In this document: positions 1-31,527 of the stretch, one piece after another
Position numbering within the stretch: the first letter of the stretch is position 1
Layout of the letters: each line of letters begins with the position of its first letter
From: Woeseiaceae bacterium
GTDB lineage: Bacteria > Pseudomonadota > Gammaproteobacteria > Steroidobacterales > Woeseiaceae
DNA length: 31,527 nt
Direction: 5' to 3'
Assembly: GCA_035466635.1 (NCBI GenBank)
Contig: DATIUU010000131.1
Span: 1-31,527, forward strand
Made by a program: the position numbers and the translations under genes
Notes under the pieces: generated by a model
The model's input: only the letters and a program-made list of their open reading frames with translations
Databases searched by the model: none
What the model was told of the DNA's origin: nothing

Positions 1-2180
1 ACGACGGCCCGGCTCACCAGCGCGAGCTGCTCGAGGTCATAGCCTGATATCTCGATCTGCAACGGGCTCGAGAAGCTCAGCAGCGACGGCCGCGAAAACT
101 CGTACTGCACGCCCGGAATCACGGCAAGCTCACGGCGCATCGCGTCCATCGTCGCGCCCTCGGCTTCACCCCCGGCGCCCGGCACCAGGGCAACACTGAG
201 CGTGCCGGTATTGTCGCCCGCATCGACGGGATTCGCGTCGAGCCGGTTGCCGGTCCCCGCCACCGAATAATCGAGCGCGACGGCATCGATGTTCGCGGTG
301 GCACGCTGCGCAGCCTGTATGGCGCGATCCGTCTCCGCGAGCGTGGCGCCGGGCGCCAAGCGCAGGTCCACGTTGAACTCGCCCTGCGACAGCTGCGGTA
401 TGAGTTCGCTGCCGAGGCGCGGTACCAGGGCCATGCTGCCCACGAACAGCAGCAGTGCGGCGACCAGGACGGCGGCGCGGTGTTGCAGCGACCAGCAGAG
501 CAGCGCCGGGTAGACGGCGGCAACGGCGCGGTAGAATCGCTGGAAGACCTGCGTAGGCAGCCACAGAAGGGCCCAGAAAAGCCACCTGAAGCCCAGGAAC
601 ACGAAGCCGAACGCCCGGATTATTGCGGCGACCATGCGGGTGAAGCGCCCTGCGGGGCCGCTGTCCTGCTCGCCGGCGTACCGGCTGCCGGCGCCCAGGG
701 CAGACAGCATCGGTATGACCGTAAGGGCGACGATCAGCGAAAACAGCAATGCAAACGTGACGGTCAGCGCCTGGTCGCGGAACAACTGGCCCGCGATCCC
801 GGAGATGAACACCATCGGAAAGAAGACCGCGATCGTCGTCAGCGTCGCCGCCACGACGGCGGACGCGACTTCCGCGGTGCCGTTCATTGCCGCTTCGGCG
901 ATGCCCTCTCCCTGTTCTCGCTTGCGCACGATGTTCTCGAGCACGACAATGGAGTTGTCGACGAGCATGCCGACCGCAAGGGCGATGCCGCCGAGGGACA
1001 TGATGTTCAGCGACACATCGTTGATGTACATCAACAGGAACGTCCCGATCACGGAGACCGGGATAGCGATGCCGACGATCGCCGTCGAGCGTGCGTCGCG
1101 CAGGAATCCGTACAGGACGACGATCGCAAGGATGCCGCCGATAATCGCGGCGCTCTTCACGTTGTCGACGGCCGAGGAGATGAAGCGCGACTGGTCGTAG
1201 ATCTCGACCAGTTCCATGTCCGCGGGCAAGGACTCGCGAACGCGCTGCAGGCGGTCCTGGAGACGATTCGCGACCTGCACCGTGTTCGCGTCACCCTCCT
1301 TGTAAATCGCCAGTTCCACCGATTCGCGCCCCTTGACGCGCGTAATCGCTTCGCGCTCCTTGTAACCGCGTTCCACCGTGGCGATATCGCGCAGGTAGAC
1401 GGGACGGTCGGCAACGTAGGCTACGATGGCGTCATTGAATTCTTCGACGGATTCGAATTCGTTCAGCGTGCGAACCAGGAACCGCTGGTCGCCTTCCTCG
1501 AGCCTGCCGCCGGAGAGGTTGACGTTTTCTGCGCGGATGCGCTCCGCGACCTGCCCGATACCGATGCCGAGCTGCGACAGCTTCTGCTGATCGACCTGGA
1601 TCTGGATCTCGTCTTCGAGCCCGCCGCTCACCTTGACGGCCGCGGTGCCTTCCTCGGCTTCGAGGTCGGTCTTGATACGGTCTTCCGCAAGACGCCGCAG
1701 CGCTTTCAGGCGGCTCTCCGCGCTGTCCCCCCGGTCCGCCGACTCCCCGTCGAGAAGGCCCAGCCGCATGATCGGTTCGGAGGATGGATCGAACCGCAGC
1801 AACAACGGCCGGCTCGCCTCGAGCGGCAGGAACAGCAGGTCCAGTTTTTCGCGAACCTCGACACCGGCTACGTCCATGTCGGTTCCCCACAGGAACTCGA
1901 GCGTGACGTCGGACTGTCCCGAGCGGGAGACCGATCGAACCAGCCGGACGTTGCGAATGACGCCGACGGCTTCCTCGACGGGCTTGGTAATGAGGTTCTC
2001 GACTTCGACTGGCGCCGCGCCGGTGAGCTCGGTGCGGATCGTGAGCGTCGGGTGGGAAACGTCGGGCAGCAGGTTCAGTTTCAGCCGCGACAGGGCCACC
2101 GTGCCGAACAGCCCCACGGCTACCATGAGCATGACGACGGTGACGCGACGCTCGGTCGCTATCTCAATCAGTCGCCGCAT
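1..2180 (-). CDS. RND efflux permease (AcrB/AcrD/AcrF family), 3' end beyond window
   Basis: Not in the ORF track because there is no stop in the window. My translation from ATG 2180 gives MRRLIEIATERRVTVVMLMVAVGLFGTVALSRLKLNLLPDVSHPTLTIRTELTGAAPVEVENLITKPVEE, and TM4 reads GMLVDNSIVVLENI. The start overlaps the upstream MFP stop (2164). Confidence 0.95.
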   Translation of the reverse strand, partial: MRRLIEIATERRVTVVMLMVAVGLFGTVALSRLKLNLLPDVSHPTLTIRTELTGAAPVEVENLITKPVEEAVGVIRNVRLVRSVSRSGQSDVTLEFLWGTDMDVAGVEVREKLDLLFLPLEASRPLLLRFDPSSEPIMRLGLLDGESADRGDSAESRLKALRRLAEDRIKTDLEAEEGTAAVKVSGGLEDEIQIQVDQQKLSQLGIGIGQVAERIRAENVNLSGGRLEEGDQRFLVRTLNEFESVEEFNDAIVAYVADRPVYLRDIATVERGYKEREAITRVKGRESVELAIYKEGDANTVQVANRLQDRLQRVRESLPADMELVEIYDQSRFISSAVDNVKSAAIIGGILAIVVLYGFLRDARSTAIVGIAIPVSVIGTFLLMYINDVSLNIMSLGGIALAVGMLVDNSIVVLENIVRKREQGEGIAEAAMNGTAEVASAVVAATLTTIAVFFPMVFISGIAGQLFRDQALTVTFALLFSLIVALTVIPMLSALGAGSRYAGEQDSGPAGRFTRMVAAIIRAFGFVFLGFRWLFWALLWLPTQVFQRFYRAVAAVYPALLCWSLQHRAAVLVAALLLFVGSMALVPRLGSELIPQLSQGEFNVDLRLAPGATLAETDRAIQAAQRATANIDAVALDYSVAGTGNRLDANPVDAGDNTGTLSVALVPGAGGEAEGATMDAMRRELAVIPGVQYEFSRPSLLSFSSPLQIEISGYDLEQLALVSRAV

Positions 2181-3288
2181 CGTCCGATTCCTGTCCGGCG
2201 CCACCTTCCTCGCTCGCGTCGACCGCGCGCTCTGCATCGCCGGCACGGTTGATGACGTTAACCCGCGAATCCTGTTTCAGGCTGGCCTGGCCCACGGTGA
2301 TCACCTGCTCACCGTCCTGCAGGCCGCTGATGATCTCGATCATGCCCTTGTTGCTGTAGCCCGTCTCCACCGCCCTCCTGACGGCGTGGTCGTCTTCCAC
2401 GACGAACACGCTCGCCGTGCCCTGGTCCTCAATGATCGCGCTGCGGGGGATCTGCAGCGCATCTTCGCGCACGTCGTAGACGACGCCGATGCGGCCGAAC
2501 ATCCCCGGCTTGATGCGTCTCCGCGCGTCGACGATTTCCACCGTGATCTTGAAGGTCCCGGTCTGCGGGTCCACGATGGGGCTTACCCGGCTGACGGACG
2601 CGGCGATCGTCTCGCCGGCAAGTGCGTCGATCTCGATACCGACGGGCTGGCCCGGGTCGACGTTGCGGTATTCGCGCTCCGGAACGTGCAGGTAGGCCAC
2701 GAGCGGTTCGAGGCTCGTGACTTTGAACAGGGGGTCTCCCTCCTTGATCGTGTTGCCGAGCTTTACGACGCGTTGCGAAACCACTCCGTCGATGGGCGCG
2801 CGGATTTGCGTGTAGTCGAGTTCGAGGCTCGCGAGGTTGAATGCCGCCTCCAGCGCTTCCATTTCGTATTTGATCTTCTCGAAATCGCCGTCGCTGATCA
2901 GTCCCTTGGCCTGCAGGTCGACATTACGTTCGTAGTCTCGTTGCAGTTTGCGGAGCCTGGCTTCCGATTCGTTCAACTCGAGCCGCAGGCGTTCCCCGTC
3001 GAGGCGCGCCATGATCTGGCCCTTGTGGACGTCGTCTCCTTCCTCGACGAGCAAGTCGCGAACCTCACCGCCGACCTTGGCGATGACGTCTGCTTCGGCG
3101 AATGCCTCGATCGGCGCGGTGCCTGTGTACATGGCGTAGACGTCACCGCGAACGGGCACGCTGGTCTCGACCGGGATCGGTGGTGTTTCTTCCCCGGAAT
3201 CGTCTGCCTCGGAGCCCGCCTGCGGCTGGCAGGCGCCGAGGAGCAGGGCCGCGAGTAGCGCTGGCAGCCCGGATCGGAATAAGCTCAT
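2164..3288 (-). CDS. RND membrane fusion protein (periplasmic adaptor), lipoprotein
   Basis: Lipoyl/hairpin MFP pattern (KVGGEV..LLVEEGD..; IRAPIDGVV). Start moved to ATG 3288, which has a GGAGG SD and the lipobox LLLGAC. Confidence 0.93.
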   Translation of the reverse strand: MSLFRSGLPALLAALLLGACQPQAGSEADDSGEETPPIPVETSVPVRGDVYAMYTGTAPIEAFAEADVIAKVGGEVRDLLVEEGDDVHKGQIMARLDGERLRLELNESEARLRKLQRDYERNVDLQAKGLISDGDFEKIKYEMEALEAAFNLASLELDYTQIRAPIDGVVSQRVVKLGNTIKEGDPLFKVTSLEPLVAYLHVPEREYRNVDPGQPVGIEIDALAGETIAASVSRVSPIVDPQTGTFKITVEIVDARRRIKPGMFGRIGVVYDVREDALQIPRSAIIEDQGTASVFVVEDDHAVRRAVETGYSNKGMIEIISGLQDGEQVITVGQASLKQDSRVNVINRAGDAERAVDASEEGGAGQESDDAATD

Positions 3289-3351
3289 GGGATCCTCCCT
3301 CGATGCCGCGCGGCGATTCTCCGCACCGTTCACGGCAAGCAGCGGTTTGCG

Positions 3352-4443
3352 TCAGCCCGCGTAGTTATTGCCGGAATCATTGCTCGCAAGGACTTTGCTG
3401 CCGTCGCGCAGGCTCGCCTGGCCGGTAACGACGACTTCTTCGTCCATAGCGAGGCCGTCGACGACTTCCACGAGTTTGCCGGATTCGATGCCTACCTGGA
3501 TGACCCGGCGGGCAACGGCACCGTCGGCGACGACGTACACGGAGGTCTGGTCGTCTTCCTCGACGATCGCGGTGCGCGGAATCACCAGTGCGTCGGCATG
3601 CCGGTCGTAGGCAATCGAGAAGCGGGCGAACATGCCGGGCGCGAGTTCGCCGGAGCGGTTGTCGATGAACGCGGTGGCGCGGAACGTGCCGTTACGCACG
3701 TCGATGGTCGGGCTGATCCGCGCGATGGTCGCCGAGTAAGTGGCCTCCGGCATCGCGTCCACCTTCAGGGTTGCCGCTTGCCCGGCCGAGAACTTGCCGA
3801 GTTCGCCCTGCGGTATCTGCAGGTAGGCAAGCAGCTCGCTGGTGTCGGTGATGCGGAAAGCCTCGTCGGCAGGGTCGATGCTCTGCCCGAGCTTGACGTA
3901 CCGTGAAGAAATCACGCCATCGATCGGCGCGCGGATCTTCGAGTACTCGAAATTCAGCCGAGCCAGGTTATAGGTGGCCTCGAGTGCTTCCAGGTCGTAT
4001 TTCAGGCCCTCGAACATCGCTTCACTCACCAGGCCGCGTGCAGCCAGGTCGGTGTAGCGTTCGTACTCGCCCCGGGCCTGTTCGAGGTTCGCCCTTGCCG
4101 ACAACATCTCGAGCCGCAGGCGCTCGCCGTCGAGTTCGGCGAGTACCTGTCCCGCCACGACCCGATCGCCTTCCTCGACCAGCAGCCTCACGACCTCGCC
4201 ACCGACTTTTGCCACGACGGGCGCGTCGGCATCCGAAGCGATCGTGGTCGTCGCCTCGTAGGTTGCGACGATATCGATACGCGTCGGCATGGCCGTCTCC
4301 ACCGGGATCGGGGTTGCCGCCCGGGTCTCACTTTCCGGGGCGACGCTGGCTTCGCCCACGCCGCAGCCGGACGCCAGGGCGACCGTGAGTGAGATGATGA
4401 GCGTGGTGACAGTGACGTGTTTGAGGTTCATCTTGGCGGTCAT
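3352..4443 (-). CDS. RND membrane fusion protein, lipoprotein
   Basis: KVGGEVVRLLVEEGDRV and IRAPIDGVIS motifs; lipobox LASGC. ATG 4431 is an alternative start. Confidence 0.93.
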   Translation of the reverse strand: MTAKMNLKHVTVTTLIISLTVALASGCGVGEASVAPESETRAATPIPVETAMPTRIDIVATYEATTTIASDADAPVVAKVGGEVVRLLVEEGDRVVAGQVLAELDGERLRLEMLSARANLEQARGEYERYTDLAARGLVSEAMFEGLKYDLEALEATYNLARLNFEYSKIRAPIDGVISSRYVKLGQSIDPADEAFRITDTSELLAYLQIPQGELGKFSAGQAATLKVDAMPEATYSATIARISPTIDVRNGTFRATAFIDNRSGELAPGMFARFSIAYDRHADALVIPRTAIVEEDDQTSVYVVADGAVARRVIQVGIESGKLVEVVDGLAMDEEVVVTGQASLRDGSKVLASNDSGNNYAG

Positions 4444-4455
4444 CTTTCGAGTTAC

Positions 4456-4496
4456 AGTGTTATAGTGAAGTATAACACTAGCTTAGTATAACGCAA
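4456..4496 (-). promoter_or_regulatory. Sigma70-type promoter of the MFP-MFP-RND operon with an overlapping palindromic operator
   Basis: Minus strand: TTGCGT (4496-4491), 16 nt, TGt-TATACT (4474-4469). Perfect inverted repeat AGTGTTATA-N6-TATAACACT at 4456-4479. Confidence 0.7.
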
Positions 4497-4709
4497 CACC
4501 TTGTGTCGATTTTTTTGCCCAGCGTGATTCTTTAAAAACAGACACTTACAGTGTCATGCCCGGTGCCTGCCGCTGGCCCCGGCCCTTGCCGACGGAGAAT
4601 CAGACCGCTGCCGCCAGCCGGAGTTCGGGCCGCGCGCACGGCGACGGAATCCGGAACCTGCCACTTAGATGCCGGCAAGGCGGATTTGGATGCAGGCCCG
4701 GATGCATTG

Positions 4710-7700
4710 CTACGGGGTGGCCGTGGTGGCCGACGAACCGTCGCCGCGGCGCTCGCGGCGCGCGGCGATGCGCTCTGACACGTTGGCCTGGATCATGAGC
4801 AGGCTGGGCGTCAGGAGCAGCGTGAGGATCGTGGCGAAAGCGAGGCCCCCGGCGACCGACGACGCGAGCTGTGTCCACCACTGGGAACTCGGTGCGCCCA
4901 CCGAGATGTCGCGTTCGATCAGGTTGATGTTGACACCCAGCACCATCGGCATGAGGCCGATGATCGTCGTAACCGTGGTGAGCAACACTGGCCGCAGGCG
5001 GATCGCGCAGGTACGTAATACGGCATCGTAGGCATCGAGGCCCCGGCTGCGAAGCACGTTGTAGGTATCGATGAACACGATGTTGTTGTTTACGACGATA
5101 CCCGCGAGGGTGATGACGCCGACGCTGGACATGATGACGCCGAAAGGCTTGTCCATGACGAGATGACCGAGGAGCACGCCGCCTGTCGAGAACAGCACCG
5201 CGGTGAGAATCAGGCCGGCCTGGTAAATGCTGTTGAACTGCGTCACCAGGATGATCGCCATGATCGCGAGCGCCATCAGCATCGCCCGCTCCAGGAACGC
5301 CATGTCCTCTTCCTGGTCTTCCGTACCGCCACGGAACGCGGCGCTGACGCGTGGATCGAGTGCGAGGGTGGGCATCATCTCGCGGAGATCCGCGACCACG
5401 TCGGATACGAGGTAGTCGCTGTCGACATCGGCATCGATACTGATCGTGCGCTCCAGGTCGATGCGCGTGATCGTGCTGACTTTCTGTGCCGGTTTTCTTT
5501 CGACGAACGTGCTGATGGGCACCTGCCCGCCGTCCGTCGGGATGCGCAGCCCGTCGATCTGGGAGAGACTGCGGTACTGTTCCGGGTAGCGGACGCGGAT
5601 GTCGATCTCGTCGTCGCTGTCGTCGGGCCGGTATTCGCCGATCTTGATGCCGTTGGTCACGAGCTGGACCATCGCGCCGACGAGCGAGATATCGGCCCCG
5701 AAGCGAGCCGCCTCGGCGCGGTCGACGTCGATCTGCCATTCGATACCGGGCAGGGGACGGCTGTCCTCGATATTGATGACGGCCGGGTGTTCCTCCATGA
5801 CCGCGCGGATTTCGGCCACGGCGTCGTCCAGCAACTCGGGGAAGCGCGACGCTACCTCGATGTGGATCGGCTTGCCAATGGGCGGACCTGGATCAGGCTT
5901 GCGTGTTTCAATCGTAATGCCGACGAGATCGGCCGTGTTGCGACGGATGTCGGCCAGGATCTCATCGGCTTTGCGCCGCTCGTCCCAGTCCACGTAGTTC
6001 AGTGTGAGCGAGCCGATATGGTCGGACGCGGCATCGTCGCCGCCGGCGCCGACCTTTGCATACAGGTGTTCGATCTCGGCCATGCCGAGGACACGGTTTT
6101 CGACCTGGCGCACGAGTTGGTCCATCTCGTCGATCGAGAGATCGCCGCGCGCACGGATATCGACCATGCCGAAAGGCATCTCGACCTCCGGGAAGTACTC
6201 GACGCCGCGGCCCAATGCGAAGAAGGCGACGTACACGGCGAGCAACAAGCCGGTGACCCCCGCGACGCTGCGCCACGGCCGCCTCAGGGACCGGCGCAGC
6301 AGCCTGATGTAGCTGCCCGTGAACCCGGTGACGCTGTTCAGGTCGCCGGTCTCGGCCGCGGCGAGATTGCGCTTCATCTCGGCGGTCGTGGCGCCGGTCT
6401 TGCCGAATACCGAGCCGAGCGTGGGCACGAATATCAGCGCCATGATCAGCGATGCCGAGAGGACCGCGATGAGCGTGATCGGCAGGTACTTCATGAACTC
6501 GCCGGAGGTACCCGGCCAGAGGGCCAGCGGCACGAATGCGGCGAGCGTCGTGCAGGTCGATGCGATGATGGGCCAGGACATGCGGATGGCAGCGCGCGAG
6601 TACGCGTCGAAACGGCTCTCGCCCTCGGCCATGCGCCGGTCGGCCATCTCGGTCACGACGATAGCGCCGTCGACGAGCATGCCCACGGCCATGATCAGCG
6701 CGAACAGCACCATCATGTTGATCGTGACGCCGAAGGAACCAATGAGCAGTATGCCCATCAGGAACGAGCCGGGGATCGCGACGCCGACGAGCAGCGCGGT
6801 GCGAATACCGAGAATGCCGATGATGACGATGAAGACGAGCAGCACGGCCGCAAGCACGCTGTTCTGCAGCTCGGTCAGCATGTCCTGCACGTCTTTCGAC
6901 TTGTCACGCGACGCGATGACCTCGATTTCGGCCGGCCAGTAAGCCTGCTCTTCGGCCACGAGTGCCTTGATCTCGTCGATGGTCTCGATGACGTTGGCGC
7001 GCGCACGCTGCACGACCTCGATGGCAAGCGCCGGCTTGCCGTTGAGGCGGGCGTAGCTCTCGGCATCCTTGTAGGTCCTGCGGACCTCGGCGATATCCCG
7101 GAAGTGGACGATGCGATCGCCCACCGCTTTGATGGGCATGCCGAGCACGTCGTCGGGGCTTTCGAACACGCCCGGGACCTTGACGGGGAAGCGTCCTTCC
7201 TCCGACTGCAGTGCGCCGGCTGCCACGAGCCGGTTGTTGAGCCTGACGAAGTTGATGATCTGCGCCTGGTCGAGGCCGTAGCTCTCCATCGCCAGCGGGT
7301 CCACGATGACTTCCATTAACTCTTCGCGGACGCCGACCAGGTTCACCTCGAGGACGCCAGCGAGACCCTCGATCTCCTCCTTGAGGTCCTTGGCAATGGT
7401 AATGAGCGTCCGCTCCGGCACGTCACCGGCGAGGTTGAGGACCAGCATCGGGTCGAAGCGCGACATCTTCACCTCGTTGACGGTCGGTTCGTCGGTCTCG
7501 CCGGGCAGCTTGGCTTTCGCCATGTCGACCTTTTCGCGGACGTCCGCCAGTGCCTTGTCCGTGTCGATGCCCGCGTCGAACTCGATGAGTACGTTGGCGC
7601 CGCCTTCGTAAGCGTTGGCGGTCATCTCCTTGATGCCTTCGATGGCGCGGAGTTCCTGCTCCATGGGCCGGACCAGCAGGCGCTCGCCGTCTTCCGGCGA

Positions 7701-7862
7701 AATACCGTCATGCGTAACGTGGACATAGATCATCGGGATCTCGATGTCCGGTTCCGCCTCCTTGGGTATCGTCGTGTAGGCGATTACGCCGGCGACCAGG
7801 ACGACCGCCAGTGACAGCAACACGGTTCGCGACCGCGCCATTGCGGTCTCGATGATCTGCAT
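4710..7862 (-). CDS. RND efflux permease (AcrB/AcrD/AcrF family), 1050 aa
   Basis: Full-length size and 12-TM layout; TM4 GMLVDGAIVVTE; TM11 RLRPVLLTTVTT. Confidence 0.96.
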   Translation of the reverse strand: MQIIETAMARSRTVLLSLAVVLVAGVIAYTTIPKEAEPDIEIPMIYVHVTHDGISPEDGERLLVRPMEQELRAIEGIKEMTANAYEGGANVLIEFDAGIDTDKALADVREKVDMAKAKLPGETDEPTVNEVKMSRFDPMLVLNLAGDVPERTLITIAKDLKEEIEGLAGVLEVNLVGVREELMEVIVDPLAMESYGLDQAQIINFVRLNNRLVAAGALQSEEGRFPVKVPGVFESPDDVLGMPIKAVGDRIVHFRDIAEVRRTYKDAESYARLNGKPALAIEVVQRARANVIETIDEIKALVAEEQAYWPAEIEVIASRDKSKDVQDMLTELQNSVLAAVLLVFIVIIGILGIRTALLVGVAIPGSFLMGILLIGSFGVTINMMVLFALIMAVGMLVDGAIVVTEMADRRMAEGESRFDAYSRAAIRMSWPIIASTCTTLAAFVPLALWPGTSGEFMKYLPITLIAVLSASLIMALIFVPTLGSVFGKTGATTAEMKRNLAAAETGDLNSVTGFTGSYIRLLRRSLRRPWRSVAGVTGLLLAVYVAFFALGRGVEYFPEVEMPFGMVDIRARGDLSIDEMDQLVRQVENRVLGMAEIEHLYAKVGAGGDDAASDHIGSLTLNYVDWDERRKADEILADIRRNTADLVGITIETRKPDPGPPIGKPIHIEVASRFPELLDDAVAEIRAVMEEHPAVINIEDSRPLPGIEWQIDVDRAEAARFGADISLVGAMVQLVTNGIKIGEYRPDDSDDEIDIRVRYPEQYRSLSQIDGLRIPTDGGQVPISTFVERKPAQKVSTITRIDLERTISIDADVDSDYLVSDVVADLREMMPTLALDPRVSAAFRGGTEDQEEDMAFLERAMLMALAIMAIILVTQFNSIYQAGLILTAVLFSTGGVLLGHLVMDKPFGVIMSSVGVITLAGIVVNNNIVFIDTYNVLRSRGLDAYDAVLRTCAIRLRPVLLTTVTTIIGLMPMVLGVNINLIERDISVGAPSSQWWTQLASSVAGGLAFATILTLLLTPSLLMIQANVSERIAARRERRGDGSSATTATP

Positions 7863-7865
7863 CGG

Positions 7866-9002
7866 CTAGTCCTCGTCTTCCGCCTTGATCGCGACCGCGG
7901 TCTCGACGTCGCCCTCCGGAACCGCGTCCACCATTGTTCCGGGCACGACGAAGCCCTGGCCCACCGTGATGATGGTCGCAAGGTCCGGCAGGCCGGCAAT
8001 CCAGACGCCCTCGTTCGTGGACAATGCGACGTCGGCAACGACGAACTCGACCTGGCCTGCGTCGTTGATGATCTTCACGCCGATGTTGCCGGCGTCATCG
8101 AGCGTGAGCAGCGAGGGTGAAATCCGATGCGCCAGGACGCGTTCCGCGGGGACCTGCAGCTCGGCGGTGCCGCCCGCGCGCAGGTTGCCGTTGCTGTTGT
8201 CCACCTCCAGCTCCACGGTGAACGTTCTCGTCGCCTCGTCGGCGACGGGCGCGACGTAGCGAATGGTGCCGTGGACGGTCTCGCCGGTGGCGAGCCGCGC
8301 CTGCGCCTTTTGCCCGGTTTCGACGTAGCCGGCATCGAACTCCGAAACGTTGGCTGTCACGATGATCCTGCGGTTGTCCACGAAGCGGGCAATCGGGTCG
8401 CCCGCCTTGACGAAGTCGCCCACCTCGACGTGGCGTTCCTGCAACGCACCGGCGAACGGCGCGCGAATGGTCATGTACTCGAGGTCGAGCTGGGCTCGCT
8501 TGAGTTCCGTTTTCGCGGCCTCGAGCTGCGCGATCGCTTCCTGCAGCTGTGCCTCGGACACGTAGCTCTCGCCCTTCAGCTTCAGGCGCCCCTGGTATTC
8601 CACTTCGCGCTGCCGGACGGTGGCCTCCGCCTGTGCGAGCCGGGCTTTGCGGTCGCGCTCGTCCAGCCGGACGATGACGGCATTTCGGTCGACGTTCGTG
8701 CCGCGATCGACGCCCACATACTCGATGCGGCCGTCGGTTTCCGCCGCGAGATCGACGACGCGCGCCGGCGCGGTCTCGCCGTTGACGACGATGGTGCGCA
8801 TGATCGCCTCGGCGGACTGGGTGCGCACGCGGACGCTCGACCGCGAAGGCGCCGCGGCACTGGTAATCACGCTGGCCGGTGCCTGGCCTTCGTCCGGCGC
8901 ATCGCTTCCGAGCTGGCCGGAGGCCAGCCACACGCCGACCAGCACGACGATGCCGGCGGATATCAGCCAGGAGCGAAACTGCTTCAGATTGCTAAAATTC
9001 AT
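7866..9002 (-). CDS. RND membrane fusion protein with N-terminal TM anchor
   Basis: IRAPFAGALQERHVEVGDFV and GTIRYVAPVAD motifs. Start moved to ATG 9002 (MNFSNLKQFRSWLISAGIVVLVGVWLASG) because the longer ORF overlaps padR. Confidence 0.92.
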   Translation of the reverse strand: MNFSNLKQFRSWLISAGIVVLVGVWLASGQLGSDAPDEGQAPASVITSAAAPSRSSVRVRTQSAEAIMRTIVVNGETAPARVVDLAAETDGRIEYVGVDRGTNVDRNAVIVRLDERDRKARLAQAEATVRQREVEYQGRLKLKGESYVSEAQLQEAIAQLEAAKTELKRAQLDLEYMTIRAPFAGALQERHVEVGDFVKAGDPIARFVDNRRIIVTANVSEFDAGYVETGQKAQARLATGETVHGTIRYVAPVADEATRTFTVELEVDNSNGNLRAGGTAELQVPAERVLAHRISPSLLTLDDAGNIGVKIINDAGQVEFVVADVALSTNEGVWIAGLPDLATIITVGQGFVVPGTMVDAVPEGDVETAVAIKAEDED

Positions 9003-9046
9003 GTTCTTGAGACCTTTTTCGTAATAGCTCGAGTATCGCGGCGGCA

Positions 9047-9595
9047 TCAGCCGACGGCGGACTCCCGGCCCCCATCCGCATCGTCGAAGAGCTTGTCCCG
9101 GTTCGCTTCGACGTATTCCCGCATGGTCTGCATCATCGTCTTGCCGAAGCCGAGGACGAAGCGTGCGCCGGGCGGCCAATCTTCCATGCAGTTTGTTTCG
9201 AATTCTTTAAAGAGCTCGAGGTAGCTCGTCATTTCCCTGACGCGATTGTCGAGCACGGTTTCGACCTGCTCGCGGGTCATCAGGTGGGCGAAACACATCG
9301 TGGCGAGAAACTCGGAGCGCACTTTGTGTGACGGGCGGGGATTCCCGAGCGCCGCGAGCAGGTGTTCGCGGCCCGCCGCCGTGATCTGGTAGACCTTGCG
9401 GTCGGGTTTGCCCTCCTGCGGAATGCAGCGGCACTCGACCAGGCCGTCGTTGGCCAGGGCATTGAGCGCGGGGTAGATCGAGCCGTAGCCGGCGGCGAAA
9501 AAATGGCCGAACGACGATTCGAATTCCTTCTTCAGGTCGTAGCCCGAGGCTTCACCATCGGTCAGCATGCCCAGGCAGACGGTTTTGACATCCAT
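9047..9595 (-). CDS. PadR-family transcriptional regulator (long, AphA-like C-terminal domain)
   Basis: SGYDLKK..GSIYPAL..L..GLV..RKVYQITAAG winged-HTH signature; first gene of the MFP-RND operon. Confidence 0.93.
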   Translation of the reverse strand: MDVKTVCLGMLTDGEASGYDLKKEFESSFGHFFAAGYGSIYPALNALANDGLVECRCIPQEGKPDRKVYQITAAGREHLLAALGNPRPSHKVRSEFLATMCFAHLMTREQVETVLDNRVREMTSYLELFKEFETNCMEDWPPGARFVLGFGKTMMQTMREYVEANRDKLFDDADGGRESAVG

Positions 9596-9624
9596 TGCGC
9601 TTCATTCCGGCGACCGGTGTCGCC

Positions 9625-9669
9625 ATATATCGGGGCGATGCATTATATTAGTTCGATATATAAAGTCCA
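9625..9669 (-). promoter_or_regulatory. Sigma70 promoter of padR-MFP-RND with flanking inverted repeat
   Basis: Minus strand: TGGACT (9669-9664), 16 nt, TATAAT (9647-9642). ATATATCG (9625-9632) and CGATATAT (9654-9661) form an inverted repeat around the -10. Confidence 0.65.
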
Positions 9670-9741
9670 GTTTGAAAATGTAACGAGTTGTCTCAGGCTG
9701 AAAGCCCAGACAATACAATAGGTTAGAAAATTACCGCGTGG

Positions 9742-9766
9742 AAAACCCGGCCCGGGCGACCGGGTT
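9742..9766 (-). terminator. Probable intrinsic terminator after the FAD oxidoreductase
   Basis: Minus strand AACCCGG-N9-CCGGGTT with the T run extending to TTTT, about 30 nt after the stop at 9799. Confidence 0.55.
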
Positions 9767-9798
9767 CTGCCGGGATCCTGCGCGAGCAGCTACCGCAA

Positions 9799-11157
9799 TT
9801 ACTGGAAATACTGGGCCATGAAGGGCGTCAGGAAGCGGTCTTCCGGGTCGAGCTGCCGCCGGATCTTGCGAAAGAAGTCGAGCCGGGCGCCGTAGACCTG
9901 GCGGGCATAGTCCGCGCGCAGCGAGCGGGTCTGGCTGAACAGGGGCACGCCGGCCCAGTGCTCGGCAAAGTCGGCCAGGTCGATGACGAAGTCCTCCCAG
10001 CCGTTCGCCTGGGTCGACGACGTTTGCAGCGCGATCATCGGTTCGTCGAACGACGGCGAGAGCAGGGCGGAGCGGTCCTGGTACACGTAGTAGCCGACCG
10101 CCGGCATGTCGCAGCGGTAGCGCGACGTCTCGTAATTCTGCCTGCAGAACTGCCGGTAAGCCCGGGCGACCACCGAGAAGTCCGCGGCCGGAAAGCACCA
10201 GGTCGTGTAGAGCAGGTTGCGCGTGCGGCTGAAGTTACGGCCGGACGACCCGGCAAGGGTGTTGTTGCCCGTCGTCACGAAGCGGCCGTTGACGATGCCC
10301 TGCGTCGCCTCGCTGACCGTATCGATCACCTGGTATCGAACCGAATGCAGCGGCAACAGGCGGTTGAACGACTTGAACAGGCCGGGCAGCACGGTCGTCT
10401 CTCCCCAGTCCTTGATCTTCCACGGTGTCCTGTAGGTGTGGCCCGCGGAATCCGAGTAGCGCCGCAAGTCGAGGTAGACGCGGTCGCGGTAGGGCAGCAG
10501 GTAGAACTTGAACCCGACATCGTTGTTGGCCAGCGTATCGACGACGCGGCAGAAATCGTCGATCGGCAGCTTGCGATGGCTGACCGTGAAATTGGCGATC
10601 GGCTGCACCTTGAGCGTCGCCTCGGTGATGACGCCGAGCAGGCCATAGCTCGAGCGGACTGCACCCAGCAGGTTTTGCTGGCGGGCGTCCACTTTCATCA
10701 GTTTGCCCGCGGGTGTGACGAGCTTGGCACTCAGCACCCGGCTCGCGAGGCAGGCGGAGCGCTTGCCGATGCCCGGGCCCATGCTCGGCGCCGCGATCGC
10801 ACCGCCCAGCGTGCGTCCTGCGAGTTCGTGGGCGCCCACGAGTTCGAGGCCGTGCTCAGCCAGGGCCTCCGCGAGGCGGTAGATTCGCACGCCCGCCTGC
10901 GCGGTCACCGTGTTGTTGAAGGTATCGATGTTGAGGATGTTATCGAGGGGATTGACACTGATGACGGTGCCGGCCGGTGTCGTGTTGCAGCCCGTGGATG
11001 CACTGCGGGCGCCGGCAGGCCGGATCGGCGTGGGCGTGCGTGCGTCGGGATTCATCAGCCGCATCAGTTCGCGCGTGCTGTTGATCGTGTACTCGGTGCT
11101 CCCGCCGATCGCCGGGCGCACGAAGCGCCCGGTATTGCGAAGTCTCGCTGCAGTCAT
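9799..11157 (-). CDS. FAD-linked oxidoreductase, VAO/PCMH fold (ALO/GULO-like, divergent)
   Basis: FAD_binding_4 features: TVTAQAGV, TLGGAIA, SYGLLGVITEATL, and the C-terminal LDPEDRFL. Start placed at ATG 11157, which has GGAG 6 nt upstream; 11163 and 11196 are possible. Confidence 0.85.
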   Translation of the reverse strand: MTAARLRNTGRFVRPAIGGSTEYTINSTRELMRLMNPDARTPTPIRPAGARSASTGCNTTPAGTVISVNPLDNILNIDTFNNTVTAQAGVRIYRLAEALAEHGLELVGAHELAGRTLGGAIAAPSMGPGIGKRSACLASRVLSAKLVTPAGKLMKVDARQQNLLGAVRSSYGLLGVITEATLKVQPIANFTVSHRKLPIDDFCRVVDTLANNDVGFKFYLLPYRDRVYLDLRRYSDSAGHTYRTPWKIKDWGETTVLPGLFKSFNRLLPLHSVRYQVIDTVSEATQGIVNGRFVTTGNNTLAGSSGRNFSRTRNLLYTTWCFPAADFSVVARAYRQFCRQNYETSRYRCDMPAVGYYVYQDRSALLSPSFDEPMIALQTSSTQANGWEDFVIDLADFAEHWAGVPLFSQTRSLRADYARQVYGARLDFFRKIRRQLDPEDRFLTPFMAQYFQ

Positions 11158-11252
11158 AGTCATCTCCGGCACAGAAAAGTCGCAGGCCAAAGACACGGCG
11201 GGGGCGGATCGGGAAAGCCAGACGGCAAGATTCGTCGACGCGAATCGGGACT

Positions 11253-11340
11253 CGTGTTGGCGGCCCCGCTATCCTGGGTTCTACCCGTGGACCGGAAGCT
11301 TTGCGACCCTGGCTTTCGCCAAGTGTGCCTTTGTCAAACG
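11253..11340 (-). ncRNA. Cyclic di-GMP-I (GEMM) riboswitch aptamer
   Basis: Minus strand CGUUUGACAAAGGCACAC-UUGGC-GAAA-GCCAG-GGUCGCAAAGCUUCCGGUCCAC-GGGU-AGA-ACCC-AGGAUAGCGGGGCCGCCAACACG. It has P1, a P2 with GNRA tetraloop, the GCAAAG junction and P3. The ligand-contacting equivalents G20 (11329), A47 (11302) and C92 (11260) of the Vibrio Vc2 aptamer are present. Confidence 0.92.
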
Positions 11341-11347
11341 ATGAGCC

Positions 11348-11377
11348 ATCGTCGCACGCAGCCGGGAAAACTGTCAA
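11348..11377 (-). promoter_or_regulatory. Putative promoter of the riboswitch-oxidoreductase transcript
   Basis: TTGACA (11377-11372), 18 nt, GACGAT (11353-11348). The predicted +1 falls at about 11341, at the aptamer 5' end. Confidence 0.5.
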
Positions 11378-11522
11378 CGAAACGCGAGCACCGAGAATTA
11401 TTCTGTCAAATCTCGCGGCAGGGAGGCCGGTCCGCGCTGCACGCGGTCCGGCTGCGCGAGGGCCTGGATTCCAGCCGCGAATGAGAACCGATCAGCCGCG
11501 CTGACCGTCGCCCGATGGGCAG

Positions 11523-11554
11523 GGAGCCCGGAGTCGTTTCCGGGCTCCTGCTTT
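11523..11554 (+). terminator. Strong hairpin, terminator-like
   Basis: Perfect 10-bp stem GGAGCCCGGA-gtcgtt-TCCGGGCTCC, then TGC and TTT. Confidence 0.5.
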
Positions 11555-11614
11555 CCGAAGCCGGTCAAACGTCCGTTTTCACGCAACCCTCGCGTGCTGG
11601 GTGATAATGAGCGC

Positions 11615-13132
11615 ATGGGCATGTTCGAGACACTGGTAGGAAGCCGGGTACCGACCAGATACCGCAAGTACTTCGACCTGCCGGAGCGTCGTGACTCGTT
11701 CAAGGTTGCGGATACGGCCGGCACCTTGCTCGGCTCCGCCGTAAACACCTGGATGTCCGCCAATACGGGGCCGTGCGGCGTGTTCAGGGTGCAGCTCGGT
11801 ATCGACGCACTGTGCCTGCGCCTCGGCCTCATCGACAAGGCCGAGCGCAGTATCGATATCCAGAGCTATCTCATCCGCGACGACCTGAGCGGCAACCTGA
11901 TTGCGCTCAAGCTCATCGAGGCCGCGGACAGGGGCGTGCGGGTCCGGTTGCTGATGGACGATGCGCTGACCGAGCCGATCGATGCCGGCCTGTTGAGCCT
12001 GAATGATCACATCAATATCGAAGTAAGGGTCTTCAACCCGTTTCCACGGCGCCGTTCACGGCTGATCAGCTTTATCGCGAACTTCAACATCCTCAACCGG
12101 CGGATGCACAACAAGTCGTTCACGGTGGACAACCAGGTGACGATCGTCGGCGGCCGCAACCTGGCGGACGAGTACTACCAGACGAGCGTGAAAAGCGAAT
12201 TCCTGGACGAGGACATTGCGGCCATCGGTCCCGTGGTGGACGACGTCTCGGATGGCTTCGACGAGTACTGGAATACCAAGGAAGCCATCCCGATAAGCGT
12301 CTTCGACAAGTACCTGCCGCACCAGGCACTCAACGAGACGATGGCCGCGGGACACCGCCACATAGAAACACACAGGGACAGCCCGGTCATCCGCGGCCTC
12401 AATGAGCACCTGGTCCGTGACCTCGTCGACGGCAAATTGCCGTGGGTCTCGGCAAGGGCCGAGCTGGTGCTCGACCATCCCGACAGGGTACGCGGTCTCG
12501 TTCGCCGGCAGATCGGTGACGTTACGGAGCGGCTGATCAAGATGGTGTCGTCCGCCCGCAAGGAAGTCATCGTCGTCTCACCGTATTTCGTTCCGCAACG
12601 CGAAGGCGTCGACTTCTTCGCCGCTCTCGCAAAGAAGGGCGTGCGCGTCGTCATCCTGACGAATTCGCTTGCATCCACGAACCATTCCAGCGTGCATGCG
12701 GTGTATGCGCGCTACCGGAAACCGCTGTTGAGGCAGGGTATCGAACTCTACGAGCTGCGGCCGATCGAGGACGGCAGCGCGGTCGGTGATGTCGACCCCG
12801 CAAGGCTGACGCTGCACTCCAAGGTTGCAATCGTCGATCGCCTGGCCGCGTTCGTCGGCTCGTTCAATCTCGATCCGCGCTCGTTGTACATCAACACCGA
12901 GCTGGGCATGGTGGTCGAATCCGGCGAGGTCGCGGAGGCAATGGCCGCTTCCGGCCTCGATTCGCTGCGGACGGTGGCCTACCGGCTGCAGCTGAACAGC
13001 AAGGGGCGCATCAACTGGCACTACGTCAGCAACGGGCTCGAGCTCGTGGCGCGGACCGAGCCGGACACGAGCTTCTGGCGCCGCCTGCGCACGCGTCTCA
13101 TGGGCCTGCTGCCGATCGAGGGCCAGATGTAG
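11615..13132 (+). CDS. Phospholipase D family protein (cardiolipin synthase ClsC/YmdC-like)
   Basis: Two HKD motifs, RRMHNKSFTVD and TLHSKVAIVD, plus GGRNLADEY and GSFNLDPRS. ATG 11615 is preferred over GTG 11594. Confidence 0.93.
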   Translation: MGMFETLVGSRVPTRYRKYFDLPERRDSFKVADTAGTLLGSAVNTWMSANTGPCGVFRVQLGIDALCLRLGLIDKAERSIDIQSYLIRDDLSGNLIALKLIEAADRGVRVRLLMDDALTEPIDAGLLSLNDHINIEVRVFNPFPRRRSRLISFIANFNILNRRMHNKSFTVDNQVTIVGGRNLADEYYQTSVKSEFLDEDIAAIGPVVDDVSDGFDEYWNTKEAIPISVFDKYLPHQALNETMAAGHRHIETHRDSPVIRGLNEHLVRDLVDGKLPWVSARAELVLDHPDRVRGLVRRQIGDVTERLIKMVSSARKEVIVVSPYFVPQREGVDFFAALAKKGVRVVILTNSLASTNHSSVHAVYARYRKPLLRQGIELYELRPIEDGSAVGDVDPARLTLHSKVAIVDRLAAFVGSFNLDPRSLYINTELGMVVESGEVAEAMAASGLDSLRTVAYRLQLNSKGRINWHYVSNGLELVARTEPDTSFWRRLRTRLMGLLPIEGQM

Positions 13133-14734
13133 CTACTGGTTGTCGGGGCCCAGGCATTCCTGCAGCTCCGCGGAGTAACGTTCCTCGCGGAGTGCCCCGC
13201 GCTCCATGCTTATCTGGTAGCCGACGTAGTACTTGAACACGTTGCTCACGTAGGTGACGGTCTCGCTGCCGATGCGGCGTGCGGCGATGATCTCGACGTT
13301 ATCGAACCACCGGTCGGGATCGTAGCCGTTCTCGGCCGCTTCGCGCCGATACCGGTTGATCTTCGCCGGGCCCGCATTGTAGGCCGCGAGGCTGAACAGC
13401 CACTGGTTCAGCTTGTTGAATCGTTCGTCCCCGAAATACCGGTCGGCGATGAAGCGCATGTACCTGGTACCCGCATGGATATTGCCGTCGACCGTGGAAA
13501 CGTCGTCGATGCCGACGTTCGGGTCTGCAGCCGTCGATGGCTTGATCTGCATGATGCCGACCGCGCCCGCGGGACTCCGCCGGTCCTGCCGCAGCCCCGA
13601 TTCCTGGAATGCCTGCGCGGCGAGCATCAGCCAGTCGAAATCGAATACCTCGCCGTATTTCTGGAACACGGCGACGAGATCCTGGAGTTCCCGCAGCGAG
13701 TTGCGCGAGTGCGAACAACGGACGGTGGCCGCGCTGGACAGGTAGCGGTTGTAGGTATCGTTCCCGACCAGCGTCCCCTTGCCGTATTTCCTCAGGAAGC
13801 CCTGGATGACCGCCGCGAACTGCGGGCTGTCCTTGCGCATCGCCCAGGCTATCGAGCCGCCTCCGTTGATGACGAGGTCGTCGCGGACCACGATGTGCGG
13901 GAATACCGTCGCCCAGAACTCGGCCTTGTAATCGTCCAGCACGGTAATGGCGATCAGCCCGCCGTTGACCATCTCCAGCAGGTCCTCCGCTTCGAGCAGT
14001 TCGTCGGCAAGCCGCAGCACGGGCGGTTCGAGACCGCGCCGCTCGAAATCGTCCACCAGGGCCTGCAGGTGTTCGAAGTAGCTGCTCGATCCGCGCACGA
14101 CGATATCCTGCCCGGCCAGGTCGTCCAGGGTATCGAGCGGCGGTGCGCCGGGGCCGGTCACGACGACCTCGTCGATGCCCCGGAGCATGGGGCGGGCGAA
14201 GTCGACGAGTTCGGCCCGCTCCCGCGTGATCGTGAGGTCGCCGGCGACCAGGTCCGCATGGCCTTCGAGCAGTGCCGGTATGAGCCGGTCGCGGCTGAGC
14301 GGGATTACGACAACGTAGACCTTGACGTGGCGCCGGCCCAGCTCCTCGTTGATGTGGGACTCCAGGCGTTGCAGCAGGTCGTACGAGGCGCCCCTGGGCA
14401 AGCCTTGATCGTAATAGAACTGATAGCCGCCGAAAGGCACCACGGCGCGGATGATGCGGCGCTCCACCATGCCCTCGAAATCGCCGTACCACGGCTCCCA
14501 GATGACGCGGAACGGCATCGGCAGGGCGTCACCGGCAGACGGACCCCCTTCCCCGGCGAGGTAGCCCGGCTGCGGATTTTCCCCTGCATTCGAAGCAGCC
14601 TCCTCCTCGCCGCTTTGCGACTCGATCGCTGCCGCCTCCGCATCCTCGGGGGCGGCCGATTCCACCGCTGCCCGGTCGCCACCGCAGGCAGCGAAGCAGG
14701 CGCAGGCCAGCAATAGAACAAAACGCGCAGTCAT
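13133..14734 (-). CDS. MltF-like lytic transglycosylase (substrate-binding domain + SLT domain), lipoprotein-like N-terminus
   Basis: Type-2 periplasmic binding domain (GHADLVAGDLTIT..R), then SLT motifs AQAFQESG, AVGIMQI and LAAYNAGP. Confidence 0.92.
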   Translation of the reverse strand: MTARFVLLLACACFAACGGDRAAVESAAPEDAEAAAIESQSGEEEAASNAGENPQPGYLAGEGGPSAGDALPMPFRVIWEPWYGDFEGMVERRIIRAVVPFGGYQFYYDQGLPRGASYDLLQRLESHINEELGRRHVKVYVVVIPLSRDRLIPALLEGHADLVAGDLTITRERAELVDFARPMLRGIDEVVVTGPGAPPLDTLDDLAGQDIVVRGSSSYFEHLQALVDDFERRGLEPPVLRLADELLEAEDLLEMVNGGLIAITVLDDYKAEFWATVFPHIVVRDDLVINGGGSIAWAMRKDSPQFAAVIQGFLRKYGKGTLVGNDTYNRYLSSAATVRCSHSRNSLRELQDLVAVFQKYGEVFDFDWLMLAAQAFQESGLRQDRRSPAGAVGIMQIKPSTAADPNVGIDDVSTVDGNIHAGTRYMRFIADRYFGDERFNKLNQWLFSLAAYNAGPAKINRYRREAAENGYDPDRWFDNVEIIAARRIGSETVTYVSNVFKYYVGYQISMERGALREERYSAELQECLGPDNQ

Positions 14735-14847
14735 CGATCACCGTCAATTTCACTGGATCGGCACATTCTCGCAGCGCACGGGGCGTATCGCCAGATTCAG
14801 GCGCAGCATGCTTGACGCCCGTCCGCTGCACGGCCGAGACTGTGCGC

Positions 14848-15816
14848 ATGACCGAACTCGATTCCAGCGACGTGGCCGCGGCCGCCCGGGATGCACGCGA
14901 CCGGGTCGCGGGCCTGGCGAGAGAAACGCCGCTGGATTACTCGTGGCGCTTCAGTGCCGCGATCGGTGCCGACGTGCACTTCAAGCGGGAGAACCTCCAG
15001 TACACCGGCTCGTTCAAGCTTCGCGGTGCGGCGAATCGTCTCCTGACGCTGAAGAGCGCGCAACGGCGTGCCGGTTGCGTGGCCGCGTCCAGCGGCAATC
15101 ACGGCGCTGCCGTCGCCTACGCGATGCACGAGCTGGGCATCGGCGGCGTGATCTTCGTGCCCGAACAGACGTCCCCGGCCAAGGTCGAGGCGATCCGGAG
15201 TTATGGCGGCGACGTGCGGTTCTTCGGCACCGACGGGCTCGATACGGAGGAGCATGCGCGAGGCTATGCCGCTGAGCACGGGATGTTCTACGTGTCTCCC
15301 TACAACGATCCGGCCGTCATTGCGGGGCAGGGTACCTGCGGGATCGAAATCGCGGCATCGCTGCCGCAGGCCGACACGGTCTACGTTGCCGTCGGCGGCG
15401 GCGGGCTGATCGCTGGCGTTGCCAGCGTGCTCAAGGCCGGCAACCCCGCGATCCGGATCGTCGGCTGCCAGCCCGAGGCGTCGGCCGTGATGGCGCATTC
15501 GGTCGCGGCCGGCCGGATTCTCGACGAGTCGAGCGCGCCGACGCTATCCGACGGTACTGCGGGCGGCATAGAACAGGGCGCGATCACGTTCGGGCTCTGC
15601 AGCACCCTGGTCGACGAGTTCGTGCTCGTGAGCGAGGCCGAGATTGCCGCGGCCATGCGGCACTTCATCGACTACGAGCATCAGCTCATCGAGGGCGCCG
15701 CGGGCGTCGCCGTGGCCGCCATGATCAAGCAGCGCGAGGCGCTCGGCGGACAGAAGGTCGTGGTACTGATCTGCGGCGGCAATGTCAGCCGCGAGACCCT
15801 GAGGCGGATACTCTGA
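14848..15816 (+). CDS. PLP-dependent threonine/serine dehydratase (no ACT domain)
   Basis: KRENLQYTGSFKLRG (PLP lysine), SSGNHG, VAVGGGGLI and CGGN motifs. Start set to ATG 14848. Confidence 0.94.
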   Translation: MTELDSSDVAAAARDARDRVAGLARETPLDYSWRFSAAIGADVHFKRENLQYTGSFKLRGAANRLLTLKSAQRRAGCVAASSGNHGAAVAYAMHELGIGGVIFVPEQTSPAKVEAIRSYGGDVRFFGTDGLDTEEHARGYAAEHGMFYVSPYNDPAVIAGQGTCGIEIAASLPQADTVYVAVGGGGLIAGVASVLKAGNPAIRIVGCQPEASAVMAHSVAAGRILDESSAPTLSDGTAGGIEQGAITFGLCSTLVDEFVLVSEAEIAAAMRHFIDYEHQLIEGAAGVAVAAMIKQREALGGQKVVVLICGGNVSRETLRRIL

Positions 15817-15882
15817 GACCGGTTCATTGAACCCGGGGCGGCATTCGCCCTCAAAAGCCGTGGGCCGAAAGCAGGAGCTGTC

Positions 15883-17226
15883 ATGCATCGATGCGTTGTG
15901 ACTGTCATCGCGGTATTCGCCGCCGGCGTGGCAGCCGCAGATACCGTCGCGTTCGTCAACGTCAACGTGATCCCGATGTCGGAAGAACGCATCGTCCCGC
16001 AGCAAACCGTCATCGTCACCGACGGCGTTATCGCCGGAATCGGCCACGTCGACGAGATGCCCGTGCCCGAGGCGGCCGTGGTCGTCGACGGCACCGACCG
16101 TTTCCTGGTGCCGGGCCTCGCCGAGATGCATGCGCACGTTGCGCCCGCCGCGTCCGCTGATCTCGAGCGTGACTTCGCGCTTTTCATTGCCAACGGCGTG
16201 ACGACCGTTCGCGGCATGCTGGGGCATCCCTCGCACCTGCCGCTGCGCGCCGAGTTGCTCGAAGGCGACAGGATCGGGCCCCGGTTGATTACCTCGGGCC
16301 CGTCGCTCGACGGGCGCTCGGTCAGCGGCGCCGCGGACGGCGCGCGCCAGGTACGCGAGCAGCACGCGGCAGGGTACGACTTCATCAAGATCCATCCCGG
16401 GCTCGACGACGGGGAATTCAGGGCGATCGCCGCAACGGCAAACGAACTGGGGTTGCCCTTCGCCGGGCACGTTCCCGTCGAAGTCGGTCTCGCCGGCGCG
16501 CTCGCATCGGGCATGGCGAGCATCGATCACCTCGACGGCTACATGGCGGCACTGATGCCGGCACAGTACGACGATTCGGGCGGCTTCGGCGGGTTCTTCG
16601 ACGTCCTGCTGGCCGACGACGTCGACGTGGACGCAATAGTGAGTCTCGCCGCCGCGACGGCCGCGGCCGGCACCTGGGTCGTGCCGACGGAAACGCTCGT
16701 GGAGCAGGTCGTCAACGACGTGGCCGCAAGCGAGCTCGCCCGCCGGGCAGAAATGCAGTACATGCCCGCGGCCACGGTCGAGAGCTGGCTGCAGGCAAAA
16801 GAGCGGCAGCAGCAGGAACGCGGATTCAGCCCCGAAGTTGCCGCGAAGGCCATCTACGTGCGCCGCGCCCTGATACGGCAGCTGCACGATGCCGGCGCCG
16901 GTATCCTGCTCGGCTCCGACGCGCCCCAGGTCTTCAACGTGCCGGGATTCTCCGTCCACCGCGAACTCGCGTTGCTGGTTGCCGCGGGGCTGACGCCGTT
17001 CGAGGCACTGCAGGCCGGTACCGCGAACGTCGCGGAGTTCCTCGGCCTGAGGACGGGCGTCATAGAGACCGGCCGCGAGGCGGATCTCGTCCTGCTCGAT
17101 GCGAACCCCCTCCAGGACATCGCCGCCACCCGCCGCATACATGGTGTCATGGCCCGGGGCCGGTGGTACCCGGCGGCCGAGATCGACGCCCTGCTCGAGC
17201 GCCTCCGGCGCGATGCCCGCGACTGA
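15883..17226 (+). CDS. Secreted amidohydrolase-family protein
   Basis: Signal peptide; PGLAEMHAHV metal motif; FIKIH, GHV, DHLDG and GSDAP; strong AGGAG SD. Confidence 0.9.
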   Translation: MHRCVVTVIAVFAAGVAAADTVAFVNVNVIPMSEERIVPQQTVIVTDGVIAGIGHVDEMPVPEAAVVVDGTDRFLVPGLAEMHAHVAPAASADLERDFALFIANGVTTVRGMLGHPSHLPLRAELLEGDRIGPRLITSGPSLDGRSVSGAADGARQVREQHAAGYDFIKIHPGLDDGEFRAIAATANELGLPFAGHVPVEVGLAGALASGMASIDHLDGYMAALMPAQYDDSGGFGGFFDVLLADDVDVDAIVSLAAATAAAGTWVVPTETLVEQVVNDVAASELARRAEMQYMPAATVESWLQAKERQQQERGFSPEVAAKAIYVRRALIRQLHDAGAGILLGSDAPQVFNVPGFSVHRELALLVAAGLTPFEALQAGTANVAEFLGLRTGVIETGREADLVLLDANPLQDIAATRRIHGVMARGRWYPAAEIDALLERLRRDARD

Positions 17227-17236
17227 CCATGCCGTT

Positions 17237-17264
17237 TGCAACCAATCGGCTCCGGGCGGCGTCT
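17237..17264 (+). promoter_or_regulatory. ECF sigma-type promoter
   Basis: TGCAACC-N16-CGTCT matches the general ECF -35 AAC / -10 CGT architecture. Confidence 0.6.
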
Positions 17265-17307
17265 TAAAGGATACATGACAAACGCACGGGTAAGCCGGGA
17301 GTCAATG

Positions 17308-18066
17308 ATGCGTGGAATTATCGTAATGGCGATGTTCGCCGTGAGCCTGTCACATGCGGGGGCGAAACAGTACACCGAGGTGAGGAATCTCGACCTGGAT
17401 GCCGCCGGATTGGCCGAAGTGTTCATCGACGCCGGCGCCGGCGCCCTCGTCGTGACCGGTGTCGAGGGCAGCAACGAGATCGTCGTGGTGGCGACGATAA
17501 TCGTGGACACCGCCGATGCCGGGGAAGCGGCGAAGTTCATCGAGAAGCGCCTGCGCCTCGATCTTGCGAAGGACGGCGACAGGGCGGAGTTGCAGGCGGG
17601 CTTCAGCCCGGGCTGGGGCTGGGGCGACAATGCCGCCATTGATCTCGACGTGCGCATGCCGGCGCAGCTCACCCTCGTGATCGACGATGGCTCCGGCCTC
17701 GTGAAGGTTCATGACGTCTCGGGCGACGTGAGCATCGACGACGGCAGCGGCGCGATCGAGCTCGCGAATTCGGGCGCTGTCGACATCGACGACGGCAGCG
17801 GTTCCATCAGTCTCGCGAATACGGGCGCGGTGACAATCGACGACGGCTCGGGTTCGATCACGATCGTCGGGGCCGCTGGCGACGTGTACGTCGAGGACGG
17901 CTCCGGCACGATCGACATCCGGGGAGTCCGCGGCAGCGTCACGGTGGACGACGGGTCCGGTGACATCGACCTCGACGACGTCGAGCAGGACCTGGTCATC
18001 GAGGAAGCCGGCAGCGGCGCGCTGCGCTACACGAACGTCCGCGGCTCGATCCAGCGGCACGACTGA
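17308..18066 (+). CDS. Exported beta-strand repeat protein (DUF4097/putative adhesin-like)
   Basis: Signal peptide MRGIIVMAMFAVSLSHAGA; six (D/E)DGSG repeats at 17-18 aa period plus EAGSG; GGGAG SD. Confidence 0.85.
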   Translation: MRGIIVMAMFAVSLSHAGAKQYTEVRNLDLDAAGLAEVFIDAGAGALVVTGVEGSNEIVVVATIIVDTADAGEAAKFIEKRLRLDLAKDGDRAELQAGFSPGWGWGDNAAIDLDVRMPAQLTLVIDDGSGLVKVHDVSGDVSIDDGSGAIELANSGAVDIDDGSGSISLANTGAVTIDDGSGSITIVGAAGDVYVEDGSGTIDIRGVRGSVTVDDGSGDIDLDDVEQDLVIEEAGSGALRYTNVRGSIQRHD

Positions 18067-18126
18067 ACCGCCACGGCGGTTCGATCGACGACCCCCCGCA
18101 AGGCCCGGATCCCGGTTTTCGGGCCC

Positions 18127-18156
18127 GCAAAGCCCGCCCGCAATGGCGGGCTTTGC
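18127..18156. terminator. Intrinsic terminator-like hairpin
   Basis: Perfect 12-bp stem GCAAAGCCCGCC-cgcaat-GGCGGGCTTTGC after the DUF4097 gene. Confidence 0.65.
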
Positions 18157-18250
18157 CATGTCGGGCTAGAATGAACGCGGACCTGCAGAGCGGACGTGCC
18201 GCCAGGTTACGCGGACAACAAGCCGTTTCCGGCGACAGGAAGGGGGTACG

Positions 18251-18682
18251 ATGAAACTGGTCAAGCACCTGCTCGAAGCAAACGGCAGAAATGTAATCGC
18301 CATTGCACCCGACGCCTCGGTCTTCGAGGCGATCAAGGTGATGGCTGACAAGTCGATCGGTTCGCTCGTGGTTCTGGGCGAGAACGGCGACCTCGCCGGT
18401 ATCGTCACCGAGCGAGACTATGCCCGCAAGGTCATCGTCAAGGGCCGCTCGTCGAAGGACACGCGGGTGGCGGAGATCATGACCACGGACGTGCTGACGG
18501 CAAGCTGCGATCACACCGTGAATGCCTGCATGGAGATCATGACCGAAAGGAAGATCCGCCACCTGCCCGTCGTCGAGGACGGCCGGGTGACCGCCATGGT
18601 CTCCATCGGCGACCTGGTGCAGGCCATCATTGCCGATCAGCAGGAAGCGATCCAACACCTCGAACACTACATCAGCGGCTGA
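18251..18682 (+). CDS. CBS-domain protein (single CBS pair)
   Basis: IGSLVV..GIVTERDY and IRHLPVV..VSIGDLV motifs; GGAAGGGG SD. Confidence 0.93.
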   Translation: MKLVKHLLEANGRNVIAIAPDASVFEAIKVMADKSIGSLVVLGENGDLAGIVTERDYARKVIVKGRSSKDTRVAEIMTTDVLTASCDHTVNACMEIMTERKIRHLPVVEDGRVTAMVSIGDLVQAIIADQQEAIQHLEHYISG

Positions 18683-18850
18683 CCGGTGAGCGGGAAGCCC
18701 GACGTCGACCGGCAGATCTGAAAGCTGTTCGACGGTTACGTGCACGGCTTTCACAATGACACTACTCCGCGCTACGACATGAAAGCGGCTGAACTTGCGT
18801 GGACCAGGACCGTCGAATTCTTCGAGAACCATTTGCAGCAAGACGGTTGA
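18683..18850 (+). pseudogene. 3' remnant of a dienelactone hydrolase-family gene
   Basis: My translation: ...DVDRQI*KLFDGYVHGFHNDTTPRYDMKAAELAWTRTVEFFENHLQQDG*. This matches the DLH C-terminal HGFHNDTTPRYD..A..AW.RT..FF signature. There is an in-frame TGA at 18719-18721 and the N-terminal part is missing. Confidence 0.85.
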
Positions 18851-18880
18851 GACGGGGTTCGCACGGCGAACCCTAAATAC

Positions 18881-19414
18881 ATGAATACTGCCCGCTTCCT
18901 GCCACTTTTGATGCTGCTGGGCTCGCTTGCCCAGGCGCAGTCGACGGCCAGGCCGCCGGAAGCGGTCGCGAAGACCGTCGTCGGGCCCGCCAATGCCGAC
19001 CTGGCCGAGGGCGCCGCGGCGCTGCGGGCCGGGGATGCGGAGCAAGGCGTCCGGCTGACCGAGCGCGGCCTGGAGGCGGCCGGCGGCCGGCGGGAACGCG
19101 TCGCGGGGTACTCCAATCTCTGCGCGGGACTCGCGATGCTCGAACGGCTCGAGGAGGCGCTGCAGGCGTGCGATCGAGCGCTGCAGATCGACGACGGGCA
19201 CTGGCGCAGCTACAGCAACCGCGCGCTCGTCTACCTGAAGCAGGACCGCGACGCCGAGGCGGAGCGCGATATCGCCAGGGTCGAAGCGCTGAGCCCGCAG
19301 GCCCATACGCTCGAGCGACTGCGGGCGATGTACCGCGACGCCGTCGATCCCGTGTCGCCGAGCATCATCATCGATGACAGCCGCGAGGCATCGGCCGATG
19401 AGGCAAACCGCTAG
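18881..19414 (+). CDS. Exported tetratricopeptide-repeat protein
   Basis: Signal peptide; TPR helices YSNLCAGLAML..EEALQACDRAL and YSNRALVYL. Confidence 0.85.
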   Translation: MNTARFLPLLMLLGSLAQAQSTARPPEAVAKTVVGPANADLAEGAAALRAGDAEQGVRLTERGLEAAGGRRERVAGYSNLCAGLAMLERLEEALQACDRALQIDDGHWRSYSNRALVYLKQDRDAEAERDIARVEALSPQAHTLERLRAMYRDAVDPVSPSIIIDDSREASADEANR

Positions 19415-19775
19415 CTGCGCGCTGCCCATGGCGGTGCTGCTGGCTGCCGTCGCGGCGGCCGCGGATGCCCCGGAGAAACGCCTCGATGACGACGGCCGCG
19501 AGCGCGTTCCGCTCAACACGGTCGCACCCGCGTACCCCGAGGTCGCGCGCCGCGACCGCGTCGAGGGCGACGTGCAGGTCTGTTTCAACGTGGATCGCGA
19601 AGGCCGGCCGTATCGCATCGCGGTGCGCAGCAGCACCAACCGCGTTTTCGAGAAACCGGCAATCCGGGCGATCAGGGCATCCCGCTACCAGCCCGTGCCG
19701 GAGCACCGGGCGGTGCCGGCGATCAAGACCTGCCGGACGTTTCGATTCCGGCTGGAGTCGGCAGCGGCCGACTGA
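19398..19775 (+). CDS. Stand-alone TonB C-terminal domain protein
   Basis: APAYPEVARRDRVEGDVQVCFNVDREG..V..S..F...AI.AI...RYQP is a TonB_C pattern. Short hydrophobic N-terminus and no Pro-rich linker. The start overlaps the TPR gene end. Confidence 0.85.
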   Translation: MRQTASCALPMAVLLAAVAAAADAPEKRLDDDGRERVPLNTVAPAYPEVARRDRVEGDVQVCFNVDREGRPYRIAVRSSTNRVFEKPAIRAIRASRYQPVPEHRAVPAIKTCRTFRFRLESAAAD

Positions 19776-19776
19776 C

Positions 19777-20673
19777 TCAGTCGCCGAGACCGGCGGCGAG
19801 CCTGGCCGAACGCAGCGTGTTCGCCATGAGCATCGTGATCGTCATCGGCCCGACGCCGCCGGGCACCGGCGTAATCGCCTGCGCGACTTCGCACGCTTCA
19901 GCGTAGTCCACGTCGCCGACCAGCTTCGATTTCTTCTCGCCGTCGACGTCGACCTCGACGCGGTTGATACCGACATCGATCACGACCGCGCCCGGCTTGA
20001 TCCAGTGCCCGCGGACCATGCCGGGACGGCCGACGGCGGCAACCACGATATCGGCGCCGCGCACGACCGCGGGCAGGTCCTTCGTGCGGCTGTGGCAGAT
20101 CGTGACCGTCGCGTTGCGGGCGAGCAGCAGGCTCGCCATGGGTTTGCCGACGATGTTGGAGCGGCCGATGACGACCGCGCCGAGACCCGACAGGTCCGTA
20201 CCGAGGTGATCCTCGACCATCAGCATGCAGCCCGCGGGCGTACAGGGTACGAATGCGTCGCCAATGTCGCCGGCCGTCAGTTTGCCTATGTTGATGTAAT
20301 GAAAGCCGTCGACGTCCTTCGAGGGCAGGATCGACTGCGTTATCCGCTGCTCGTCGAGGTGATCGGGCAGCGGCAGCTGCACCAGGATGCCGTGGATGTC
20401 CGGATCCTCGTTGAGGGAGGTGACGAGGTCGAGTACCTCCTGCTGGGATACGTCGGCCGGCAGTGAATGCCGCACCGAATGGAAACCGCAGGCTTCCGCC
20501 GTGCGCTTCTTGTTGCGCACGTACACCTGGCTCGCCGGATCCTCGCCGATGATGACCACCGCGAGGCCGGGCTTGATGCCGTGTTCACGCGCGAGTGCCG
20601 CCGTTTCCTGCGTGATTTTCTCGGATAACTCAGCCGCTTTGGCCTTGCCGTCGATGCGAATAGCAGTCGCCAT
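19777..20673 (-). CDS. folD: Bifunctional methylenetetrahydrofolate dehydrogenase/cyclohydrolase
   Basis: [48 protein letters not shown] and [11 protein letters not shown] motifs; GGAGG SD before ATG 20673. Confidence 0.98.
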
Positions 20674-20705
20674 GAGTCGGTTTCCTCCAGGGGTCAGGCG
20701 CGCGC

Positions 20706-20734
20706 ATGGTAACGTCCGCCCCGGGTTGAGTAAA
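20706..20734 (-). promoter_or_regulatory. Putative folD promoter
   Basis: TTTACT (20734-20729), 17 nt, TACCAT (20711-20706). Confidence 0.5.
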
Positions 20735-20776
20735 CTGCGCGAGGTACGTGGTACACGCGCGAGCGGGACACAAGCG

Positions 20777-21394
20777 ATGACCGAATCCTGGTTGGAAAGA
20801 TGGCGTGAAGGACGTATCGGCTGGCACGAGGAGCGGGGCAATGCCAGTCTCAGGAAGCACTGGCATGCGTCGGGCAAACGCGTCCTGGTGCCCCTGTGCG
20901 GCAAGACCGTCGACATGCTGTGGCTGGAAGAGCAGGGCAACAGCGTCGTCGGCGTGGAGCTTTCGGACATCGCGGCGCGTGCCTTTTTCGAGGAAAACGC
21001 GTTGCCTTACACGGTTCTTGCGGGCCGTCTCCCGGCCTACACCGGCGAGGACCGCGACATCACGATCTACTGCGGCGACCTGTTCGATTTCGACGCAACG
21101 GGATTCACCGGCTGGTACGACCGCGGCGCACTCGTTGCGACGCCGGCGGAGCAGCGCCGCGCTTACGCGGAGCACATCAACGCCCGGCTTGCGCCGGACG
21201 CGTGCCGCCTGCTGATCACGCTCGAATACGACGACGGCCTCGCCACGGGACCGCCGTTCTCCATTTCCCGCGAAGAAATCCTGCGTTACTGGCCGGATAT
21301 GCAGGTGGTCGAGCGCTACGACGACATCGAGAACGGCCCGCCGAAGTTCCTCGAGGCAGGCCTGCAGGCGCTGTTCGAGACAGTCTGGCGCTGA
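20777..21394 (+). CDS. tpm: Thiopurine S-methyltransferase (Se/Te methyltransferase family)
   Basis: [23 protein letters not shown]...[16 protein letters not shown] and GPPFS motifs. Confidence 0.93.
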
Positions 21395-21404
21395 TCCCCA
21401 TGGC

Positions 21405-21656
21405 TCAGATACCCATCTTGGCGAGCAGGTCCGCGATCTCGCGCGTGATGCGTTCGGCCACCGGGTGCGTGGCGGCGAAACGCGACTCGAGTTCGCGCGC
21501 GCTGTCGCTCAGCGTGTCGTCGCTGCCGGGGGCGATCTCGTCGAGGTCGTCGTTGAGTTTCGACAGCAGCTCGCGCGTCTCGTCGTCGATCTCACCCGCG
21601 GATTTGAGTTCCTTGTCGAGTTCCGCGAGCAGAGTGCGGATTCTTTCACTGTTCAA
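21405..21656 (-). CDS. Small helical protein, DUF4404-like
   Basis: 83 aa with TTG start and GGAG SD. The FAATHP..ITREIADLLAKMGI ending is typical of this family as I recall it. Confidence 0.75.
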   Translation of the reverse strand: MNSERIRTLLAELDKELKSAGEIDDETRELLSKLNDDLDEIAPGSDDTLSDSARELESRFAATHPVAERITREIADLLAKMGI

Positions 21657-21677
21657 ATACTTACTCCCGCAATGCCG

Positions 21678-23894
21678 TCAGGCAACGTCTTTCAGGCGCA
21701 GTTCGTGCTTGCTCACCGGCAGTTCGCGAATGCGAATGCCCGTCGCATCGAAAATCGCGTTGGTGAACGCCGGCGCGATGGGCGGCGTGCCCGGTTCCCC
21801 GGCGCCGCCGGTCGATCCGCCGCCGTCGATGATGTAGGTCTCGACGTCCGGCGCCTCGTCCATGCGCAGCATCCGGTAGTCGTGGAAGTTCGACTGCGCG
21901 ACCGCACCGCCGCTTATCGAGATTTCGCCGTACAGCGCGGCCGTGAGGCCGTAGGCGATGCCGCTTTCCATCTGCGCGGCGAGATTGTCGGGATGCACCG
22001 CGAATCCGGCATCCACGGCGCACACCACGCGCCGCGCTCGCGGTTTGCCGGCGACGATCTCGACGTCCACGACCTGCGCGACGATGGTGCCGAAGGAGCG
22101 ATGGATGGCGATGCCGCGGCCCATGTTGTCGGCCAGGGGCTCGCCCCAACCGGCCCTGTTCGCCGCGAGCTCCAGCACGGCAAGGAAACGCGGCGCGCCG
22201 GCCAGCAGTTCGCGCCGGTACTCGTAGGGGTCGCGGCCGGCGGCCACGGCGAGTTCGTCGATGAACGACTCGGTGAAGAACGCGTGCAGCGAGTGGTCGA
22301 CGCTGCGCCAGAAGCCCCACGGCACGTGCGTCTCGCTCTCGCTGAAGACGATTGCCTGGTCGGCGATGGCGTACGGGATGTGCGGCGCCTCTTCCGGGTC
22401 GTGCTTGTTGACGTAGTGGTTCTGCCACGCGACGGCCCTGCCCGAGGCGTCCAGCCCGCCGCGAAAACGGCTGATGCTGGCCTGCCGGTAATGATCGTGA
22501 CGCATGTCTTCCTCGCGCGACCAGATCAGCTTGACCGGGTAGGGCACATCGGCCGCGAGCCTCGCCGCCTGCACCGCGAAGTCGTCGAAGGCGCGGCGCC
22601 CGAAGCCGCCGCCCAGGTACTGGTTGTGCAGCAGGACCTGCGACGGCTCCATGCCGATCGCCTTGGCCACCTGCTGCGCAAAGCCGAGCGGGTTCTGCGT
22701 GCCCAGCCAGAGTTCGCAGCGGCCGTCGTGCACCCAGGCCGTGCAGTTCATCGGTTCCATGGTCGCATGCGCGAGGAAGGGAACCCGGTACTCCGCCTCG
22801 ATGACCTGCGCCGCGGCAGCGAGCGCCGCGGCGGCATTGCCCGACACGAAATCGTCCTGCACCCGGCCTGCGGCGGCCGAGCGGTCCATCTCGGCGGCAA
22901 AGCGTTCGAAGATGCCGTCCTGCGTGGCGGCGCCGTTGCCGCCGTCGCTGAACTCGACGGCGAGCTTGTCGAGCGCCTTCTTCGCCTGCCAGTAGCCGTC
23001 GGCGATGACGGCCACCGCGTCGCCGAGGTTCACGACCTTGCGGACGCCCGGCATGGCCTGCACGGACGACTCGTCCACCGACAGCACGCGGCCGCTGAAA
23101 ACCGGTGCCGCCCTGACGGTGGCGTGTTTCATGTCCGGCAGCGCCGCGTCGATGCCGAACTTCGCGGAGCCGTCGACCTTGGGGGGGACGTCGAAACGCG
23201 CCGGCGACGTGCCCATGATGCGAAACGCGTCGGGCGTCTTGAGCGCGGGTTTGTCCGGCATCGGCAGCGCGGCAGCGGCGGGTGCGAAGTGCGCGAAGGG
23301 TGCCTCGCGGCCGCTCGCTTCGTGGCGAATCATGCTGCTGGCCGCCGTAAGTTCGGCGACCGGCACCTGCCACTCGGCAGCAGCCGCTTCCAGCAGCACC
23401 GCCCGGGTCGCGGCGCCGGTCACGCGCATAGCGACCTGGCCGGTAGTGCGCACGGACAGGCTGCCGCCCGTAATCTGCAGGCCCATCATTTGCGTGGCGC
23501 GGAAGAACAGGCCGTCGACGGAGTCGATGAGCCAGGCGGGAAAATCCATGCCGGCCGTCGTGTAGCCGCGCGCGAGGGCATAGTTGGCGAACTCCTTGTG
23601 CGCCGGCGCCTCCTCGAAGCGCACCCTCGACCAGTCCGCGTCGAGTTCATCGGCCAGCATCATCGCGAGCGCCGTGTGCACGCCCTGCCCCATGTCCGCG
23701 TGCGGGATGATCGCCGTGACGGTGTTGTCCGGTGCGATCTTCAGCCAGACGTCGAACAGCGAGTCGTCGCCGGATGCGACGAGTTCCCTGGCCTTGTCCG
23801 ATCGATCGCCGCGGCGGATGGCAACGCCGAAAACGACCACGCCGCCGGCGGCGATGCCGCTCGTGATGAATGCACGCCGGGACCACTTACCCAT
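21678..23894 (-). CDS. Xanthine-oxidase-family molybdopterin subunit (isoquinoline 1-oxidoreductase beta-like), Tat-exported
   Basis: Tat motif SRRAFI; [35 protein letters not shown] and GAGEPG motifs. Start set to ATG 23894. Confidence 0.94.
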
Positions 23895-24378
23895 CGCCGA
23901 TCTCCGCCGCGCGCGCGTCCGCCATCGCGGCCGCAGCGCGCTTGATGCCCTTGCGGATGCGGGGATAGGTGCCGCAACGGCAGACGATCCCCGCCATCGC
24001 CGCGTCGATGTCGGCATCCGTCGGTGCCGGTGTGCTCGCCAGCAGGGCCGCGGCCGCCATGATCTGGCCGGAATGACAATAGCCGCATTGCGGCACCTGC
24101 TCGTCGATCCACGCCTGCTGCACGGGGTGCAGCCCGACCCTGCCGCTGCCGATGCCCTCGATGGTCGTGACCGCGCGGCCGGCCGCGGCCGACGCCGGTA
24201 TCACGCAGGCGCGAACCGGCCTGCCGTCGATGTGCACGGTGCAGGCGCCGCACTGCGCGATGCCGCAGCCGAACTTCGTGCCCGTCAGGCCGGCATAGTC
24301 CCGGAGCACCCACAGCAGTGGCGTCGACGCATCGACGTCGAGGTCGCGTGACTCACCGTTGATGGACAATGTGATCAT
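23887..24378 (-). CDS. (2Fe-2S)-binding small subunit (IorA-like)
   Basis: [17 protein letters not shown]...C and QCGYCHSGQ...CRCGTY motifs. Confidence 0.96.
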
Positions 24379-24380
24379 CG

Positions 24381-24408
24381 GGTTTCAGGTTTGAGGTTTC
24401 GAGTTCCG
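24381..24408. repeat. Degenerate 7-nt tandem repeat in the iorA leader
   Basis: ggtttca-ggtttga-ggtttcg-agttccg directly adjacent to the start codon. Confidence 0.6.
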
Positions 24409-24422
24409 GCCTGGGCCGCTTC

Positions 24423-24451
24423 ACGGTACTCCATGGAAAATGTGCGGGCAA
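24423..24451 (-). promoter_or_regulatory. Putative iorAB promoter
   Basis: TTGCCC (24451-24446), 17 nt, TACCGT (24428-24423). Confidence 0.45.
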
Positions 24452-24526
24452 GTGGCGCCGGCGCCGCGCCGGGCGCCCGGTTCGGGCTACAATGCGGCGC
24501 TTCCGAAAAGGCATCCGGGGGAGCGG

Positions 24527-25423
24527 GTGAGCGATTATTTGAGACAGGCGCGCGGCGTCCTCACGTTCGGCATCCTGGCCGTCAACACGGTGTTCTGGTT
24601 CGTGCCGCTCATGACGCTCGCGGTGCTGAAGCTGCTGTTGCCGGTCGCCGCCGTGCGCCGCATCCTGACGCGCGGGCTCATGTGGCTCGCGGAAAACTGG
24701 ATTGCCGTCAATGCGCTCGCCCTGCGCGGTTCGGGCTCCCGCGGGTGGCATGCCGACGGCGCCGCGTCGCTGGACAGGAACGGCTGGTACCTGGTGCTTG
24801 CCAACCACCAGACCTGGGTGGACATCGTGGTGCTGCAGGTCGCGCTGAACCGGCGCATCCCGCTGCTGAAGTTCTTCATCAAGCAGCAGTTGTTCTGGTT
24901 CCCGCTGCTCGGCCTCGGGTTCTGGGCCCTGGATATGCCCTTCATGAAACGCCACTCGCCGTCCTACCTGGCGCGTCATCCCGACAAGAAGGGCGCCGAC
25001 CTCGAAGCGACGCGCAAGGCCTGCGAGAAGTTCCGCCACACACCGACGTCGGTGATCAATTTCGTCGAGGGCACGCGCTTCAGCGAGGAGAAGCGGATAG
25101 CGCGGCAGTCGCCGTACCGACATCTCCTGCCACCGCGGGCCGGCGGTATCGCCGTCGCACTGTCGGCGATGGGCGAGGTGTTCGATGCCATTCTCGACGT
25201 CACGCTCGTCTACGCCGACGGTCCGCCGAAGTTCTGGGACATGGTCTGCGGCGATCGGGTCGACGTTACGGTGGACATCAGGGTGTTGCCCATCGACCCT
25301 GCGATCGTCGCCGGCGACTACGAGAACGACCGGGCATTCCGCCGCGAAGTGCACCGCTGGCTGGGCAGGCTGTGGCAGGAGAAGGACGAGCGCATCGCTG
25401 CAATAGAGGACCGCGTGGCGTAA
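24527..25423 (+). CDS. 1-acyl-sn-glycerol-3-phosphate acyltransferase-family protein (YihG-like)
   Basis: NHQTWVD (HxxxxD) and FVEGTRF motifs; N-terminal TM; GTG 24527 with GGGGAG SD. Confidence 0.9.
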   Translation: MSDYLRQARGVLTFGILAVNTVFWFVPLMTLAVLKLLLPVAAVRRILTRGLMWLAENWIAVNALALRGSGSRGWHADGAASLDRNGWYLVLANHQTWVDIVVLQVALNRRIPLLKFFIKQQLFWFPLLGLGFWALDMPFMKRHSPSYLARHPDKKGADLEATRKACEKFRHTPTSVINFVEGTRFSEEKRIARQSPYRHLLPPRAGGIAVALSAMGEVFDAILDVTLVYADGPPKFWDMVCGDRVDVTVDIRVLPIDPAIVAGDYENDRAFRREVHRWLGRLWQEKDERIAAIEDRVA

Positions 25424-25455
25424 ACTCAAGGTATCTTTCTTTTGTGGGCGGGGCA

Positions 25456-25827
25456 ATGACGGACAGTCGCCATTACGATACGGTCACCTTCGATGTGCGC
25501 GACAATGCGACGATGCTGTTCTTCGCGAACACCACGAAGACGGGCGATATCGCCGATTACCTGTTGCTGGTTCGCACGATCGAGGACGATTTCGACGAGT
25601 CCATGTACATCGAGATCGATGATAAGCAGTTCGGCGGGCACGACCTGCTGGCGGAAGCGCAGCTCACCGGCAACATGCTGATCCTGCGGTTCAATGAAGC
25701 GGTCGATGCGCTGGGCGGCGCGGCCAAGCTTGCGTTGACTTTCACCGAGACGCAGGACAACCTCACCAGCATCGAAGTCGGCGCGTTCCGTGTACTGGGC
25801 GATGCACTCAAGGGCGGCAGCGCCTGA
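25456..25827 (+). CDS. Hypothetical acidic 123-aa protein, possibly Imm10-like immunity protein
   Basis: This is the C-terminal part of track ORF 24391..25827, starting at ATG 25456. It is an acidic, beta-rich sequence, YLLLVRTIEDDFDESMYIEIDDKQFGG. The family resemblance is from memory only, so the CDS is more certain than the family. Confidence 0.7.
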   Translation: MTDSRHYDTVTFDVRDNATMLFFANTTKTGDIADYLLLVRTIEDDFDESMYIEIDDKQFGGHDLLAEAQLTGNMLILRFNEAVDALGGAAKLALTFTETQDNLTSIEVGAFRVLGDALKGGSA

Positions 25828-26132
25828 GCTACAGCCTCTATATCCTGCGCTGCGCCGACGGCAGCTTCTACACGGGCATTGCGCTCGACGTAGCCCGCCG
25901 CCTGGAGGAACACGCGAGCGGCATTCGCGGCGCGAAATACCTGCGCGGCCGCACCCCCCTGGAACTCGTGTTCGAGCAGGCCGCCGGCGACAGGGCCGCG
26001 GCGCAGCGTCTCGAACATCGCGTCAAGCGGCTCAGCCGGATCGAGAAAGAGGCCCTCATCGGCGGCGACCTGTCGCTGCTGCAAGCGTCCGGGGACCGAG
26101 GCGCTCAGGCGTCCGGCGCCTGCTCCGGGTAA
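25824..26132 (+). CDS. GIY-YIG nuclease family protein (UPF0213/YhbQ-like), apparent CTG start
   Basis: Absent from the ORF track. Translation: (M)SYSLYILRCADGSFYTGIALDVARRLEEHASGIRGAKYLRGRTPLELVFEQAAGDRAAAQRLEHRVKRLSRIEKEALI..., ending at TAA 26130-26132. Confidence 0.88.
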   Translation: MSYSLYILRCADGSFYTGIALDVARRLEEHASGIRGAKYLRGRTPLELVFEQAAGDRAAAQRLEHRVKRLSRIEKEALIGGDLSLLQASGDRGAQASGACSG

Positions 26133-27151
26133 AGTACCAGCGGTTGACCGAAGGTCGGCAGGAGCAGCTGCGTGTCCCGGTCCCAGGTATCGCGCATGGA
26201 TAACAGCCAGCGCGCCGTCCTGGCGAAGTTGTCGATCAGTTTGGGCGGCAGCACGATCTCGCCGAAGGGGCGCGTCTGGTCCTCGAAGTGAACCGGGAAG
26301 ACCCGCGTCGCCCCCGTCGACGTCACCAGCGCCTGCCAGTAACGCTCCGTATAATCGCGCCCCAGGCTTTCCAGCAGGCCGACGCCGAGCATCACGACGT
26401 CGGCCTGCACGTCATCCAGCGCACCTTCCCGGTAGCCGGCGCTGCCCTGCACCAGCGTCGTCCCCTGCGGGTGTGAAATGACGATCGAGAAGCTCCCGCC
26501 CTCCCGCCAGGCCGAGACCGGTGCGGGCAATTCGAGCGGTTCGTCCACCGTTCCCGCGAGCGGCACCTCGCCGCGCAGGCCGATCGGGGCATGCAGGGAA
26601 GGGATCAGGGTCACCGTGAAGTCGCCGAAGCTGTAGGGCGCGCCGGCCTCGGCCACGACGATCTGGTCCTCGGGCACGCCGTAGCCGCGGGCGATGTTCG
26701 CGGTGGACTCGGAGCCGAGGATCGACGCACTGCTGCGATTGGCGATCGCGCCCACGTCCATCGCGTGGTCGTAATGCGAGTGCGCCGGCACGATCGCGGC
26801 GAGCCGGTTCATCCCGTATTCGTTCATCACGTAGTTGATCATCGGCGCGTCGCAGCTGACGGGGCGCCCCGTCAGCGACTCGAACAGCGTCGGGCGCGAC
26901 ACGAAGCCATCGACCAGTATCTGCGTTTCGCCGTCGTCGAAGAGCAGCGTCGTAACGCCCAGCCAGGTCGCCGTTACCGCGCTGTCCGGCGGGTCGTCGA
27001 CGACCTGCGGGTGCAGCCCGGTTGCGGCGATGTCGGCGCGTTCGTGCCATGCCCAGGTCGCCAGCGCCGCGAGCAACGCCAGCAGGCCGACGATGACGGC
27101 GGCCGTGCGTTTCGCGTAGCGCTTTACGTCCTTTGTCGTGAGCCGCGGCAT
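26105..27151 (-). CDS. Membrane-anchored metallo-beta-lactamase-fold hydrolase
   Basis: HSHYDH (HxHxDH), LLVDGF, HAP and PVHF motifs; N-terminal TM. Confidence 0.9.
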   Translation of the reverse strand: MPRLTTKDVKRYAKRTAAVIVGLLALLAALATWAWHERADIAATGLHPQVVDDPPDSAVTATWLGVTTLLFDDGETQILVDGFVSRPTLFESLTGRPVSCDAPMINYVMNEYGMNRLAAIVPAHSHYDHAMDVGAIANRSSASILGSESTANIARGYGVPEDQIVVAEAGAPYSFGDFTVTLIPSLHAPIGLRGEVPLAGTVDEPLELPAPVSAWREGGSFSIVISHPQGTTLVQGSAGYREGALDDVQADVVMLGVGLLESLGRDYTERYWQALVTSTGATRVFPVHFEDQTRPFGEIVLPPKLIDNFARTARWLLSMRDTWDRDTQLLLPTFGQPLVLYPEQAPDA

Positions 27152-27201
27152 CGCGCCAAGATACCATCAAGCTGCGAATCCGGCACCGTGCAGTCGATGT
27201 C

Positions 27202-28419
27202 CTACTGGCCGGCGGCGAACTTGGCGAGATAACCCGTCAACGGGGCGAGATAATTGCCCATGGCGTAGCCGAGCAGCGCCATGAGAATGGACACGGGCAC
27301 GAGGCTCGGCTTGTGGTGCGCGGCGACAATGGGCGCGGAGGCCGCCGCGCCGATATTGGCCGCCGAGGCGATCGCGACGCTGTGCACGTCGACGCGAAAG
27401 ATCCACGCGCCGGCGAGGCAGAACGCGCCGTGGATGAATATCCAGATGAACGCGCCGAGCAGGAACGCCGGCGCCTGGGCCAGCCCGGCGATCTCCGCGC
27501 GTGCACCGATCCCGGCGACGAAAATATAGACCAGCGCCGTCCCCAGAGCCGTCGAATTGGGCAGCCGGGACACGGGGGTCGCCGAAAGCAGCAGCGCGGT
27601 CGTCGTCACCAGCAGGATGCGAGTCGTCGATTCACCGAACACCGGTGCGAGCGGCTCGACCGTCGTGCCAATCCATTGTGATATTCCGGGCGCCAGCGCG
27701 ATGCCCATCCAGGTTATGCCCATGACGACGGCGGCGAGGAACACATACTCCGGCATGGTGGGCGCATGCTCCTCCTCGGCATGGTGTTCGGCCGCAGCTT
27801 CCATGGCGGCCAGTCGTTCGGGAGGCACCCGCGCCCAGGCATTGAAACGGTCCGCAAAGTTGCGCGACATGAGCAGCAGCGGCAGCCAGACGATATAGAC
27901 GGCGTTGTCGGCGATGACCGCGAGCCCGAACAGCTCGCTCGAGGTGCCGAGCATCTCCTTCGTTGCCGCCATATTGGCCGTGCCGCCAATCCAGCTTCCG
28001 GCGAGCGCCACGAACCCCGTCCATGCGTCGTCCGACAACCAGCGATGGACGATCATGTAGGAGATGACGCCGCCGGCCATGACGCCGGCCGTTCCCATCA
28101 GCATGACGAGCACGCCCTTGCCCATGATCCGGATCACCGCGGGCACGTCGACCTTGATCAGCATCAACACGATGAAGGCCGGCAAGGCGTAAGTGCTCAG
28201 GCCACTGTAGACGATGGATTTATTCGGGATAACGGCGCTGCCGCCGATGTTCACGTTGCTGAGGATGACGGGCGTTATGTAGATGAACAGCAGTGGGGGT
28301 ACGTATTGGAAGAACTTCGAGGCCGTCGCCTGCTCGAGATAGAAGAAGAAACCGGCGATAGCACAAAGAACGGCCAGTACACCGATCGGCGATGAAATCA
28401 GGGTCGCGGTTTCATGCAT
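27202..28419 (-). CDS. Multi-pass membrane protein, DUF819-like
   Basis: Hydrophobic throughout; GSWIGGTANM and ASAANIGAAASAPIVAA motifs. Confidence 0.85.
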   Translation of the reverse strand: MHETATLISSPIGVLAVLCAIAGFFFYLEQATASKFFQYVPPLLFIYITPVILSNVNIGGSAVIPNKSIVYSGLSTYALPAFIVLMLIKVDVPAVIRIMGKGVLVMLMGTAGVMAGGVISYMIVHRWLSDDAWTGFVALAGSWIGGTANMAATKEMLGTSSELFGLAVIADNAVYIVWLPLLLMSRNFADRFNAWARVPPERLAAMEAAAEHHAEEEHAPTMPEYVFLAAVVMGITWMGIALAPGISQWIGTTVEPLAPVFGESTTRILLVTTTALLLSATPVSRLPNSTALGTALVYIFVAGIGARAEIAGLAQAPAFLLGAFIWIFIHGAFCLAGAWIFRVDVHSVAIASAANIGAAASAPIVAAHHKPSLVPVSILMALLGYAMGNYLAPLTGYLAKFAAGQ

Positions 28420-28489
28420 ACTGGGCGCGTCCGGCGGCAACAAAGCGCCCGAGTATAAAGCATCGGCAGGCCGCCGACCTCCGGACGGG

Positions 28490-29197
28490 TCAGGTGAAGC
28501 CCAGCTGGGCGGCGTGGTCCCTGCGCGTTGCCTCGTCCGTCAGCGCCGCCGACTTGACGCTCATCCAGACGGCATCCCAGTCCTCGATCCTGCTCGGCCC
28601 GAAGACGAACTTGGCGATGAAGCTCTCGAGCTGGCCGACACGGATGACGTTCGCCGGCGGTGCCGACGTAAATTCGACGGAGCCCGTGAAGATGACGAGG
28701 TTGGCGACGGGCACCTCCGGGACGACCTTCTGCAGGGCGCGGGTGCGGCCTTCGTTCTGGATCAACGGGTTCAGGAAGCGCCGGCGGGTCACGCCGTCGA
28801 CGTTGGTCCATTGCGGCTCGTCCGGCTCACCGAAGACGATACCGTTGTAGTGCTTGGTCTGTATGCAGAGGATGCCGCCTGCCGTCATGATGGCATGGTC
28901 GATCTTCGCGATGCCGCCGTAGGCGCCGGGCAACATGAAATCGTGCAGCACGTCCTTGCTGCGCGCCGCGAGCGCGCGCCGGATGCGGAACTCACCCAGC
29001 CGCGATACGAAATAATGAGCGGCCCGGGTCGCCGCCTTGCGAAAGATCAGCGTCAGGAACAGTGCGCCGCCGATCGTGAACATGAACATGGCGGGACCCA
29101 CGCTCGTGATCCCCGTGGCAACGGTTCTCTCGGCCGCGACCGCGGGTACCGCGATCAGCGGCAGGCCGGTGAGCAACGATCGCAGGATCCTGAGCAT
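28490..29197 (-). CDS. NERD-domain (nuclease-related) protein with N-terminal signal and TM
   Basis: LHDFMLP..G...KIDHAIM...GI.CIQTKHY.G.VFG......W and RFLNPLIQN motifs. Start set to ATG 29197. Confidence 0.85.
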   Translation of the reverse strand: MLRILRSLLTGLPLIAVPAVAAERTVATGITSVGPAMFMFTIGGALFLTLIFRKAATRAAHYFVSRLGEFRIRRALAARSKDVLHDFMLPGAYGGIAKIDHAIMTAGGILCIQTKHYNGIVFGEPDEPQWTNVDGVTRRRFLNPLIQNEGRTRALQKVVPEVPVANLVIFTGSVEFTSAPPANVIRVGQLESFIAKFVFGPSRIEDWDAVWMSVKSAALTDEATRRDHAAQLGFT

Positions 29198-29228
29198 GCG
29201 CGTAGGATAGGCCCGATTCACGGGGAAG

Positions 29229-30059
29229 TTAACGTAATGCGTCACGTTTTTGGCGCATTCCGTCCCCGGGGTAGGCGAGATAATGGCCATCGACCTCGGC
29301 CACCGCGATCGCCGTGCCGTAGACCCGGCTCAGGAGTTCCGGCACCAGTACCGATGCCTTGGGGCCGTCCGCGGCGATCCTGCCGCGGTCCAGGACCACG
29401 ACGCGCCCCACCTCGGGCGGGATCTCGTTCAAGTGATGCGTGACGATGATGATGTTGCAGCCGTCCCTCGCAAGCGCCCGGACGCGCGCCAGGTAATCGA
29501 AGCTCGCCGCGAAGTCGAGCCCCGACGTCGGCTCGTCGAATATCAGCGTATCCGGCCGGTGAACCAGCGCCCGGCCGAGCAGGCAGCGGCGCTGCTGGCC
29601 GGTCGACATCGAGCGCAACGGGGTGTCCGCGAGTTCCGCGACGCCGAGTTCTGCGAGGATGTCGCGAGCGGCAGCGATTTTTTGCTCGCCGATACTCTCC
29701 CGGAGTATGCCGTGAACGCCGATGCTCGCAAGGAACCCCGACAGGACGACCTCGAGGGCAGTCGTCGTCGGCCGGTAACGTTGTTGCAGGTCGTGCGAAA
29801 CGATGCCGATGTGGCGGCGCAGTTCCCAGACGTTGCAGCGCTCGCGGCCGAGAATTCGTACCCACGAACCGTCACGCTGCACGGGATAGAGTTCGCGGTT
29901 GATGACCTTTAGCAGGGTCGTCTTGCCGGACCCGTTCGGGCCGAGGATGGCAACGCGTTCGTGCCGGGCGATCGTCAGCGTCAGGTCGTCGAACACGCGC
30001 GTCTCCCCACGCCAGATCGTCGCGTTGCGGATATCGATGAGTGGCGCTTCTTCGTCCAT
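29229..30059 (-). CDS. ABC transporter ATP-binding protein (ModF/YlmA-like)
   Basis: Walker A GPNGSGKT, signature MSTGQ, Walker B LIFDEP and the H-switch VTHH. Confidence 0.92.
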   Translation of the reverse strand: MDEEAPLIDIRNATIWRGETRVFDDLTLTIARHERVAILGPNGSGKTTLLKVINRELYPVQRDGSWVRILGRERCNVWELRRHIGIVSHDLQQRYRPTTTALEVVLSGFLASIGVHGILRESIGEQKIAAARDILAELGVAELADTPLRSMSTGQQRRCLLGRALVHRPDTLIFDEPTSGLDFAASFDYLARVRALARDGCNIIIVTHHLNEIPPEVGRVVVLDRGRIAADGPKASVLVPELLSRVYGTAIAVAEVDGHYLAYPGDGMRQKRDALR

Positions 30060-30077
30060 CAGCGGCTACCCGAGCGG

Positions 30078-31527
30078 TCAACCCTGCCGCCGCAGGTCCT
30101 GCTCGAGGATGGACTCGAGTTCCCTCGCTGCGTCCTTCGCAGACTGGATCAGCTTCTCCTCCGAATCGCGCAGCTCGAATTGCTCCAGCAGCAGCTTCTC
30201 GTCCGCCTCCCGGAATGTGTCGGATATGTGGCGGGTCTCGGTCTTGCCGAACCCGAGCGATGTCAGCACGCTCTCGCCCATCGCGAGACTCGATAACAGC
30301 GTATCGCGGAAAATACGGTCGACGCCGACGTCCATCAGCTTGTGCGCATGGCGCCGATTGTGGGCGCGGGCGATGATCTTGAGGTTCGGGAACTGGCGCC
30401 TCGCGGTCTCGGCAATGTGCAGCGAGGTCTCCATGTCGGTCGTGGCGAGGACGAGAATTTTCGCCTTGCCGGCGCCGGCGGCGCGCAGCACCTCTGGCCG
30501 CGCTGCATCGCCGAAGTGCACGCTGTTGCCGTAGCGGCGCACGATATCGACCTGCGAGGAATCGATCTCGAGGGCCGTGAACGGCATGTTGATACTCTGC
30601 AACAGGCGCCCGATGATCTGTCCCACGCGGCCGAAGCCCGCAATGATCACCTCGTGATCCTCCTCGTTGATGTCGTCGAACCGCGGCGCCTCCGGTTTGC
30701 CGAGTTTCGCGCCGAATCGTTCGTTGAGCAGGTAAATGAAGGGCGTTAGCAACATCGACACGGCGACCGCGAGTATCAGTTCGTCGATGATGGCGGCCGG
30801 CACGAGCCGCTCCCTGGCAGCGAGGGCGAACAGTACGAATGCGAATTCGCCGCCCTGCGACATGACGGCGGCGAGGCTGAGCGCATTACGCCGGTCGCAC
30901 ATGCCGAACAGTCTCGCGAGAACGATGAGCACCAGCGCTTTCGACACCATGAGCCCGGCGACCAGCAGCATGATCCTGCCGGGCGCGTCCAGCAGCAGGC
31001 TGACGTTGACCGACATGCCGACCGCGATGAAGAACAGTCCGAGCAACAGGCCCTTGAATGGCGCGATATCGGCTTCCAGCTGATGGCGGTACTCGGAATC
31101 GGCCAGCAGCATGCCGGCGATGAATGCGCCCAGCACCATCGACATGCCGGCAAACTCCATGAGCAGCGCCGAGCCGATGACCACGAGCAGCGCGGTGGCC
31201 GTGAACAGCTCCGGGATGCCCGCGGCGGCAACCGTGTAGAGGACGGGCTTCAGCGCCAGGCGGCCGCCGACGATCAATAGCGCCAGGGTGCCGATCATCA
31301 GGGCCATCTCGGCCACGTCGATGCCGCTCTCGGCGCCGGCGCGGGCACCGAGTACCGGCAGCAGGGCGATCAGCGGGATCACGGCGAGGTCCTGCAGCAG
31401 CAGGACCGAAAAGGCGGCGCGGCCGTACTGGGTCGCAAGTTGCTTTTTCTCCGCCAGCATCTGCAGGACGAACGCGGTCGATGACAGCGCCAGGATCAGG
31501 CCGACGACGATCGCCGCCTCCGCCTCG
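30078..31527 (-). CDS. kefC: CPA2 K+/H+ antiporter with KTN domain (KefC/KefB-like), 5' end beyond window
   Basis: LALSSTA, LLQDLAVIP, HQLEADIAPFKGLLLGLFF and QGGEFAFV motifs; Rossmann IIAGFGRVGQ. The frame stays open to the window edge. kefB versus kefC is not resolved. Confidence 0.9.
   Translation of the reverse strand, partial: EAEAAIVVGLILALSSTAFVLQMLAEKKQLATQYGRAAFSVLLLQDLAVIPLIALLPVLGARAGAESGIDVAEMALMIGTLALLIVGGRLALKPVLYTVAAAGIPELFTATALLVVIGSALLMEFAGMSMVLGAFIAGMLLADSEYRHQLEADIAPFKGLLLGLFFIAVGMSVNVSLLLDAPGRIMLLVAGLMVSKALVLIVLARLFGMCDRRNALSLAAVMSQGGEFAFVLFALAARERLVPAAIIDELILAVAVSMLLTPFIYLLNERFGAKLGKPEAPRFDDINEEDHEVIIAGFGRVGQIIGRLLQSINMPFTALEIDSSQVDIVRRYGNSVHFGDAARPEVLRAAGAGKAKILVLATTDMETSLHIAETARRQFPNLKIIARAHNRRHAHKLMDVGVDRIFRDTLLSSLAMGESVLTSLGFGKTETRHISDTFREADEKLLLEQFELRDSEEKLIQSAKDAARELESILEQDLRRQG

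Follow-up and report, generated by a model that had tools for sequence, protein, structure and literature searches.

The type examples of the c-di-GMP-I riboswitch are Vc2 and Vc1 of Vibrio cholerae, with Vc2 located upstream of tfoY and acting as an OFF switch, and Vc1 located upstream of gbpA and acting as an ON switch. As RNAs, such riboswitches are well understood; the same does not hold for many of the genes under their control. A variant of the class, c-di-GMP-I-GGC, was reportedly defined in a 2017 paper by Weinberg et al. With respect to the flavoenzymes that resemble the protein described below, GLDH and DprE1 bind FAD non-covalently, and the Lys residue of the HWxK motif is important in AldO and DprE1. 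The Woeseiaceae are a globally abundant clade in marine sediments, where they are among the most abundant bacterial groups.

Here, a 31,527-nucleotide stretch of DNA (the window) from a marine-sediment Woeseiaceae bacterium is described with respect to one such gene. We propose, with a probability of about two in three, that the locus forms a unit composed of a promoter, a canonical class-I c-di-GMP riboswitch acting as a translational OFF switch, one flavoenzyme gene, and a terminator, with the enzyme made at low c-di-GMP. The RNA is of a known kind; the flavoenzyme is a consistent target of this riboswitch, a role not found described in the literature searched.

Transcription unit and its conservation

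The original prediction had set out a single transcription unit containing a promoter, a GEMM-I aptamer, a FAD-fold open reading frame, and a terminator, and all four parts were found at the coordinates it gave (Table 1). The promoter consists of a −35 box (TTGACA, 11377-11372), an 18-nt spacer, the TG of an extended −10 element (11356-11355), and GACGAT (11353-11348). A simple consensus promoter/terminator scan of the window called neither this promoter nor the terminator, the latter having a short U-tract and a hairpin of unexceptional folding energy (z = −1.05), although both were accepted because they are conserved across orthologues. That is, the promoter blocks—TTGACA/TTGCR and TGCAAGGAT/TGCAACGAT/TGCGACGAT—keep a constant offset from the aptamer in the orthologues of the genus, with the spacer variable, and most of the close orthologues shown have a hairpin of other stem sequence followed by ATTTTCC at the terminator site. 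The start codon, an ATG at 11157, is consistent with the conserved N-termini of the orthologues.

Table 1. Features of the riboswitch–flavoenzyme unit, in positions of the window
Feature	Position	Strand	Basis or remarks
Sigma-70-type promoter	11348..11377	(-)	Sequence reading and conservation in orthologues
c-di-GMP-I (GEMM-I) aptamer	11255..11339	(-)	Rfam covariance models; P2 capped by GAAA
Aptamer core CAAAGGCAC (J1/2 and first P2 pairs)	11325..11333	(-)	Target of the anti-aptamer pairing
Spacer hairpin GAUUCG-N6-CGAAUC	11229..11246	(-)	Without U-tract
Second anti-aptamer element CUGGCUUUC	11213..11221	(-)	Complementary to GAAAGCCAG (11317-11309; P2 loop and 3′ strand)
Switch sequence GUGUCUUUGGC, 11 nt	11186..11196	(-)	Complementary to both aptamer core and SD region
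SD region GCCGGAGAU	11162..11170	(-)	GGAG at 11167-11164, 6 nt 5′ of the ATG
Coding sequence, 452 aa and stop	9799..11157	(-)	Open frame; PCMH/VAO-type FAD oxidoreductase with aldonolactone-oxidoreductase-like cap domain
Intrinsic-terminator-like hairpin	9742..9768	(-)	11 bp, 5-nt loop, UUUU ending the 3′ arm

The unit contains one gene. An operon with the downstream PadR-MFP-RND genes was rejected, since the flavoenzyme gene is followed by a terminator and separated from them by an AT-rich gap of 203 nt, and since there is a second promoter-like site; synteny with these genes is kept in only part of the genus. The claim that the flavoprotein gene stands alone was thus borne out: it ends in a terminator, and PadR, the gene downstream, has a promoter-like site to itself.

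Orthologues of the flavoenzyme are present in 32 of the 36 genomes of the genus, and the aptamer was found at 17 of 19 genus loci, with the remaining two lying at contig ends. When the regions upstream of homologues were checked, the predicted pairing of gene and riboswitch proved to be strongly conserved: of 80 Woeseiaceae species genomes, 77 have the aptamer in front of the orthologue, the exceptions being one locus at a contig end and two truly without an aptamer. In the order at large, the aptamer also stands before homologues with as little as approximately 30–40% identity, in no fewer than 11 families. Among homologues in other families and genera, it accompanies five of five and 20 of 20 in the higher-scoring groups, and four of ten in the lowest-scoring group. 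The enzyme clade was found in this order only, with matches in two of 400 sampled Gammaproteobacteria genomes, both of the window's own genus. Between two and six GEMM-I elements occur per genome, and the orphan flavoenzyme gene is among their targets in all five genomes checked. The original prediction presented this pairing as apparently undescribed; a full-text literature search—on GEMM or c-di-GMP riboswitches together with FAD or gulonolactone oxidoreductases, and on c-di-GMP in Woeseiaceae—likewise did not find it.

Aptamer class and ligand

The GEMM-I aptamer, predicted at 11253-11340, was recovered by cmscan as the single Rfam match in the 31.5-kb window (11255-11338 on the (-) strand; E = 1e-12). 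The label reported by cmscan was RF03167 (c-di-GMP-I-GGC) at 62.6 bits, over the gathering score of 59, and several orthologous aptamers are likewise labelled RF03167, as would be expected if the RNA belonged to that orphan variant class and bound a ligand other than c-di-GMP. The canonical RF01051 (c-di-GMP-I) model, however, gives the higher bit score (64.0 bits, with the gathering score at 35 and an E value of 2.5e-12 for the whole genome), and the label switches among orthologues of one gene, which fits model competition rather than a change of specificity. Furthermore, the two models have one conserved core difference, CGC-G-AA in RF03167 versus CGC-A-AA in RF01051, and this base is A in the aptamer and in all 94 of its relatives; the cmscan alignment to RF03167 shows a mismatch here, the window having CGCAAA against the CGCGAA of the model. 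We infer that GGC in the name of the variant denotes positions 20, 47, and 92 and, from the two Rfam consensus lines, that the position-47 G is what defines RF03167. Thus, the window aptamer is similar to RF03167 in overall fold and scores just over its gathering threshold, but is not a member as to the altered binding pocket. The RF03167 label is an artefact of clan competition, and a ligand other than c-di-GMP is highly improbable.

The equivalents of the ligand-contact bases, mapped to Vc2 numbering through the Vc2 sequence and the Rfam consensus lines, are G20 = 11329, A47 = 11302, and C92 = 11260, all canonical. A47 and C92 are invariant in 94 distinct related aptamers, and G20 occurs in 93 of them (one was not assessed). 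The G at 11329 also sets the aptamer apart from the c-AMP-GMP (GEMM-Ib) type, which has A at position 20. Because the contact bases are canonical both here and in the related aptamers, the ligand is almost certainly c-di-GMP. The bacterium has its own enzymes for c-di-GMP metabolism, the 68%-complete genome encoding at least seven GGDEF and at least five EAL domains.

As in RF01051 members, the RNA is a three-helix aptamer in an mRNA 5′ leader, with canonical G20, A47, and C92, in a gammaproteobacterium with GGDEF and EAL genes. Of the predicted pairs, 11 of 20 hold despite changes on both sides among 26 related aptamers. The GAAA tetraloop on P2 is found in 93 of the 94 distinct relatives, and the P3 receptor strands read UCUAAG/UCUACG...CUAGGA in relatives and UCCACG...CCAGGA in the window. 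The lower score of the window aptamer fits this slightly diverged P3 tetraloop-receptor region, by which it differs from RF01051. Two further differences from that family are the target, an orphan FAD oxidoreductase family, and the use of three interchangeable expression-platform designs for one orthologous gene.

Leader pairings and the direction of control

The proposed switch is centred on GUGUCUUUGGC, which occurs in 41 of 76 classified leaders amid variable surrounding leader sequence and has two alternative pairing partners, the aptamer core and the SD region. The mean duplex energies in 51 leaders are −13.4 kcal/mol with the core and −14.0 kcal/mol with the SD region, versus approximately −6 kcal/mol for shuffled sequences (−6.0 for the core shuffle). 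When the part 3′ of the aptamer was folded alone, at least three of the four SD bases paired with the switch sequence in 43 of the 51 leaders. The window copy is among the eight exceptions, its downstream part pairing the SD with a CCC at 11210-11212 instead of the switch; its switch–SD duplex has an energy of −12.8 kcal/mol and contains three G-U pairs. In the unconstrained minimum-free-energy (MFE) fold of the window leader, the aptamer core pairs with 11196-11188, forming an anti-aptamer helix. The pairing of the second element, CUGGCUUUC, with GAAAGCCAG also forms in the MFE fold; this element is found in the closest relatives only, and is identical in the closest orthologue. The folding energy of the whole leader is unexceptional (z = −0.05), so that energy alone is no evidence, and the case rests on the conserved alternative pairings.

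From these pairings, translational OFF logic is predicted. At low c-di-GMP, the core CAAAGGCAC of the apo aptamer would be accessible and would pair with GUGUCUUUGGC, leaving the GGAG of the SD free and allowing the enzyme to be made. At high c-di-GMP, the ligand would lock the core into the aptamer, and the released GUGUCUUUGGC would pair with GCCGGAGAU, thereby occluding the SD. In the ligand-free MFE folds, 35 of the 51 leaders are already in the SD-sequestered state, and thus the switch would have to act kinetically during transcription. A different arrangement is seen in 31 short-leader orthologues, in which the aptamer is 3–26 nt from the start codon: in some, the GGAG follows C92-C93 immediately, within the 3′ strand of P1; in the others, the 3′ strands of P3/P1 contain both the GGAG and the AUG. 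With the SD or AUG inside the 3′ strands of the aptamer, OFF control alone is permitted.

These short-leader orthologues weigh against both of the other readings of the leader. One is a translational ON switch, in which the P3 5′ strand (UUCCGG, 11297-11292) would, without ligand, pair with the SD-containing CCGGAG, and c-di-GMP would draw P3 into the aptamer and free the SD. The complementarity between the P3 5′ strand and the SD region is real, averaging −10.1 kcal/mol in 50 leaders and reaching −15 to −17 kcal/mol in a few, and CUUCCGG is commoner in long-leader aptamers than in short-leader ones, in which CCACCGG dominates. However, this pairing drops to −6 to −8 kcal/mol in orthologues with CCACCGG or CUACCGG, and it gives no account of the far better conserved GUGUCUUUGGC, which pairs with both core and SD. 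It is unlikely that orthologues of a single gene in the same genus would be controlled in opposite directions, and the ON switch itself is likewise unlikely. The other reading places primary control at transcription, through intrinsic or Rho-dependent premature termination in the leader rather than SD occlusion. The 97-nt leader does contain hairpins, and since an mRNA whose translation is blocked is often exposed to Rho, a transcriptional component could follow. No U-tract follows any leader hairpin, though—the spacer hairpin was ruled out as a terminator for this reason, and orthologues have a hairpin of other sequence in its place—and the 3–26-nt gap of the short-leader orthologues leaves no room for a terminator. 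As the conserved complementarity is, moreover, centred on the SD, control primarily at the level of transcription is considered still harder to sustain than an ON switch. Translational OFF control by c-di-GMP thus remains the preferred reading, and the suggestion that the protein is a biofilm factor finds no support, since, judging from the expression platforms, high c-di-GMP should repress the gene, so that the protein would be made in the low-c-di-GMP state.

The flavoenzyme family

The 452-residue protein contains a Pfam FAD_binding_4 domain (PF01565; E = 2e-16, 60.4 bits versus a gathering score of 26.4; residues 27-156, profile positions 9-138 of 139) and an ALO C-terminal domain (PF04030; E = 3.5e-8, 33.9 bits versus 23.1; residues 180-448), the same two Pfam domains as in the aldonolactone oxidoreductases. 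Its AF2 model (pLDDT 85.5, pTM 0.85), searched with Foldseek, gave full-length matches with TM scores of 0.67–0.83, including GLDH 8qnb (0.76) and the GulDH Rv1771 (0.79/0.83); the DprE1 match reached only approximately 0.67. Rv1771 is the L-gulono-1,4-lactone dehydrogenase of M. tuberculosis, and 8qnb and 8qnr are L-galactono-1,4-lactone dehydrogenase. The two-domain PCMH/VAO fold is common, over the full length, to the orphan enzyme, the aldonolactone oxidoreductases (GLDH 8qnb/8qnr, Rv1771, GULO, and ALO), alditol oxidase (2vfs and 8ot8), and DprE1 (4fdo), although the orphan enzyme is only 13–19% identical to them. A profile search against the PDB matched GLDH with E = 2.6e-28, in the FAD domain only. 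The enzyme thus belongs to the aldonolactone-oxidoreductase/alditol-oxidase/DprE1 branch of the VAO/PCMH superfamily.

Within this branch, it falls far below the cut-offs of the NCBIfam models TIGR01679 (114 versus 292 bits), TIGR01678 (71 versus 397), and TIGR01676 (58 versus 458) and of the DprE1 equivalog NF053785 (54 versus 500), and the matches obtained from the ESM Atlas were all unnamed FAD_binding_4 clusters. As every curated NCBIfam cut-off is so far away, activity and substrate are both predictions: the reaction is probably the oxidation of an alcohol group, secondary or primary, in a polyol or sugar-like substrate. By eye, no signal peptide is evident, and the enzyme is therefore probably cytoplasmic. 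The position equivalent to the "gatekeeper" Ala113 of GLDH is variable in the orphan family, and no inference as to oxidase versus dehydrogenase was drawn. In place of the Glu-x-Arg in the substrate-binding strand of AldO and GLDH, the protein appears by eye to have G-x-R; the profile alignment covers the FAD domain only.

The description of the protein as motif-degenerate holds in part. The His residue for covalent FAD attachment is absent, and the Lys of HWxK is missing, with AEHWAG aligning to the AEHWAK of GLDH; in the family, this Gly is invariant and the His variable. The FAD-binding motifs, by contrast, are retained, namely the blocks PxRxxG...T.C, RTxGGA, and SYGxLG. GLDH also lacks the covalent His, having Leu at the aligned position, and FAD binding is most likely non-covalent in the orphan enzyme as well.

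Whether the fold might be non-catalytic or repurposed, for instance as a binding or regulatory protein, as the original prediction suggested, turns on how these losses are read. An invariant Gly in place of the HWxK Lys and the missing covalent His could both signal lost chemistry, as could a cap domain too diverged for sequence alignment to any solved enzyme and the failure to reach any curated family cut-off. The covalent His is nevertheless dispensable for activity, as the Leu of GLDH indicates, and the FAD-binding domain is intact, matching 130 of 139 Pfam profile positions at 60 bits, with the GLDH profile match and the retained blocks in agreement. In addition, the family alignment has 37 invariant columns, almost all matches are without internal stops, and the cap-domain blocks STWCFP, YRCDxPxxG, and LSPSF are strongly conserved across 30–90% identity, a pattern that suggests a conserved active site of different specificity. 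A non-catalytic role is therefore unsupported, and we consider it improbable.

The family has invariant residues of its own, including Cys57 in an ST(D/G)CN block and the YRCD block. It is possible, although we hold this only tentatively and think it rather doubtful, that the flavoenzyme represents a family confined to this lineage whose active site has been rebuilt, with Gly in place of the HWxK Lys and with invariant Cys, Arg, and Asp residues of its own, and that its chemistry differs from those of all characterised aldonolactone oxidoreductases, alditol oxidases, and DprE1 enzymes. Its product or substrate would then belong specifically to the physiology of Steroidobacterales/Woeseiaceae at low c-di-GMP, in the dispersed or motile state. 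If so, the riboswitch would mark a new metabolic output of c-di-GMP signalling.

The understanding of riboswitches themselves is unchanged by this finding, although the locus family provides, as a natural series, three designs of expression platform on one gene. Because the orphan flavoenzyme is among only two to six GEMM-I targets per genome, and its riboswitch is kept across the order, it represents a clearly defined lead, amenable to experiment, towards an output of c-di-GMP signalling. Overall, the enzyme would be a conserved output of c-di-GMP signalling in the order, produced in the low-c-di-GMP state.

The riboswitch unit and its ligand

The promoter, GEMM-I aptamer, flavoenzyme gene and terminator form a real, monocistronic unit, since the gene that follows, a PadR regulator succeeded by an MFP-RND efflux pair, lies beyond a 203-nt gap and behind its own promoter-like site (TGGACT-16-TATAAT), and a divergent PLD-type, cardiolipin synthase-like gene is the next one upstream. 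All four parts had been named in the original prediction, and all four were recovered. The promoter was missed by a simple consensus scan; however, in orthologous loci the TTGACA/TTGCR and TGCAAGGAT/TGCAACGAT/TGCGACGAT blocks keep a constant distance to the aptamer, with a variable spacer. The terminator hairpin has an unremarkable folding energy (z = -1.05), and in most of the close orthologues shown a hairpin with another stem sequence, then ATTTTCC, occupies the same position.

Features of the riboswitch unit and other GEMM-I aptamers of the organism
Feature	Position	Strand	Details
Inverted repeat	11524-11549	both	GGAGCCCGG-N8-CCGGGCTCC; GC-rich, strong
Promoter	11377-11348	-	TTGACA (11377-11372), 18 nt, TG-C-GACGAT (11356-11348); read from sequence
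Aptamer	11255-11338	-	cmscan match
Aptamer core	11333-11325	-	CAAAGGCAC; J1/2 with G20 and first P2 pairs
Second anti-aptamer element	11221-11213	-	CUGGCUUUC; perfectly complementary to GAAAGCCAG (P2 loop and 3' strand, 11309-11317)
Switch sequence	11196-11186	-	GUGUCUUUGGC
SD region	11170-11162	-	GCCGGAGAY
Flavoenzyme CDS	11157-9799	-	open frame, 452 codons; Pfam matches
Arg-rich N-terminal peptide	11110-11157	-	residues 1-16
Terminator	9768-9742	-	11-bp hairpin; 3' arm ends in UUUU
GEMM-I aptamer L001	G000:C4:4335-4420	-	own genome; before Peptidase_M23 protein, 310 aa
GEMM-I aptamer L003	C333:1231-1314	-	own genome; before membrane protein, at least 409 aa
GEMM-I aptamer L004	C323:5166-5278	-	own genome; before protein with signal-peptide-like N-terminus, 165 aa

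With cmscan run at gathering thresholds, the aptamer is the sole match in the whole window, spanning the full model length (62.6 bits, E 1e-12), and was labelled c-di-GMP-I-GGC (RF03167), an orphan variant class. Separate scoring over the whole genome gave 64.0 bits for RF01051 (gathering 35) and 62.6 bits for RF03167 (gathering 59), indicating that the label is a clan tie-break. The conserved cores of the Rfam consensus lines differ at one place, GACGC-G-AAgCc in RF03167 versus GACGC-A-AAgCc in RF01051, which we take to be A47 in Vc2 numbering. A47 of Vc2 is stacked between both ligand guanines. The window carries A at this position (11302), where the RF03167 consensus has G, and A is found in all 94 distinct related aptamers; a GGC-variant sensor was rejected on this ground. 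A c-AMP-GMP sensor was likewise rejected, the base equivalent to G20 being G in the window (11329) and in 93 of the 94 relatives, with the remaining one not assessable. C92 (11260 in the window) is present in 94/94 and the P2 GAAA tetraloop in 93/94, and pairing is kept despite two-sided changes at 11 of 20 predicted pairs in 26 aligned aptamers. Furthermore, the organism's genome, 68% complete, encodes at least 7 GGDEF and at least 5 EAL domains. From these contact bases, we read the aptamer, a member of a thoroughly studied RNA class, as an ordinary c-di-GMP sensor, which upholds the earlier proposal of a stand-alone flavoprotein under c-di-GMP control.

The same genome contains three further GEMM-I aptamers. 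The membrane protein downstream of one has an N-terminal TM, a coiled-coil-like middle and C-terminal TMs, and the signal-peptide-like character of the 165-aa protein lies in its N-terminus; Pfam assigned neither of these two to a family.

Neighbouring genes give no clue to flavoenzyme function. The PadR, HlyD-type membrane-fusion protein, AcrB-type RND pump and second HlyD-type genes occupy 3352-9595 (minus strand); roughly half of the genus loci examined show synteny between the PadR-MFP part and the flavoenzyme gene, and the order PLD/riboswitch-gene/PadR-MFP-RND is kept in only part of the genus. The intergenic region that separates the riboswitch promoter from the start of the divergent PLD gene contains the inverted repeat.

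Conservation and loss of the aptamer

The named homologues of the flavoenzyme and all 80 best genome hits belong to Woeseiaceae or unclassified Gammaproteobacteria MAGs of sediment origin, and among 400 evenly sampled Gammaproteobacteria a match (E <= 1e-30) occurred in only 2 genomes, both of the window's own genus. Orthologues of 53-93% identity were found in 32 of 36 genomes of that genus. The aptamer recurs upstream of homologues: by Rfam, GEMM-I lies directly upstream in 17 of 19 genus loci, the other two starting at contig ends, and a covariance model trained on 26 of the related aptamers placed it upstream in 77/80 species genomes, a set partly overlapping the genus loci, so that the counts are not additive. 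The three misses comprise one contig-end locus and two genuine absences, established with filters off. All homologues of 38-44% identity from four other families carry it, as do 20/20 further high-scoring homologues from other genera or families of the order and 4/10 of the lowest-scoring group; homologues without it come from family f17 and from one genome each of families f5 and f14. Genomes hold 2-6 GEMM-I elements, and the flavoenzyme gene was among the targets in all five genomes checked. Within the literature searched, no paper was found linking a c-di-GMP riboswitch to this flavoenzyme family or to Woeseiaceae.

Locus L104 (Woeseiaceae MAG chromosome OZ245053.1, 1380-1500), one of the two genuine absences, is a natural aptamer-loss variant that keeps the conserved promoter (…GTGCAAGGAT) and SD/AUG, with the aptamer and most leader sequence missing. 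Its junction reads CGTTTG|CCAA, which suggests excision of the aptamer between a pair of TTTG words, one at the aptamer 5' end and one in the switch sequence. Another locus, L090, is likewise without an aptamer and has a rearranged upstream region. Three homologues of 29-34% identity from other families of the order (L036, L037 and L038) also have no riboswitch; in L036 and L038 the gene is flanked by a SnoaL-like gene on one side and a LysM or LysM/SLT lytic-transglycosylase-like gene on the other, and in L037 and L038 a YccF gene is downstream. This context may be ancestral, or else unrelated synteny.

Three expression-platform designs

One and the same gene is served by three expression-platform designs. 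Long leaders, comprising 41 of the 76 classified and including the window, share a near-invariant switch sequence amid otherwise variable sequence, complementary both to the aptamer core and to the SD region. Over 51 non-redundant leaders, for which duplex energies and folds were computed, the mean switch:core duplex was -13.4 kcal/mol (-6.0 with shuffled switch) and the mean switch:SD duplex -14.0 kcal/mol (-6.5 with shuffled switch). With only the post-aptamer segment folded, at least 3 of the 4 SD bases paired to the switch in 43/51 leaders. The anti-aptamer helix is present in the window's unconstrained MFE fold, and orthologue folds are split between this and the SD-sequestered state, matching the expectation for a balanced switch. 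The window itself has one of the weaker switch:SD duplexes, at -12.8 kcal/mol and with three G-U pairs, and in its downstream-only fold the SD pairs elsewhere than with the switch. The second anti-aptamer element was found only in the window and its closest relatives; the counterpart at locus L012, CCUGGUGA, copies that locus's own P2 5' strand.

The 31 short leaders are of two types, one (...CC-GGAGACGNNNAUG) with GGAG within the P1 3' strand, the other (...GCGGAGUUACCAAUAUG) with GGAG within the P3 3' strand and AUG immediately adjoining P1. P1 covaries with design, being 5' UUUG/3' CAAC in long and 5' UUCG/3' CGGA in short leaders. Whichever the design, an aptamer stabilised by its ligand would hide the SD, and repression of the flavoenzyme at high c-di-GMP is predicted from this arrangement, which gives no support to the "biofilm factor" of the original prediction. 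An ON switch, in which the P3 5' strand pairs with the SD, draws on a real complementarity (mean -10.1 kcal/mol) but leaves the switch element and the short leaders unexplained. For the predicted OFF switch, the SD-sequestered state is already seen in 35/51 full-length MFE folds with ligand absent, so the switch decision would need to be co-transcriptional.

The flavoenzyme

The predicted FAD-fold frame is present, and its FAD-binding domain is intact by Pfam FAD_binding_4 (2e-16, residues 27-156, 130/139 profile positions); ALO matches residues 180-448 (3.5e-8), and the family profile matches L-galactono-1,4-lactone dehydrogenase (GLDH) over residues 19-228 (2.6e-28). No curated NCBIfam model was approached (best TIGR01679, 114 bits versus a cut-off of 292). 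An AlphaFold2 model from a 33-sequence alignment (pLDDT 85.5, pTM 0.85) gave full-length fold matches at 13-19% identity to GLDH (8qnb, TM 0.76), M. tuberculosis L-gulono-1,4-lactone dehydrogenase (TM 0.79/0.83), GULO, ALO, alditol oxidase and DprE1 (TM about 0.67). The covalent-FAD His of GULO and AldO is replaced by Ser or Thr in the window family; the aligned residue in GLDH is Leu. Aligned to the C-terminal AEHWAK of GLDH, the window protein has AEHWAG, with the Gly invariant across the family and the His variable; the equivalent Lys is important for AldO and DprE1 catalysis. The family has 37 invariant columns, with its own blocks ST(D/G)CN, STWCFP and YRCDxPxxG, and stops are almost never present in matches from other genomes. 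We thus read the protein as a flavoenzyme that is active but has a changed substrate pocket, rather than a dead fold, and the earlier suggestion of a non-catalytic protein is not supported.

Preceding the FAD domain is an Arg-rich peptide (M-x-A-x-R-L/F-R-x-T-G-R-F), conserved in most Woeseiaceae orthologues; residues 1-17 of the model have low confidence. No Tat motif was recognised by eye in residues 1-16, and no hydrophobic N-terminal segment is visible in the window protein. What gives the finding its value is the enzyme, an orphan that is well conserved and forms a defined output of c-di-GMP signalling in a sediment lineage of high abundance.
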